From a bacterium (lineage in GTDB: Bacteria > Hinthialibacterota > Hinthialibacteria > Hinthialibacterales > Hinthialibacteraceae), in NCBI GenBank assembly GCA_963662285.2, contig CAXXMV010000006.1, forward strand, positions 384,001-448,000: a stretch of DNA of 64,000 bases, in the 5' to 3' direction. The position numbers and the translations under genes were made by a program. Below are positions 1 through 64,000 of this stretch, one piece after another (position 1 is the stretch's first letter; every line of letters begins with the position of its first letter). Under the pieces are notes generated by a model that saw only the letters and a program-made list of their open reading frames with translations, was not told the DNA's origin and did no database searches.

Positions 1-567
1 ACCAATACGCGATACCGCGTCTGGGTAAACGGAATCGATCCGCTGGGAAACACTATCGACGGTAAGAATACCAAACTTTTTACCTGGACCGCAGAAGAAT
101 CTATAGAAGAACGCCTGAACTGGCCGGTTCGCGATCTACCGGATCATACATCTGGTCTTCCTGTCTACAATACGGTAGGCGAATTATCCAGTCCAACCGC
201 CATGTCAGTGAAGAGCATCTCTATTCTATTGAGCGATCCAAGTCTGCTTGGACAAAATGATGAATTTAATCCTCTTGAACATCTGGAAATCGATTTACCA
301 TTCCTGGTCTATCGCAAGCGCGTTGATATCGCCGGGCAGCCCTATGTGCAGATCGGCCCGTTGATAGAAACTATTGAGACCGATCCGGCAAGCGGTTTGA
401 TATCCGATCCGCTGATCTATGCGACTTACAACGCGGCGTATTATATGGACTACGTTGGTTTGGTTAAAAACGCATCGTACCGGTATATAGTTGTCGAATT
501 GGACGAAAACGGCGAACTGTCTCTGGTTCGCGGACCGACTGGCGATGTCACCGTCACTTTTGATTGA
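1..567 (+). CDS. 3' part of an uncharacterised protein, truncated by the window edge
   Basis: Frame 1 is open from base 1 (TNTRYRVWVNGIDPLG...) through the 202..567 track ORF to TGA at 565-567. The next gene starts 13 nt later. Confidence 0.8.
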   Translation, partial: TNTRYRVWVNGIDPLGNTIDGKNTKLFTWTAEESIEERLNWPVRDLPDHTSGLPVYNTVGELSSPTAMSVKSISILLSDPSLLGQNDEFNPLEHLEIDLPFLVYRKRVDIAGQPYVQIGPLIETIETDPASGLISDPLIYATYNAAYYMDYVGLVKNASYRYIVVELDENGELSLVRGPTGDVTVTFD

Positions 568-580
568 GGCGAATACAATC

Positions 581-3500
581 ATGAAAACACTCTATGGATT
601 AATGTTCCTCGTTCTCGTACTCACGGCAACGTCTCTTAATGTTGAGGCGAACGCTTCCCGCGTGGCCGTCGGTGATATCAACGGCGACGGCATTGACGAC
701 CTTCTTATAGCAACAACAGATTTTCTGGTTGTGGCCGAAGCCGTAGGCGACGGGACATTCATGCCTGGAGAACGTATAACGCTTGATCCCGGACAACCCA
801 TAGAAGCTTCGTTTATTGAACTGCTAGGAAATGGGCAACTCTTTACCATGGCGGCCTATTCAGACCTGGGCGGCGTGCAGGTCAATAGGGGAAACAACCA
901 GTTTCCCATTCGCAGTTATGGAATGGGAGTGGAACTGAGCCGAATTATTAGAATCCCTCAAACCAGCTCCTCCGATTTGATATTCACTAGTTTTGATACT
1001 TCAGAAAAAGGTATCCTGATTGGCTACAAATCTTCGGAACAACGCTTTGTCGTTATTCATGACCTCGAATATAGTGCGCCGGTTCAGGATGTTGCATTCA
1101 GTACGTTGACTGATAGCGATCTGTATACCCTGGCGGTTTTACACGATCAATATCTTAATATCTACGCTTATGATGCTTCATCCGGCTTCGCAACGCCTGT
1201 AGAGATTCAACTGACGGATAATGAAGCCTCAAAGATTGAGTCTGGATCAATCAATGGCAACGCATTGCCAGACCTTTTGCTTTGGAATCCTGAATCGTCA
1301 ACTGTCTCTACCGTGAGTTGGATTAGCGGATCGAGTTGGAAGACAACACCGTATACGCTGCATACTCCAGTTAGCATACTGGCAGTCGGCGACGTGGATG
1401 GAGACGGTTTCGCCGATCTTCCTTCAATCGCTTCGGCGCAGAATGAAATTATTTTCTATCACAACCAAAACGGCTCTACGTTCGCATCATCCAGTTTGAC
1501 GTTGCCCTTCTCAATGGATGAAAACGAAGAAGCCGCCATTCAGTGCGGAAATTTTTCCACAACCCAAAATGGATTTGTTGTTGTTGCGCCAGACTCAGAC
1601 AGCGGGCCGGAAATCTACTTTGTACCAGTAGATAATGGAAGCATCTCAACCACTGTATCCTCTACCATCTCCACCCCGCCCGAAAAACCCTGCAACTACG
1701 CCAACGTCGTGATCCGCGACGCCTCCAATCCCGAACTGATCTACCGCAGCGAACGCATCCCGGATTGGACTACCGGCGCAACGATTATTACAAACAAACT
1801 ATCCGTGCAGCATGAACAAGATACTGGCTCGGGACTGGCGCTAGCAACTGATATTATAATTTCCGGCATTCATAGTAATATCTGGCCGAGTGAAATTGAG
1901 GTCGTTCCGAATCAGCAAGACGACGACCAATCATTATTCTTCCTCACGCCTTCAATGCCTATTACGTTGCTCAAGACGTTAATTACGCCAACCGGTGGCA
2001 CGCACGGTCGAACCGTTACTCCAGTGCTTGAATCACGGGAAAGCGCTTCGATTTACTATCGTAAAAACGGTGGATCGTGGAAACTTTATGATCCAGATGA
2101 AACTCAAATTTATTTCTACCGAAGCGGCTCGCTCGATGCTTATGCAACTTATGGACCTTTTATCAGTTCGATGGCCTCAGCATCCTATATCGTCGATCAA
2201 CCTTACGACGCCGATTCGGATTACGACGGCCTCCCCGATTTCGTTGAAGAAGCATACGGCCTTAATCCACTTGATGGCGACGTCGACTCGGATGATGATG
2301 GCTGGCGCGACCTGGATGAACTGATTCGGGAGACCGATCCTTTGGATGCCGATTCATTTCCCGCAGATTCTGATATTCCCGATGGAGACGGCTGGTCGGA
2401 TTTCGACGAGACGCTGCGCCAAACCGATCCCGGCGATCCAGAATCTAATCCTACGGTCAGCGGTTTGGAAGTTCCCGAAGCAGTGGTTCCGATAGAAATC
2501 AACGAGTCGGCGCTGAACACTCCCACCGGAGTCGATGGTTCTTCTCTTAAGGCCAAACTGCTTACAGGATATGAAATTGATTCAGCTACATTAGACAATG
2601 CGTCATCCCTGCGCATGAGAGTGGATCATCCCTCGATATCGGGTTATACGGATGGTGATGACGCCGAAATCGTCTTATTGACTTATGTTCCCCGGAAAAC
2701 TTATGATCCTCAAATCGACGGTGATGAATCGACTACTGCGGAAGAATGGATCAAAGCCTACGCAGATGAAATGCATACTTCATTGTTCGAGAAGCGGACG
2801 GCGCTTATGCATGACGCCGAGACGACAGCCGTAGTACTCGCTCTAGCGCGATTTATGGAACAGGCGCTATCGCTTACTGCGCCGAACATAATTTGGACCG
2901 CATCGGGAACCGTTTCGCAAAGTGACATCAACCGCCTTGAACAAACCGTGAACCTGGATGAGGCCGCTTCCTATTTGACCGAACACATCTCCGAAACCTC
3001 ATTGCCCGGCATGGTGCGCGCATATATCGAGTGGGGCAAAACCGAAGATATTCGCGGGACTATCATCGAACGTTTGGCCTGGATTCTGCATGGCTGGACG
3101 CCGGACGAAAGCGATGCGCCAGACGCTCTTCCCGCCAAAACGCTTTCATCCAATCACGCTCAACAACCAGCGGGAATCGATTTCACATCGATTCTTGACG
3201 AGTTGGATACGCTATTTTTGTCGATCCCAACCCTTGAGATAGAATTGGAAGGCGTATTGGCATGGGACGAGAGAGATTTTGTTACCCTCGTTCATGACGG
3301 GATTGCCTATGGATTCAATGATGAAGGAGCGACGCTCTCGACCGGTTCAGAAGTACGTATTAAAGGACGCGTAGTTGTACCGTCTCCCTACAGTGATATC
3401 GTCTGGGTTAAAATGACGGCGCTGGAACAAATCGATAATCCTTTGTTGAGCGTTAACACTATCGACTCTGATAACAATGGCCTTGCAGACCAGTGGGAAG

Positions 3501-3658
3501 CCTTCTATTTCCCTTCCGGCGCATTGCCCACTGACGACCCTGACGAAGACGGTTATACCAATAAGCAGGAATATGATGGTTATTCTGATCCTACCGATGT
3601 GAATTCCATCCCCTCAGCATCCGGTACTCGAATACGCAATTGGTTCTTGTATGAATAG
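581..3658 (+). CDS. Secreted FG-GAP/VCBS-repeat protein with bacterial thrombospondin type-3-like Ca-binding repeats and a C-terminal W-motif tag
   Basis: ATG 581 follows GAGG and opens a signal peptide (MKTLYGLMFLVLVL...VEA). FG-GAP motifs GDINGDGIDDL and GDVDGDGFADL. DSDxDGxxDxxE...TDP repeats. Ends IRNWFLYE. Confidence 0.8.
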   Translation: MKTLYGLMFLVLVLTATSLNVEANASRVAVGDINGDGIDDLLIATTDFLVVAEAVGDGTFMPGERITLDPGQPIEASFIELLGNGQLFTMAAYSDLGGVQVNRGNNQFPIRSYGMGVELSRIIRIPQTSSSDLIFTSFDTSEKGILIGYKSSEQRFVVIHDLEYSAPVQDVAFSTLTDSDLYTLAVLHDQYLNIYAYDASSGFATPVEIQLTDNEASKIESGSINGNALPDLLLWNPESSTVSTVSWISGSSWKTTPYTLHTPVSILAVGDVDGDGFADLPSIASAQNEIIFYHNQNGSTFASSSLTLPFSMDENEEAAIQCGNFSTTQNGFVVVAPDSDSGPEIYFVPVDNGSISTTVSSTISTPPEKPCNYANVVIRDASNPELIYRSERIPDWTTGATIITNKLSVQHEQDTGSGLALATDIIISGIHSNIWPSEIEVVPNQQDDDQSLFFLTPSMPITLLKTLITPTGGTHGRTVTPVLESRESASIYYRKNGGSWKLYDPDETQIYFYRSGSLDAYATYGPFISSMASASYIVDQPYDADSDYDGLPDFVEEAYGLNPLDGDVDSDDDGWRDLDELIRETDPLDADSFPADSDIPDGDGWSDFDETLRQTDPGDPESNPTVSGLEVPEAVVPIEINESALNTPTGVDGSSLKAKLLTGYEIDSATLDNASSLRMRVDHPSISGYTDGDDAEIVLLTYVPRKTYDPQIDGDESTTAEEWIKAYADEMHTSLFEKRTALMHDAETTAVVLALARFMEQALSLTAPNIIWTASGTVSQSDINRLEQTVNLDEAASYLTEHISETSLPGMVRAYIEWGKTEDIRGTIIERLAWILHGWTPDESDAPDALPAKTLSSNHAQQPAGIDFTSILDELDTLFLSIPTLEIELEGVLAWDERDFVTLVHDGIAYGFNDEGATLSTGSEVRIKGRVVVPSPYSDIVWVKMTALEQIDNPLLSVNTIDSDNNGLADQWEAFYFPSGALPTDDPDEDGYTNKQEYDGYSDPTDVNSIPSASGTRIRNWFLYE

Positions 3659-3732
3659 ATAAATAGCCGTTTGTTATCATATTTGTCTTAGAAAAAGCCA
3701 ATCACTGAACTTTCCCCCTGGAGATTTGTATT

Positions 3733-5577
3733 ATGAAGATGGCGGCGCTCTCACGTATCTTGATTATCCTCATTGTCTCATTTGGTTTTTGCATAACCTC
3801 ATACGCTTCAGACTGGCGTGATATCGAGAACGGTTGGGAAATCCCAACCGAGTTTTACGCCGATCAGCCTTATATAGTTAAGACCAATGACGGCGCGTGG
3901 CTCTGCATCATGACTACCGGCGCCGGGCATGAAGGTCAGAGCGGCCAGCATGTCATCACCATGCGCAGCACCGACCGGGGCAAGACCTGGGCGCCGCCAG
4001 TGGATGTTGAACCAGCTCAAGGACCTGAAGCATCCTACGCGGTTTTGCTCAAAGTTCCCTATGGTAGAATCTACGCTTTCTATAATCACAACACCGATAA
4101 CCTGCGCCAGGTTAAAGCCGACAATCCCCCATATAAAGATGGCTATTGTCAACGGGTTGATAGCCTGGGATATTTCGTCTTCAAGTACAGCGATGATAAT
4201 GGAAACTCATGGTCAAAACAGCGCTATGCAATACCTGTGCGAGAGATGGAGATCGACCGCCAAAATCCATATCAAGGCGCAGTGCGTTTTTTCTGGAACG
4301 TGGGTAAGGCGTTTTCACATGTTGGTTCAGGATTCGTTCCACTACACAAGGTGGGAGGTTTCGGTAGGAATTTCTTCACCCGCAACGAAGGCGTATTGTT
4401 ACGCAGTCCTAATATTCTGATAGAACGTGATCCTCAAAAAATTGAATGGGAAACATTACCTGAAGGCGACATCGGTCTGCGCACCCCGCCGGGCGGCGGC
4501 CCCATATCGGCTGAACAAAGTTTTTCGATTCTAAGCGACGGTTCGTTCTACTGCGTATACCGCTCGGTTGACGGACATTCAGTATTCACTTATAGCCGCG
4601 ACCAGGGTCGCAGTTGGGATACTCCACAATACAAGCGATATGCTGACGGAAGTTTGATGAAACATCCCCGCGCCGCCAATTTCGCCTGGAAATGCTCCAA
4701 TGGAAAGTACCTCTACTGGTTTCATAACCACGGCGGTCGATCATACGATGACCGCAACCCGGTCTGGTTATGCGGCGGGGTAGAGAACGATTCACCTCAA
4801 GGCCGCATCATCCAATGGTCGCAGCCTGAGATCATTCTCTATGATGACGATCCAGCTGTGCGCATGAGTTATCCCGATCTGGTTGAGGAAGACGGCCAAT
4901 ATTTCCTGACCGAAACTCAGAAGACCATTGCGCGGGTGCACCAGATCGATCCGGAATTACTGAATGCCCTATGGCGCCAATTCGATGAGCGTCGCATTAT
5001 TACTGATGGGCTGATACTCGATCTGCCAAACCAAACGGCCATAATACCCGGCGAAACCCAGGCGCCGGAACTGCCTAATCTGATTTCACAAAACACCAAG
5101 AGACCCGAACCGGATACATTTCCTATAAACAACGGTTTTTCAATCGTTTTTTGGGTGCGGTTTAATTCGTTGAAGCCAGGCATGATCATCGCCAGCAACC
5201 AGACCGATGCAGGTCAAGGATTCTGCCTGCAAACCACAAACCGCCAAACCATAGAACTGGTATTGAACGATGGCCGAACTGAAAATAGCTGGGACTGCGA
5301 TCCTGGATTACTCAAGCAAAACAAACTACATCATATAGCCGTCATTATCGACGGCGGCCCCAAAATAATCACTTTCATCATTGATGGTAAACTATGCGAC
5401 GGTGCGTCATCACGCCAGTTCGGCTGGGGGCGCTTCAATCCCAACCTGCGTTCAGCACACGGCGGCGATATGCTGCGCTTGTCTAGCAACTTTGATGGGA
5501 ACATAAAAAAATTCCGTATCTACAACCGGCGCCTGCTTACCTCAGAAGCCATCAGCAATTACCGGGCGGGGCTATAA
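3733..5577 (+). CDS. BNR/Asp-box (sialidase-like) beta-propeller protein with a C-terminal LamG/ConA-like domain
   Basis: Signal peptide. Asp-boxes STDRGKTW, SDDNGNSW, SRDQGRSW. C-terminal FSIVFW...HHIAV..DG...FDGNIKKFRIYNRRL LamG signature. Confidence 0.8.
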   Translation: MKMAALSRILIILIVSFGFCITSYASDWRDIENGWEIPTEFYADQPYIVKTNDGAWLCIMTTGAGHEGQSGQHVITMRSTDRGKTWAPPVDVEPAQGPEASYAVLLKVPYGRIYAFYNHNTDNLRQVKADNPPYKDGYCQRVDSLGYFVFKYSDDNGNSWSKQRYAIPVREMEIDRQNPYQGAVRFFWNVGKAFSHVGSGFVPLHKVGGFGRNFFTRNEGVLLRSPNILIERDPQKIEWETLPEGDIGLRTPPGGGPISAEQSFSILSDGSFYCVYRSVDGHSVFTYSRDQGRSWDTPQYKRYADGSLMKHPRAANFAWKCSNGKYLYWFHNHGGRSYDDRNPVWLCGGVENDSPQGRIIQWSQPEIILYDDDPAVRMSYPDLVEEDGQYFLTETQKTIARVHQIDPELLNALWRQFDERRIITDGLILDLPNQTAIIPGETQAPELPNLISQNTKRPEPDTFPINNGFSIVFWVRFNSLKPGMIIASNQTDAGQGFCLQTTNRQTIELVLNDGRTENSWDCDPGLLKQNKLHHIAVIIDGGPKIITFIIDGKLCDGASSRQFGWGRFNPNLRSAHGGDMLRLSSNFDGNIKKFRIYNRRLLTSEAISNYRAGL

Positions 5578-5611
5578 AACTAAACTCTTCGTCATAACAA
5601 CAGCAGCCATA

Positions 5612-8600
5612 TCACGCCTGAGGTTTTGATATCCGGTACATTATCACATATAACAAAGGCACAATGATTAAGGTAAGCACAGTTGCAAAAGTCAAACCAA
5701 ACATAATAGCGACTGCCATAGAATCGAAAAAGCCATCAGATACTAACGGGATCATAGCCAATACCGTCGTCATCGATGCCATCATAACCGGTCGCATACG
5801 ACTGATACAAGAGTGAATCACCGCTTCATAGGGTTCCTTGCCCTCACGGATTTCCACACCGATTTGATCTAAAAGAACAATGGCGTTTTTGATAAGCATA
5901 CCTATTAAACTTAATGCGCCTAACAACGCCAGAAATCCAAATGTTTTGCCGGTTATCAACAAGCCCAATGATACGCCAATGAATGATAAAGGTAAAATCA
6001 ATAATATAATAAACGGCGGCCTAAAAGCATTGAATAATCCAACAATAACCAACGCAATTAATATCATCGATATCGGCAGTTGTTGAAACAAAATTGACTG
6101 AGCCTCATTGGAATCTTCCGACTCTCCAGCCCATTCCATCGTATAACCTGAAGGTACAGGGATTGCTTCAATTTGCGATTTGACGGATGATTCCAAATTT
6201 ACGGCATTACCATCAACTGGCTCCGCTTGAGCCTTTATAGTCAAACGGCGGTTAAGGCGTCGAATAATCGGGTCTTCCCATTGCACTTTGATATCATCGA
6301 CGACTTGCAGCAATGGCGTACTAACCGAACCATATCCGTATACCGGAATATCACCGATATTCTCCACGGCAAGTTTTTCATCTTCCGGCGCCTTTAACAG
6401 AATTGGCATCAGTTCATCGTTCTCGCGATAATTTCCAATAGGAATTCCATCAGTAATACGACGCAATGACATGGCGATATCCTGACGCGTGACATAAGCT
6501 CGTCTGGCGCGGGCTTGAGAATATAGCGGCGCAACGATTTTCACCCGTTGACGCCAGTCGTCGCGTACTTCCTTGGCATTAGGATCAGATTTCATGATCA
6601 CTTTGGCCTGGTCGCAAAGTTCTCTCAACACATCTGCATCGGGGCCGCTGAAACGCGCTTCAACCTTAAACGAAACCGACGGACCAAGCGGAAACAATCG
6701 CACCCGAGGCTCAGCTTGGGGAAAACTGACTGATATATAATCCTCTACCTTATCAACTAAATCAAAAACCTCTTCAGGCGTCTCAACATTTACCAGAATC
6801 TGACCATAACTGTTGTTGGGTAGTTCCGGCTCATAGGGCAAGTAAAAACGGGGAGGTCCAGAACCGATGCAAGTGGCAGTGCTGACAATATCAGGAATCC
6901 CGGACAAATGCTTTTCAATCTCTCTTAAGTCTTCTGATACAGCATGAATACTCGATCCTTCCGGCAGCCAATAATCTATAATAAACTGAGTACGGGTCGA
7001 TTTAGGGAAAAACATCTGATCAACATACTGAAACGAATACATCGCGCTGAAAAATATCACCAGAATCAATGCAATAGTTGTTATGCGCCAGCGTAGCGCC
7101 ATTTCCAGAATAGCCTGATACCAACGAAATATCCTGCCCGCATAGGGATCAACGCCTTTTTTTGATTCTTTAACTTTAAGAAACATCTCGCAAAAAACCG
7201 GAGTTTGCACCATGGCCAAAACCCAACTTATAGCCAATGAGATAGCAACTACCTTAAATAAATCTGAACAATAATCTCCAACATTATTGGGCGAAATATA
7301 AATCGGGAGAAACGCGAAAATTGCAATCAAAGTAGCGCCCAGCAGAGGCATTCCGGTATCTTTAGCCGGTTGAGTAACAGCTTTTTTGGGAGATTCGCCA
7401 TTCTGCAAGCGGATCAAGGCGCCTTCAGTTATAACAATGGCGTTATCCACCAGCATTCCCATGGCGATAATAAGCGAACCCAATGAGGTGCGATGAAGAT
7501 CAATTTTCAAAAGCAGCATAACTATGAAGGTGGCGAGGATGGTGAAAATCAATCCTCCCCCGATCAATAATCCACTACGAACTCCCATAGTCAACAACAA
7601 GACAACCACGCAGATAATGACTGATTCTATAAGGTTAACTATAAAATCATCAATCGCTCTTTGAACATCGTCGGATTGAAACGAGACTACGCCTATGTCC
7701 AATCCATGCGGAAAACTTTCCATCAGTTCTTCCAAATGATGATGAACCGCTTCCCCCATGTGAATGACATTACCGCCGGATACGGTTGATACGGCAAAGC
7801 CGATTGCGTTTTTACCGTTGAATCGCATCATAGAAAAGGGGGGATCAACGTATCCCTTGGTTATCTTGGCCACATCGCGCATCAGAATCAGATTATCAGG
7901 CGCGCTGCCCCGGATAACCAGGTCGCCAATCTCATCAATCGACTGAAATAAGCCGGTCGGCGTCAAACGGATTCTTTCCGAACCGACTGTCAAAGAACCG
8001 GCATCCACTATCTGATTCTGTCCCTGTAATGTTTCAACTATCTGTCCTGGATTAACTCCCAGATCGGCCAACCGTTCGTTGGAAATTTCTAAATTTACGC
8101 ACTCTTGCTGATCGCCCCACATCTCCACCCGCGCCACATCATCAACTAATAATAATTCTCTTTGGATGATATTGACGTAATCTTTCATCTCGGCAGTAGA
8201 AAATCCATCTCCCGTCAATGCCAGGAAGACACCGTAGACATCGCCAAAATCATCATATACGATTGGCGGATATGATCCGTCGGGTAGAGTAGACTGTGCT
8301 TCTAATACTTTACGGCGCAATTCATCCCAGATTTGAGGCAGTTTACGGCTGGGGATCGATTCCTTGATGTCGGCGTACACATAGGATAATCCCGCTTTAG
8401 AAATCGAGCGGACTTCATCCAGCGCCCCGAGTTTTTGCACCGCTTTTTCGATTTCATCGGTTACCTGCTCTTCCACTTCTTTAGGCGAGGCGCCGGGATA
8501 TGCAGTGACAATCAACGCTGTCTTTATTGTAAATTCAGGGTCTTCTAATTTTCCCAATTTTGAATAAGACATCAAACCTGCAACCACTAACAAGCAGGAT

Positions 8601-8650
8601 ATGAAGATAATAAATACTCGGTTGTTTATAGAATATTCGGCCAAAAACAT
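5612..8650 (-). CDS. RND efflux permease, AcrB/AcrD/AcrF family
   Basis: About 1010 aa. TAYPGASPKEVEEQVT, GMLVDNAIV, IKNAIVL and RMRPVMM motifs. ATG 8650 with GGGAGA RBS is preferred over the track start at 8665. Confidence 0.95.
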   Translation of the reverse strand: MFLAEYSINNRVFIIFISCLLVVAGLMSYSKLGKLEDPEFTIKTALIVTAYPGASPKEVEEQVTDEIEKAVQKLGALDEVRSISKAGLSYVYADIKESIPSRKLPQIWDELRRKVLEAQSTLPDGSYPPIVYDDFGDVYGVFLALTGDGFSTAEMKDYVNIIQRELLLVDDVARVEMWGDQQECVNLEISNERLADLGVNPGQIVETLQGQNQIVDAGSLTVGSERIRLTPTGLFQSIDEIGDLVIRGSAPDNLILMRDVAKITKGYVDPPFSMMRFNGKNAIGFAVSTVSGGNVIHMGEAVHHHLEELMESFPHGLDIGVVSFQSDDVQRAIDDFIVNLIESVIICVVVLLLTMGVRSGLLIGGGLIFTILATFIVMLLLKIDLHRTSLGSLIIAMGMLVDNAIVITEGALIRLQNGESPKKAVTQPAKDTGMPLLGATLIAIFAFLPIYISPNNVGDYCSDLFKVVAISLAISWVLAMVQTPVFCEMFLKVKESKKGVDPYAGRIFRWYQAILEMALRWRITTIALILVIFFSAMYSFQYVDQMFFPKSTRTQFIIDYWLPEGSSIHAVSEDLREIEKHLSGIPDIVSTATCIGSGPPRFYLPYEPELPNNSYGQILVNVETPEEVFDLVDKVEDYISVSFPQAEPRVRLFPLGPSVSFKVEARFSGPDADVLRELCDQAKVIMKSDPNAKEVRDDWRQRVKIVAPLYSQARARRAYVTRQDIAMSLRRITDGIPIGNYRENDELMPILLKAPEDEKLAVENIGDIPVYGYGSVSTPLLQVVDDIKVQWEDPIIRRLNRRLTIKAQAEPVDGNAVNLESSVKSQIEAIPVPSGYTMEWAGESEDSNEAQSILFQQLPISMILIALVIVGLFNAFRPPFIILLILPLSFIGVSLGLLITGKTFGFLALLGALSLIGMLIKNAIVLLDQIGVEIREGKEPYEAVIHSCISRMRPVMMASMTTVLAMIPLVSDGFFDSMAVAIMFGLTFATVLTLIIVPLLYVIMYRISKPQA

Positions 8651-8728
8651 GAAAAATTCTCCCACGCATTGCAGAAAGAATATGCTCTCTGCATGTCGAA
8701 ACTGATTAACTTGAAACGCTCCAGGATT

Positions 8729-10015
8729 TTATTGCGTTATGATTTGAGCGACTTTCTGGTTCTCATCTAAAAAATTCGCGCCGGCGGTGACTACCCATTC
8801 ACCAACCTTTAGCCCTTTGATAATTTCGATGCTGCCTTTCATCAGTTGCTTAATGGTGACCGGCCTTTTTGTGACGCGCTGTGAAGCGGTATCAAGCACC
8901 CAGGCATAACGGTTATCACCCTTGTCGCTGACCACTGCTTCCACTGGAAGGATAAATGAAGATTCAGCATCACTGCCTTCAATAGAAATCACGACCGAAG
9001 CCGCCATACCGGGCCGCACCGCCATATTGTCTTCCGGCTTGAATTGCACAGTGAGAGGATAACTCTGGGTTAACTGATCCGGTTTTCGCCCAAGTTCCTT
9101 CAATGAACTTTCAGTCTGGACGCCGGGGAATACATCAAACTCACAATGATATTTGCTGAATTTATGCTGTTGAGTTAATAATTCTTCTGGAATGCCTACC
9201 GTAACTTCAAGTGAAGAACAATCCAGAATTGATACTATGGGTTGCCCATGTTCAATTGATTCAAAATTCTCTACAAATTTCTGCGCGATATATCCATCGA
9301 ATGGAGCGCATAAAGCGGTGTCCAGCAAAGCGTTCTTAGCATCCGCCAGATTGGTATTCAACATTTCAATCTGCTTTTCCATGGCTTCAATATCCTCGCT
9401 ACGGGCGCCATTATGAGCCTTCTCTAACTCTTTATCGATCTGTCCCATCGAAGCGGTCAGCATGTCATAACTGCTTTTCACCCGGTCATAATCAGCTGTT
9501 GGAACCATTTTTTGTTTCAACAGAGCCTCGTGCCTCTCATACTGGGCTTTGGCGTTTATCAAACTGGCATTGATCGAAGCGCGTTGAGCTTTGAGAACAT
9601 CAATATCTTCTTGACGCGCTCCCCGGCGCATGGCCTTCAAATTGGCTTGCGTGCTGGCCAGAGTGGCTTCAATTCGGGATACGCTGATCTCGAAATCTCG
9701 CGGATCCACTTTGGCAATCACATCGCCTTTTCGGAAAAATTGGCCTATCTTTACGTCATATTCAACAATCGGACCGTCAATCCTAAATGCGAGTTTACTC
9801 TCCCGGTTAGCTTTTACGCATCCGGGAAATTTGCGCACCGTTGACGCATGAGGTTGTTTTAATTGCATGGTTTTTACCGGGCGAAGAGTTTCCACATAGG
9901 TAATTTCTTCTGCACCGGAATTCTTACTGGAACCCACCAGATGCATACCTGCTAAACAGACAACAACTATCACTACCGCAGCCGTAAGGATTTTGAATAC
10001 TCTATAGCGCTTCAT
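8729..10015 (-). CDS. RND efflux membrane fusion (periplasmic adaptor) protein
   Basis: N-terminal TM helix, lipoyl half-motifs (LAFRIDG; APFDGYI), long coiled coil, RPGM and GLKVGEWVVTAG. Adjacent to the RND gene. Confidence 0.93.
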   Translation of the reverse strand: MKRYRVFKILTAAVVIVVVCLAGMHLVGSSKNSGAEEITYVETLRPVKTMQLKQPHASTVRKFPGCVKANRESKLAFRIDGPIVEYDVKIGQFFRKGDVIAKVDPRDFEISVSRIEATLASTQANLKAMRRGARQEDIDVLKAQRASINASLINAKAQYERHEALLKQKMVPTADYDRVKSSYDMLTASMGQIDKELEKAHNGARSEDIEAMEKQIEMLNTNLADAKNALLDTALCAPFDGYIAQKFVENFESIEHGQPIVSILDCSSLEVTVGIPEELLTQQHKFSKYHCEFDVFPGVQTESSLKELGRKPDQLTQSYPLTVQFKPEDNMAVRPGMAASVVISIEGSDAESSFILPVEAVVSDKGDNRYAWVLDTASQRVTKRPVTIKQLMKGSIEIIKGLKVGEWVVTAGANFLDENQKVAQIITQ

Positions 10016-10054
10016 TTTTTCCTCTTTTATTATCTATTGAAATTATTCTTTGTG

Positions 10055-10717
10055 TTATTTAATTAGTGAAGCAAAATCAGGTTCGGGCAATCCCAAAGGA
10101 ATTATCAAATTTCTGGTAATTTGATGTATCACTCCTTCAATATAGTCGTGCGAATAACTTTCCATATTCCGTGATTTCAAAATGAGTTGCTTGGCTAATG
10201 CCATGAATTGTATTTGACCAAACATCGTTGTGGTAAAAATCTCAGGCTTAAACTCTATTTCTTTCGACACCTTTTCAAGCAATCTGTCTTCAAATTTTTC
10301 CATGGCTAAATGGCCTTCGAGAAGGACGTCTATTGAGCCATGAGTGGATTCGAGCATAGCCCGTGCGAATAATTCGCCATACCAGTTAGGACTTTCCGTA
10401 TCCAGAAAAGCTAGCGCCATTTTTCTAATCATCAGAGCAAGTTGGTCAGAGGTTTGTTGATCTGTGCTTAATTCCGCCTCAGCAAATTCCATGAAGATTT
10501 CTGCAATTTTAATTTTCTCATTCATCGCATAACGAATGGTTTCCAGATACAAGTTCTCTTTACCGCCAAAGTAGTAAGTAACCGAAGACAAAGTTGCATT
10601 AGCATCTTTAATGATGTCCCGTATGCTTGTTCCATCAAAACCGTTATGCGCGAATAGTTTGATAGATGCATCGAGCAGGTTTTCACGAACATTTTTATCT
10701 TTAATAACAGGCGACAT
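10055..10717 (-). CDS. TetR/AcrR family transcriptional regulator
   Basis: LLDASIKLFAHNGFDGTSIRDI...VTYYFGGKENLY HTH. ATG 10717 has AAGGAG RBS at 10725-10730. The track start (10780) lies inside the promoter. Confidence 0.93.
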   Translation of the reverse strand: MSPVIKDKNVRENLLDASIKLFAHNGFDGTSIRDIIKDANATLSSVTYYFGGKENLYLETIRYAMNEKIKIAEIFMEFAEAELSTDQQTSDQLALMIRKMALAFLDTESPNWYGELFARAMLESTHGSIDVLLEGHLAMEKFEDRLLEKVSKEIEFKPEIFTTTMFGQIQFMALAKQLILKSRNMESYSHDYIEGVIHQITRNLIIPLGLPEPDFASLIK

Positions 10718-10752
10718 CGGTTTTCTCCTTAAATCTCGCAATATTCCACTCT

Positions 10753-10799
10753 CAAACGAACGTTTGTTATAATTATACATACAAACGTTCGTTTGTCAA
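10753..10799 (-). promoter_or_regulatory. Consensus sigma70 promoter overlapped by a twin palindromic operator (probable TetR site)
   Basis: Minus strand TTGACA (10799-10794), 16 nt, TATAAT (10777-10772). Perfect 15-bp inverted repeat CAAACGAACGTTTGT (10753-10767) / ACAAACGTTCGTTTG (10781-10795). Confidence 0.85.
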
Positions 10800-10868
10800 C
10801 TTGAATTTACTACAATTTTTGCGGTTCCAAACAGTTTTTTTGGAGGCGCTAATATTGAAATAATACTA

Positions 10869-11262
10869 ATGATTATCTATTCGTTGGGCATTCGATTTTC
10901 ACTTTCGCTTGGAAACATTGAAGAAGCGCTGAGTGTTGTAGAATGCGTGATTCCTTTGCATAAGATGGAATCAGAAATGTATGGCCGCCTCATGTTGAAT
11001 GATACGTTTGGGGCGCTCTGATGAAGCCGTAATGATGTACAGAGGACATTTAGAAGAGAATAAACATGATGAACTGATGTCTTTGGTGTGGTTTTGCCTC
11101 GCCGAATTATTGTTTGACACGGGTGATATCTCAAACGCGCTGGCGTTGGTTGAAGAATAGTTGGAGCAGGAGTTTGCGCCCGCAGACGAAACCGGTTCAA
11201 GGTTTTGTAATGTTTCTCTTGAATTGAAAGAGAAGATTGAGAAGAGAATTAATGACCAGTAG
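10869..11262 (+). pseudogene. Degraded tetratricopeptide-repeat (TPR) protein gene fragment
   Basis: Plus-strand translation gives TPR-like helices LGIRFSLSLGNIEEALSVVE, then in a second frame MAASC*MIRLGRSDEAVMMYRGHLE and VWFCLAELLFDTGDISNALALVEE*. One frameshift and stops at 10996 and 11158. Confidence 0.55.
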
Positions 11263-11805
11263 TAAGGTATTTCTTCTGAAAGGTAAGAGTATGAACAATT
11301 AGACAAAAGACAAATGGTTAATCATATTACATTTATGATAAGTGTTCTTACTTTTTGAATATTATTACATTTAGTTGTCTTCATGGATTAGTTTTTTTGA
11401 TATAAATGAACGTTTCTCTAATAAAAAAGCGGCGGCATCGCCATGACGATGCGGTCGAGGAGTACGTCAATGGTTCCGGCTGCGGCCTCTTCACCAATGT
11501 TATGAATTAATTTCAGATAACATCTCTTCGCTGCAAATATAATATCACCCAATCGACAACCGTATCCACATTAAAAAAACGCTTGTATGTCTGAGTATAA
11601 ATCTCACTCCTATATTTTGTTGCTTGACGTGCAATTACCCAAAGGTAATGGACTAATGATTCTCAGGCTTATATGCAAAATCAATCGTTTAGATTGAGGG
11701 GGCTGGATCGCTTGACGTAAAGCAGTATTTAATGAGAAAATCGATCAAAGTCTTTGCGAAAGGCTTCTTTGTCCGTTCACTCAATTGCTCTGGAGAACAT
11801 TAACC

Positions 11806-13149
11806 ATGAACTTAAAAAACGATCAGGATATGAATCGCAGAACATTTGTTAAGAATACCGCCGTGGGGTGTTTAGGCGCCGGTATTATTGCGCAAAATAC
11901 TCCAGCAGCGGATAAACCCGAAGAGGATATACCAAAAATTAAAGATTATAGAACCTTGGGACGCACCGGATTCAAGGCATCGGATGTTGGATTGGGAACG
12001 GTGTTTATTGAGGAAGGAGTGTTGCAGTTCGCATTGGATGCCGGGATAAATTACCTGGATACATCACCCATATATCGAAGTGAAGACCTGATCGGTAAAT
12101 GCATCAAGAATATAGACCGGAAATCTGTGTTCATCACTACTAAATATTTCCCCCGCCGGGGACAAACCATCACGAAGGAAGCCGTAATCAACAGTTTCCG
12201 AAAATCGCTGGATAATTTGAATTGCGGGTATGTGGATTGTTTCATGCTGCAAAGCGTATGGTCTTCAGAGGTAATCAAGAATGAGGCCTTTCACGAAGCG
12301 ATACGCCAGCTGAAGAATGAGGGGAAATTACGCTTTTGCGGAGCAGCCTGCCATGGCTCGGAAGTGTGGATTGATACCTATCAGGAGTCTATGGAGCAGA
12401 TTTTAGGGACGGCGATTGAGGATGGGCGGTACGATGTTCTGCTGATGGTGTATAACTTTTTACAGCAGAAGCAGGGGGAGCGAATTCTGCAATCCTGCAA
12501 GGACAATAATATCGGAACAACCATTATGAAATCGAATCCGGTAGCGAAATTTGATTTTTTCAAACAGGTATTAAATGTATCCCAAGAGAAAATCAATGAA
12601 ATGCCGGAAGGAACCGATAAGGAGAAAGAAGACAAAAAAAGAGTGCAGGATATGTTTGACAAATTACATTCTTTCAGGGGGAAATCTGAATCGTTCCGCA
12701 AGCAATATAATCTATCCAGCGAAGACGAATTTAACCAGGCGGCGATGAAATTTGTGTTATCCAATAAAAATGTCAGTTCTCTATTGGCCTCTTCCGGGAG
12801 TTACGAAATGCTGGAAACCAGTCTGCGGCAATCCGGCAAGACGCTGGCAACGCCGGATAAACATTCTCTGCTGCATTACGAAAAGAACCTGGGCCGGTTC
12901 TATTGCCGTCATGCCTGTGGAGAATGCGAATCACAATGCCCTCACAAAGTGCCGGTTAACACCATCATGCGCTACAATCATTACATGGTCGCTCAGGGAT
13001 TGGATGCTCATGCGAGAAATGAATACGCCTGCTTATCCGCCCAAAACGCTGAAATATGCAAGGATTGCGAAGGCTACTGCGAAGCGGCCTGCCCGTATCA
13101 AGTATCAATTCGTCAGTTGCTAAGCGCTGCGCACAGGAATTTAGCATAA
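11806..13149 (+). CDS. Tat-exported aldo/keto reductase with C-terminal 4Fe-4S dicluster domain
   Basis: NRRTFVK twin-arginine signal. YRTLGRTG..S..GLG, GINYLDTSPIY and FITTK AKR motifs. CRHACGECESQCP and CKDCEGYCEAACP. GGAG RBS before ATG 11806. Confidence 0.88.
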   Translation: MNLKNDQDMNRRTFVKNTAVGCLGAGIIAQNTPAADKPEEDIPKIKDYRTLGRTGFKASDVGLGTVFIEEGVLQFALDAGINYLDTSPIYRSEDLIGKCIKNIDRKSVFITTKYFPRRGQTITKEAVINSFRKSLDNLNCGYVDCFMLQSVWSSEVIKNEAFHEAIRQLKNEGKLRFCGAACHGSEVWIDTYQESMEQILGTAIEDGRYDVLLMVYNFLQQKQGERILQSCKDNNIGTTIMKSNPVAKFDFFKQVLNVSQEKINEMPEGTDKEKEDKKRVQDMFDKLHSFRGKSESFRKQYNLSSEDEFNQAAMKFVLSNKNVSSLLASSGSYEMLETSLRQSGKTLATPDKHSLLHYEKNLGRFYCRHACGECESQCPHKVPVNTIMRYNHYMVAQGLDAHARNEYACLSAQNAEICKDCEGYCEAACPYQVSIRQLLSAAHRNLA

Positions 13150-13241
13150 CCTTGAGTGTTTTTCCTAATGACTTTTTTTCAAAGAGCATGAGAGATAATA
13201 AACCAACATATTTATAAGAATCGCTCCAGAAAGAAGGATTG

Positions 13242-15044
13242 ATGAAATACTATCTATTTGCAATTGCATCCATACTAATAATACCTTTTCAAGCCAATGC
13301 CCAATCCTGGTGGGAACGCGAGACCGCGATGGGGAAAAGCGGCCAGTTGACTCTGGTGGGAAAAACCTGGTGGAGCCAAGCCGCTAATCTGAAACCGGGG
13401 GAGAGCATCACCATTCAATCAGAATTTCCCGATGGCGGTTTGATGCTCATCAAATGTGAGACGCGTCAACGGGGCGCAACTGGACAAAAGATGATTGTCT
13501 GGATACTGGATGATGACGGCGACATGGATAAAGAAAATCCCTCCGGAGATTTTGATAACGACTGTTATGTGGCCGATTACGGCTGCGACGGTATAGTTGA
13601 CCGTATAGTGGATTATATCGATGACGGCAAAGCGCCGGGTGAAATGGATATCCGTTATTTTGTGGATGGAGAATTAAGACGCGCCTGGTTTGGCGTTGAT
13701 TTTGATGATGATGCTGGTATGTGGAGTTTGATTGATTATGAATATGACGGCGACTTTTTCAAAAGCGATCCCTATGGCGACAACATGATCTTTATGAATA
13801 AATACGATCCGGTTCATGAAGTATGGCTTCCCATCTCGGAATGTCCGTTCGCGTTTTACGATACTGATGACGACGGTGAATCCGAGGTTGTGGTTCGATT
13901 CAGCGCCGCGCCTTTAACCTTCGATCCCGACGCAGATCCGGATTACGCCAATAGCCAGCAGCGCTACCAGGGGCCATTCGATAGCGCCATGCGTTCGATT
14001 GGCGTGGTTAATGTGCGTTACAGTTTTGATATTGATGATCTGTCGGATGCCAAAACTCCATTGCATTATGAAATGGGTTTTAACATGACGGGCGACTTGG
14101 TTTATGATTTCCCGGATATGGTGCGATTCAACGCTCTGCGCCGTTCTCCGAAGAAAGTGGTTTGCATTCCGTTTGACCAAATCAGAAAAGTTTCTGATAA
14201 CTATCATTCCGATCAAACAGGATTCTCGTGGGCGGAGTTTCCTGATGCGTCGATTCGTATAGGGCATCCGTCGAATCCTGCAGACGACCGGCGCTGGGAA
14301 GGAGTGTTCTGGACCTGGGAAAGACGCATCATGCACAATACCGGGGGGCCGGTGCAGCATTGGAATATCCGGCGCGAGTATATGGGACAACCGACTGCAC
14401 AGCGGGAAATGTACTACAGCCCGGTTGATCAGCGCATTCATTTGAAAGGCGCTACGGAAGGCTGGCTCAAAATCGGTTGCATTTCTAAAGATGAAATCCT
14501 GGGTGAGGTTCGATATTTCGATATAAATATGGATGGATATTTTGACCGCTGGGAATATATCGACCAGGATGAATCAAAGCCCTATCGCGTTGTTCAGACG
14601 ACGCAGGTCAAGAATGTGGATTTGGGGGATGATATACAAGAGGTTGCTTCGTTCTACAATCAAGAGGCTTTGCCTGAAGCCATACGGCTCAATGAGTTGT
14701 TGATCAAAGAACTGGAGAAATATGTTGATGAGCCGCTGCCCGGCTATTTGCAAAACGCGCAGGCTCAGTCGGCCTCTCCAACCGAACGCCGTTATATACT
14801 TGATTTGATCCGGGAATATAGATTTCTTCAGTTTCAATCACACGCCAGAGAACTGGCTGTACAGTCATATAAACAAAGTCAAACCCGCGATCCAAGAACC
14901 ACTGTTGAAAAACGAAGGCAATCAGAATGTGTATGGCAATTCTCGGTTCAACTATCGCAGATCGATGCGGCCTATGAATCGGGTGAATATCAAAAAACCA
15001 TTTCTTTGGTTCAGCAATTAAATACAGCGCAATTAAATCAATAA
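13242..15044 (+). CDS. Secreted Asp-rich hypothetical protein, paralogue of the N-terminal part of 16455..19010
   Basis: Signal peptide ending ANA. Several DxDxDG loops. Shares collinear motifs with the 851-aa ORF. Confidence 0.8.
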   Translation: MKYYLFAIASILIIPFQANAQSWWERETAMGKSGQLTLVGKTWWSQAANLKPGESITIQSEFPDGGLMLIKCETRQRGATGQKMIVWILDDDGDMDKENPSGDFDNDCYVADYGCDGIVDRIVDYIDDGKAPGEMDIRYFVDGELRRAWFGVDFDDDAGMWSLIDYEYDGDFFKSDPYGDNMIFMNKYDPVHEVWLPISECPFAFYDTDDDGESEVVVRFSAAPLTFDPDADPDYANSQQRYQGPFDSAMRSIGVVNVRYSFDIDDLSDAKTPLHYEMGFNMTGDLVYDFPDMVRFNALRRSPKKVVCIPFDQIRKVSDNYHSDQTGFSWAEFPDASIRIGHPSNPADDRRWEGVFWTWERRIMHNTGGPVQHWNIRREYMGQPTAQREMYYSPVDQRIHLKGATEGWLKIGCISKDEILGEVRYFDINMDGYFDRWEYIDQDESKPYRVVQTTQVKNVDLGDDIQEVASFYNQEALPEAIRLNELLIKELEKYVDEPLPGYLQNAQAQSASPTERRYILDLIREYRFLQFQSHARELAVQSYKQSQTRDPRTTVEKRRQSECVWQFSVQLSQIDAAYESGEYQKTISLVQQLNTAQLNQ

Positions 15045-15058
15045 ACTGGAGGCATCAA

Positions 15059-16249
15059 ATGTTTCGATTGCAAAAGTCTTTATGCTATATAACATTTTCA
15101 ATATTGCTTGGCGTCTATGCGTATGCGCAAACCGATCAGGAAGCAGATCAAAAATACATAGACTCATTTCATGAAAAGTTTAATAAAATTGAGAAGCCGG
15201 TTTCATTATCGATGTACGCTACGGTAGAGCGATATGATGAACTCTATATGGATATCAATTTTGACTCCATCAGTAATAATCAAGGGGGCATCGCATGGGG
15301 TTGGTCTTACCGCATGATGTCGCTTAACGAGATGTATCAGGCGACCAAGAATCCCATTTACTTGAAAACCAATCTAAAAGTTGCCAATGAACTTCTAGCC
15401 AACCGCGACGATAAAATCGGTAAAAAACTCTGGACGGGCGAAACGGCGCCTGCCTGGGGATCGGATAAATACGCCCAACGCGGTCGCGCTATCTTCGCCG
15501 TGCATACCGGAATGATCCTTTATCCCATGCTTGATAGTTTGCGTCTCGCCCAACAACATGCAGAGTTGAAGGATATAGTGAAGCGCGACTATCCAAATAT
15601 GCAAAAAGAACTCATGCAAAGCCTGGCCTATCACGACAGGCAATTCCGTTGGGGACCGGGTAAGAACGAGGGGCATTACATTGGTTTGGATCAAGAGGAT
15701 GCTATGGAAAATAAGCCTCTGCCGGGCAATCGGCTCAGCGCTATGGGACGGGCGTTATTGTATGCCTGGAAGCTGACTGGAGAACAGGAATATCACAAAA
15801 AAGCCCTGGCTATTGGTCACTATGTTAAAAACCGTTTCATCAATTCGGATGACGGCGCTTATTACTGGCCCTACTGGTTGTCGATTGATCCGGTTGAAAA
15901 ATTTATCCCCAAAAAAGAGATCAATGGCGAGGATATTTCACACGCCTCTCTTACCATGATGTTGCTGGTCGAACTGGCGGGTGAAAAAGACCTGATGAAT
16001 GCAGATGACATAACCAAATTGGAAAAGACGGTAACGCAGGGATTCGCGCGTCTGAACAACGGCGTCTTGTTTGGCAATATCACAGGCGATCCGAAATCAA
16101 ATCCAGCGCTGGCTCAAATCGCAGCCCGTTGGTTGATCCTTACGCCTTTAGCGCCCAAGGTGTATCAGCGCATCTCGGAATTCTATTTGACCTACGTAGA
16201 GAAACCGGGGCCATTGGATCTGGCCATGTTAATTCGTTATAAAAAATAG
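15059..16249 (+). CDS. Secreted hypothetical protein, possibly an alpha/alpha-toroid carbohydrate-active fold
   Basis: GGAGG RBS and signal peptide ending AYA. Helical repeats like YQATKNPIYL and AWKLTGEQEYHKKA are typical of (alpha/alpha)6 barrels. Function not assignable. Confidence 0.65.
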   Translation: MFRLQKSLCYITFSILLGVYAYAQTDQEADQKYIDSFHEKFNKIEKPVSLSMYATVERYDELYMDINFDSISNNQGGIAWGWSYRMMSLNEMYQATKNPIYLKTNLKVANELLANRDDKIGKKLWTGETAPAWGSDKYAQRGRAIFAVHTGMILYPMLDSLRLAQQHAELKDIVKRDYPNMQKELMQSLAYHDRQFRWGPGKNEGHYIGLDQEDAMENKPLPGNRLSAMGRALLYAWKLTGEQEYHKKALAIGHYVKNRFINSDDGAYYWPYWLSIDPVEKFIPKKEINGEDISHASLTMMLLVELAGEKDLMNADDITKLEKTVTQGFARLNNGVLFGNITGDPKSNPALAQIAARWLILTPLAPKVYQRISEFYLTYVEKPGPLDLAMLIRYKK

Positions 16250-16312
16250 GAAACAGTTCTGTCACATAAAAAAACATAATAATTATGTTTTAAACAAACT
16301 GTTTATATTAAA

Positions 16313-16401
16313 ATTCTCCCCCCAAGTTTGGGGGGAGTTAGAGGGGGGTTGCGTTTCGACGGATCAACCCCCACCTAACCTCCCCCAGGCTTGGGGGAGG
16401 G
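16313..16401. repeat. Inverted pair of REP-like G/C-rich palindromes (REPIN-like)
   Basis: ATTCTCCCCCCAAGTTTGGGGGGAGTTAGAGGGGGGTTG (16313-16351), 13-nt spacer, then inverted variant CAACCCCCACCTAACCTCCCCCAGGCTTGGGGGAGGG (16365-16401). Confidence 0.85.
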
Positions 16402-16454
16402 ATAACGCACTTCAATTGGCTGACTTATTAAAAAATAAATTACAGGATAATTAA

Positions 16455-19010
16455 ATGTGGATTAAAAAATTAGTTGCCTTTATGTTTATTCTTCTGTTAA
16501 CCGTAATATCCGTATTTTCTGCGGATGATTCAACTCAATTGTTTGAATCTGTTTTCGGAAATCACGCCATTTTGGATATGACGTTTCACCAGCGCGTTTT
16601 ATCTGCGACGCCGGGAGAGCGTCATTACCGCGACTTAAATAACGATGGACATCCCGAAGAAGTGTGGTTTATCGACCTGGACTCGCGCCATCCGGAAAAA
16701 TACCGTCCCCTGCTGGTCAAGGTTATCGACGAAGACGGCGATTTGGAGTTCGGTGACGAACCCGACCTCGACAGCGATCTCTATATCGCCGACTGGAAAG
16801 CGGATGGATCGGTCAATGCGGTGTTGGATTACACTGATATTGACGGCGATAACGATGTTGATGAAATGGGGATGTATTTTATCGGCGGTGGTTCCAATTA
16901 TTTTCCTGGCAAGACGTTAAGGGTTTGGTGGGGCAGGGATGACTGCGACGATAACCTGCTATGGTACAACGTGGGTTACACCTATGATCAAAGGTTATGC
17001 CAATACCGCACCCATTTTGGAGGCGAAGAAACCTTCGTGGCCTTTGCTCTGGCGGAAACTGGAAAAGAGTGGATTCCATTTTTTGAAAATCCATTTTTGT
17101 TTTATGACCACGACGGGGATGGCGTGGCCGAAGAAGTATTGCGTCTCTCAGGATACGATAATGAAGTCGAATCGATGCGCTATAGTTTTGATGTAGACAA
17201 CGATGCAACCATAGAACAGCCCAGAGATTTTGATGTATCTCTTACCGCCTGGGCGCCCGGTTCAAACGCCAAGTCCGAAGATAATCAAAGAGGCCGTTCA
17301 TCGCTCGAAATACCCAATCGGTTTATGGAAACAATGACTTTACGCGATATCCCCTGCCGTGGATATCTGGCGCATGAATATGCGCCACACTTCGTAAAAC
17401 CTATCGTGTGGGATCGTATGATGCTCACCTGGGATGAAATTGATCTCAATGGCGATGCGCAGAATGAATACAGTGATTTCCATGAACGCTGGGAAGGCGT
17501 TATCGCTCACGGAACATCCGATTTCCCGCAAGTCGGCGGTCCCAGCTGCGGCCCCTTCAATAAGCGTTATGAATTAATTTCAGATAACACCGCTCCACTG
17601 CAAATATACTATCACCCATTCGACAATCGCATTCACCTGAAAAACGCGCAGCGCGTCTGGATGGAGGTTGATTGGGATTTCGACCGCGTAATTGATATGC
17701 GCTATACCCTGGTGGATAGCGATGCCGATGGCTTCATCGACCGCTATGAATATGACGCCAATGCAGATTCGATAGTCGATGATGTATGGGATATTAATGA
17801 TGAATTGATTCAAAATATTGAATGGAGCTGGGCCGATCTTTCGACAATTCGTAAACCTTATACTGCTGAATCGTTGAGCGAATTGATGGCTTTGAATCAA
17901 GCGATCGAGGCTAAAATAAAGTCAATTGATTCTAATGCGTTGATTAACATCCGCAAAGCATTGCCTGATTGGAATAATCTTGTAAATGTTCCAGAATTCG
18001 CAATAGAACGGTTAGATGCATCGCTGGAAAGCCAGCATTTCTTGAATGAATTAAGGAGAGATTTGTTAATCTATATCTTAAAGAATCTCCCGATTACAAA
18101 CCAATTAAAAGAAAAACTGGATGTTCTACATCAACATAATTTGAAGATTGATATTTACAAACTACTCGATATCAATCGACCTGTTGCAAATGCGCCTTCT
18201 GAATATAAACCAACGCAAGATAACCCAAAAGTCGCCTGGGCGCAAAATTGGATTCCACCCAATATCGGTTGGGAATCTGAACAGATCGCCTACCGCGCCT
18301 ATTGGGGTAAATTCGATTTCTTCGGCAAAAACAGACCGATTCTGATCTACCCCACTATTGGATCACAGGCTTACCATGAAGAAACCGAATGGGGCATGGA
18401 CGCCTTGAATGTATTAGACACGCCGGGATGCGGGGGCGCGACGCTATACATCAATCAAAAACCATATCCCCTGTGGAGCGATGGCAAAGACGGCGTCCTG
18501 GAATTTACAGCGCGGGTAATACAAGAAAGCAAACAACAAGTCACCATTGAAATATTGGTCGATAATGTTGGTTTGAAAGACCATCCGTATCGAGTGCGTA
18601 TGCATTGTTCATTGATGTCCGGCCGGAGCGATACTGTAATCAAGACGAGGATCGAGAGTGGGAATCCTAACGATGAACTGGCTCTTGGAATAGGCTTAAC
18701 CAAATTACCTCAGGAATCCGTCATGCTGGATACAGAAGCAGGCGTACTTGGAGTAAGGGGTTTTCAGATTCCTAAAATAGGCTGGATAAGTATGGGCGTT
18801 GTCTTTCCGAAAGACCGCTATTTGAAATATGTAAGTTCAGAAAACGAAAACCAGGTTGTATTGTCAGCCAAAGCAAATGAATGGATTGCATATCATATAC
18901 AGTGCGATTGGCTGCGCGGGCGGCGATTCAACTATTCACCCTCCGCCGCTGATTGGATGCAGCAACTTAAAACGCTTGCATCCAATCAATCACATTTGGA
19001 TTTTCGCTAG
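16455..19010 (+). CDS. Secreted Asp-rich protein with C-terminal DUF4861-like domain
   Basis: Signal peptide and DxDxDG loops. C-terminal GWESEQIAYRAY...DFFGK...YHEETEWGMDALNV...GCGG matches my recollection of DUF4861. Confidence 0.75.
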   Translation: MWIKKLVAFMFILLLTVISVFSADDSTQLFESVFGNHAILDMTFHQRVLSATPGERHYRDLNNDGHPEEVWFIDLDSRHPEKYRPLLVKVIDEDGDLEFGDEPDLDSDLYIADWKADGSVNAVLDYTDIDGDNDVDEMGMYFIGGGSNYFPGKTLRVWWGRDDCDDNLLWYNVGYTYDQRLCQYRTHFGGEETFVAFALAETGKEWIPFFENPFLFYDHDGDGVAEEVLRLSGYDNEVESMRYSFDVDNDATIEQPRDFDVSLTAWAPGSNAKSEDNQRGRSSLEIPNRFMETMTLRDIPCRGYLAHEYAPHFVKPIVWDRMMLTWDEIDLNGDAQNEYSDFHERWEGVIAHGTSDFPQVGGPSCGPFNKRYELISDNTAPLQIYYHPFDNRIHLKNAQRVWMEVDWDFDRVIDMRYTLVDSDADGFIDRYEYDANADSIVDDVWDINDELIQNIEWSWADLSTIRKPYTAESLSELMALNQAIEAKIKSIDSNALINIRKALPDWNNLVNVPEFAIERLDASLESQHFLNELRRDLLIYILKNLPITNQLKEKLDVLHQHNLKIDIYKLLDINRPVANAPSEYKPTQDNPKVAWAQNWIPPNIGWESEQIAYRAYWGKFDFFGKNRPILIYPTIGSQAYHEETEWGMDALNVLDTPGCGGATLYINQKPYPLWSDGKDGVLEFTARVIQESKQQVTIEILVDNVGLKDHPYRVRMHCSLMSGRSDTVIKTRIESGNPNDELALGIGLTKLPQESVMLDTEAGVLGVRGFQIPKIGWISMGVVFPKDRYLKYVSSENENQVVLSAKANEWIAYHIQCDWLRGRRFNYSPSAADWMQQLKTLASNQSHLDFR

Positions 19011-19045
19011 AGTAGTTGTCAAAATAATGTTCTGACGAGACTTGT

Positions 19046-21760
19046 CTACTTTTCAGGCAATAATTCTTTGAAAGTTCTTTTGGCATCCAACTTAATGCTC
19101 TGTTCACCATACTTGAGATATGATCCGTTGCAGAGGGCGGCGTATTCCATTATGCCGTCCCGCAACGATGCAAAACCAATTTCTGCGTTGCATTCCATAG
19201 GAATGTTTCCTATTTGACACTTCGTGAGGTTATTATCTAAAGCGCGGTTTACCAGCAGTATTTGTTTCCGGCCATCATGAAGTTCGATGATAATGATGCA
19301 CTTTTTATTATCATCAGAATCATTGACTAACCTTGCGGTTTTGATGAATGGATGATTTTCATAGGGTTCCAGAATTCCGATGAATTGCGACGACAGAGGA
19401 TTGTTTTCAGAACTATTAGAAATCAATAATCGTGGAATCCATTGTTCTTGCCCTCCAAAGGTATTGGATGTATCAATCCAACATTCACCTAAAGCCGCTT
19501 GCGTGCTTTTTGTTAAAGCCGTGTATCTTAAATGAATGTCCCTATCTTTTTCTTCAATTGCGCTTATTTTCCAATCTGCGTACCAACCGGGAGATGGATG
19601 GGCGGCGCTTATGAAATTTCTGGTTTCATAGCGGGATTCCAATTCGATAGGTTTATCTAATACAATGCCTTTGGTAGTAACGTCTCCAAGATTTGATGCT
19701 ATAAATAATTCGTGGCGCCGACCTCCTGAAACTTGAAAAAGATCGATAACATAAAAATCATTTTCGGATATATCAACTTTGACTAAAGTACGTTCATAGC
19801 GGTCGCCATCAATCAATTCCGGCGCCGATACGCTAACCATATCTAATTGTTTACCGCTTCCCCATAGTGTTGTTTTTCCATCTGCGGACTTATGGTCTTT
19901 CCCATCGACTACGACAGTGTTATGAGCAGCGGTCTGTTTATACCAAACCGCTTTGGGCGCATTCCATCCACCATATCCGACAGGTGGATATCCAAAATCG
20001 GGCAACAAATCCACGCCTTTGGCGAATAATCCTATATTAAGCCCATCATGATGGCTATGCCGCCCGCCGGAATCGTGATCCAGCCATACGGCGCGACGGT
20101 TAGCTCCTTCACCGGAGCGAAGAATGGAAAGCCCCCATTGCTCCAGATTTATGTCGCCAAGTTTGAAATCACAGCCATGCTTCTGGATGACTTTTTGTAC
20201 CCGTTGTTCAAATTGAAGAGGATCAGTGACGCAAATATCGTAGGGTAAACCCTTGGTGGAAAAATTGTTTTCTCTAAATAGAACCTTAACGAAATCTGGA
20301 TCGTGAGTTATCTCGAATATTCTCCATAAGAATTGGAACATGGATGGTTCAGTATTTTGAAGGATAGTGGAACAGATTGCTCCAAGATAGTTAGGGCATT
20401 GACCACCAAAACAACTGCAATCACCTTCGCGGGGATAATATTTTTCCATACACCAGGTATCGATATGAAACCGGTATGTTTTGTGAAGATCGGGAAACTG
20501 TTTGAATAATTCTGGAAGCAACGAAGAATCCAGACGGTCAAAGCGGGATATCAGCTTAGCAAATGATCGGGGAAATATCGTGGTATATCCGGAAAGACCT
20601 TTTTCTCCGGTCATCCCATCTTCTTTGACCGACTCGGTCAGGATATCTGAAAGCAGGCTGATTATTCTCTCTCGATTGTTGGGCCACCCTAAGACGGTTT
20701 CCATGGTCAACAAGGCTATAGGCGTGTTTGGGAAATTAGAATCGATGCGCTTTTTATGATCCAGCGTGTGTTGGAAGATGCGTACTTCTATGTTTTTTTG
20801 AATATCTGCGAAATTTGTTTTGGTCGACTCTAATTGATATTGTTTTGCTTTTTGAGAGAGAAATGCAACCAGTTGGTTGTCATTTCGAATCCCGTCATAT
20901 ATCCGGTCATAGGCTTGAGCCAATTCCCGAACCTCTTCACAGGCGTCATGCCAGACAGTAACGTATCCACGATGGCCTGATTTCTCATAGACTAATCCCT
21001 GCGACTGGAAATCAAACAGCGGGTATAAATCGGCGATGCGGTCGAGCAGGATTGCTGCTTTGCGCGCGTAAACCGGGTTGCCCGTCACGAAATAGGCCTC
21101 GCTTAAATTGGTGATTCCTCCCACAATTTTTTGCCGCCATTGCCCGGCGATCAGGTAATATCCAATGAAGCGCCAGCGCTTGTTTCCTTCAACATACCCC
21201 TCTCCATCGTCCACGCCGAACATGCGTAAAAGATCATCGGTTCCCGGATGATCTTGGTTGTAAAGCAACTGACGGTCGGCCTTGCCTGGAACAAAGACGC
21301 CATTTTCATCCAAGCCGGAATGATAATAAGCCTGGAAATCGTTGGTAGGAAACAGTTGTTGACAGTGGGGACATTGCACTTTGAACGGGTGATTCCATAT
21401 ATCAATTTTCCAGGTGTACATCTTGACGTCTTTTCGGCAAGAGGGACAAATTCCATCTGACCATACCATCCATGTCCGGGTGATATCGGGGCCGAACATT
21501 GATTCCCATAATTCCTCATCTGTGCAATCCAGCCAGGGCCGGGCTTTTTGGATGAGGTTGTTCTGGATGGTTTTGGCCCATCCATACTGGCTTGCGTTTA
21601 ATATAGCCGTATCCCGTAAATGTTCGGGATACAGTACGCTCGCAGTTTTCATGTATGCATTTTCATTCTCAGAAAATGCGACCGGCGCAATGAGTACAGT
21701 ACAATAAAAACACGAAATTAGTATAAAAATCATTGATTTGAAAGAGTGATTCACATTCAT
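19046..21760 (-). CDS. Heparinase II/III family polysaccharide lyase-like protein
   Basis: Signal peptide and alpha-toroid N-terminal region. GLSILRSG...GRHSHHDGLNIGLF...LLPDFGY...WYKQTAAHNTVVVDG is the Hepar_II_III signature. Confidence 0.88.
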   Translation of the reverse strand: MNVNHSFKSMIFILISCFYCTVLIAPVAFSENENAYMKTASVLYPEHLRDTAILNASQYGWAKTIQNNLIQKARPWLDCTDEELWESMFGPDITRTWMVWSDGICPSCRKDVKMYTWKIDIWNHPFKVQCPHCQQLFPTNDFQAYYHSGLDENGVFVPGKADRQLLYNQDHPGTDDLLRMFGVDDGEGYVEGNKRWRFIGYYLIAGQWRQKIVGGITNLSEAYFVTGNPVYARKAAILLDRIADLYPLFDFQSQGLVYEKSGHRGYVTVWHDACEEVRELAQAYDRIYDGIRNDNQLVAFLSQKAKQYQLESTKTNFADIQKNIEVRIFQHTLDHKKRIDSNFPNTPIALLTMETVLGWPNNRERIISLLSDILTESVKEDGMTGEKGLSGYTTIFPRSFAKLISRFDRLDSSLLPELFKQFPDLHKTYRFHIDTWCMEKYYPREGDCSCFGGQCPNYLGAICSTILQNTEPSMFQFLWRIFEITHDPDFVKVLFRENNFSTKGLPYDICVTDPLQFEQRVQKVIQKHGCDFKLGDINLEQWGLSILRSGEGANRRAVWLDHDSGGRHSHHDGLNIGLFAKGVDLLPDFGYPPVGYGGWNAPKAVWYKQTAAHNTVVVDGKDHKSADGKTTLWGSGKQLDMVSVSAPELIDGDRYERTLVKVDISENDFYVIDLFQVSGGRRHELFIASNLGDVTTKGIVLDKPIELESRYETRNFISAAHPSPGWYADWKISAIEEKDRDIHLRYTALTKSTQAALGECWIDTSNTFGGQEQWIPRLLISNSSENNPLSSQFIGILEPYENHPFIKTARLVNDSDDNKKCIIIIELHDGRKQILLVNRALDNNLTKCQIGNIPMECNAEIGFASLRDGIMEYAALCNGSYLKYGEQSIKLDAKRTFKELLPEK

Positions 21761-21927
21761 ATCCTCTAAGAGTTGTATTTGTCAATTTTAGAAAACCTTC
21801 TATTCTATATTCCCATGTTAAATAGAAAAAATACAGTGTAGCGCAATAGTATTTACAATTCATTTTTGATAGATTCAAGTGAAGCAAATATTGTTTATTA
21901 TTTCTTGTTTAACTTAAAAAAAACATC

Positions 21928-24075
21928 ATGTTCCAAATTAGAAGGTTATTTCTACTTGTATTCTGCTTGATTATTCTCTTTCCACTTGTCGTATTTTCCT
22001 GGGAGGGATTTGATTGGGAGCAATGGCGCGTCATAACGAACGCTGTAAAACCTACTATTATTACTCCCCAATCTCATAGTTCTGAATTGTTTCCTCTTCT
22101 GCAAAAAGAGGGGGACGTCTGTGCAAGAATCCAGAGTATTCAGGAATGGGAGCAAAAAAGGGATCGTATTTTAGGAGTGCTTGAATCAATAATCGGAACC
22201 TCATCGAAGGCGAAAATTATTCCTCCATATGCAGATATTCTTGGGGAAGCAAGTTTTAGTAATTACAAACGATTCCATTTGCGAATCAGCAGCGAGCCTG
22301 ATGACTGGATAACCGCTTATTTGTTGATTCCCGATCCAATGCCCGTCAAGCCGGTTCCTGCAATGATCGTGCTTCACCAAACCGTCTCCCAGGGCAAAGA
22401 TGAACCGTGCGGCATTGAAGGCAATGCTGAGATGGCGTTTGCGTTGGAGTTGGCGCAAAAAGGATTTGTTTGCATCGTTCCGGATATGATAGGTTTCGGC
22501 GAACGCACGCCACCCGGCGCCCCGCCCTATCACAACGCCCTGCAATTCTTCAGGAAGCATCCGGATTGGTCATTTTTTGGCAAAATGGTATGGGATATCA
22601 GGCAGGTCGTCAATTATTTGGAAACGCTTCCATTCGTCGATATGTACCGGCTGGGATGCATGGGACACTCGCATGGTGGTTATGGAACTATCATAGGCGC
22701 AATTTTTGAACCGAGAATAACCGCTGTTGTGGTGAGTTGTGGATTTACTACATTGCGGAAAGATCCGATCCCGGAGCGTTGGAGTCATTTAACCGCGTTG
22801 ATGCCTAAACTTGGTTTTTATAAAGACCACATCGAAGAGGCGCCTTTCGATTGGCATGAGATAATTGCATGCATGGCGCCCCGGCCTTTCTATCTATGGG
22901 GAACATTAAACGATGCGATTTTCCCATCAATTGATAATTTTCCTGAAATCTTTGAGCAAGTCGAAAGCGTATATTCTCTTTATGGCGCCAAAGATTATTT
23001 TCATCCACGCCTTGGAGAGGGACCTCATTCATTTCCAACAGAACAACGAAACGAAGCCTATAACTGGCTTAAAAGAAATATACCAGTTCGTCCTGCTAAA
23101 GAAACTCTTGGGAATGATCCCGGCGACATAGCTCAATGGGAGAAAAAACAGCCAACCATTAAAAACCTTCTGCAGCGGGATATTGGTTCAGTTGAACCGC
23201 CCTCTATGGAATCCTCTTTCGCAGTGTTATCCACCATCCAACACGAGGGATATACAGAAAAAATGATTCAATATTTCACGGCGCCCGGTGAACGCATTTC
23301 CGCCTATCTCCTCTACCCGGATACATTGAAGAAAAAAAATCCAGCAATCATCGTCTTCCATCAAACAACTGAGAATGGTAAAGAAGAACCAGTCGGACGC
23401 AAAGGCAGAGCAAGCATGCATCTGGCGCCTGAACTGGCCATTCGAGGATACTATGTATTAGCGCCAGATTCCATAACGGCTGGAGAACGAATCGATTCAG
23501 CCGGTCCGTATAATACGCGTAATGTTTATCGCGATTATCCAAATTCATCCGCCCTGGGGAAAATGATTCAAGATGGGCGGCGGGCGATTGATATTCTTCA
23601 ATCAATACCAGAAGTGGATCGAAACCGTATTGGCGCAATCGGGCATTCGCTGGGCGCGGAAGAGGCGCTGTTCGTCGCTGCATTTGATGAACGGATCAAG
23701 GCGGCGGCGGCCAGTTGTGGATTCGCTCCATTGCGTGTAGAAAGCAATCCCGCAAGATGGGCCAGGGATCATTGGTTTTCCTACATGCCCCGTTTGCGGA
23801 TTGATTTGCGAGCGAAACGAATGCCCGCCTGGGATTTTGATGATGTGATTCGTCTGGTGGCGCCACGCGGGTATTTTAATTATCAAACAGAGGATGACGA
23901 CATTTTCCCGGAAGGATACGCCGCGCATGCCATGACTCTTGCTCTTAAACCACTCTGGTGTATGTACGAGAAAGAAAACCATCTGCAAAGCATTCTGGAA
24001 CCAGGGCCGCACGATTTTTCATCCGATGCAAAACAAATCATTTACGATTGGATGGATGCAATTCTTTTTGATTAA
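21928..24075 (+). CDS. Secreted protein with two tandem alpha/beta-hydrolase (dienelactone hydrolase/esterase-like) domains
   Basis: Two nucleophile elbows (GHSHGG, GHSLGA), each followed by D-x-I-F-P and G-P-H-x-F acid/His motifs. Repeated AYLL.P...PA.IV.HQT...GK.EP.G. Confidence 0.85.
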   Translation: MFQIRRLFLLVFCLIILFPLVVFSWEGFDWEQWRVITNAVKPTIITPQSHSSELFPLLQKEGDVCARIQSIQEWEQKRDRILGVLESIIGTSSKAKIIPPYADILGEASFSNYKRFHLRISSEPDDWITAYLLIPDPMPVKPVPAMIVLHQTVSQGKDEPCGIEGNAEMAFALELAQKGFVCIVPDMIGFGERTPPGAPPYHNALQFFRKHPDWSFFGKMVWDIRQVVNYLETLPFVDMYRLGCMGHSHGGYGTIIGAIFEPRITAVVVSCGFTTLRKDPIPERWSHLTALMPKLGFYKDHIEEAPFDWHEIIACMAPRPFYLWGTLNDAIFPSIDNFPEIFEQVESVYSLYGAKDYFHPRLGEGPHSFPTEQRNEAYNWLKRNIPVRPAKETLGNDPGDIAQWEKKQPTIKNLLQRDIGSVEPPSMESSFAVLSTIQHEGYTEKMIQYFTAPGERISAYLLYPDTLKKKNPAIIVFHQTTENGKEEPVGRKGRASMHLAPELAIRGYYVLAPDSITAGERIDSAGPYNTRNVYRDYPNSSALGKMIQDGRRAIDILQSIPEVDRNRIGAIGHSLGAEEALFVAAFDERIKAAAASCGFAPLRVESNPARWARDHWFSYMPRLRIDLRAKRMPAWDFDDVIRLVAPRGYFNYQTEDDDIFPEGYAAHAMTLALKPLWCMYEKENHLQSILEPGPHDFSSDAKQIIYDWMDAILFD

Positions 24076-24127
24076 GAGAAAACGGCAAACAGTCTATAGT
24101 AAAAATTTCTGAAGGAGTTATAAGAAC

Positions 24128-26326
24128 ATGCGCTTAATACCCAAACGGCTGTCTATACTCATCTTATTGTTCGCTTTACTTCCAATAAGCCTTTTTGCCC
24201 AGGAAGAGCAATATATTCTCAACGCGGCGCATGGAGTGTTGGAACGGATTGTTCCCGAACAAGTGGAAGAATTTGAACTAGCTCTTATTCCACAAGACAA
24301 TGGGCGAGATGTTTTTGAAATTGAAAGCCGGGATGGAAAGATTATCCTGCGCGGCAACAATGGCGTCTCCATTTGTTCGGCGTTGAATTGGTATTTGAAA
24401 TATTATTGCAATGCGTGCGTCTCGCTCCAGGGAGTGCAGCTTAATCTGCCCACGCCTCTGCCAGGCGTTAATCCCAAAATCCGGCAGGTAAGTCCCCATA
24501 AATACCGCTATTTTTTTAATTATTGCTGCTTTGGATATTCTCTGGCCTGGTGGGATTGGCAACAATGGGAATTTATTATTGATTGGATGGCTCTGAATGG
24601 CATCAACCTTCCTCTGGCCGTTACCGGTCAGGAATCGACTTGGCAGAAAGTTTTAACCGATTATGGTTTCGACAAGGACTCGGTATTCGATTTTCTGGCC
24701 GGGCCGCCATACCTGCCCTTTGGCTGGATGGGATGCCTGGATGGCTGGGGCGGCCCCCTTACCCAGGATTGGATTGACCGCCGTGCCGCGCTGCAACAAA
24801 AGATTCTCAAACGCGAACGCTCTCTGGGCATGACGCCCGTCCTGCAAGGTTTTACCGGACATATTCCCAAAGCGCTTGGTGATAAGATTCCCGGCATAAA
24901 ACTGCATAAGATCCGTTGGATCGAATGGGAAACCTATTTTGTTGATCCCAATGATTCGATGTTTATGGAAATAGGTAAAAGGTTTCAGCAAAAACAAATC
25001 GAAGAATTTGGAACTGACCATTTCTATGCGTCGGATACTTTTATCGAAATGACGCCGCCCAGTGATGATCCGGCGTTTCTCAAAAAGATGGGTCAATTGG
25101 TGTTTAGCAATCTCCGTTCCGCTGATCCAAAAGCGATTTGGGTAATGCAGGCATGGATATTCTTCAATAATTCCAAATTCTGGAAACCTCCCCAAACCGA
25201 AGCGTTGTTTAGCGGAGTGCCTGATAATGGAATGCTGGTGTTGGACCTATATTGCGACAACACGCCTGTCTGGAAGATCACCAATTCTTTCCATGGGAAA
25301 CCCTGGCTCTGGTGTGCGCTGCATAATTTTGGCAACACCGTATTTTTACATGGATCGCTGCCCAACCTTAATAATGAACTATTTTCAACAATGTCGAATC
25401 CAGAAAAAGGCAACCTATCCGGCATCGGCATGACTCAGGAAGGTCTTGATTATAATCCGGTCATCTTCGATTTCGTATTGGAGATGACGTGGCGGGATGC
25501 TGCGGTTGACATCGATAAATGGATCGACCAATACGCCATACGCCGCTACGGCCAATCGAATCCCCACGCTCAAAAGGCCTGGCGTATCCTGCGCAATACT
25601 GTGTATGATAAAACAGGCCGGGAGCGTTCGATCATCAATAGGCGCCCGGCAATCAGTCTGGGCGCCAATACGGACAAACAAGAGTTGCTGGAGTTGCTCA
25701 AGGCATGGGATCACCTGATCCAATGTTCCGACCGCTTTATAAATGTTGATTCATTCCACTTTGATCTGGTAAATCTGGGACGGCAGATTCTATCGAATTT
25801 CTGCACCTTGCAATATCAGGAACTGATCAAAGCCTACAAAGCAAAGGATCAGCAAAAACTGCTATCCCTATCAAATGATATGCTGCAAACCATGCAGGAC
25901 ATGGATCGCCTGCTTTCATCACGCCAGGAATTTCTGTTAGGCGATTGGATTGAAAGTGCGAAACAATGGGGCAATTCTGATAAAGAAAAACAAACCTATG
26001 AATGGAATGCCAGAAATATCATCACTCTCTGGGGAGACGGTAAATCCACTCTGCATGATTACGCCCGTAAAGAATGGTCTGGTTTGATTGCAGATTTCTA
26101 TTTGAAGCGCTGGAATTATTTCCTGGATGAACTAATTCAATCGCTTGAAAGCAATCAGCCGCTTGATGAGAAAAAAATCATTGGGCATTTGCAGAATTGG
26201 GAGGAAGAGTGGACCAGGAATACCAAGCCTTTTCCTTCAAAACCAACAGGGGAACCAGTAAGAATATCAAAAACAATGTATCAAAAATATCATGAAAAAA
26301 TTAAAAATCACTCTCGTTTAAGGTAA
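24128..26326 (+). CDS. Alpha-N-acetylglucosaminidase (GH89, NAGLU-like)
   Basis: RYFFNYCCFGYSLAWWDW..WE..IDWMALNGINLPLA, GWGGPL, DTFIEM, LHNFG, NARNIITLW and LHDYARKEWSGLI. Confidence 0.93.
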   Translation: MRLIPKRLSILILLFALLPISLFAQEEQYILNAAHGVLERIVPEQVEEFELALIPQDNGRDVFEIESRDGKIILRGNNGVSICSALNWYLKYYCNACVSLQGVQLNLPTPLPGVNPKIRQVSPHKYRYFFNYCCFGYSLAWWDWQQWEFIIDWMALNGINLPLAVTGQESTWQKVLTDYGFDKDSVFDFLAGPPYLPFGWMGCLDGWGGPLTQDWIDRRAALQQKILKRERSLGMTPVLQGFTGHIPKALGDKIPGIKLHKIRWIEWETYFVDPNDSMFMEIGKRFQQKQIEEFGTDHFYASDTFIEMTPPSDDPAFLKKMGQLVFSNLRSADPKAIWVMQAWIFFNNSKFWKPPQTEALFSGVPDNGMLVLDLYCDNTPVWKITNSFHGKPWLWCALHNFGNTVFLHGSLPNLNNELFSTMSNPEKGNLSGIGMTQEGLDYNPVIFDFVLEMTWRDAAVDIDKWIDQYAIRRYGQSNPHAQKAWRILRNTVYDKTGRERSIINRRPAISLGANTDKQELLELLKAWDHLIQCSDRFINVDSFHFDLVNLGRQILSNFCTLQYQELIKAYKAKDQQKLLSLSNDMLQTMQDMDRLLSSRQEFLLGDWIESAKQWGNSDKEKQTYEWNARNIITLWGDGKSTLHDYARKEWSGLIADFYLKRWNYFLDELIQSLESNQPLDEKKIIGHLQNWEEEWTRNTKPFPSKPTGEPVRISKTMYQKYHEKIKNHSRLR

Positions 26327-26619
26327 GACGTGATTATTAATCAACCTGATTTTGAAAGCCGCCTGAACTGTGGTTTTTAGGATAATGTAACGATTTCGAC
26401 CACTGCTTCTTGACCATAATTAAGTAACGATACATGATTCAGGTTATGATTCGATGCACAATTTGAGTGGTTTTCATAGTAACGTTCTGAGTCGCGATTC
26501 GTATAAGTAAGGACAGATTAGCTTTTACGAATATCAAACGTGATAATTGATGAATATAATGTTGATAATCGCTCTAGTGTAATATTGTAAAAAAGTTATA
26601 AGTTGAAGGAGCATTAAAG

Positions 26620-27555
26620 TTGAATATCTTAATCACCGGCTCGAGCGGACAAATCGGGACTAATTTAGGCCTCCGTCTATTAAAAGAAGGCCATTTCGTA
26701 CTTGGCGTAGATAAACGTGATAATACCTGGACCGATGATATCCCCATGAGAACGGTTGATTTAACCGGAGATTGCGTTGGACGTTTACTGGAACTGATCA
26801 AAGGTTACAACATCGAATTAATCGTCCACTTGGCCGCTCACGCCAAAGTTTTCGAACTAGTTTGCGAACCATCCCGCGCTTTAGAGAATGTGGAGATAAC
26901 CTTCAAAGTATGTGAAAGCGCCCGCATCGCCGGATTGCCCATCATCTTTGGCAGTTCGCGCGAAGTTTACGGCGATATCCAGCGTCATATCACAGATGAA
27001 TCCTGCGCCGACTTCGTTGTTGCAGAAAGCCCATATTCAGCCAGTAAAATTGCTGGAGAAGCATTCATATATTCTTTTTCACAATGCTACAAGTTGCCAT
27101 ACATCGTTTTCCGCTTCAGCAACGTATATGGCCGTTTCGACAATGACCTTGAACGGATGGAACGCGTAACGCCTCTATTCATCAAAAAGATATCTCAGGG
27201 GAAACCCATTGTAATTCATGGAAAAGATAAAATCCTAGATTTCACTTATATAGATGATTGCATTGAAGGGATTTCACTTGCCATCGAGAAATTATTGAGT
27301 CGTGAAGTGGTTAATCAGACTATCAACCTGGCTTGTGGTCAGGGAAGCAGTTTAGGCGAATTGGCTGAGCTGATCGGTAAAAGCACCGGAATGGAGCCAA
27401 ACATCACCTATACGCCATCCAATCCAGGTGAAGTGACGCGCTATATCGCCGATATTTCCAAAGCGCGTAAACTGTTAGGCTATTCACCTAAAACGCCGCT
27501 CTGCGAAGGTATTCCCAAGACAATTTCGTGGTCTAGAGAATACGATCAGCAATGA
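26620..27555 (+). CDS. NAD-dependent epimerase/dehydratase (extended SDR)
   Basis: TTG start after GGAG. ILITGSSGQIG, HLAA, SSREVYG, PYSASK and RFSNVYG. Confidence 0.92.
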   Translation: MNILITGSSGQIGTNLGLRLLKEGHFVLGVDKRDNTWTDDIPMRTVDLTGDCVGRLLELIKGYNIELIVHLAAHAKVFELVCEPSRALENVEITFKVCESARIAGLPIIFGSSREVYGDIQRHITDESCADFVVAESPYSASKIAGEAFIYSFSQCYKLPYIVFRFSNVYGRFDNDLERMERVTPLFIKKISQGKPIVIHGKDKILDFTYIDDCIEGISLAIEKLLSREVVNQTINLACGQGSSLGELAELIGKSTGMEPNITYTPSNPGEVTRYIADISKARKLLGYSPKTPLCEGIPKTISWSREYDQQ

Positions 27556-28523
27556 TTAATTCCAATCCTCATGTTTCTATTCAATCCTGCGCGACGTACC
27601 AGGCTGAGTCTGTGCACAAAGCTTTGGCCGAAGCTCTGGACCCGCTGGATGGATTAGATAAATTCATTCAGCGCGGCGACCGCGTCTTAATCAAACCTAA
27701 CCTGCTTTTCGGGCGTCCAGCAGAACAAGCAATAACCACTCATCCTATAGTAATTGAAGCGATATGCCGCATGGCTTTGGATTGTGGCGCCAAAGTTCTT
27801 TTGGGCGATAGCCCCCCATTATCCAGCGCAGCGCGAACGGCCCAACGTTGCGGTATTGCAGATATTGTCAACCAGTTGGGAGTAGAAATCGTCGAGTTCA
27901 AATATCCAACTCATGATGGATGGAATGAGCAGGTTTATACCAGTGGAATCGCAACGCCTCCACTTAGTTCCGTTTTGCAGGAATTCGACCTGGTTATCAA
28001 TGTTCCCAAACTGAAAGCTCATCAACAATTGCTTATTACTGGCGCCGTTAAGAACTTATTTGGGTGCGTTGTCGGTAGAACCAAAGCCTATTGGCATTTC
28101 AAAAAGCGTAAAAGCGTAGAATCCTTCGCCGACATGCTGTTGGCCATTTATGAAAAAATCTCTCCAGGATTAACCATTGTTGACGCAATCATCGGTATGG
28201 AGGGTATGGGACCCGGTAATGGTTCTCCCAAACCAGTGGGATTAATCATAGCCAGCGAGAATGGCGTCGCCGTGGATGCGGTTATCACAGAAATACTTGC
28301 TATAAATTCCATCGATCATTTTGTTTTACGTATGGCTCAAAATATGGAAATTCCCGGCTCTAATATTGACTATATCAAAATATCAGGTTTACCTATCAAA
28401 GAAGCCAGACTGGATTCATTCGAATTACCTGAACTTGCTCCCATTGGTTTTTCAATTACTCATTTGATCAAAGGAATGGTCAAATATGCCAGAGAAAAGA
28501 TCATGCGGAGAAATAATAAATGA
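27552..28523 (+). CDS. DUF362 domain protein (no C-terminal ferredoxin domain)
   Basis: GDRVLIKPNLL...TTHP, INVPKLKAH...TGAVKNLFG and DAIIGMEGMGP. ATGA overlap with the epimerase gene. Confidence 0.88.
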   Translation: MINSNPHVSIQSCATYQAESVHKALAEALDPLDGLDKFIQRGDRVLIKPNLLFGRPAEQAITTHPIVIEAICRMALDCGAKVLLGDSPPLSSAARTAQRCGIADIVNQLGVEIVEFKYPTHDGWNEQVYTSGIATPPLSSVLQEFDLVINVPKLKAHQQLLITGAVKNLFGCVVGRTKAYWHFKKRKSVESFADMLLAIYEKISPGLTIVDAIIGMEGMGPGNGSPKPVGLIIASENGVAVDAVITEILAINSIDHFVLRMAQNMEIPGSNIDYIKISGLPIKEARLDSFELPELAPIGFSITHLIKGMVKYAREKIMRRNNK

Positions 28524-28656
28524 TTTTGTAAGATTATTATTTAGAGAGCTTTGCGTCCAAATGCTCTAGCAGCGTTCTACTTTTCTATAAAATCTGTAAT
28601 ATATAAATTCATATAACGAGATCGTTATTATTTCCCTATATTGATTGGTAAGTGGA

Positions 28657-29604
28657 ATGGAAGAAGGAACAATTCTTATAGTCGATGATGAGAAAATCAT
28701 CAGAGATCTTCTTTGCGCCATGCTCAAAGAAGCTGGTAATTATAAACTTCTAACTGCCATAAACGGTAAAGAAGCTCTAAAGATATGCATGGCTGATGAA
28801 AACATCGACCTGGTGTTCTCCGATTTACGCATGCCGGTTATGAGCGGCATGGAGTTGCTGGTCGAACTCCGCAAAAATCGCCCGGAAATCCCTGTAGTAA
28901 TCCTAACCGGGTATGGCAGGCGTGAAGACGTTATAGAAGCGTTACGCCTGGGCGCTTCAAACTTTCTGCTCAAACCGCAGGAAGTCGACATGGTATACAC
29001 AGTGGCCAGCAAAATTTTGCGTATGCGCCATCAGGAGAAAATGGAAAAAATGATTCTCGATTTTTTCGTTGAGGATCATCAAATGTTCTCTATACCTAAC
29101 GATTTGCATTACACTCTTCCCCTTATTGATCTTTTGACTGATAAAATTGCTATATTAGGAATCTGCAATAAAGCGGAATTGACCAATCTACGCTTTGCTT
29201 TAGATGAAGCGTTGGTCAATGCTGTAGTTCACGGCAATCTTGAAATTGAATCCAGCGCCAAAGGCGCCACTTTGGATGAGATGATGCGATTCAACCAACT
29301 GGTCAAAGAACGTAGTATAGAAGCCATTTATTCAGATAGAAGAGTTACTATTACCCGGCATCTAACCAATGATTTCGTGATTTTCAGTATCGAAGACCAA
29401 GGCAAAGGATTCGACTGGCGCACTTTGCCCAAGACGTTGGACGAGATGGAAATTTTATCTAATTACGGACGCGGGCTGTTTTTGATCCGGGCTTTTATGA
29501 CGAGAGTGGAATTCAATGATCAAGGAAACCGTATAACCCTGGTCAAAGAGAAAGCCGGTTCCGACGCCAATTCCAGTTTTATGGATATGCAAGCGCTTTC
29601 TTAA
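28657..29604 (+). CDS. Response regulator receiver fused to an RsbW-like HATPase (anti-sigma/Ser-Thr kinase) domain
   Basis: ILIVDDE...DLRMPVMSG...LTG...KP receiver. EALVNAVVHGN...IEDQGKGFD...GRGLFLI HATPase_c_2. Confidence 0.88.
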   Translation: MEEGTILIVDDEKIIRDLLCAMLKEAGNYKLLTAINGKEALKICMADENIDLVFSDLRMPVMSGMELLVELRKNRPEIPVVILTGYGRREDVIEALRLGASNFLLKPQEVDMVYTVASKILRMRHQEKMEKMILDFFVEDHQMFSIPNDLHYTLPLIDLLTDKIAILGICNKAELTNLRFALDEALVNAVVHGNLEIESSAKGATLDEMMRFNQLVKERSIEAIYSDRRVTITRHLTNDFVIFSIEDQGKGFDWRTLPKTLDEMEILSNYGRGLFLIRAFMTRVEFNDQGNRITLVKEKAGSDANSSFMDMQALS

Positions 29605-29851
29605 ATATTCGTTCACCTTGCATATTATGTCGATTAGACGCAATATAACCGCCAGTAATCCTCTTTTTGAACTTATCTCAATTATTATTGATAGAAATGA
29701 TATGCTTGGATAGGATAATATTCTCGTATATAATTTTTGTGCATTATGAGAGTTACTTATGAAAATATAAAACGTTTTTACCTATTAGCCCGGATTTATC
29801 AGGGTCTCGCTTGAATCAAGTTCGAGGATTCCAAACAATTTCGAGGGAATT

Positions 29852-30796
29852 ATGATTGTTGCGGAAAACATTAAAAAAACGTATGGCCGCGTAACTGCGA
29901 TCGAAGATGTTTCGTTCGAAGTCGCGGAAGGTGAAATTCTCGGTTTTCTGGGACCAAACGGCGCTGGTAAAACAACCACTATGCGCATTTTGACGGGATA
30001 TTCTCCCCCGTCAGCCGGTACAGCAACCGTGGCAGGATTCGATATTCGAGAGAATTCGCTCGAAGTGCGTCGGAATATCGGATATCTACCGGAAAACACG
30101 CCGCTCTATAATGATATGGATGTAGTGGGTTTTCTGGGATTCGTTGCGCACGTCAAGGGAATATCTTCCGGAGATCGTGCGGCGCAGATCCGTGAAGCCA
30201 TGTCTGAATCAGGCATTACCGATGTGGCCAGTCGCACCATCGGCAAATTGTCCAAAGGATACCGGCAGCGCGTTGGTCTTGCTCAAGCCCTAATTGGCAA
30301 CCCCAAGGTTCTGATCCTGGATGAACCGACAGTTGGTCTCGATCCCAACCAGATTCGTGATATTCGCGAATTGATCAAAAACATGGCTGGCAAGCGAACC
30401 GTAATTCTATCGACTCACATTCTGCCTGAAGTGAGCATGATTTGCGATAGAGTGCTCATTATCAACGAAGGCCGGATCGTGGCCGCCGATGCGGTGGGAG
30501 AACTTTCCCAACGGCTTTCCACGCAACTAAAGATTCGTTTAATGGTCAAAGCGCCCGCCAGTGACATCGCCCCTGCTTTGCAGGAACTCAGCGGCATCCA
30601 GAAGATCAATTGCACGGATATGCAGAGCGGAGTATGCCAGGTTATTCTGGATACTGAGCGCAGCAAAGACCTGCGTCCCGATCTGTCTAATAGAATCGTC
30701 GGCAAGGGCTGGGACTTATTGGAAATTCGATCAATGGACCCCACGCTGGAAGATATATTCATCGAAATTATCGCTGGTGAAAAGGAGGTGCACTAA
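29852..30796 (+). CDS. ABC transporter ATP-binding protein, GldA-like
   Basis: GPNGAGKTT Walker A, LSKGYRQRVGLAQA signature, ILDEPTVGLDP and STHIL. Confidence 0.95.
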   Translation: MIVAENIKKTYGRVTAIEDVSFEVAEGEILGFLGPNGAGKTTTMRILTGYSPPSAGTATVAGFDIRENSLEVRRNIGYLPENTPLYNDMDVVGFLGFVAHVKGISSGDRAAQIREAMSESGITDVASRTIGKLSKGYRQRVGLAQALIGNPKVLILDEPTVGLDPNQIRDIRELIKNMAGKRTVILSTHILPEVSMICDRVLIINEGRIVAADAVGELSQRLSTQLKIRLMVKAPASDIAPALQELSGIQKINCTDMQSGVCQVILDTERSKDLRPDLSNRIVGKGWDLLEIRSMDPTLEDIFIEIIAGEKEVH

Positions 30797-31590
30797 TGAG
30801 TAATATATGGGCCATTTACAAACGTGAGATGCGGTCCTACTTCTTCTCACCATTGGCATACGTTTTATATGTATTCTTTCTGTTCTTAACAGCGGTATTC
30901 TTTTATATGTATTTCTCCTCCTATGTGAAATGGAGTCAGGAATATATGCAGATGATGCAATTTCAACAAGGTTTCGGCTCTCAACCACTGCCCAACTATA
31001 CTCAGTTAGTGCTGCAAGGCATCACTAACGTCATGACCTTTATTCTGCTCTTTATCGCTCCCATGCTCTCTATGCGCATCATCGCGGAAGAGAAAAAACT
31101 GGGTACTATCGAATTGTTGTTCACCTATCCAATTAAAGATATTGAAATTCTATTGGGCAAGTATTTCTCAGCCATGACCGTTTATGTAGGAATGTTGGTA
31201 TTAACATTCGTTTATGTCCTGCTTTCCTTGAAAGTGGTTCCCGACCAAACCTACATACCAGCAGTTATGACTTCGTATCTGGGAGTCTTCCTGGTTGGAA
31301 GCGCTTTTATCTCATTCGGCATTTTTGCTTCTTCGCTGACTGATAACCAGGTTGTTGCGGGGCTTATAACCTTCGCTTCACTGCTGGTTCTGTGGATGAT
31401 TGGTTTTGTGGACGAAATCAATCCGGGCATACTGGGTGATATATGCAATAACATCTCGGTCTATGCGCATTTCGATGAATTCGGTAAAGGCGTTATCGAT
31501 ACAGGACACGCGGCGTTTTACGTCCTCTTCACTATATTCTTCCTGTTTTTCAGTTTACGCGTGTTGGAATCCAATCGATGGAGAGGGTAA
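30796..31590 (+). CDS. ABC-2 type permease, GldF-like
   Basis: IYKREMRSYFFSPLAY, SMRIIAEEKKLGTIELLFTYP and SSLTDNQVVA. About 6 TM helices. Confidence 0.92.
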   Translation: MSNIWAIYKREMRSYFFSPLAYVLYVFFLFLTAVFFYMYFSSYVKWSQEYMQMMQFQQGFGSQPLPNYTQLVLQGITNVMTFILLFIAPMLSMRIIAEEKKLGTIELLFTYPIKDIEILLGKYFSAMTVYVGMLVLTFVYVLLSLKVVPDQTYIPAVMTSYLGVFLVGSAFISFGIFASSLTDNQVVAGLITFASLLVLWMIGFVDEINPGILGDICNNISVYAHFDEFGKGVIDTGHAAFYVLFTIFFLFFSLRVLESNRWRG

Positions 31591-31592
31591 TC

Positions 31593-33236
31593 ATGCACTC
31601 AAAATTCACACCACTTGGTTTTTTAGGTTTAATTTTAATAGCAATCGGTCTTTTGGTTTGGGCTATTGTAACTGAACTGGCGCCCTATTCGGTCACTCCA
31701 CTGGTATTGGGCGGCTGCCTGGTTCTGGCCTACGTCCTGATGAATATCGGATACCTGACCCAAAAGCTCACCAAACGAACTGCCGTTGCAGGCGCGAATA
31801 TGGCGGTTAGCATTATCATTGTGTTGGCTATCATCGTCTTTCTGCAGATGATTCTCGCCAAACACAGCATGCGCTTCGACATGACTGAATCCAAAAAATT
31901 CAGTTTAGCGACCCAGACGATACAGTTATTGAAAGGTTTAGAGGATGAGTTTACTTTTCAGTACCTCAGCAATCCATCATCTCCCACAGCTGCCGGTGAA
32001 ACTCAAGGCGCCAAAGAATTGATGGAACTCTATGCTCTCTATTCAAACAAAATCACCATCAATATTATCGATCCTGACAAGGAGCCGGAAAAAGTTCAAG
32101 ACTTGTCTCCCATTACTCCAAATTCCATCTATGTTAGAAAAGGCGACCAGAAAATAACTCCGGTTAATGTAACCCCCATTAACGAAAACACTCTTACCAA
32201 TGCCATGATGAAACTGGTACAAGGCGGTCAAAAGGTTGTTTATTTCGTCTCGGGTCATAATGAACGCATTCTTACGGATATAACCAACCGCGACGCTATG
32301 GGTGGAATGACCAAACTGCTGGAACAAGAGGGATACGCAGTTAAGGAACTTAAACTGACTACTGTAAAAGACGTACCGGCAGATGCAGTAGCCGTGGTTA
32401 TCGCTGGTCCTCAACTGCCTTTCTATGATCCTGAAATAGCCGCTCTTGAGAATTATCTCAAGTTCGGCGGCAGGATGATGGTTATGCTCGATCCTGAAAA
32501 TCAATCTGGATTGGAAAAATTCTTTAATGAATCTTATGGCATCGAATTCGGTAATAACTATGTTATCGAACAAAATCCACTTATGCAGATGTTTGGTCAG
32601 GGAAGCCCTCTCTCACCCACTATCGGTGCGGTTGAAGCGCATCCGATTATTGATGCCTTTAAGAATGGGCTTCTACCTATACCTTTCCCTGTCGCTCAGA
32701 GTATAAAAAAGTCTGATGAACTTCCTGAAGGCGTAGAAGCCACGGAATTCATCAAGACCAGTAATAAAGCATTCGGAGAAACCGATATCGCTACTCTGAA
32801 AACAACTCATAAGGCGCAATTTGATCAAGGAGTAGACGTAATCGGACCAATTACTTTAGGTATAGCTTTATCCAAACCGGCTGAAGAAAAGGTCTCCGAA
32901 GCAACCTCGGTCGAAGTAGCTGAAGCCAAAGAGGAAGATTCAGGCAGCGAAAAGGTTGAAGAAAAACCAGAGACGCGGCTGGTGGTCTTCGGCGACTCAG
33001 ATTTCGCTACTAACAAAGTTATCCAGAACAGTTATGATTTGTTCATCAACTCGGTTAACTGGCTCACCAATCAGGAAGACCTGATCTCTATTCGTCCTAA
33101 AGACGATTCAGGCCAACCTATTATGATCAGTAAGGTAGACGCCCGTTTCGTATTCTATACATCTTTGGTGATTCTACCTTTGTTGATCGCGATTATCGGA
33201 ATTGTGGTAATTTCGCGGAAACGTTTCCAGGGATAA
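31593..33236 (+). CDS. GldG-like ABC auxiliary component
   Basis: RFDMT..K.FSL..QT..LL, VYFVSGHNE, VVIAGP, RLVVFGDSDF and NSVNWL...IRPK. N- and C-terminal TMs. Confidence 0.88.
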   Translation: MHSKFTPLGFLGLILIAIGLLVWAIVTELAPYSVTPLVLGGCLVLAYVLMNIGYLTQKLTKRTAVAGANMAVSIIIVLAIIVFLQMILAKHSMRFDMTESKKFSLATQTIQLLKGLEDEFTFQYLSNPSSPTAAGETQGAKELMELYALYSNKITINIIDPDKEPEKVQDLSPITPNSIYVRKGDQKITPVNVTPINENTLTNAMMKLVQGGQKVVYFVSGHNERILTDITNRDAMGGMTKLLEQEGYAVKELKLTTVKDVPADAVAVVIAGPQLPFYDPEIAALENYLKFGGRMMVMLDPENQSGLEKFFNESYGIEFGNNYVIEQNPLMQMFGQGSPLSPTIGAVEAHPIIDAFKNGLLPIPFPVAQSIKKSDELPEGVEATEFIKTSNKAFGETDIATLKTTHKAQFDQGVDVIGPITLGIALSKPAEEKVSEATSVEVAEAKEEDSGSEKVEEKPETRLVVFGDSDFATNKVIQNSYDLFINSVNWLTNQEDLISIRPKDDSGQPIMISKVDARFVFYTSLVILPLLIAIIGIVVISRKRFQG

Positions 33237-33252
33237 GAGTGAGGAATTAATT

Positions 33253-34662
33253 ATGAAAAAGAATCTCATCCTTCTTGTCCTGTTGGCCATCATCGGCGCC
33301 TATTTCTACTGGGATCGTGAACAGACAAAACAGAAGGAAGAACGCGAAGATAAACAAAGCCAGCTCTTCACTATCGAAAAAGATCAGGTTGAAGAGATCA
33401 GCGTTATCAAAGGCAATGAGACTTTCCAGGCGGTCAAGCAAGGTGATCGCTGGAAACTTATCAAACCTTTTGAAACTGATGGCGACAAAAGCACTTTGAA
33501 CAACATCGCCCGATCCTTCACCGGCGGTAAACGGCAGCGCGTCATTGTTGAAAGCGCTACTAATGTTACTGCTTTCGGATTGGATAATCCTAAATTGCAG
33601 GTTAGTCTCGCCGGAGTGAATGGAGCAACCAAATCTACTCTGCTGTTTGGAGACAAAACGCCAACCGCAGGCAAGTATTTCGCTATGGTGCAAGGCGCCA
33701 GTGATGTTATGACCGTTCAAAGCAACCTTTACACTACGGCTGACAAGCAATTATACGATTTCCGCGATAAAACCATTATCGATATGGAAACCGATCAAGT
33801 TCAAAAGATCGACATTACTCATGATAACGCAAACTTTACCCTGGAACGTAAAGACCCGGATCAATGGATTGTCTCCAGTCCGATTCAAGCGAAGGCTGAC
33901 CAGGGTAAAATCAATGAGATGATCAATGCTATAAAAAATGGAAAGATCAAACAATTCATTGATGAGAAGCCTGAGTCATTGAATGCATACGGATTGGTAT
34001 ATCCTGCGACTAAACTGGTCTTCTGGACAGGTAAAGACAGTAATCAATCCAGCTGGGCTTCGCGTGAACTTATTCTTGGTGGTACAACCTCCACCGAGAA
34101 CTTGTACGCTAAACGCGGCGGGCAGGAGAATGTCTTCGCCGTTGGTCCAACCGATTTTAATAATGTACCGGTTTCTTTAGATGCTCTACGTTTGAAGAAA
34201 ATCTTCACCCTGCGAAACTGGGAAGTTGATTACATTAAAATAACTTCGGCAGGATCAGTCTTGGTTGAAGCAACCAAGAGCGTAAGCGACTGGACCCTGC
34301 TTCAGCCGCAACAGGGTAAATCCACTTTCACTCAAACTTCCAACCTGGTTCGTGACGCAGCCATTTTGGAAGCGGCTGCTTTCGTCCATGGTACTACTCA
34401 GGAATACGGACTGGATAAGGTTGACCTGGAGATAGTGCTGGGGAAAACTGACGAAGGCAAGCAAGATGTAATCCAACTGGCTAAAGGCGATGATGGCAAT
34501 TATTACGGCGCCCGAACAGAACCATTGGAAATCTACTATTTAAGCGCTGAAAGCATCAATGCTCTTTTCGATAAAGTCAATCAGGTCAAACTCGAAGAGC
34601 AAGTCGCTGCTGAGTCGGTTGAAGATGCTATTAGCGCCGAAGCAGGCCAAGAAGAAAATTAG
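33253..34662 (+). CDS. DUF4340 domain protein
   Basis: N-terminal anchor and three repeats containing W.(L/I)..P....D and (Y/F)GL..P. Typical position after gldG-like genes. Confidence 0.85.
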   Translation: MKKNLILLVLLAIIGAYFYWDREQTKQKEEREDKQSQLFTIEKDQVEEISVIKGNETFQAVKQGDRWKLIKPFETDGDKSTLNNIARSFTGGKRQRVIVESATNVTAFGLDNPKLQVSLAGVNGATKSTLLFGDKTPTAGKYFAMVQGASDVMTVQSNLYTTADKQLYDFRDKTIIDMETDQVQKIDITHDNANFTLERKDPDQWIVSSPIQAKADQGKINEMINAIKNGKIKQFIDEKPESLNAYGLVYPATKLVFWTGKDSNQSSWASRELILGGTTSTENLYAKRGGQENVFAVGPTDFNNVPVSLDALRLKKIFTLRNWEVDYIKITSAGSVLVEATKSVSDWTLLQPQQGKSTFTQTSNLVRDAAILEAAAFVHGTTQEYGLDKVDLEIVLGKTDEGKQDVIQLAKGDDGNYYGARTEPLEIYYLSAESINALFDKVNQVKLEEQVAAESVEDAISAEAGQEEN

Positions 34663-34750
34663 TTATGGTTTAAGTACCATTATGTTTTGCAATTTTTGTT
34701 CCTACATAATTACATGCTGTATTAGATAGGTTTGCATAATAAAAATCTTA

Positions 34751-34793
34751 TTCGCGTTCAAAAAACCCTGAAAACAGGTTTTTTGAACGCGAA
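34751..34793. terminator. Long hairpin downstream of the ABC operon (terminator or repeat element)
   Basis: TTCGCGTTCAAAAAACCCTG-AAAA-CAGGTTTTTTGAACGCGAA: 19-bp stem with one bulged base. Confidence 0.55.
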
Positions 34794-35008
34794 ATACAGA
34801 TAAGAATAATGTGTACGCCAACTTAAGGTATAATAACTTTGTTATTTTGGGTGATTTTTACGGAACATTGCTCACCCGGTTTCATCAAGCCCATCGAGAA
34901 AAAATTGGATCAAGACCTGCTTTTCTAACCTCCACTGCTGGAAACTTCACCTCATTCATGATAAAACTATCTTGTGCTTGGAAAACATAATGAAAGGCCG
35001 GATATATC

Positions 35009-37063
35009 ATGAGAAATATTAAACTATTATTAATCGTTATCGCAACTTCATTTGTTTTGGGATCATGCGTCTCGAATCAGATCGTTGTTCCACCCGATAC
35101 TACCGTCTACTACGTTTCTCCCGACGGTAATGACTCATGGTCTGGAACTATAGCGTCTCCCAGCGGCATTAACGGTCCATTCGCCACTATCAGCCGCGCC
35201 CGCGACGCCATTAGAACGTTGAAAAAAGAAGGTCTTTTTAATCAATCAGTCATAGTCTACGTACGCCAGGGGACTTATTTCCTGGATCAGGCGCTTGAAT
35301 TTACGCCGGAAGATTCTGGCGACCAGAGCCGTAGTATCACCTATTGCGCTTATCCCGGTGAGAAGGTTGTGTTGAGTGGAGGGGAAAAGATAACTTCGAA
35401 ATTGATTCCAACCGAATCGGGCGTGGTCAAGACAGCCATCCCCCAAGTAACCCAAGGCGATTGGTTCTTTTATCAACTGTTCATCAATGGAGAACGCCGC
35501 ACCCGCGCCCGCACGCCCAATGATGGTTTCTTTAATATGGTCGGCCAGATGAAACTGGAAGGTCCGGCGCATTTCACATTTAATAAAGATGACATAAAAG
35601 CAGAGTGGGCAGGCCGGGGCGACGTGGATGTAATTGGTCTGGCCAAGTGGGCAGAAATCCGTATGCCTATTGCTGCGGTTGATGCTAAAGAGAATACAGC
35701 GACGCTGACCAAACAGGTTCCTCCCAGCAACTGGAACGGCGCCGAGAATCCACGTTATTGGATCGAAAACGCTCCCCAGGCGCTGGATCAACCCGGCGAA
35801 TGGCGGCTGGACAAACATACCGGCATATTGTCATTAATCCCCAAAGCGGATGATGATATCAATGACCTGTGCATCATCGCCCCGCGTTTAGAGCATATCA
35901 TTCGTATAGCGGGCGAACCTGAGAAAGAGCGTTTTGTGAGCAACCTATGTTTTAAGGATTTCGCGTTTAAGCACACCATCGCTCCTAAATTGCAGGAAGG
36001 GTATGACGACGTACAGGCGGCCTATAATATTTCTGCGGCCTTCAGCGCAGAGGGCGCCAGGAACTGCCGCGTGCAGAATTGCCAGTTTACCCAAATCGGA
36101 AACTACGCAGTCGAATTCGCCAAAGGCTGCCAGGATAACGTCATCATTGGAAATGAAATGGGCGACATCGGCGCCGGCGGTGTGAAGATTGGCGAACCAG
36201 TCATGCGTGAAGGGGCATTAGATGCACGGGGCAACCAGGTTACCGACAACCATATTCACCATATAGGAGTGATGTATCCAGCAGCGGTTGGCATCTGGGT
36301 CGGTCAAAGCAGTTATAACCTTCTGGCTTATAACCACATTCATCATTCCTACTACACTGGTTTATCTGTGGGCTGGTCATGGGGATATCATCCAACCGGC
36401 GCCCATCATAACATAGTTGAATTCAATGACGTCCATCATATAGGGCAGGGCATCCTGAGCGACATGGGCGGCATCTATACCCTGGGAACCCAACCGGGAA
36501 CCGTGATTCGTTACAACCTGTTCCATGATATCTATTCATTCAGTTACGGCGGTTGGGGCATCTATCCCGACGAAGGCAGTACGCGCATCCTGGTTGAGAA
36601 TAATGTGACCTACCGCACCAAAAGCGCGGGCTTCCATCAGCACTATGGTAAAGAGAATACCATCAGAAATAATATTTTCGCCTTCGCCAAGGAGTATCAG
36701 GTAATGCGCACCCGCGCTGAAGAACACCTCTCATTGACCTTTGAGCGAAATATCGTAATCTTCGACCAGGGAGAATTATTGGGCAGCAACTGGTCAGGTG
36801 AGAATTACAAATTAGATAATAATATCTATTGGGATACCCGTCAGAAAGAGATTCGTTTCTCCAAATGGTCATGGGATGAATGGCGCGCTAAAGGCAACGA
36901 CAAAAATTCGCTTATCGTCGATCCCATGTTTGAAAATGCGCTGGAATATGATTTCCGTTTGAAAGAGAATTCGCCAGCACAGAAGATTGGATTCAAGCCG
37001 ATAGATTTAAGCAAAATCGGCCCTAGGGAAGAATTCGCTTTTGATTGCCCAAGCGCAAAATAA
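35009..37063 (+). CDS. Lipoprotein right-handed parallel beta-helix protein (GH141-like)
   Basis: Lipobox LGSC. YYVSPDGNDSWSG...GPFATI.RARDA, QLFINGERRTRARTP, DMGGIYTLG and GIYPDEGS. Confidence 0.8.
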   Translation: MRNIKLLLIVIATSFVLGSCVSNQIVVPPDTTVYYVSPDGNDSWSGTIASPSGINGPFATISRARDAIRTLKKEGLFNQSVIVYVRQGTYFLDQALEFTPEDSGDQSRSITYCAYPGEKVVLSGGEKITSKLIPTESGVVKTAIPQVTQGDWFFYQLFINGERRTRARTPNDGFFNMVGQMKLEGPAHFTFNKDDIKAEWAGRGDVDVIGLAKWAEIRMPIAAVDAKENTATLTKQVPPSNWNGAENPRYWIENAPQALDQPGEWRLDKHTGILSLIPKADDDINDLCIIAPRLEHIIRIAGEPEKERFVSNLCFKDFAFKHTIAPKLQEGYDDVQAAYNISAAFSAEGARNCRVQNCQFTQIGNYAVEFAKGCQDNVIIGNEMGDIGAGGVKIGEPVMREGALDARGNQVTDNHIHHIGVMYPAAVGIWVGQSSYNLLAYNHIHHSYYTGLSVGWSWGYHPTGAHHNIVEFNDVHHIGQGILSDMGGIYTLGTQPGTVIRYNLFHDIYSFSYGGWGIYPDEGSTRILVENNVTYRTKSAGFHQHYGKENTIRNNIFAFAKEYQVMRTRAEEHLSLTFERNIVIFDQGELLGSNWSGENYKLDNNIYWDTRQKEIRFSKWSWDEWRAKGNDKNSLIVDPMFENALEYDFRLKENSPAQKIGFKPIDLSKIGPREEFAFDCPSAK

Positions 37064-37159
37064 GCAGTATTATTAGTTAATAATATTTTGCTATAAAACT
37101 AAAAACAGCAGTCAGATTATGCTTATTCAGTCAATTGAAATGTATAAGGTTTTTGATAA

Positions 37160-37198
37160 CAACCCCCCTTGAATTCTCCCCCAACTTGGGGGAGAGGG
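37160..37198 (-). repeat. REP-like palindrome copy
   Basis: CAACCCCCCTTGAATTCTCCCCCAACTTGGGGGAGAGGG, an inverted-orientation variant of the 16313 element. Confidence 0.75.
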
Positions 37199-37260
37199 AT
37201 TTTGGAGAAATAACTAGTGATATTGTTGAGACTTAGTTATACAAAAAACCGAAGATAATA

Positions 37261-37299
37261 ATTCCTCTCCCAAGATTGGGAGAGGTTAGGAGAGGGTTG
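37261..37299 (+). repeat. REP-like palindrome copy heading Uma2 cassette 1
   Basis: ATTCCTCTCCCAAGATTGGGAGAGGTTAGGAGAGGGTTG. Stem CCTCTCCCAA/TTGGGAGAGG plus purine tail. Confidence 0.8.
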
Positions 37300-37368
37300 A
37301 TATTGGTAATCTTCGTAGATAAATAACCAACAATATCAAGTGTGCTTCTCAGTAAAGCGAGAACGATC

Positions 37369-37932
37369 ATGCCGATCCTGAAAGAAAAAGAACGGTATAC
37401 CTACAAGGATTATTGCGGTTGGCCGGATGAAGAACGGTGGGAACTGATCGACGGCGTAGCTTATGATATGACGCCCGCGCCCATCTTAAGACATCAGGAT
37501 ATTGTTTTAAATCTTGGCGGCATCCTCAAAAATGCGCTCAAGGAAAAGCAATGCATAGTCGGCATTGCTCCAACGGATATAGTTTTGTCGGATCATGATG
37601 TCGTGCAGCCGGATGTTTACGTCGTTTCTGATAAAACCAAGATAACCGAAAAGAACATCCAGGGAGCGCCTGATTTCGTAGCGGAAATATTGAACCCTTC
37701 AACATCCAAAAAAGACCGTTGGATTAAGAAGAAACTTTATGAAAAATATGGCGTCCGCGAATACCTTATTATCGATCCGGATGGTGAATATATCGAACGT
37801 TATCTATTAGTGGATAAAGGTAAATTCGATCAAGGCGAGGCCTTTGATACGGATAGCGTCATGCAACTGAAATCTCTATCCGGTCTGAAAATTTCAGTAC
37901 AGGATATGTTTAGCAAATCAATTGATGTGTGA
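37369..37932 (+). CDS. Uma2 (DUF820) PD-(D/E)XK family endonuclease, copy 1
   Basis: YTYKDY..WP...RWELIDG....TPAP...HQ, VQPDV, GAPDFVAEIL.PST...D...KK.LYEKYGVREY.IIDP. Confidence 0.92.
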   Translation: MPILKEKERYTYKDYCGWPDEERWELIDGVAYDMTPAPILRHQDIVLNLGGILKNALKEKQCIVGIAPTDIVLSDHDVVQPDVYVVSDKTKITEKNIQGAPDFVAEILNPSTSKKDRWIKKKLYEKYGVREYLIIDPDGEYIERYLLVDKGKFDQGEAFDTDSVMQLKSLSGLKISVQDMFSKSIDV

Positions 37933-37955
37933 TTATAAATAATCTGTGTCCAAAC

Positions 37956-37994
37956 ATTCCTCTCCCAAGATTGGGAGAGGTCAGGAGAGGGTTG
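37956..37994 (+). repeat. REP-like palindrome copy heading Uma2 cassette 2
   Basis: ATTCCTCTCCCAAGATTGGGAGAGGTCAGGAGAGGGTTG, one mismatch to 37261-37299. Confidence 0.8.
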
Positions 37995-38064
37995 ATAAAG
38001 GTAATCTTCGCATAAGCATAAGCAATAATATCAAGTGTACTTCTTCCGCAAAGCGAGAATGATT

Positions 38065-38628
38065 ATGCCGATCCCGAAAGAGAAAGAGCCATATTCCTAT
38101 AAGGATTATTGCGGTTGGCCGGATGAAGAACGGTGGGAAATAATCGACGGTGTAGCTTATGATATGACGCCCGCGCCCATCTTAAGGCATCAGGATATTG
38201 CCGGGAACTTTTTTGTTATCCTCAAAAATGCGTTAAAGGAAAAGCAATGCGTAGTCGGCATTGCTCCAACGGATATAGTTCTGTCGGAGCATGATGTTGT
38301 GCAACCGGATGTTTACGTCGTTTGCGATAAAGAGAAACTAACCGAAAAGAACATCCAGGGGGCGCCTGATTGCGTCGCGGAAATATTGAGTCCTTCCACA
38401 TCCAGAAAAGACCGTTGGATCAAGAAGAAACTTTATGAAAAATACGGCGTCCGTGAATATCTTATTATCGATCCGTCTGGTGAGTATATCGAACGTTATC
38501 TATTAGTGGATAAAAGTAAATTCGATCAAGGCGAGGCCTTTGATACAGATAGCGTCATGCAACTGAAATCTCTATCCGGTCTTGAAATTTCAGTACAGGA
38601 TGTGTTCAGTAAATCAATTGGCTTATGA
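38065..38628 (+). CDS. Uma2 (DUF820) PD-(D/E)XK family endonuclease, copy 2
   Basis: Near-identical tandem paralogue of 37369..37932 with the same motifs. Confidence 0.92.
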   Translation: MPIPKEKEPYSYKDYCGWPDEERWEIIDGVAYDMTPAPILRHQDIAGNFFVILKNALKEKQCVVGIAPTDIVLSEHDVVQPDVYVVCDKEKLTEKNIQGAPDCVAEILSPSTSRKDRWIKKKLYEKYGVREYLIIDPSGEYIERYLLVDKSKFDQGEAFDTDSVMQLKSLSGLEISVQDVFSKSIGL

Positions 38629-38675
38629 TTATACATTGATATATATTTTATACCCGCTCAAAAAAGGAAGAAGAG

Positions 38676-40595
38676 ATGAAATCATTCTACGCATTGCTGT
38701 TAATGGCAATCATAGTACAGACTGCATCCAGCCGGGAATTTCATGTTTCCATCCAAGGCGCCGACGACAATGAAGGTTCATTATCCCAGCCTTTCAGAAC
38801 CATATCCGCTGCAGCAGAGGCCGCTCAGCCGGGCGATGTAATCACTGTGCATGAAGGGACGTATCGCGAACGGATCACTCCACCCCGCGGCGGCGAATCA
38901 GATGACAAGCGGATCGTGTATCAAGCCGCCCAAGGCGAAGAGGTAATCATCAAAGGTTCGGAGATTATTGATGAATGGCAACACTTCATGGGTAATGTCT
39001 GGAAGGCGATTATACCCAATTCATTCTTCGGCGAATACAATCCTTATAAGGATTTGATAGAGGGCGACTGGTTTACCGATAAAGGACGGCCTCATCATAC
39101 TGGAGATGTATATCTCAACGGAAAATCTCTGTTTGAAACCAACCTTCTGGAACAGGTTCTGAATCCCAAACCATATCCAGACGCCCGCGACCCGCAAGCC
39201 TCGTTACTAACCTGGTTTTGTGAAAGCGACAAGCAAAACACTTACATCTACGCCAATTTCCAAGGCGCGAATCCTAACAACGAACTGATAGAAATCAACG
39301 CCCGCGATGCATGTTTTTATCCCGATGAACCAGGGCGCAACTATATCACCATCCGGGGCTTCCGCATTTGCCAGGCGGCCACCCAATGGGCTGCGCCGAC
39401 CGCTGAACAAAACGGCATGATCGGTACGCACTGGAGCAAGGGCTGGATCATCGAAAACAACATCATCAGCGACTCGCGCTGTTCCGGCATCACCCTGGGC
39501 AAAGACCGCAAGACCGGACATAACGTCTGGAGTAATAATACCTACAAAGGTGGCGCCACGCATTACAACGAAGTAATCATTCGCGCCTTAAAAATTGGTT
39601 GGTCAAAAGAAAATATCGGCTCGCATATCGTCAGAAACAACACCATCTTCAATTGCCAGCAGACCGGAATCTGCGGCAGCCTGGGCGCTGTCTTCAGCCG
39701 GATTGAAAACAACCACATCTATGATATCTGGACCAAACGTCAGTTCACCGGCGCCGAAATGGGCGGCATCAAAATCCATGCCTCTATCGATATGGTCATC
39801 AAAAACAACCTAATCCACAACACTGGCCGGGGCATGTGGATGGACTGGATGGCTCAGGGAACCCGCATCTCCAACAATATTCTCTATGACAACACCGATG
39901 ACGATCTTTTTGTTGAAGTCAACCACGGCCCGTTTCTGGTCGATAATAACCTATTCCTGTCTGACGTCAGCCTGCGCGACCAATCTGAAGGCGGCGCCTA
40001 CGTCCATAATTTGATGACGGGTCAAATTAACATGTACTCCGAACTGAGCCGCGTTACTCCCTATCATGAAGCCCATTCAACCGAACTGGCCGGAGTCACT
40101 CAAATCCATGGCGGCGATCACCGTTTCTTTAATAACATCCTGATCGGCGACGGTGAAGTCCCCGATGATATTCCATCAGGAGACCAGAAAAGCAACCAAG
40201 GCTTATCTGATTATGGACTGTGGATGTACAACATCAGGGAGCATCCCTTAAGCGCAGCTGGTAATATATATTTCAACGGCGCTCAACCATATTACGAAGA
40301 AGCCAGACCGCTTGTCATGAATGACCATGATCCTCAGGTTGAGATAGTGGAAGAAGGCGGAAAGGTTTTTCTTAAAATCAACTTAGGCGACGATTTGAAT
40401 AAAGCAGTCACATCACTGGTCACAACAGAAAGCCTCGGAGAGGCGCGGATTCCTCAATTGGGCTTTGAGAATGCGGATGGTTCGCCCTTGGTAATAGATG
40501 CTGATTTCTTTGGCGCCAAAAGAAGCGAGACTGCTCCAACCGCTGGTCCATTCGAAAATCCAGGCCAGGGCAATCTTAAAATCCAACTCTGGTAG
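38676..40595 (+). CDS. Secreted parallel beta-helix glycoside hydrolase, GH120 (XylC-like beta-xylosidase)/DUF1565
   Basis: PFRTISAAA..AQPGD..TVHEGTYRE, IPNSFFGEYNPY...GDWF...HTG.VYLNG, QAATQWAAPTAEQ, GAEMGGIKIHA and EVNHGP. Confidence 0.8.
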   Translation: MKSFYALLLMAIIVQTASSREFHVSIQGADDNEGSLSQPFRTISAAAEAAQPGDVITVHEGTYRERITPPRGGESDDKRIVYQAAQGEEVIIKGSEIIDEWQHFMGNVWKAIIPNSFFGEYNPYKDLIEGDWFTDKGRPHHTGDVYLNGKSLFETNLLEQVLNPKPYPDARDPQASLLTWFCESDKQNTYIYANFQGANPNNELIEINARDACFYPDEPGRNYITIRGFRICQAATQWAAPTAEQNGMIGTHWSKGWIIENNIISDSRCSGITLGKDRKTGHNVWSNNTYKGGATHYNEVIIRALKIGWSKENIGSHIVRNNTIFNCQQTGICGSLGAVFSRIENNHIYDIWTKRQFTGAEMGGIKIHASIDMVIKNNLIHNTGRGMWMDWMAQGTRISNNILYDNTDDDLFVEVNHGPFLVDNNLFLSDVSLRDQSEGGAYVHNLMTGQINMYSELSRVTPYHEAHSTELAGVTQIHGGDHRFFNNILIGDGEVPDDIPSGDQKSNQGLSDYGLWMYNIREHPLSAAGNIYFNGAQPYYEEARPLVMNDHDPQVEIVEEGGKVFLKINLGDDLNKAVTSLVTTESLGEARIPQLGFENADGSPLVIDADFFGAKRSETAPTAGPFENPGQGNLKIQLW

Positions 40596-40612
40596 ATAAA
40601 AGTAACCTCACT

Positions 40613-40652
40613 ATTCTCCCCCCAAGTTTGGGGGGAGTTAGAGGGGGGTTGC
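40613..40652 (+). repeat. REP-like palindrome copy between convergent genes
   Basis: 40 bp identical to 16313-16352. Confidence 0.85.
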
Positions 40653-40677
40653 CCTCCGAATATTCAAAACCTGATAA

Positions 40678-41973
40678 TCATCCCCCAATTTCCTGCATAA
40701 CAACTTCCGCCCAATCCCACAGCCGTTCAGGGTGATAACACACCGTAGAAATATCCTTCATGATGAATTCAATAGGCGCCTTGCCCTCAGATATATCCAG
40801 AATTTCACGAATCGCTTTAAGAGCCAGTTCGGGACGCCAGTCGTCTTCAACAAAGATGGCCGGGCTGGGTTTGATGCTATAAACTATCGAATCTTCGAAA
40901 CCTTCCACCATTTTGGCGAAGTTGCACCAGGGGCTGACCGAGACTTTCCTGAGCCGGGGAATCCGTTTAAGAATATCAATCTTGTTGTGTAGATGTTCGC
41001 AGCAGCCGTAGTAATTCAACCCCCAATGCTCCAACCAACGCATATCATGTTCGATGGCGAAATCCCAATGCATCTTTGGCGAGACGCTGGAGAAAATCTG
41101 CGAATTCGAACAGCCCCACATGTTATGCGGCTTGATATATGCGGGATCAAAATCCTCTCCCGGCAATTCTGAAGTATAACCGTATCCACCGGAACCGACG
41201 CGTACATTACTGCAATCCAATGCCAGTAAATTCTGTTCGACAAATTGATCTAATTCAATCATCCAGGCATCCACCAGCCGGTCTACCGCCGCATGAACCA
41301 GATCAGGTTCTTCACACAAAGCCATCATGGCATTCTCAACGCCCATCCACCGGATCAAATAATCCCAGGGCGTGAACCAGATATGGGTCTGCCCCATTTT
41401 CCTAACTGGAAGGATCCCTTCAAACACATCACAGAACGCTTGATATCTATAAGAGGTTGCTTCTTCATTATGAATCACCTCAGGCATCTGGATTTTATCC
41501 AGGTCTTTTAGGCAAGCGATCTGAATCTTAAAACGCCGTGAGACAATATCATTGGCTTCATCGGTTTTTGCAATGTCAGTATCTTCGATGATGCCGAAAT
41601 CCGTACTGTGTATAGCTAACGGGCACTCTATCCAGGGTGAGACAACCATGTCTCCCCGCATATGATCCCACTGATAAATTTCCCGACGCAAAAGCAGTTC
41701 TTGTTCCCTAGCCCATTCACCTTCACAGCGCAGCGTCAGTTCGTCGCCAAAATTCATTTCATGCCAAGGGATTTCATTAATCCAAACCATGGGGCGTTCA
41801 GGTTTAAGATCGTTGAGCAATCCCCAGAGATGAGCAGTGTGCTTATGGCAAGGCAGTGAAGCAATGTGGGCTTTTTTATCAGCTAATTCACGCAAGACCG
41901 AGCGGTCTTTATTTGAAACGGTTATTTCCCTGGCAAGAACCATCGGTGTGTAATGGCTGGGATCATGCAACAT
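40678..41973 (-). CDS. Uncharacterised UroD/MtaA-like (corrinoid methyltransferase-related) TIM-barrel protein
   Basis: ATG 41973 with GAGGA RBS. MGVENAMMAL.EEPDLVH, VSPKMHWDF and YYGCCEHL motifs resemble the UroD/MetE-like superfamily. Confidence 0.6.
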   Translation of the reverse strand: MLHDPSHYTPMVLAREITVSNKDRSVLRELADKKAHIASLPCHKHTAHLWGLLNDLKPERPMVWINEIPWHEMNFGDELTLRCEGEWAREQELLLRREIYQWDHMRGDMVVSPWIECPLAIHSTDFGIIEDTDIAKTDEANDIVSRRFKIQIACLKDLDKIQMPEVIHNEEATSYRYQAFCDVFEGILPVRKMGQTHIWFTPWDYLIRWMGVENAMMALCEEPDLVHAAVDRLVDAWMIELDQFVEQNLLALDCSNVRVGSGGYGYTSELPGEDFDPAYIKPHNMWGCSNSQIFSSVSPKMHWDFAIEHDMRWLEHWGLNYYGCCEHLHNKIDILKRIPRLRKVSVSPWCNFAKMVEGFEDSIVYSIKPSPAIFVEDDWRPELALKAIREILDISEGKAPIEFIMKDISTVCYHPERLWDWAEVVMQEIGG

Positions 41974-42084
41974 AAGATATTCCTCAATTATTGTATAGTC
42001 TGATATTGTTTGAAATATTCTAACATAACGATGTTCGGTTGAAAACAAAAGAATCTTATGCTTTTTCTTTTTCATGGAGTTTTT

Positions 42085-45000
42085 TTATTCGGCATGAATC
42101 TCCAGTCCGGATAAAATTGGAGTATATTTCTGATTACCTCCGGAGCGTTTTAAGGTAATCGTTAAATCATCTTTCACTTGAACGTTCTCAATAATTTTTA
42201 CGATGGAACCTTTTGCATTGCCGGTTTCTTTAACAATATCAAAATCTTTTAATCGCATCTCACCTTGTATGAGAACGTCGAAAATCCGGTCTCCTGCCTG
42301 AAGGTCTTCCGCTTCGAAGAAATGCAGCACGATTTTATATGGCTGGGATGTTGCGTGACTCCCGGTTACCTCATTAAAACGGTTGCCGAACTGATTTGTA
42401 TGAGCGTTATTTTCAAACGCCTTTATTTCTATGCTCTCTTCAGTATTGGAGGGTTGGAGAAAAGGCCGGATCACGAGCTCGAACTCACCGGAAATTCCAG
42501 AAGCGGATACCCAAAGGGCTGACGCATCATTTTCTTCAGAAAACAATGAGGAATGATGCCGGAAAATGGTTGGCGATACGTCTTTGATATGAATGGGAAT
42601 ATCCGGAGATGGTCCACCAACGCTGGGAAATTCAATCCACAATAGACCTTCGTCATTGAATCGATTACCGGCGGCGCCGAAATTTATTCCAAGATGCTTG
42701 ACTGGTCTTGGTTCTTTTGGAGTCGGGTAGTAATCAAAACTCCAACTTTCAACCGGGGGGAATTGATAAAAATCATCAGGCATATTTATTAATGCCAGCG
42801 AAGTCTGGTTTTGATACGAACAGGTGCAGGTACGGGTAAAATCGGGTGCGTTAAGCACGCCATCTGCGGCGACTAAATTGGAAGTACACCCGGAACGGAA
42901 TCCCCCTATGGTTGTTGTTTCTCCCTGGTTGGAAAGATCAACATAAGCCGCTGCCGCCGAACGGAAGGTTAAAAGGTGTTCGCTGGCGATGGCGGTATTG
43001 CATCCCTTAAAACGCACCCAACTCTGTGGAATTGCATCCCCTGTCAACGGATGGGTAGTTGTTACTATCTCGCCGGTAAGTAGATTGTAGACTTTTGCAG
43101 GAGATGCGGTTTGATTTGAACCGCCTGTTTGAGTGATAATTGTATCATGGTGCAGGATGCATGGTCCGGAATATTTATCGTTGTTCTTCCAGATAAGGTT
43201 GCCATTAGACGCATTCAATACAGACATGCCCTGGTCTATCTCATCGAAAGCACGATCACCGGAACGGCTTCCCGCCTGCAATAATAGATCATATTCTTTA
43301 GAATAACTCAACCAGGTTCCAAATACATTCTCCTCAACATTCCATATTTCCATGCCGGTTCTAATATCAAAAGCATGTATGGTTGAGTTATCTTTAATCG
43401 GTATTCCACGTCTTTTTGAAATATTTACTCTCTTATCTGTTATGGAATCTATGCAGAATAGTTTTCCATTCCCCGCGACAATAGCATTATGTCTATAATT
43501 AGAGACCGCTTTCCGTTCCCACAGCTTCTCACCGGAATAGCGGTTTAATGCAATGATATACTTGCTTCCCATACCAAACTGATTATTCGACATAACAACG
43601 AATTTCTTGTCATGCTCGAAGACATGCAAAGGAGATGCGCCTGCGATTAGCAAATCTTCGTAAACTCCGATATACCCCCAATTCTGGTTTTCTCCTTCTT
43701 CATCAACCGGAAGTTCAAACCGGTCTAGTACATCGCCGGTTGCCGGATCGAGAACAAGGCATGCATTTTCACAAACCAGATAAATTCGATCCTTGGTTGC
43801 AATAAAATTAGTACCGAAAGCATTGGCGCCGGGATAATGCCGTTGATTTCCTCCACGGTAAAAAGGATCGGGATTATAGGTATCAGTGTAATACATATCA
43901 AGCGTATTAAGTTCGGGAAATTCCCTGCGCCACAACACTCGCCCGGTATAAACATCCCGCGCGCTCAATACATTGATGCCTTCTATGAATAGACGGCCGC
44001 CAACGATTTGCTGCGGGGGGCCATGCCCGTGCCGGGGCAGCACATCCAAATTGGATGGACCGCCAAACCATAGCGGACCCAACGGCGCTTTTACGATACT
44101 ATCTTTTGAGCACACTGTATTGGCGATATCACCATATTGATGAGTCCATTCCGCCGAACCGGGCAATGCTCCCTCGCGCTTTAAAATCACAGTATTTTCT
44201 TTTAACTGGAATTTTGCATTGGGGAGTATGCTGGTTTTGGCTTGCGCCATAAATATACTGCGCAATGGGTCGGGTATGGAAAAATAAGCCGCGCCTCCGT
44301 AAGGACGCAAAACACTGAAGACCTGTTGCGCAAAATCAGGATTGCCAATCAATCCTGAATGGTTGATATCTTCTGATACAACCAAATTAGCCAGATATGG
44401 CGATATGGGAATAGACGCAATAGTTCCGTTTATTAGAGAGATGCGTGAGCCATACAATCCCAGGCGGTCAAATTTTTTACGTAGAGAATCCACTTTTCGG
44501 GGATCGGAATCAAAACCGATGATATTGAGATTGGTTTGGCGAATGAGTTCTTCCGCCAGGCGTCCTGTTCCCATGCCTAGAATTATGCAATATCCATCTT
44601 TTATACCTGTTTCTCGAAGCATATCTTTAGTCAAACGGGATAGGGGATCATTCTTTGGAAGCAGAGCCGCTGTTGTTCGCTTAAGAATAACGGGTTGCGT
44701 TGCCTTCGCTCCGAAACAGTATAAGAGTCCTTCTTTGGTGGTAACGAATAATTTCCTATTAGCAGCCGCCATGCTCCACGGTTCACCTTCAATAGGGCTT
44801 CGCCAAACGGTGGAAGGTTTTGCATTTTCCCCTTTTTCAGGAATTGCATAGGAACAGACGTGATCGTTTGATGCTCCATACAAACGGGAACCAGCCTTGA
44901 GAAAGACGCGATCAAACGCATTTTCGATTTTCCATAAATCAGAGAATCGAATGCGTTTTTGTTTTATGCCTTTTCGATCTGTATATTCGCTAATAACCGG

Positions 45001-46005
45001 TTCCACATCTCTTGCAATGATCGATTTGTCTGTATCTACTCCTAGTATGAAATCTGGAGTAAATATCGATACTGGATAGGAGGCTAAATATTCTCCATCT
45101 TCCATGTTATATATTCGACCATCGTTAAAAAACAATTTATCCCCGGCAATAAAATCGTATCCACCATATTTTGTTACCGCCTGATAATAAAGGAATTCTC
45201 CGGAATGACGGTCGTAACAAGCTGGAACCGAGCGTCCACCGGATACAAGCAGTTTGTCTCCGCTAATCCCCAGATATCCCTGCGGCGCCACTCCTGCGAA
45301 TGCCGGACTGTTATGGGGTTGCAAGGTGAAATCTGATCCGCTACGGCTATTAGTCCAAATAACCTGGCCGCTTGTAGCATCCACTGCATGGATAAAGGTT
45401 CCCATGAAGGGCCATATACTGGCAGCGAAATAAATAATCCCATCGGCAAGCACCGGGCCTCCCCGCGCCGGCCACATGGAAATCACCCTTTCGTTACCGA
45501 GTAGTCTATAATCGGAGGGACTGCCTTGAAATTTCCATTGCAAGACGCCGTCTTCAGCATTAAGGCAATAAAGATAACTATCGTCAGAAATGAAGTAGAC
45601 TTTTCCTTGCCAGGCGACCGGAGCGAACCGGACAGGACCCTCTGCATAAAAGGTCCACTTTTCACGCCCAGTTTCCGTATCGAACGCCATTAAACAATCA
45701 CGAACCATTGAAGAGATGAAAAGAGTATCTCCTATAACGATTGGTTCATAGGAAGCGTCGAACTGCATGCGGTATTCTGAACTTGGCCAACATGATTTCG
45801 GCGTATCCAGGCGCCTGACCCATTGCAGGTATAGATCATCATGCAATTCTTCCGGCGAGTTGGCCGTTCGACCGGCGTCGAAATGCCTCATAGGCCAGTC
45901 TTCGGCATAAATGGGAATAATAGATGCAAGCCCGATAAAAAGAATCAACAAATAACGAAACTTTTGTTGAAATATTCTAGATGTAATTCTTATTTGTCCA
46001 ACCAT
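42085..46005 (-). CDS. Secreted PQQ-like (BamB-type) beta-propeller protein with a central SAM-methyltransferase-like domain and a C-terminal malectin domain
   Basis: DWPM..FDAGRT and repeated A.D..TG...W blades. GYCIILGMGTGRL...GFDSD...VLRPYGG MTase-like core. LHFFE.....GDRIFDVLIQG....DFDIVKE malectin signature. Confidence 0.8.
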   Translation of the reverse strand: MVGQIRITSRIFQQKFRYLLILFIGLASIIPIYAEDWPMRHFDAGRTANSPEELHDDLYLQWVRRLDTPKSCWPSSEYRMQFDASYEPIVIGDTLFISSMVRDCLMAFDTETGREKWTFYAEGPVRFAPVAWQGKVYFISDDSYLYCLNAEDGVLQWKFQGSPSDYRLLGNERVISMWPARGGPVLADGIIYFAASIWPFMGTFIHAVDATSGQVIWTNSRSGSDFTLQPHNSPAFAGVAPQGYLGISGDKLLVSGGRSVPACYDRHSGEFLYYQAVTKYGGYDFIAGDKLFFNDGRIYNMEDGEYLASYPVSIFTPDFILGVDTDKSIIARDVEPVISEYTDRKGIKQKRIRFSDLWKIENAFDRVFLKAGSRLYGASNDHVCSYAIPEKGENAKPSTVWRSPIEGEPWSMAAANRKLFVTTKEGLLYCFGAKATQPVILKRTTAALLPKNDPLSRLTKDMLRETGIKDGYCIILGMGTGRLAEELIRQTNLNIIGFDSDPRKVDSLRKKFDRLGLYGSRISLINGTIASIPISPYLANLVVSEDINHSGLIGNPDFAQQVFSVLRPYGGAAYFSIPDPLRSIFMAQAKTSILPNAKFQLKENTVILKREGALPGSAEWTHQYGDIANTVCSKDSIVKAPLGPLWFGGPSNLDVLPRHGHGPPQQIVGGRLFIEGINVLSARDVYTGRVLWRREFPELNTLDMYYTDTYNPDPFYRGGNQRHYPGANAFGTNFIATKDRIYLVCENACLVLDPATGDVLDRFELPVDEEGENQNWGYIGVYEDLLIAGASPLHVFEHDKKFVVMSNNQFGMGSKYIIALNRYSGEKLWERKAVSNYRHNAIVAGNGKLFCIDSITDKRVNISKRRGIPIKDNSTIHAFDIRTGMEIWNVEENVFGTWLSYSKEYDLLLQAGSRSGDRAFDEIDQGMSVLNASNGNLIWKNNDKYSGPCILHHDTIITQTGGSNQTASPAKVYNLLTGEIVTTTHPLTGDAIPQSWVRFKGCNTAIASEHLLTFRSAAAAYVDLSNQGETTTIGGFRSGCTSNLVAADGVLNAPDFTRTCTCSYQNQTSLALINMPDDFYQFPPVESWSFDYYPTPKEPRPVKHLGINFGAAGNRFNDEGLLWIEFPSVGGPSPDIPIHIKDVSPTIFRHHSSLFSEENDASALWVSASGISGEFELVIRPFLQPSNTEESIEIKAFENNAHTNQFGNRFNEVTGSHATSQPYKIVLHFFEAEDLQAGDRIFDVLIQGEMRLKDFDIVKETGNAKGSIVKIIENVQVKDDLTITLKRSGGNQKYTPILSGLEIHAE

Positions 46006-46047
46006 TTTGTCTTTTTCTAATTTGATGTTTTTTAAGCCGAATCACTA

Positions 46048-46077
46048 AATTCATTGATAAGCGGCTATCAATGAATT
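46048..46077. other. Perfect 12-bp inverted repeat in the intergenic region
   Basis: AATTCATTGATA-AGCGGC-TATCAATGAATT. Could be an operator, an RNA hairpin or a repeat. Confidence 0.5.
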
Positions 46078-46174
46078 GGGGAGTAAGCATAATTGCTCTA
46101 CATCAATCCTAATCTCATAGATACGGCTAGGCAAGATTGATATCTTACCCGGCCTTTTATATATTTTGGATTAT

Positions 46175-49100
46175 CTAGAACAGATGCCAATTCATAACTT
46201 TGGTATCTTCTTGAAACTCATAGGCTCCGATATCCGGCGCAATACTATAAGGGCGTTGGTTTCCGATGTAATCAACCAGTACATCAGTAGCGATCCCGGA
46301 ATCAATAAGTGGGGAAGTTACCGAAAGACTGACATTCAGGTTTGGCATATCTTGAAATTCCGGATTGATTGAAAAGTTAGTTTCAACCAGACTAGAAGGC
46401 AATTGCATCAAGTTGGAATGGCTTAATGTTGCTATTGAAATTCCATCAACCTGTAGGCTCTGTTCGGAATCCCAGATTATACAATTTATAATCTCTCCGG
46501 TTCCGCCTCCTTGATTGGGATTCTTTTCATAGATCCCGATGCCCGTCTTGCAGGAAACAATTGTGTTATGAATGATTTGCGCAACGCATTCATCTTTGAT
46601 CGCGATGCCAATTGCGCAACCGGCAATCACCGTATTGATAACCGAAGGAGTACTGCTTCCTTCAAGTGAGATTCCCTTATCTGCGCAATTTTCAATCCAG
46701 TTTCTTTCCATCAGCGGCGAAGAAAAGCCCAAATCAATTCCATCATCTTCAGAGCCTGAAATGACATTTCCACGAATCACGGAACCGCTTCCTAGTTCAC
46801 CATCAAAGTCGATAGCGTCACTGTACCCTATCGTATTCTCGAAGCGGTTGTTCTCTACAATGCTGAAGCAGTTACTGCAATGCAGCATCTCGCCTAAATT
46901 GAGAAATCGGTTTGCGCGAATGGTTAAATACGAATTGTGCGCCTCAATTCCGGCGCCTGCGCCATTGCCGAGTGAGATATCATGGATGAAACATCCAACG
47001 ACCTCTATGGTGCTGTCGTTAATTGTAATCGCAGCGGGATACTGTTTATTATTGTATCCGGTTGGACTGGTTTGGGTTAATTCTGCATAATGAATTCTGA
47101 CCGTTCCAACTGCTCTTTCTACAGCGATCACGCCCCAATTTTGTTCTGGATTCTCTGGAAGAAAACGTACCGGATGGTCTTCTTCTCCATTCACGATCAG
47201 AGTTCCGTAAACAATAATTGAAGCAGCTGGCGCCATCTTAAACGTAATACCCGGTTCGATTGTCAATGAACTTGTCGAGGGAATGATAATATTCCGATCA
47301 ACCGTTATCGGGCTTTGATCTGTCGTCCAGATTTCATCTCCTTGGATTTCCCACTCATCTCCAACTGGTTCAGATTGCCAATTGACAACAACATCCGTTG
47401 CTTCGAGAATCTGACCACCCGCATTCAAAGCTTCGATATGAAATGAATTTTTGCCCGGTTGAAGAGTATAGGGATACGTCCATTCCGCTTTCCAGGGGAC
47501 ATAGTTAACCGGTGCGCCGTTAACGTGTACCGAGTAAGTCAGAATCGCGTTGGCATTGCCTTTTACTTCAATATTCCTTGCTTCTTTAGTCGCTCCGTCA
47601 AGTTGCGCCGCCAATGAAAAATCGGAACTGTTTAAATCTACATTAGCGCCAAAAAGCGCCAGAACATTCTCGCCCTTCACGAGCAAGGCGGAAGCATTAT
47701 CAATGGAGAAAGATTCGGGGCTTTGCGCTTCATGATTTCCATCCGCAAAAGAGTTGAATGTTGGCGTCATCGAGTAATTGTTACGTGCGACTTCCGTTCC
47801 ATTCAAATAAGCCACAAAGCCATCATCATATAAAACGTGTAAAATTAAACTCGTTAAATTTTCAGGATCTTCGATTTGAAACGTTTTACGAATAAAAACC
47901 GTCGAATATTGATTCTGCATATCATTTAGAATAGTACGGTCATCGTTGTCTCCGTATCCAATGCCGATGGGGCCGGATTCCCATGAAGAATCATCGAATC
48001 CAATTTGATTCCAATCAGCAGGTAAAGCCTGTTGTCCACGGAAAAAGCGCCATTGCGCTCCATCGGGGATAACTACCAATCCACTTTCCATACTGACTTC
48101 AGCAGTTAGCGAGCGTGGGATTGACGATTGAATGAAATCCCTTAATTCTCTTGAAACTTGTTTCATATCGTTGCGGACATCTTCATTCGCAACTGAAGAT
48201 GTCCGGTCGATTATGGCATCCATTTTTTCCTGAGTAATTTCATTATCGAGGATGCTGGCCAATTCCGCATAATAAAACCGTGCTATACCTGGATGGGTTA
48301 GAAAACGATAGATGGCTGGAGTATCGTATTGAAAAATTGGTCGGAACGGCCGGATAATAACACTATCCAGATCCCAGGGTAACAGATAGAACAGATCATC
48401 ATTTGGATTGTTATACATATAGTAATCATCTCCCCGTTCTTTGGAGAGACCGCCTTCGAGATCATTAAGTATTTTCTTGAGAGCAAACCAGCGAAGCCAT
48501 TGATGAACATTGATATTCTGTTGCAATGCCTCAACAAACTGGTCGTCGCTTGTCGTGGAGAACGCGGTGCATAATCGGATAACATCGGAATAATCATCTT
48601 CCAGTGCGTTGGTGATTTTTTCGTAGTTGGATCGATACCGATTGGGATCATCGCCCCGGTAATCCAGATTGGCTTCTTCTATACCCCGGTACAGATTGCC
48701 GCTTTCATCCCCGAATTGACGACCCATCATGTCTTTATCGGTTCGTTCCATTTCAATGTAATTGGGAACAAATTTCTTGTTGAATACCAGCGAAACAAAT
48801 TGCGTGTTTGGCGCTGGCAGTTGAAGAAGCTTAAAACATTCCATGCCCACATACTGACGATGCGGTTCTATCGCATTTAGATTAAGTTTACGAACTGTAT
48901 CGAAATAATGGCTTAGAGAAAAATTTACGCGGTACGATTTAGGTTCTTTTCCTCTCGAACCTTTACCGCGGAATCGCACGCCGACGTTATAGTAGATAGC
49001 ATCATTATAAATGAATGAAGAATCAAGTTCTTCATTACTCTGTGCAGAGCGGGTGCGCAATGTACGCTCATCTTCATCCCGCATAATAATGCGATACAGT

Positions 49101-50026
49101 GGTATATCGGTGTTATAGACTGTATCATCAACTCGATATATTGCTGGCCGGTCCTCGCCTTGGATCGGAAAGAATCCACTATTCAAATCTGTATCAATCG
49201 CTTCAATATAAAATTCAACAACGCTTCCCGTGGTTTGAGCGGGAATATTTGTTCCCCAAATACTATCCTTGGCGGAACCATCGTTATGTTTACCATCATC
49301 GTACATTTCCGATGTTATAAAGAGAGTTTCCTGCTCGAGTTTGAACCATACATTGGCTTCTTGAATAGGTAGGGGATGATCCATCTGGCAGATAATGGTT
49401 ACTGTATCACCGCTTGTTGGCGATACAGGACTTTGGGTAACATCTTTTACAATAGGAAATGGTGAAGGAACCATTGAAGAGTTTGGTTTACCTGGAGTAC
49501 CTCCAATCGGTCCTTTCCGCCAACTTTCAGGTCGGTTGCTAGACATAAATGGATTTATTCGTTCGATTGATGCGCCCAATCCATCCGCTTCAGGCGGCCA
49601 TCCTCCTTCATCACGATATAAAACACTATCCACCATTTCATGTAAATCATTGAGTAAACTAATAGTCTCGCCGTCGTTGCTTAATTTCCCCTTGAAGGGT
49701 CCAAATGCAGAAATGTCAGGATAAAGTTTTTGCATTGCGACAGGTGATGCGGATACAACTAAGTAGCCCGCAGCTGGAAAAATAGTGTCCGGTGGAAAAG
49801 CAAACCGGATACCTTCATCGATTTGCCAGTTCGATATATCCACATCACTCGTAGTCGGATTGAACAACTCAATGTATTCATCATCATTATCCAGGGAAGA
49901 TGGATAATACATGATTTCATTAATGACAATTTGAGCATTGCTTGTAGAGACAAATATAATAGAAACCACAAAAATCAGGGGAAAAAGACGCATGACTGGA
50001 TGTTTCCTCTCGATATTTCGATACAT
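46175..50026 (-). CDS. Secreted lamin-tail domain / CotH kinase family / beta-sandwich / beta-helix protein with C-terminal W-motif tag
   Basis: IVINEIMY...EYIELFN LTD. GVRFRGKGSR...KSYRVNF and LPWDLD CotH motifs. DDGIDL beta-helix and RP...PDIGAYE. Ends VMNWHLF. Confidence 0.85.
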   Translation of the reverse strand: MYRNIERKHPVMRLFPLIFVVSIIFVSTSNAQIVINEIMYYPSSLDNDDEYIELFNPTTSDVDISNWQIDEGIRFAFPPDTIFPAAGYLVVSASPVAMQKLYPDISAFGPFKGKLSNDGETISLLNDLHEMVDSVLYRDEGGWPPEADGLGASIERINPFMSSNRPESWRKGPIGGTPGKPNSSMVPSPFPIVKDVTQSPVSPTSGDTVTIICQMDHPLPIQEANVWFKLEQETLFITSEMYDDGKHNDGSAKDSIWGTNIPAQTTGSVVEFYIEAIDTDLNSGFFPIQGEDRPAIYRVDDTVYNTDIPLYRIIMRDEDERTLRTRSAQSNEELDSSFIYNDAIYYNVGVRFRGKGSRGKEPKSYRVNFSLSHYFDTVRKLNLNAIEPHRQYVGMECFKLLQLPAPNTQFVSLVFNKKFVPNYIEMERTDKDMMGRQFGDESGNLYRGIEEANLDYRGDDPNRYRSNYEKITNALEDDYSDVIRLCTAFSTTSDDQFVEALQQNINVHQWLRWFALKKILNDLEGGLSKERGDDYYMYNNPNDDLFYLLPWDLDSVIIRPFRPIFQYDTPAIYRFLTHPGIARFYYAELASILDNEITQEKMDAIIDRTSSVANEDVRNDMKQVSRELRDFIQSSIPRSLTAEVSMESGLVVIPDGAQWRFFRGQQALPADWNQIGFDDSSWESGPIGIGYGDNDDRTILNDMQNQYSTVFIRKTFQIEDPENLTSLILHVLYDDGFVAYLNGTEVARNNYSMTPTFNSFADGNHEAQSPESFSIDNASALLVKGENVLALFGANVDLNSSDFSLAAQLDGATKEARNIEVKGNANAILTYSVHVNGAPVNYVPWKAEWTYPYTLQPGKNSFHIEALNAGGQILEATDVVVNWQSEPVGDEWEIQGDEIWTTDQSPITVDRNIIIPSTSSLTIEPGITFKMAPAASIIVYGTLIVNGEEDHPVRFLPENPEQNWGVIAVERAVGTVRIHYAELTQTSPTGYNNKQYPAAITINDSTIEVVGCFIHDISLGNGAGAGIEAHNSYLTIRANRFLNLGEMLHCSNCFSIVENNRFENTIGYSDAIDFDGELGSGSVIRGNVISGSEDDGIDLGFSSPLMERNWIENCADKGISLEGSSTPSVINTVIAGCAIGIAIKDECVAQIIHNTIVSCKTGIGIYEKNPNQGGGTGEIINCIIWDSEQSLQVDGISIATLSHSNLMQLPSSLVETNFSINPEFQDMPNLNVSLSVTSPLIDSGIATDVLVDYIGNQRPYSIAPDIGAYEFQEDTKVMNWHLF

Positions 50027-50050
50027 GGAATACTCCTGGATATACTTTGA

Positions 50051-50080
50051 AAACGGGGCAGACGAAGAGACGCCTGCCCC
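50051..50080 (-). terminator. Putative intrinsic terminator or attenuator between the 880-aa gene and the CotH gene
   Basis: Minus strand GGGGCAGGCG-TCTCTT-CGTCTGCCCC followed by GTTTTC. Confidence 0.55.
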
Positions 50081-50170
50081 TTAATAAAGTATATCAAGAA
50101 ATTAGTAATACATCGACCAATTTGTTCTCTCCAGAAAATAGATTCTGCATCATCAGCGAAATTACTAAAT

Positions 50171-52774
50171 TTAGTAAATAGACCATTCGTAGACCGGTGT
50201 GGTATCTACCAAGTCTACTTTAATGAAAAATCTACGTGCTTCTGACTGTGTGAAGGTGGAGGGATTATCGGCAATACCTCCGCTATCGGTTCCTGTAGTG
50301 GTATCGAAGACATAGTCAGGAGGAACCTCACCACGGTCGCTTGTACCTTCGCCTGCAAATCCAATGTAGACGCCATTCAACCATGCCAGCCCGGCATCGT
50401 CAGCTTCCAGCAGCAAATAGAGACCGGAGATGGAATCGTAATTGGCCGCATCGAATATAGTGCGCGTGTAAACGGTTTCATCCGCTGTTGTGAGTCGAGT
50501 TTCACCATTTTCACCGTCATTACCACCGTGGCCAATGGAAAATCCAATATCGGATTGCTGGGTCCAGCCGCTGTCATCAAAATCTCGCTGTTGCCAATTC
50601 GGTTCCTCTTCACCTGTAAGGTCATCGGATAAGACCACTTTCCAGTTAAATTGTGATCCCTGAGGCCAGCCGCCTTCCGCGCTGCTATCTTGAACATAAA
50701 TTACGCCATTGTTGTCGGATAAATCTGCTGTAGCAGCTAAATCACTGCTTCCATTGTCATCATTCCATAATCCAATAGCGAGTACATTACCCTGTTTGTA
50801 TAGGGGGACATCTTCCACTACCTCAAAGGGGGTAAGTGAAGTTGGACCAGTCGCGATTACGACATAGGAGCCATCGTCGCCTGAACCATTCCAATCACCA
50901 CTTGATGCATCCGGGGGAGAAGTCACATCATAAGTAAGCGTATTGCTTCCTCTAGCGCCGGTTAGAGTCCAGACAATGTTGCCATCAGCGTCAACACTGG
51001 CTGCTCCTGCGCTTTGGCTTACAATTGATGCAGTCCAGCCAGACGGTGGAGTTTCGGTGATGATTACGTCCGATTGCTGTCCATCAGGGATGTTCGCCGT
51101 CAACTGGATCCCTTCAAGCGCCTGTCCGGGTATAAAGCCGGATGATGGCATTGTACGGCTAAGAGTGAAAGGAGTTGCTTTTATAAGAATCTTAAAAGTT
51201 CGCGCTTCGGGCTGCGTGTAAGTGGATGGATTAGCTTCAATGCCTCCGCTGTCTGTTCCTGTTGTAGTGTCAAATACAAAGTTGGGTGGAACCTCACCCC
51301 GGTCGCTTGCAGCCTCACCTGCTAAACCGATATAGACGCCATTGAACCAAGCCAATGCGGCGTCATCGCCTTCCAGTTTCAAGGTTAATTCAAAAATCCC
51401 TTCATAATCGACGGCGTCAAAGATGGAGCGCGTGTACACGGTTTCTTCATCTTCGGAGAGAATAGTTTCACCATTTTCTCCATCATTACCGCCATGTCCG
51501 ATAGTAAAGCCCACATCAGTCTGGATAGCCCACCAGTTATCTTCCAGGGCGACGAAATCACGGTTCTGCCACCCAGGTTCCTCTTCTCCATATCCATCAG
51601 CAAAAAGCACGGTCTTCCATTGGAACACCGTGCCTTGCGGCCAACCGCCCTCTGCGCTGGTGTCCTGTACATAGATCACGCCATTGTTGTCGGACAATTC
51701 CGCCGTAGCGGCCAGGTCGGAGCTGCTGTTACTATCATTCCAAACACCGATAGCTAGAACATTGCCAGTTTCGAAGAACGGAACCAGCATTTGGATCAAG
51801 TCATCGCCGGTAACACTGAAAAATTCATTAACGGTTCCGCTGAAGGTGTTATAAGCGGCTGCGTTAATTCCCGCCTGGATCGAGTAAGTAAGTGTTTTCG
51901 ATCCGCTGAAACCGGGCAAGTTCCAGGTTATTTTACCATCAACCGCCACGCCGCCATCACTGATATTTTCGGCTGTCCATCCGAATGGAATATCCTCGAC
52001 TATCACTACATCACTGGTTCCTACCGCGAGCGATACATCCATAGAAATGTCTGAAGAGCCACCGGCCGAGATTATCTTCGTCGATATATCACGCACGCAT
52101 TGCGCAATAGGCACATTATCGAGCAGCACGGTAAGTTTTGGTTGATTTTCGGAGCCATACGATGAAATTACCCCATGACCACCTCCTGAGACGGGAATAA
52201 ATATCCAGCCATAGTTTGTTCCTCCATTGACGATATTTTGAATGGCATCGGTCATGTCAATTTTCAGTATATCGCCCTCGTTACTTGAACCGGGGCAGAA
52301 AGCAATAGCGGACGCGGCGTAATCCTCACCAGCCCGGGGAGCAACTCCGTCGCCAAAATCAATCAAATCACTGGCGTCATCAAAAGGAATCAGCAACTCA
52401 TGAATATCCGCGCTTCCTCCTTCATCATCAACTACTAAGTCTAATTGCGCGAGTTGAACGATGCTGTTTGGTGGAATCTGATTGACCCCGGTTCCTACGA
52501 TATCTTCGAACCGGATAAAACCATAATTGACTCCATTCGCATCAGAATCATCCCATTCCCATGTCTCATCAAATCCATGTACAGCGTCAGGAACTCCTGT
52601 TTGGAAGAAGGTGTCGTAAGTTCCCTCATAACCGTTTACTTCCTGTTGAAATTCATAGATTCCATCCTGAGCGTGAGCGAGTGTTCCCAATACTAATACT
52701 AAGCATAATGCGCCCAGAAAAATTACTGTTCCTTCATTGATAATTCCCATCGAGTGCTTGCGTGATTTGCCCAT
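50171..52774 (-). CDS. Secreted acidic multidomain protein: DNRLRE-like domain, then 2x[Ig-like + beta-sandwich], then C-terminal W-motif tag
   Basis: Signal peptide ending AHA. YEGTYDT...GFIRF...QIPP...A.L.L...NYGW...PKLTV N-domain. Two highly similar ~190-aa repeats starting GNVLAIG.WND. Ends VYEWSIY. ATG 52774 has AAGGA RBS. Confidence 0.8.
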   Translation of the reverse strand: MGKSRKHSMGIINEGTVIFLGALCLVLVLGTLAHAQDGIYEFQQEVNGYEGTYDTFFQTGVPDAVHGFDETWEWDDSDANGVNYGFIRFEDIVGTGVNQIPPNSIVQLAQLDLVVDDEGGSADIHELLIPFDDASDLIDFGDGVAPRAGEDYAASAIAFCPGSSNEGDILKIDMTDAIQNIVNGGTNYGWIFIPVSGGGHGVISSYGSENQPKLTVLLDNVPIAQCVRDISTKIISAGGSSDISMDVSLAVGTSDVVIVEDIPFGWTAENISDGGVAVDGKITWNLPGFSGSKTLTYSIQAGINAAAYNTFSGTVNEFFSVTGDDLIQMLVPFFETGNVLAIGVWNDSNSSSDLAATAELSDNNGVIYVQDTSAEGGWPQGTVFQWKTVLFADGYGEEEPGWQNRDFVALEDNWWAIQTDVGFTIGHGGNDGENGETILSEDEETVYTRSIFDAVDYEGIFELTLKLEGDDAALAWFNGVYIGLAGEAASDRGEVPPNFVFDTTTGTDSGGIEANPSTYTQPEARTFKILIKATPFTLSRTMPSSGFIPGQALEGIQLTANIPDGQQSDVIITETPPSGWTASIVSQSAGAASVDADGNIVWTLTGARGSNTLTYDVTSPPDASSGDWNGSGDDGSYVVIATGPTSLTPFEVVEDVPLYKQGNVLAIGLWNDDNGSSDLAATADLSDNNGVIYVQDSSAEGGWPQGSQFNWKVVLSDDLTGEEEPNWQQRDFDDSGWTQQSDIGFSIGHGGNDGENGETRLTTADETVYTRTIFDAANYDSISGLYLLLEADDAGLAWLNGVYIGFAGEGTSDRGEVPPDYVFDTTTGTDSGGIADNPSTFTQSEARRFFIKVDLVDTTPVYEWSIY

Positions 52775-53058
52775 TATTTTTTCCTTTATTTTGAAATAAT
52801 TGATCTTATGCAACCGCAGTTATACTACGTGCGCATTTTTATTAGTCCCTTCAAAGCGATTTAATCCGTTTTGATATCCAATTTGCTTTTCATGCAAAAT
52901 AATTAAGATGTTGCTTCATAAAATTTGATACAACATGGATAAAGAGTTGTTCTTTAACTTGAATATTTCTACATTATCACCACCTTTCGTAAGAGTTCTC
53001 TATTGAAATCAAATTGTTGTTTAATATTCATATATTGTTTTTGATTGATTTTTTACGC

Positions 53059-53637
53059 TCATCCACCAGCAATGAATTTTCCATCTAACATGATGCGGCC
53101 TGAATTATATTGACCTCCCAAGCGAATAATATCTCCGCCGCTGCTTAATCCATTGCTGGTATCGTAACTTCGGATAGTTGTACCAAACGGAAAACCATCG
53201 TTTCCACTGACTTCTTCTGTCCGGTCCGGACCGGCGGAAATGATGATATAGGCCTGGGCTGGCCATTGTTTTCCTGCTTTAGAAGCATTCCCCGAACCAA
53301 ACTCAAAGGTGGGGTTATCTTCCGTGTAATTCCCGGCAGGCCCTCCGGCGAAAGCATCTCGCGGCAATGATGACATGTAAGCCATTGGAGTAGTCAGGCG
53401 GAATAGACCTCTTTCGTCCATTCCTCCACTGGGCCAGTCATGATCTTCCACATACGTGTTATTATCCAGATAATATTGTTCCAGCGCCGTAGAAAGCGCT
53501 TTCATATCCGCTTGCGTCCGGCTGACTTTGGCCCGCATTTGCGCATTCAGAAAATTCGGAACCGCAATAGCAGCAAGAATTCCAATAATTGCCACAACGA
53601 TCAACAGTTCTATCAACGTAAATCCATGTTTTTGCAT
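53059..53637 (-). CDS. Prepilin-type N-terminal cleavage/methylation protein (GspG/PulG-like pseudopilin)
   Basis: MQKHG^FTLIELLIVVAIIGILAAIAVPNF class III signal with E+5. DM..L.TALEQY.LD and ISAGPD GspG-like motifs. Confidence 0.9.
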   Translation of the reverse strand: MQKHGFTLIELLIVVAIIGILAAIAVPNFLNAQMRAKVSRTQADMKALSTALEQYYLDNNTYVEDHDWPSGGMDERGLFRLTTPMAYMSSLPRDAFAGGPAGNYTEDNPTFEFGSGNASKAGKQWPAQAYIIISAGPDRTEEVSGNDGFPFGTTIRSYDTSNGLSSGGDIIRLGGQYNSGRIMLDGKFIAGG

Positions 53638-53691
53638 TTCAGCAACCTGCCTATCTTCTAAAATATTTTTTGAATCACTCAACAAAATAAT

Positions 53692-53728
53692 CGCTTGATT
53701 CCCTGAGATTGCTTCAAGGAATCAAGCG
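53692..53728 (-). terminator. Hairpin between the beta-helix gene and the prepilin gene
   Basis: CGCTTGATTCC / GGAATCAAGCG 11-bp perfect stem, followed on the minus strand by ATTATTTTGTT. Confidence 0.5.
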
Positions 53729-53768
53729 TGCAATATAAATCAAATTTATCTGGGAGGTAAAACTCATA

Positions 53769-54767
53769 TTAGTAAATAGACCAGTTGCCAACATCTGCAG
53801 GAGTTGCACCCTGCGACCCGGCAAAGGTCGGATCGCCAGTTGGATCCAAATTTTCGTCGAAACTGGTGTTTCCTGCCGTTAATGCAGGGGAACCAGACTG
53901 CAAATGAAGATCCATAGTTGTTGCGGTAAATCCCATCCCTGGAGCGGCAACATAAAGTGGATCTTCACCAATGCTATAATCATCGATCCACACGGCGCCG
54001 CCATTTACATCCAGACGGCCCATTAGCATACCCGTTATACCTGAAGGATCACTATCAAGTGGATCCCAACCAACGCAATGGACAACGCTGATAAAGCCCA
54101 ATGTTTCGATATCGTTGGCGCCGGGTCCGGCATAAAGAATGCAATTCTTCAATATGGCTTCTGATGTATCCGCCGCTTCAATGATATCGCTCATACCGAG
54201 GAACATATCGCAGTTGGTAAAAACTCCGATCGAACTTCCGGCTAAGTTCACTGTGTCGCCAGTTGCCCAGCCCAACACACAGAAATTAAACGCCGCCTCA
54301 GCTGTGTCATTAATATCAATTACGTTTTCCATTGCTTTCAATGCCCACACATTATTAAATGTGTTATCAAACGACCCGGCATCAAACTCAATAATCGAAT
54401 CTACCGCATTGATTGCGGTGAAATCCTCAAAGAGGCAACCATCAATGCCATCATCGATTTTGATGGCGGAATCGAAAGCGAATCCGCAGTCGAGAATCGT
54501 TGCTGTAGAAGGATCCATCCCCGATCCTGCGCCTCTCACTGTTGTGCCCGCAGGAAGGCGCATTAGATCCGGTCGACCTGTTTCATCTTCTTTGGGAACT
54601 AATTTGTAATAACCAGCTTCGAATGTTATCGTACTTTCGGCGTCGACGACTGTCTGAATAATTCCGACTACATCGTCGCCTGGTTTAATGGTCACATTTT
54701 GTTGGGCCATCGCAGAGAGCCCAATTATTGAGAGAATAAAGACCTGTATAGATATGCGTGTAATCAT
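53769..54767 (-). CDS. Secreted acidic pectin-lyase-like beta-helix protein with C-terminal W-motif tag
   Basis: Signal peptide ending AMA. T..GAG.G.DP..ATILD, NCD, KNCI and DP.YV...D.HLQ.GSPAL. Ends VGNWSIY. Confidence 0.75.
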   Translation of the reverse strand: MITRISIQVFILSIIGLSAMAQQNVTIKPGDDVVGIIQTVVDAESTITFEAGYYKLVPKEDETGRPDLMRLPAGTTVRGAGSGMDPSTATILDCGFAFDSAIKIDDGIDGCLFEDFTAINAVDSIIEFDAGSFDNTFNNVWALKAMENVIDINDTAEAAFNFCVLGWATGDTVNLAGSSIGVFTNCDMFLGMSDIIEAADTSEAILKNCILYAGPGANDIETLGFISVVHCVGWDPLDSDPSGITGMLMGRLDVNGGAVWIDDYSIGEDPLYVAAPGMGFTATTMDLHLQSGSPALTAGNTSFDENLDPTGDPTFAGSQGATPADVGNWSIY

Positions 54768-54793
54768 AATATCAATCTCCTTTCTTTGGGCTA

Positions 54794-55753
54794 TTATTGT
54801 GCCGGTCCCATGGCGCCGGCGTATGTTTGGTTTCCGTCTGCATCTTTACCAATCGTGAGAGCGGGCGATCCTGCTTGTAAATGGAAATCCAAATCCAGCC
54901 AGAAAACGTGCGGACCAACATTAACATAAAGTGGATCACCACCGATTCCATCGATTTCATAGGCGCCGCCTTCGAAGGCGATTCCTCCTAATCCATCAGC
55001 ATCCTCGCCCGGAGGATCGAAGAATACGCTGTTGTGAATTTCTGTAAGACCGCTTCCGCCATCGACATCGTCTGAAAGACTTCCGGCATGGAAAATACAA
55101 TTTTTGACGATTACTGTTGAATTATCTTCATTATCGAAAATATCGCTGTCCCAGTCATAGAAATCACAATTCTGGAACAGGACGGCGCTATCACCTTCCA
55201 GATCAGTGCCATCATCTCCACCACGGGCGAAGACGCAGTTGTAGTAACGGATCATTTCGTCAAAAAATTCTGGATCACCCATCCCTCCGGTTCCATCGTT
55301 ATCGGCGCCGGAATCGCAAGCGAGAAACCAGCAATTTCTGATTTCTATGTTGAGTGCATCACTATTGCCTTCCACGGCTTCATCATAAATGTTGATCATT
55401 GTAAAACCGTCTATGACTATATCGACCGTGGCAATTTGGAAGCCTGTTGCGATAAACCAGGCTTCTCCATCCAGGATTGTCGCTGTTTCAGGATCCGTGC
55501 CTGGACCGGCGCCTTGCAGGGTAATTCCTTCGAATTCCGAGTGTAAATCAATACCTACTCCACTGCCGGGCTCGACTGGTACCAGGTCGTACCATCCCGG
55601 TGCAAAAATCACCGTCCCTTTAAATCCCGCCTCTATCAAAGCGGCTCCAATATCATCCCCAGGGCTTACATTCACAGTGGTTTGTCCGAAAACGCCTGCT
55701 GCTGACCCCAGGACAAGTGCGAATACTGCTATTGCCGAGGTTTTTAATCTCAT
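54794..55753 (-). CDS. Secreted acidic beta-helix protein, paralogue of 53769..54767, without the tag
   Basis: ATG 55753 with GAGGAG RBS. Shares LQGAGPG.DP..ATILD, NCD, KNCI, DPLYV, DFHLQAGSPALT and TYAG. Ends MGPAQ. Confidence 0.75.
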   Translation of the reverse strand: MRLKTSAIAVFALVLGSAAGVFGQTTVNVSPGDDIGAALIEAGFKGTVIFAPGWYDLVPVEPGSGVGIDLHSEFEGITLQGAGPGTDPETATILDGEAWFIATGFQIATVDIVIDGFTMINIYDEAVEGNSDALNIEIRNCWFLACDSGADNDGTGGMGDPEFFDEMIRYYNCVFARGGDDGTDLEGDSAVLFQNCDFYDWDSDIFDNEDNSTVIVKNCIFHAGSLSDDVDGGSGLTEIHNSVFFDPPGEDADGLGGIAFEGGAYEIDGIGGDPLYVNVGPHVFWLDLDFHLQAGSPALTIGKDADGNQTYAGAMGPAQ

Positions 55754-55797
55754 TCCTTTGCTCCTCTCTTTTTGATCATTTTTCAATTAATTCTTAG

Positions 55798-55886
55798 TGA
55801 GGTGACTCGGACGGAGTTCAGAAATAGAAATCTATTCTTTAACGAAATTCATTCAATTAAAGAATTCCAAGTCTTGAGCCACCTCA
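55798..55886 (-). other. Possible structured RNA in the 5' leader of the beta-helix operon
   Basis: Outer arms TGAGGTGACTC (55798-55808) / GAGCCACCTCA (55876-55886) extend into GAC/GTC and GGAGTTC/GAATTCC. They enclose two small hairpins. Confidence 0.35.
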
Positions 55887-55916
55887 AAATGAACAAAGTT
55901 AAAAAAAATCAATGTC

Positions 55917-55950
55917 AATAATTAATCAGGCAACGAATTGATTAATTATT
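55917..55950. promoter_or_regulatory. 12-bp inverted repeat, candidate regulator binding site
   Basis: AATAATTAATCA-N10-TGATTAATTATT abutting a minus-strand TTGACA (55918-55913). Confidence 0.35.
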
Positions 55951-56128
55951 AAATCAAAATGAATTAACTATATCTATAAGGTTTGGCCTGTTTTTTGTGC
56001 GCAATATTACACGTCGAACTATGTAATCTTTTTGATTACAGAAGATAACAGAACATGAAATATGAAGACTATTAAAAGGGAAAAACCAGGCAGGAGGTAT
56101 ACATTATCAAAGGATATCGTAATCAAAT

Positions 56129-56812
56129 TTATTCCTTACTTACCCATTGAATTGCATATTTCAATAAGTCAGAGGTTTTCTCGATATTCATTTTCTCTTT
56201 GATCCTTACCCGGTATGATTGGACGGTTTTTGGACTGACATGGATTTTGTCCGCGATTTCTTGGGTGCTCATACCCAATCCGAATAGCCGGAAAACTTCC
56301 AACTCCCGGTCGCTCAGTTTTTCAACCGGAGATTCAGAAATATCGGGAAAAGGCGTAACAAGTTTATCCAACATCTTTTCGGATATTTGACTGCTTAAAT
56401 AAAGTTTCCCTCTCATGATTCGCCGAATTGCCGTAACTACATTATCCGTTAATTCCTCTTTCATAATGTAACCCCGGGCGCCCGCCCGGAGGGCGCGTTC
56501 TGCGTAGATCGACTCATCATGGACGGATAGAACCAAAACCGGTAGATTCTTATTCTGGCTTTTAATTTGTTTGATAAGTTCCAAACCGTTGCTATTTTTT
56601 AGAGAAATATCTACGATGGCAATATCCGGTTCGAGAACGGCGATTTGCTCCAGCGCTGTTTCCACACTATCGGCTTCTCCGCATACTTTCATATCGTTTT
56701 TCTGGGAAAACAATAGAGCAAGGCCTTGCCGGATAATCGGATGATCGTCGACCACCAGTACTTTTATTTTGGATTCCCGAAAAGTAGTTTTAATTTCTGG
56801 ATTTTCACTCAT
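56129..56812 (-). CDS. NarL/LuxR family response regulator
   Basis: VLVVDDHPIIRQGL, DISL...GLEL, LSDRELEVF.L.G.G....EIA and VSPKTV..YR..IKEK. Confidence 0.95.
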   Translation of the reverse strand: MSENPEIKTTFRESKIKVLVVDDHPIIRQGLALLFSQKNDMKVCGEADSVETALEQIAVLEPDIAIVDISLKNSNGLELIKQIKSQNKNLPVLVLSVHDESIYAERALRAGARGYIMKEELTDNVVTAIRRIMRGKLYLSSQISEKMLDKLVTPFPDISESPVEKLSDRELEVFRLFGLGMSTQEIADKIHVSPKTVQSYRVRIKEKMNIEKTSDLLKYAIQWVSKE

Positions 56813-59800
56813 TGGACGCCTACAGGAAATTCAGTATTTTGGAAACAACATGTTACCAGTGTTCCGCAATCGTTATTTCTTCGAATATCAAACTTCGCAT
56901 GGATTATATGAGAGCGGTATTCCATAATCTGTAATCCCATGCCATGGGTGTTTTCAATATCATCGGGAATGCCTACGCCGTCATCTTTTACAGCTAACGA
57001 AATCTCTTTGCCATTTTGGATCACCTCGATCCATACATTACTGGCATGCCCGTGACGAATTGCGTTATTGAGAGCTTCTTGAACAATCCGGTAGAGATGA
57101 ATAGCGTGCTCATCTTTTAAGAGAGTAACTTCTTTACCATAATTGAGATGACAATGGATAGGATATAATTTCCTGGTATTTGAGATCATTTCTTCCAAGG
57201 CCGATTGAAGCCCATGAAGTTCCAATGCAATGGGATGAAGACCACGGGCGATAGCCCTGGTTTTACTGATTGCATTATTAATCCAATTGGTTATTTCTAT
57301 GGCGCTTTTTGTATCGGAAGATGAAATGCCTGATAAACGTTCCTCCAAAACTTTACTTCGCAAAGCGATCCCCGTAAGACATTGGCACAAATCGTCGTGT
57401 AATTCATCCCCGATTCGTTTTCGTTCGGTATCGCGTATCTGTAAAATCTGTTTTTCCAATCTTTTTCTTTCTGTTATATCCCGAACAATTGCCAATACTT
57501 CATCTACACTACTCAACACGATCCTCGTTTCGCAATCAAACTTGCTGCCATTGTGTTCGATATGGTATTCAAAAGTTTGAGATTCCCCTGTTGTTACCGC
57601 TTTTCTCAAGTAATACATCCATTGATGAGCCGCTTGCGTCGGTAAAACATCGAAAATATTCGTTCCAACAATTTCGTCCGATAAATAAGCAGGTTGAAAT
57701 TCTCTTGGCGCTTTATAATCAAGATACGTCCCGTCGCTTCTGATTCGAACCATTAAATCTGGGATCGCATTCAACAAAGCCCGGTTCTTCGATTCACTAT
57801 TACGTAATGCTTTTTCGACCTGCTTCCGGGAGGTTATGTTTTGAAGCATTCCTAAAGAACCGACAATAGTTCCATCTTCATTTTTCACTTCAATCGCTGC
57901 GTTAGACATCCAACGTTGTTCACCACTGGGGGTTGTAATGAGATAATCGGCGCGCCAGCTGACTTCAGCGCTGGATCTGGTTTTCTCTATAGCTTCTTGG
58001 CGGGTCAATCCAGCCAGTTCTCCAAGTGGTATGCAATCCATGGTTATTTTTTCCCAAATATCAGGAGTAATTTCATGTTTAGAATAACCGGTAATCGATT
58101 CAATACCGTCACCCATAAAATCGTATTGATTGGTTTCATAATTTCGGTAATAGGGTACGGCATTGGCGACTTCGATTGCGTCCCGGTATAATTTTTCACT
58201 TTTTTGCAGCGCTTCTTCCGCAACTTTACGTTCATGGATTTCGTGTTCTAATTCTTTGTTAATCCGGGTAAGGTTAGCTGTACGATTTTTGACAAGTTGG
58301 TCTAGTTTGATATTATGGAAAACAATTACTGTACATATCAATGCAATAAATAATATCATCGCCATACTAATAATGATGAATTCCGATGAATGATGCCATG
58401 GCGAGAGCACCGCAAATTCATAAGAATCCCCCGATGGATCGATATTCTGGTTCAGATCCATAGACCTGACTTCAAAACGATGTTTCCCTGCTTTCAATTT
58501 AGAAAAAGTTGTGCTTGTGTTATTCTTGAATGAAGACCAGTTTCCATTATCCAACCGCAAGGAATATTTTAACTTATCTTTGGGCGTTCGTTTCCACTTG
58601 TCGATCCCTGAAAATTGAAGATAAAGAGTCCCGCCTGACGGTATTTCATTTGGATTTTCAGAATGAATCATGAATGTTTGAGGAGCATCCAAATCGGTTT
58701 CGGGATGATAAAGACTTATTCCACGGGCTGTCCCCAGCCAGATTCGACCATTGCTTTCCTGATATACTCTATGGACAATCGAGGAAGGCAGGCCTTCTTC
58801 CCTGGTATAAGCAGTCCATGAACCGTTGCTATATCGATGAAGGCCTGAATTAGATGCAACCCAAATGCTTCCATCACTTGATGTATGCATGGAGTTTACT
58901 CTATCTAAATCAGAAATAACCGTGTTCCATGTTTTCCCGTCATATTGATGAATAGCATTGCGGCTTCCCGCCCATATAATATTTTCTGTAAGTTCTTGTA
59001 TCCAAAAAGTCCCGGAACCCCATTCTCCTTTTCCAACATTTAACGATTCTAATTTTCCATTTTTGTAGACATAAAGTTCGCTCAAACATCCAATCCAGAT
59101 TTCACCGTTTGCTCGTTCTTTGACGTGCCTGACATGTATAATTTCTTTCTCTTTGCTGAAATCAAGCACTGTTTTGAAACTGCTGCCATCATAAGTCTCC
59201 AGACGAAAATCATAAACATCTTCGCCTTGTGTACGCACCCAGGCAGTCTCCCCATCTCGAGCCGCGATCAACCGTAATCTTCGTCCTTCTGGATGCTGTA
59301 TGAACGTATACTCTTCTTTCGATGGATCAAATGTAAGTAGATTCCGTGACTTTGTACAATTCAGTATCAAGCGCCCATTACCTACAAAACAAAAAGCATC
59401 GGATTCATGATAGTGAGAATAGACCCCCATCGGAAAAGGAAATGTTTTCCATTGATTGTCATGATTGAGTACCAGTGCGTTTCTGCTGATAAACCATAGA
59501 CCGCCATTCTCTTGTTCGAGAATGGCATGCACTTCGCTTGTAACATTCCTAATAGTTATGGGTGTTCTGAATAATGAGGGTGCATATTGTGCCAGACCGG
59601 AAGAAATTGCCAGCCAAAAAGATCCATCTGTTTCACACGCAACATCAAATATCTCCCCGGATAGAATCTCTTCTTCATTGACGCGGTTTATGATCCCCTC
59701 AGCTGAGATTCGAAATAAACCATCCTTTTTTTGCAGCCATATGCATTCTTGAGGTCCTTTCCAACCGCGAACTATGCTCTCTTCCGATTCATGGAGCGTC

Positions 59801-60555
59801 TGCCAGTTTTTTCCATCAAAACAAATAAGCCGGGATAATGAATCATTGTTTGACGAATCAGCCACCAGATATACATGTCCGTTTTTTCCATCCAATGGCT
59901 CTTTCAGGTCATGAAGATCATTGTCCGGGGGAATATATTCAATCAATTCTAATTTTGAGACAAAAGGAGTTTCAGGTTTTTTAACTTTCAAAAGTCCTTT
60001 TTCTCCACTGATCCATACCCCTCCGTCCTTGGCTGGAGTTAAATCTATAAAATGCCCCAAACTCGTATTTTCACTCGCGACAAACGGCAGATTCTGTTTT
60101 GAAGCAAGATTGAACCCCATTACAGATTCAGGTTGCAAATAGAGAATAAAATCAAGTGAGATCGGAAAAAATTGCGTATCGGTTTTAATGCCTTCAACAT
60201 CATACCTGATCCACTTGTTATTTTTATAAACCTGAAATCCCCCATCATATATTGACCATATTTGTTCATAAGAATTTTCAAATATTGGAACATAAGCTCC
60301 TGGATTATCTGAATTTTTAACTGAGTATCCATCCAGGCGACTCATATGAGTGATGCTGCCATGGTTGATCCATAACTGGTTTTTCGAATTGATAGAGACA
60401 GTCCTTGAGTAAGATTCCGCCAGACCATCTCCGGCTCTCCAATAACGCCAGTTAAATGAAGTCTGGCTCAAACAAATTTGGGGAATAGCTAACAAAATAA
60501 TTAACAACTCTAAAAAGAAGAGTCGATTTCGGCTTATCTTAATTAAAGTAGACAT
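56809..60555 (-). CDS. Sensor histidine kinase: periplasmic beta-propeller + Y_Y_Y domain, TM, two PAS, HisKA_3, HATPase
   Basis: DG..W repeats, YTREEGLPSSIV, YS.RLDNG.WS....L.AGKH.FEVRS. TM helix and PAS domains. ERKRIGDELHDDLCQ H-box, YRIVQEALNNAIRH and DDGVG. ATGA overlap with the response regulator. Confidence 0.92.
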   Translation of the reverse strand: MSTLIKISRNRLFFLELLIILLAIPQICLSQTSFNWRYWRAGDGLAESYSRTVSINSKNQLWINHGSITHMSRLDGYSVKNSDNPGAYVPIFENSYEQIWSIYDGGFQVYKNNKWIRYDVEGIKTDTQFFPISLDFILYLQPESVMGFNLASKQNLPFVASENTSLGHFIDLTPAKDGGVWISGEKGLLKVKKPETPFVSKLELIEYIPPDNDLHDLKEPLDGKNGHVYLVADSSNNDSLSRLICFDGKNWQTLHESEESIVRGWKGPQECIWLQKKDGLFRISAEGIINRVNEEEILSGEIFDVACETDGSFWLAISSGLAQYAPSLFRTPITIRNVTSEVHAILEQENGGLWFISRNALVLNHDNQWKTFPFPMGVYSHYHESDAFCFVGNGRLILNCTKSRNLLTFDPSKEEYTFIQHPEGRRLRLIAARDGETAWVRTQGEDVYDFRLETYDGSSFKTVLDFSKEKEIIHVRHVKERANGEIWIGCLSELYVYKNGKLESLNVGKGEWGSGTFWIQELTENIIWAGSRNAIHQYDGKTWNTVISDLDRVNSMHTSSDGSIWVASNSGLHRYSNGSWTAYTREEGLPSSIVHRVYQESNGRIWLGTARGISLYHPETDLDAPQTFMIHSENPNEIPSGGTLYLQFSGIDKWKRTPKDKLKYSLRLDNGNWSSFKNNTSTTFSKLKAGKHRFEVRSMDLNQNIDPSGDSYEFAVLSPWHHSSEFIIISMAMILFIALICTVIVFHNIKLDQLVKNRTANLTRINKELEHEIHERKVAEEALQKSEKLYRDAIEVANAVPYYRNYETNQYDFMGDGIESITGYSKHEITPDIWEKITMDCIPLGELAGLTRQEAIEKTRSSAEVSWRADYLITTPSGEQRWMSNAAIEVKNEDGTIVGSLGMLQNITSRKQVEKALRNSESKNRALLNAIPDLMVRIRSDGTYLDYKAPREFQPAYLSDEIVGTNIFDVLPTQAAHQWMYYLRKAVTTGESQTFEYHIEHNGSKFDCETRIVLSSVDEVLAIVRDITERKRLEKQILQIRDTERKRIGDELHDDLCQCLTGIALRSKVLEERLSGISSSDTKSAIEITNWINNAISKTRAIARGLHPIALELHGLQSALEEMISNTRKLYPIHCHLNYGKEVTLLKDEHAIHLYRIVQEALNNAIRHGHASNVWIEVIQNGKEISLAVKDDGVGIPDDIENTHGMGLQIMEYRSHIIHAKFDIRRNNDCGTLVTCCFQNTEFPVGVQ

Positions 60556-60730
60556 AAAACCGCACCAGCCAGTTTCTGAAGATATGGAAATAAGAAAATT
60601 GAATTTTCACTAGAGTAGTTCTAAAAAATATATTTATTTATTATCATGCTTGATCGTCATAAAAGCAAACATTTTCCCCATTTTCAAAACACGAACAAGA
60701 ATGGAACTACCAGTATTACTCTAAGGCGTA

Positions 60731-63694
60731 TTACTTGCAGGCGCGGTTGACCGTCATATCCGGTTTTCCGCCCGGCATATCAATTCGTGGTCTTTGCGCC
60801 AACATTTGTTTTACCGAATCAAATGCGGCCAGAATGGCTAGATAGTCGGGGTCGCTGGCGTCCTTAAAAATAGCCTTGCCGCATGTTTCATTCCCACCAG
60901 CCGTTTTTGCCAATGGCGCCGTCAGGAATGTATTGTATTGCGGATCGGTGATTCGCGTCCAAACAGCTCTAGGCATTTTATCAGTTTGATGACATGGAGT
61001 GCATCTCCGTTCCGCCACATCATTCAATACTTCATCTAGTTGATCAGGATAGATGCGTCGACAACCGGTCATTTCCGGATATGCCGTCTCGCTGCTGCCA
61101 TAGTAGGGGACATTCAGATCAATCCAGGCCAGCATCCGGCGAATGCTTAGCGAATCCATCTTGACTCTTGGATCACCCTTGCTATCCGGATGTCCAGTGA
61201 TAATAAGGTCTGCCAAGCGGCTTTGTGGAGAACCCCATGACAATGGAGTCGTCACCAAAATGTTCTGTTCCTGACCGTTATAGGTTGGAATCCAATTGAC
61301 GTATGGGCTGCCTTTGGAACCTTGGTTTTGCCTGGCGAGTATATCATAGGATACATTGAAATAATCCGTCTTGGCGCCAGTCAAATCAATGCCATTCGGC
61401 GTATGACCAGGTTTATGACACTCAACGCAATAACGGTCCAGTACCGGTTGCACTAAACGCGAATAATCAAATCCCCCTACGCCCCATTCCGGTTCTTCCA
61501 ATTCGTTGGGAGCCTCTTTATAAGCCATCTGTGAAGATAATAAGGGAGTCGTATGTCTGGATTCATGGCAGCCGACGCAACCTTGGGTCTCGCCCGGCAT
61601 GAGATGGGTGAAACTCCGCATTCTTTGCAAGGCCCGTCCATGTTTATCCAAAACCATAAAATAAATGGGAACATTGGCGGGAACTTTGAAATAAGCTGAT
61701 CCATCAGGATCAATATCTATTTCTCCCAACACTGTTTTTCCGGCATAGGTCGCTCCACACGATATAACGGGGAATTGAAATCCGAACGCACGCTTTTCCG
61801 GATCAATCCGAACCGTTTTGGGCATCTCCCGCACTACGCGAATACGCTTGATTTCACCCTGTTTAATATGCGGTTTCAAACCGTGATATACATCCTGCAA
61901 ATAGATATAGGCGTATTGTTCCGTCTCTTGGTTCAAATCCAATTGTGCGGGAATCACCGGAGGCCGCGACCGGACGCGCACTGGAATTGGATTGAAATAT
62001 TGGAATCCATCTTGCGGCGCTGGAATCGCTATCGATTGACAATTATCAGTAAATGTCCTGATCAGAACCGGACCCTGGGCGGAAAGAAGCAGCCTTTCTG
62101 AATCAACCGGCCAAGGCCCGCTGTATGGTTTCGGTTCCGGCGTATTGCCGTTTCCTTGATCAACCGCTGGCATCAAGACATCGGGAGTAATGTTGGTAAT
62201 CGCGTCTTGCGTATTCACTCCCTTTGAACGGTCAATGATCCCAATAGCGCCCCGGGTAGGCCCGTTATGCCCGGTCATGGTGCATACAATTTTTTCTGTA
62301 CCGGGGATGGGACGCGCTTCCATAAATGTACCTGGTGACAATACTCCGTTGCCGAAATACATGGAGAGATTTGTCCCATCAGGATGAATAGTCCACAAAC
62401 TTTGAATCGGGATTGCCGGTTTATCCACATATTCCCAACGGCTGTATATAATCCGGCCATCATTGAGTACGTACGGAGTGAAATCGTTGAGATAATTGGC
62501 TGAAAGTTGACGTGCGCCGCTGCCATCCGCATTCATCCGGTATACCACTCCCACCGGAGCGTGCCAGCAATAAGCGAACTGCGGCGACCGGGTGCTCAGA
62601 AAGGCAATACCTCCATCCGGAAGCCAACATGCGTTGTAATCATGCCAGGGGCCATCGGTAAGTTGCGTAAGATTCGATCCATCGGTGTTGATAGTCCACA
62701 GATGATATCCTTCATCCTGGTTTTGCCGCCAACTGAACATGATCTTTGTTGCATCATAAGAAAGGTCGCAATCCAGTATTTGACCTTTGGTCGAGTTGAC
62801 TAATTCTTGCGGTTCTTGAAGGGGATTTTTGGCATCAAATACATACAAACCGCTTCCGGGAGAGAATCCTTCATAATGATAGGTATAAACATGAGAAGCC
62901 AGGATTTCACGCCGTTTGATTGCAATGATTTTATCAACGTCAAACAAAAGAACATCACGCTGTAGTTGGATAAATTTTTCGTCTGATCGGGGCGTCGTAT
63001 TCCCAATGGCTGCTAGTTGCGCTTCATGTCGTTCTGCTATGACATAGTCATCTCCATGTAAATTTTTAAGCCGTACAATAAGGTCTTGCAGTTCATTTGC
63101 ATCTAACGTTTTCACATAAGAAGATGAATTGGTTTTCTGATTTAAAAGCGTTGCCTCTTTGCTTGATAAACGCCTTGGATATATTTCAATTTCTGCAGCG
63201 CCAGGATTCGATCCACCATAAGAACTGGTGAATCGTATAGTCAGGTTTAGCGTTTGAACCGGAGGATCGATAGATATCCTTTGTGGGCCGTGACGCTTCT
63301 CAAAACGTCCCTGTTTGATCGCGTCGTTTGATGAGTCAATAGAAATTTCATAATCCTTCCAGCATTCATTCATTTCCCATGACGTTCGACCATAATAATA
63401 AATCTCCGATATACTTTTTGTTGTTTCCCACTCAAAGCGTATTAAAGAACCATTACGGTGAGTTTCTCCATTCACGCACCATGCTTTTGATGCGTCATTA
63501 TTACTTAAGGCCGCAGGTATTTCTCCATCGGTTGCATAACGCGCTTCGTATGATGAATTGTAATCTGAGTCAGCCTCGACATTGGCTTGTAATGCAAGGT
63601 TTTCCGGCAGAGTTACATTCTCTTTAGACTCTGAACAATAGATCAAAAACATCATGGAAAACAATAGAAGAAAAGAGTGAATGATATATCGCAT
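60731..63694 (-). CDS. Discoidin (F5/8C) + TolB-like propeller + hydrazine-synthase-alpha middle domain-like protein with three CxxCH haem motifs
   Basis: NLALQA.V.A.S N-domain. CDLSYDA..I.FS, D..ACWLPDG.IAF.STR and YSRWEYVD propeller. DGSAYFKVPA..PIYF..LD..GRALQRMRS...PGE. CVGCH, CVECH, CTPCH. Confidence 0.8.
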   Translation of the reverse strand: MRYIIHSFLLLFSMMFLIYCSESKENVTLPENLALQANVEADSDYNSSYEARYATDGEIPAALSNNDASKAWCVNGETHRNGSLIRFEWETTKSISEIYYYGRTSWEMNECWKDYEISIDSSNDAIKQGRFEKRHGPQRISIDPPVQTLNLTIRFTSSYGGSNPGAAEIEIYPRRLSSKEATLLNQKTNSSSYVKTLDANELQDLIVRLKNLHGDDYVIAERHEAQLAAIGNTTPRSDEKFIQLQRDVLLFDVDKIIAIKRREILASHVYTYHYEGFSPGSGLYVFDAKNPLQEPQELVNSTKGQILDCDLSYDATKIMFSWRQNQDEGYHLWTINTDGSNLTQLTDGPWHDYNACWLPDGGIAFLSTRSPQFAYCWHAPVGVVYRMNADGSGARQLSANYLNDFTPYVLNDGRIIYSRWEYVDKPAIPIQSLWTIHPDGTNLSMYFGNGVLSPGTFMEARPIPGTEKIVCTMTGHNGPTRGAIGIIDRSKGVNTQDAITNITPDVLMPAVDQGNGNTPEPKPYSGPWPVDSERLLLSAQGPVLIRTFTDNCQSIAIPAPQDGFQYFNPIPVRVRSRPPVIPAQLDLNQETEQYAYIYLQDVYHGLKPHIKQGEIKRIRVVREMPKTVRIDPEKRAFGFQFPVISCGATYAGKTVLGEIDIDPDGSAYFKVPANVPIYFMVLDKHGRALQRMRSFTHLMPGETQGCVGCHESRHTTPLLSSQMAYKEAPNELEEPEWGVGGFDYSRLVQPVLDRYCVECHKPGHTPNGIDLTGAKTDYFNVSYDILARQNQGSKGSPYVNWIPTYNGQEQNILVTTPLSWGSPQSRLADLIITGHPDSKGDPRVKMDSLSIRRMLAWIDLNVPYYGSSETAYPEMTGCRRIYPDQLDEVLNDVAERRCTPCHQTDKMPRAVWTRITDPQYNTFLTAPLAKTAGGNETCGKAIFKDASDPDYLAILAAFDSVKQMLAQRPRIDMPGGKPDMTVNRACK

Positions 63695-64000
63695 ATTAAA
63701 TTGCCTTTTGATTGAATTCAAAATTACTATTTTTAATTGGCGTAATTATATTCTCATAACAAATCGCTTAACGTCAAGCATTCTTATTGATTCTCTAACC
63801 GGTTTCAGGCCAAATCAGTCAAGTCCAAATTATAATAGTAGCAAATATGAGTTCTTCCCTTCACTTATATAACTTCGTTTATATAGAATGATTTTAATTT
63901 CCCTGTAGAAAAGTTGAATTTACCAAACGCCATTTAATTAAGTTATTCTATAATATGCTTTGCAAAGCCTATGTGGACAGGACTGAAATTGTGAAAAAGA

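Follow-up and report, generated by a model that had tools for sequence, protein, structure and literature searches.

Four window proteins with a common C-terminal tail

The window analyzed here, by which we mean the whole stretch of 64,000 nucleotides from the genome of an uncultivated bacterium, contains four genes whose products end in the same nine-residue tail, T-x-[VI]-x-[DNE]-W-x-[LIM]-[YF]. These genes, their tags, and two neighboring genes lie as follows.

581..3658, + strand: tagged protein 1, with FG-GAP repeats; the ORF is open from 491 and has a signal-peptide-like start at 581
3626..3655, + strand: tag of protein 1, the nine-residue motif plus one E before the stop; matrix score at least 10
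46175..50026, - strand: tagged protein 2, with a lamin-tail domain (LTD), CotH, a right-handed beta-helix, and a choice-of-anchor Q domain
46178..46204, - strand: tag of protein 2, nine residues, abutting the stop codon
50171..52774, - strand: tagged protein 3, LRR_adjacent / weakly DNRLRE-like; the ORF is open to 52813
50174..50200, - strand: tag of protein 3, nine residues
53059..53685, - strand: GspG-like pseudopilin paralog, co-directional with tagged protein 4 and 84 bases downstream of it
53769..54767, - strand: tagged protein 4, a 332-residue beta-helix protein with no Pfam family
53772..53798, - strand: tag of protein 4, nine residues
54794..55786, - strand: untagged tandem paralog of protein 4, aligned to residue 320 of 332 and ending three residues further on

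The endings given in a preliminary description of this DNA (TRIRNWFLYE, TKVMNWHLF, TPVYEWSIY, and ADVGNWSIY, each followed by a stop) are exactly those of the four proteins, whose bodies do differ in fold as it proposed, being distinct by both Pfam and NCBIfam, and no further ORF in the window scores as tagged. It had also pointed out that the sequences starting at 50171 and 53769 have their first 15 bases in common. This identity is present, but it is a codon coincidence and carries no weight as evidence for the tag, since the 170 tags identified in this genome (see below) are encoded by 168 distinct 27-base strings in which all synonymous codons are in use.

In protein 2 the NCBIfam choice-of-anchor Q domain extends to residue 1272 of 1283, which leaves 11 residues ahead of the stop, and the tryptophan of the tag is invariant across 24 aligned orthologs with 35-80% identity. 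Protein 4 presents a similar picture, with W329 invariant and V326 nearly so in 20 orthologs of 38-77% identity; among 27 orthologs the tag is found in 21, an untagged end in one, and an extra domain of ~180 residues in its place in four. The adjacent paralog at 54794..55786 stops without a tail, so that the tag of protein 4 amounts to a 12-residue add-on, and the order of untagged paralog, tagged gene, and pilin gene is kept in another genus. In an AlphaFold2 model of protein 4 (mean pLDDT 83.9) the linker and tag at residues 321-332 have a pLDDT below 50 and no secondary structure. In a second AlphaFold2 model, residues 291-300 have a pLDDT of 80 and residues 301-304 one of 67, and a short turn of helix is present. 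Both models are least confident over the tail, which is less clearly free in the second. These data show that the tail is a modular add-on of 9-12 residues.

The motif across the genome and related phyla

To score C-termini we used a nine-column matrix derived from the genome's own tags, with which 170 of 5363 true C-termini score at least 10, although this count is partly circular because the matrix was trained on 123 of the same tails. The mock-end control is free of this circularity, and only 0 of 4854 and 1 of 4387 mock termini match when proteins are cut 50 and 100 residues upstream, respectively. The tagged proteins make up ~3% of the ORFs, which were called with an in-house greedy caller at a minimum of 80 residues, and ~10% of the signal-peptide-like set. 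The first regular expression used matched at the C-terminus of 124 of the 5363 ORFs against 0.27 expected, the expectation being derived from the 52 matches that it makes internally over 2.08 million positions. Positions -9 and -7 were absent from this seed expression and are nevertheless conserved, as T in 73/108 and V in 83/108, and each of positions -14 to -10, upstream of the tag, carries less than 0.7 bit. The tag is exactly terminal in 138 of the 170 proteins and is followed by one extra residue in 31 and by two in one; the additions in these 32 are E (13), N (5), D (4), K (3), R (2), Q (2), Y (1), H (1), and EE (1), and some orthologs have 2-4 residues after the tag. The tail is thus a genuine, portable short linear motif joined to its cargo by a short linker, and its pattern of conservation shows it to be under selection at the protein level. 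It is not described in the literature searched, and an NCBIfam scan of the four window proteins (E up to 1) returned no model covering it, in agreement with the earlier view of it as a candidate undescribed signal.

The proposed enrichment among secreted proteins is pronounced, in that 153 of the 170 tagged proteins are signal-peptide-like, compared with 1298 of the 5193 other ORFs (odds ratio 27), as called by an in-house crude hydrophobicity heuristic rather than by SignalP. Lipobox-like starts, likewise called by an in-house heuristic, are rarer with the tag (7/170 vs 145/1298). After trimming of the last 15 residues the 170 proteins form 80 groups when any local similarity is counted and 105 when the similarity must be full-length, showing that the tail marks exported non-lipoprotein cargo from at least 80 unrelated families. 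Pfam matches are present in 37 of 71 tagged proteins from a second phylum (see below), and include glycosidases, carbohydrate-binding modules (CBMs), lectin-like domains, deacetylases, LTD, and FG-GAP, as well as peptidases of the S8/S1/M14/S13 types.

The motif is not confined to the four window proteins or to their genome, as had been anticipated. Within the window's own phylum, whose named relatives are Hinthialibacterota/OLB16, 34 of 35 genomes have it, as does part of a second phylum with records titled Sumerlaeota. A DNA pattern of the tag has 65 matches in the window's own genome, against three for a control, and 17-47 matches in each of 19 other genomes of the family; when 185,579 species genomes were scanned, all 19 of the 19 multi-hit assemblies were titled uncultured, Omnitrophota, Hinthialibacteria, or Sumerlaeota. 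Within the second phylum the strict DNA pattern has at least five matches in 18 genomes and none in 25. Four of the pattern-negative genomes gave no match to the tag matrix in 224 ORFs around pseudopilin genes, and one of these four has three adjacent genes with a degenerate W-containing ending, so that negatives by the strict pattern are unreliable. On these scans the tail is confined to two phyla.

Homologs elsewhere that share the LTD-CotH-beta-helix architecture of protein 2 carry other modules at the tag position. [quoted passage not shown] As judged from these shared architectures, the tail occupies the site taken by known sorting and anchoring modules in its homologs.

Comparison with known C-terminal signals

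C-terminal sorting tags decide which exported bacterial proteins are released, anchored, or displayed, and to our knowledge all of those described are either membrane-anchored tripartite signals or folded domains. For tripartite signals, the consulted part of one study (10.1101/2023.06.07.544157) lists as criteria a C-terminal position, many unrelated carriers with signal peptides, restriction to a lineage, and homologs that differ. Like the LPXTG/sortase, PEP-CTERM/exosortase, GlyGly-CTERM/rhombosortase, and MYXO-CTERM/myxosortase systems, the tail lies at the extreme C-terminus of many proteins per genome, here 170. Its carriers are likewise predominantly signal-peptide-like (153/170), otherwise unrelated (at least 80 groups), and lineage-restricted, with homologs elsewhere that either lack the tail or have a different signal. 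Unlike these signals, it has no hydrophobic transmembrane segment, the chain ending 0-2 residues past the motif, and no basic cluster, the extra residues being mainly E (13), N (5), and D (4). The preliminary description was correct that the tag contains neither a membrane helix nor a domain of ~80 residues, the latter also being evident from the weak conservation at positions -14 to -10 and from the 12-residue difference between protein 4 and its paralog. The analysis found neither an intramembrane protease nor a sortase cognate to the tail, and a heuristic screen for a C-terminal helix plus basic cluster returned 96 proteins with no signature recurring by eye.

As with the T9SS C-terminal domain (PF18962 / TIGR04183), which takes the same place in the LTD-CotH-beta-helix architecture, the tail marks Sec-exported, folded, and often very large hydrolytic or adhesive cargo. 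The T9SS tail is, however, a folded domain whose Pfam model spans 75 positions, whereas the tag is nine residues that score lowest in confidence in both structural models. The searches gave no evidence for T9SS as the tail's own system: the tails of the four window proteins have no Pfam match and a whole-genome search with PF18962 gave two matches, both sub-threshold. SprA_N has no match in this genome, nor in any of 14 control genomes, so that the control is uninformative.

The consulted parts of two sources describe GlyGly-CTERM/VesB as a C-terminal feature coupled to surface delivery dependent on a type II secretion system (T2SS) (10.1101/2023.06.07.544157, PMC12369372), and in one of them GlyGly-CTERM cargo reaches the surface only with a T2SS (10.1101/2023.06.07.544157). 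The tail is comparable in being a C-terminal feature of Sec-exported enzymes, here in a genome with three Gsp operons and linkage to pseudopilin genes. GlyGly-CTERM, though, has a membrane helix and is cleaved by rhombosortase, whereas the tail has no helix. In VesB the PDZ-dependent secretion information resides in an Ig fold and not in a linear tail, according to the part of the report consulted (PMC12369372), and unlike the VesB system the three Gsp operons here include no PDZ-bearing GspC. As expected of T2SS substrates, the tagged cargo has signal-peptide-like starts and occurs in a genome judged to have a complete T2SS, its linkage to GspG-like paralogs being a genomic one.

The beta-signal of outer-membrane barrels and the DegS-activating Y-x-F are short C-terminal motifs that end in an aromatic residue, and the tail too is short, aromatic-ended, and at the free C-terminus of exported proteins. 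Positions -3 and -5 of the tag are polar, so that it would not form the alternating hydrophobic strand of a beta-signal, and its cargo consists of soluble enzymes and beta-helices rather than barrels. Two further systems, dockerin-cohesin of cellulosomes and the WxL cell-wall-binding domain of Gram-positives, are C-terminal and tether a variety of enzymes, without covalent bonds, to a partner bound to the cell. Dockerin and WxL are folded domains many times longer than the tail, and the W-x-L within the tail matches the name of the latter by coincidence; there is no dockerin or WxL Pfam match in the four window proteins and no PF00404 match in the 71 tagged proteins of the second phylum.

Candidate readers of the tail

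We propose that, once cargo has passed through Sec and folded, a single shared receptor would recognize its exposed tail as an address or a label for docking, which would send the cargo out of the periplasm and/or hold it at the cell surface. The findings support the earlier reading of the tail as a secretion or sorting signal, and we assign a probability of roughly 60% to the whole of this common-receptor explanation, in which the export or attachment role is suggested by analogy and by the 'choice of anchor' pattern among the homologs. Carried by roughly one in ten predicted secreted proteins, a label of nine residues would be shorter than any other of its kind known to date, and its occurrence in two polymer-degrading phyla that have hardly been studied would suggest a reader still to be discovered. 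From sequence alone, the tail offers a one-line rule by which the extracellular enzymes of these organisms can be predicted, and a tag this short and transferable could be used to route recombinant proteins.

A pseudopilin gene is adjacent to 18 of 124 tagged genes, compared with 78 of 1340 other signal-peptide-like genes (OR 2.75, p 8e-4), and 18 of 19 tagged gene-pseudopilin pairs in this genome are co-directional with gaps of 0-250 bases. The second phylum shows the same excess (9/71 tagged vs 14/385; OR 3.8, p 0.004), with all pairs co-directional. Among 425 neighbors of tagged genes in this genome and 235 neighbors at 68 loci in nine second-phylum genomes, pseudopilins recur across genomes and are the only recurrent neighbor family in the second phylum. 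Sensor kinases, oxidoreductases, sulfatases, and transposases also recur beside tagged genes, in the window's own genome only and as large families.

No reader emerged from the searches. The excess in both phyla of two-gene units consisting of a tagged gene and a GspG-like paralog makes the type II secretion/pseudopilus family the only genomic lead to a reader. An adjacent pseudopilin gene is limited to ~15% of tagged genes, and we put the odds that the pseudopilus machinery is the route for tagged cargo at well below even. GspG-like paralogs number ~110 in this genome and the family occurs in 75 of 75 second-phylum genomes, where, among the matches listed, the paralogs are about equally numerous with or without strict tag matches, so the family is not tag-specific. 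The three Gsp operons encode GspD, F, G/H/I/J/K, and L/M-like genes, and none of them shows a PDZ-bearing GspC. A comparison of the tag core with the last residues of the genome's canonical GspG gave a score of 4.0 and three shared residues, too weak to serve as evidence. Should the pseudopilin link be functional, it would allow a direct test of cargo choice by type II-like machines and open to test the role of the large GspG-like gene expansions.

A more speculative form of this idea, to which we give rather less than an even chance and indeed consider doubtful, is that a type II secretion/pseudopilus machine is addressed here by a C-terminal targeting peptide that is both portable and linear, the first of its kind, with the nine exposed residues docking folded cargo onto the pseudopilus or onto GspG-like paralogs. 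The docking paralogs would be co-transcribed with part of the cargo, and docked cargo would be expelled through a secretin or displayed on a short fibre. Linear T2SS signals are excluded according to the consulted part of a review (PMC9251779), which makes a T2SS reading unlikely a priori in well-studied models. If true, the proposal would contradict the textbooks, in which T2SS signals are never linear, and would provide a function for the hundred-fold pseudopilin expansions in these and related phyla.

It is also conceivable, if unlikely, that the tail is not involved in passage through the outer membrane and acts outside as a miniature dockerin, docking enzymes non-covalently on a scaffold or surface receptor to build a cell-bound multi-enzyme layer. 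The cargo consists mostly of polymer-degrading and carbohydrate-binding modules, a true dockerin (PF00404) takes the tag position in one homolog of the same architecture, and the genome has a secretin/PilMN cluster with a gene for a signal-peptide protein that matches the Pfam Cohesin domain at 33.2 bits (cut-off 24.1). This cohesin-domain family, however, is found in 73 of 75 second-phylum genomes with or without strict tag matches, and being near-universal it does not track the tag; dockerins are calcium-binding modules of ~70 residues, which the tail does not resemble, and no repeated receptor domain was found. Phylogenetic profiling for a reader was dropped, as both the cohesin-domain and GspG-like families are near-universal in the second phylum and strict-pattern negatives are unreliable.

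Periplasmic quality control is an explanation that we consider quite improbable. Here a PDZ protease, either HtrA/DegS-like or a C-terminal processing peptidase, would read the tail, and lingering cargo would be degraded or would trigger an envelope stress response. The DegS PDZ domain recognizes C-terminal aromatic residues of outer-membrane proteins, and in 138/170 tags the [LIM]-[YF] pair is terminal, leaving the carboxylate of the aromatic residue free. PDZ candidates in the genome are four HtrA-like PDZ proteases, one S41 peptidase (Ctp type), RseP, and a beta-helix protein that is secreted and has a PDZ domain at its C-terminus; apart from the last they are of ordinary types, and none is located in a Gsp operon. 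The 32 of 170 tags with 1-2 extra residues, 30 of them polar, and the orthologs with 2-4 are a poor fit to a pocket for a terminal hydrophobic side chain. Moreover, conservation extends nine residues upstream, more than PDZ-type C-terminal sensors are known to need, and a degradation tag leaves unexplained the sorting and anchoring modules found at the same position in homologs.

We see little prospect that a dedicated peptidase or transpeptidase cuts within the tail or ahead of it and joins the cargo by a covalent bond to lipid, glycan, or pilin, using a minimal signal. The T9SS sortase acts comparably, cleaving and attaching after the C-terminal domain, and T9SS tails hold the tag position in homologs; conservation of the T, V, acidic/amide, and W positions would be in keeping with processing, and the depletion of lipoprotein-type signal peptides among tagged proteins is compatible with an alternative anchor. 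However, no sortase-like or other candidate enzyme recurs among the 425 and 235 neighbors, and the precursor lacks the membrane segment of known tripartite signals as described in the consulted part of their survey (10.1101/2023.06.07.544157).

That the tails share no function can be dismissed as extremely improbable, for in spite of the 15 bases common to two of the four window tags, chance is contradicted by 0 and 1 matching mock ends against 170 real ones, a DNA or RNA element at gene ends by free synonymous variation among 168 coding strings, and the last strand of a common fold by the lack of conservation upstream of -9, the 12-residue addition relative to a paralog, and the spread over at least 80 families.

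The tail and its carriers

The C-termini of four window proteins, on re-check of the translated ORFs, are identical to those of the preliminary description. The tag is T-x-[VI]-x-[DNE]-W-x-[LIM]-[YF], nine residues at the extreme C-terminus, with positions counted back from the end (-9 to -1).

Tagged genes of the window and their neighbors
581..3658, tagged protein 1, FG-GAP repeats
46175..50026, tagged protein 2 (the CotH protein, 1283 aa), lamin-tail domain, CotH and right-handed beta-helix
50171..52774, tagged protein 3, LRR_adjacent and a weak DNRLRE-like match
53059..53685, minus strand, GspG-like pseudopilin gene between the third and fourth tagged genes
53769..54767, tagged protein 4 (the 332-aa protein), beta-helix protein with no Pfam match
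54794..55786, untagged paralog of tagged protein 4, upstream of the fourth tagged gene

The bodies of the four proteins are unlike each other in Pfam and NCBIfam domain content, as first described; the remaining window ORFs all fall below tag score, and no NCBIfam model (release 20.0) covers the tail in the four proteins. Elsewhere in the window, two tandem ORFs of ~196 aa (37342-37932 and 38035-38628, plus strand) are near-identical, with the same N- and C-terminal sequences.

A home-made greedy caller finds 5363 ORFs of at least 80 aa in this 7.29 Mb genome; 248 of the 5363 have W at position -4, a 3.0-fold enrichment. Among 108 proteins picked solely by a terminal W-x-[LIVM]-[YF], leaving -9 and -7 unselected, 73 have T at -9, 83 have V at -7, and conservation is below 0.7 bit per position at -14 to -10. 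A wider regular expression matches 124 C-termini in the proteome, against 0.27 expected from internal frequency. Using a nine-column matrix derived from the genome's own tails, with a score of at least 10 defining a tagged protein, we found 170 tagged ends among the 5363 true ends, compared with 0 of 4854 mock ends 50 residues upstream and 1 of 4387 mock ends 100 residues upstream. The tag is the exact C-terminal end in 138 of the 170 and lies one residue further in in 31 and two in one; the 31 single extra residues are E (13), N (5), D (4), K (3), R (2), Q (2), Y (1) and H (1). F or Y replaces W in ten of the 170.

The proposed association with secreted proteins holds genome-wide: by a crude signal-peptide heuristic, counting proteins that appear exported without later membrane helices, 153 of 170 tagged proteins are signal-peptide-like versus 1298 of 5193 others (odds ratio 27). 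By this heuristic, tagged proteins make up about 10% of all signal-peptide-like ones (153 of 1451), and lipobox-like starts, also called heuristically, are scarcer in tagged proteins (7 of 170 versus 145 of 1298). Clustered after trimming the final 15 residues, the 170 tagged proteins resolve into 80 groups when any local similarity counts, 59 of which have a single member, and into 105 when similarity must be full-length. Pfam matches were obtained for 37 of 71 tagged proteins in a second phylum, the genomes titled Sumerlaeota; the matched families are glycoside hydrolases, deacetylases, phosphodiesterases, subtilases, trypsin, M14 and S13 peptidases, carbohydrate-binding and lectin-like modules, LTD, FG-GAP and beta-helices.

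An appended, exposed peptide

The tail is appended, exposed and under protein-level selection. Alignment of the tandem paralogs 53769..54767 and 54794..55786 stops at residue 320 of 332 and 327 of 330 respectively, and the tagged member extends 12 residues beyond it. The tag is present on 21 of 27 database entries related to the 332-aa protein; one other has an untagged end, and in four a further domain of ~180 aa takes its place. Across 20 orthologs of this protein (38-77% identity) the W never varies and V(-7) hardly does; the W is likewise constant across 24 CotH protein orthologs (35-80% identity). AlphaFold2 predicts the 332-aa protein with a mean pLDDT of 83.9 and pTM 0.84; its residues 321-332 score below 50 and lack secondary structure. 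For the C-terminal 304 residues of the CotH protein the mean is 94.3, falling to 80 and then 67 across the final 14, which include a short helical turn, and this tail is predicted to be less clearly free. The 170 tags have 168 distinct 27-base coding sequences between them, with every synonymous codon used, which excludes a nucleotide element. The 15 identical bases reported at two window tags are present, but with 168 coding strings per 170 tags they are a codon coincidence of no significance.

The NCBIfam choice-of-anchor Q domain in the CotH protein ends at residue 1272 of 1283. Among 120 relatives listed for its last 304 residues, the closest 25 have the W tail, intact or degenerate, and finish 10-12 residues past a conserved motif, whereas more distant relatives of the same architecture (record titles Bacteroidales, Latescibacterota, Fibrobacter and Melioribacteraceae) have PF18962, the type IX secretion tail, at the position of the tag. 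Verrucomicrobia- and Lentisphaerae-titled relatives (P0026-P0036, P0044, P0050-P0053 and P0081) have a different conserved C-terminal domain there, several with precomputed PF28492; possibly this is another PVC-group sorting domain. A dockerin or hydrophobic anchor occupies the position in a few relatives. Replacement of a tail by other modules in homologs is listed as typical of sorting signals by Haft (10.1101/2023.06.07.544157). In the genome of the window itself, PF18962 matches stay below threshold and no tripartite tail recurs.

Distribution across genomes

A back-translated DNA pattern of the tail matches 65 times in the genome of the window, against 3 for the reversed pattern used as control, 17-47 times in each of 19 other genomes of the family, and 0-27 times in the 15 remaining genomes of the phylum, Hinthialibacterota; 34 of 35 genomes match, with controls giving at most 4. 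A stricter pattern matches 83 stretches among 185,579 species, each represented by a single genome. Among the 80 matches listed, 53 fall in 19 assemblies with at least two each, all titled uncultured bacterium, Candidatus Omnitrophota (including SURF_12), Candidatus Hinthialibacteria OLB16 or Candidatus Sumerlaeota, and 27 are scattered single matches, five of them in one conserved Photobacterium gene. PMC9324843 places SURF_12 and OLB16 in Hinthialibacterota, and 'Candidatus Hinthialibacter' provides close named relatives of window proteins. The Sumerlaeota-titled genomes fall in the second, distinct phylum of 75 genomes, with at least five matches in 18 genomes and none in 25 (controls at most 2). 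One genome negative for the strict pattern has a degenerate W-containing ending with 2-4 extra residues on three adjacent genes (locus L176, G045:C189:42000-56000), suggesting lineage-specific drift of the tag, and zero strict matches therefore do not equate to absence of the tail. Hinthialibacter-titled orthologs also have endings with 2-4 further residues.

Reading of the tail and candidate machinery

We favor, with a probability of roughly 0.6, the reading that the tail is a short linear label, serving as an address or for docking, that is recognized once Sec export has taken place. It could alternatively be a surface docking tag, a quality-control signal read by a PDZ domain, or a processing site. 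A secreted 813-aa beta-helix protein with a terminal PDZ domain (C8:28298-30739, minus strand) adjoins a tagged gene (C8:27020-28279); PDZ domains are unusual on exported enzymes, and this one could bind C-terminal tails. We found no published description of such a tail in open full-text literature on Hinthialibacter, OLB16, Sumerlaeota, sorting signals and T2SS linear signals.

For the machine behind an address or docking label, a type II-like pseudopilus system is the best lead, but a weak and rather doubtful one. It would be surprising if true, because linear type II secretion (T2SS) signals are stated in a review (PMC9251779) to have been excluded. The sole recurrent neighbor family of tagged genes is the GspG-like pseudopilins, with about 110 paralogs. 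Of 124 tagged genes, 18 directly adjoin a pseudopilin gene (permutation mean 7.1). The corresponding figure is 78 of 1340 for the other signal-peptide-like genes (odds ratio 2.75, p 8e-4) and 107 of 3789 for the rest of the genes. In 18 of 19 pairs the two genes point the same way, 0-250 bases apart. In 68 second-phylum loci from nine genomes, a pseudopilin gene adjoins 9 of 71 tagged genes, co-directional in all nine cases, versus 14 of 385 other ORFs, and no other neighbor family recurs across these genomes. The SURF_12 genome keeps the order untagged paralog, tagged gene, pseudopilin (identities 68% and 80%). Eight ortholog pairs have longest contigs of identical length and may thus lie on the same contigs. 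Against a tag-specific link, genomes without strict tag matches show the same expansion of the family, and only about 15% of tagged genes are paired.

The pseudopilin paralogs (e.g. 53059-53685, minus strand) have a median length of 207 aa, a near-identical prepilin N-terminus and a globular part with conserved motifs, and their expansion is equal across all 75 second-phylum genomes. The genome of the window encodes three Gsp operons, a type IV pilus, a Tad system and a TPR-secretin/PilMN cluster; its eight secretin genes include those of the three complete Gsp-type operons and two tandem short secretins at C3:300794-302336. Locus L158 (C8:410000-430000) encodes a 1057-aa secretin carrying TPR repeats at its N-terminus, a fusion of PilM and PilN similar to the Akkermansia Amuc_1101 family (E 1.7e-70, below cut-off), and a Cohesin-domain (Pfam) protein with a signal peptide, whose family is present in 73 of 75 second-phylum genomes. 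A 527-aa transposase-like ORF is present in three copies alike at both ends (C1:576871-578454, C2:1134649-1136232 and C8:145204-146787), at most two genes from tagged genes.
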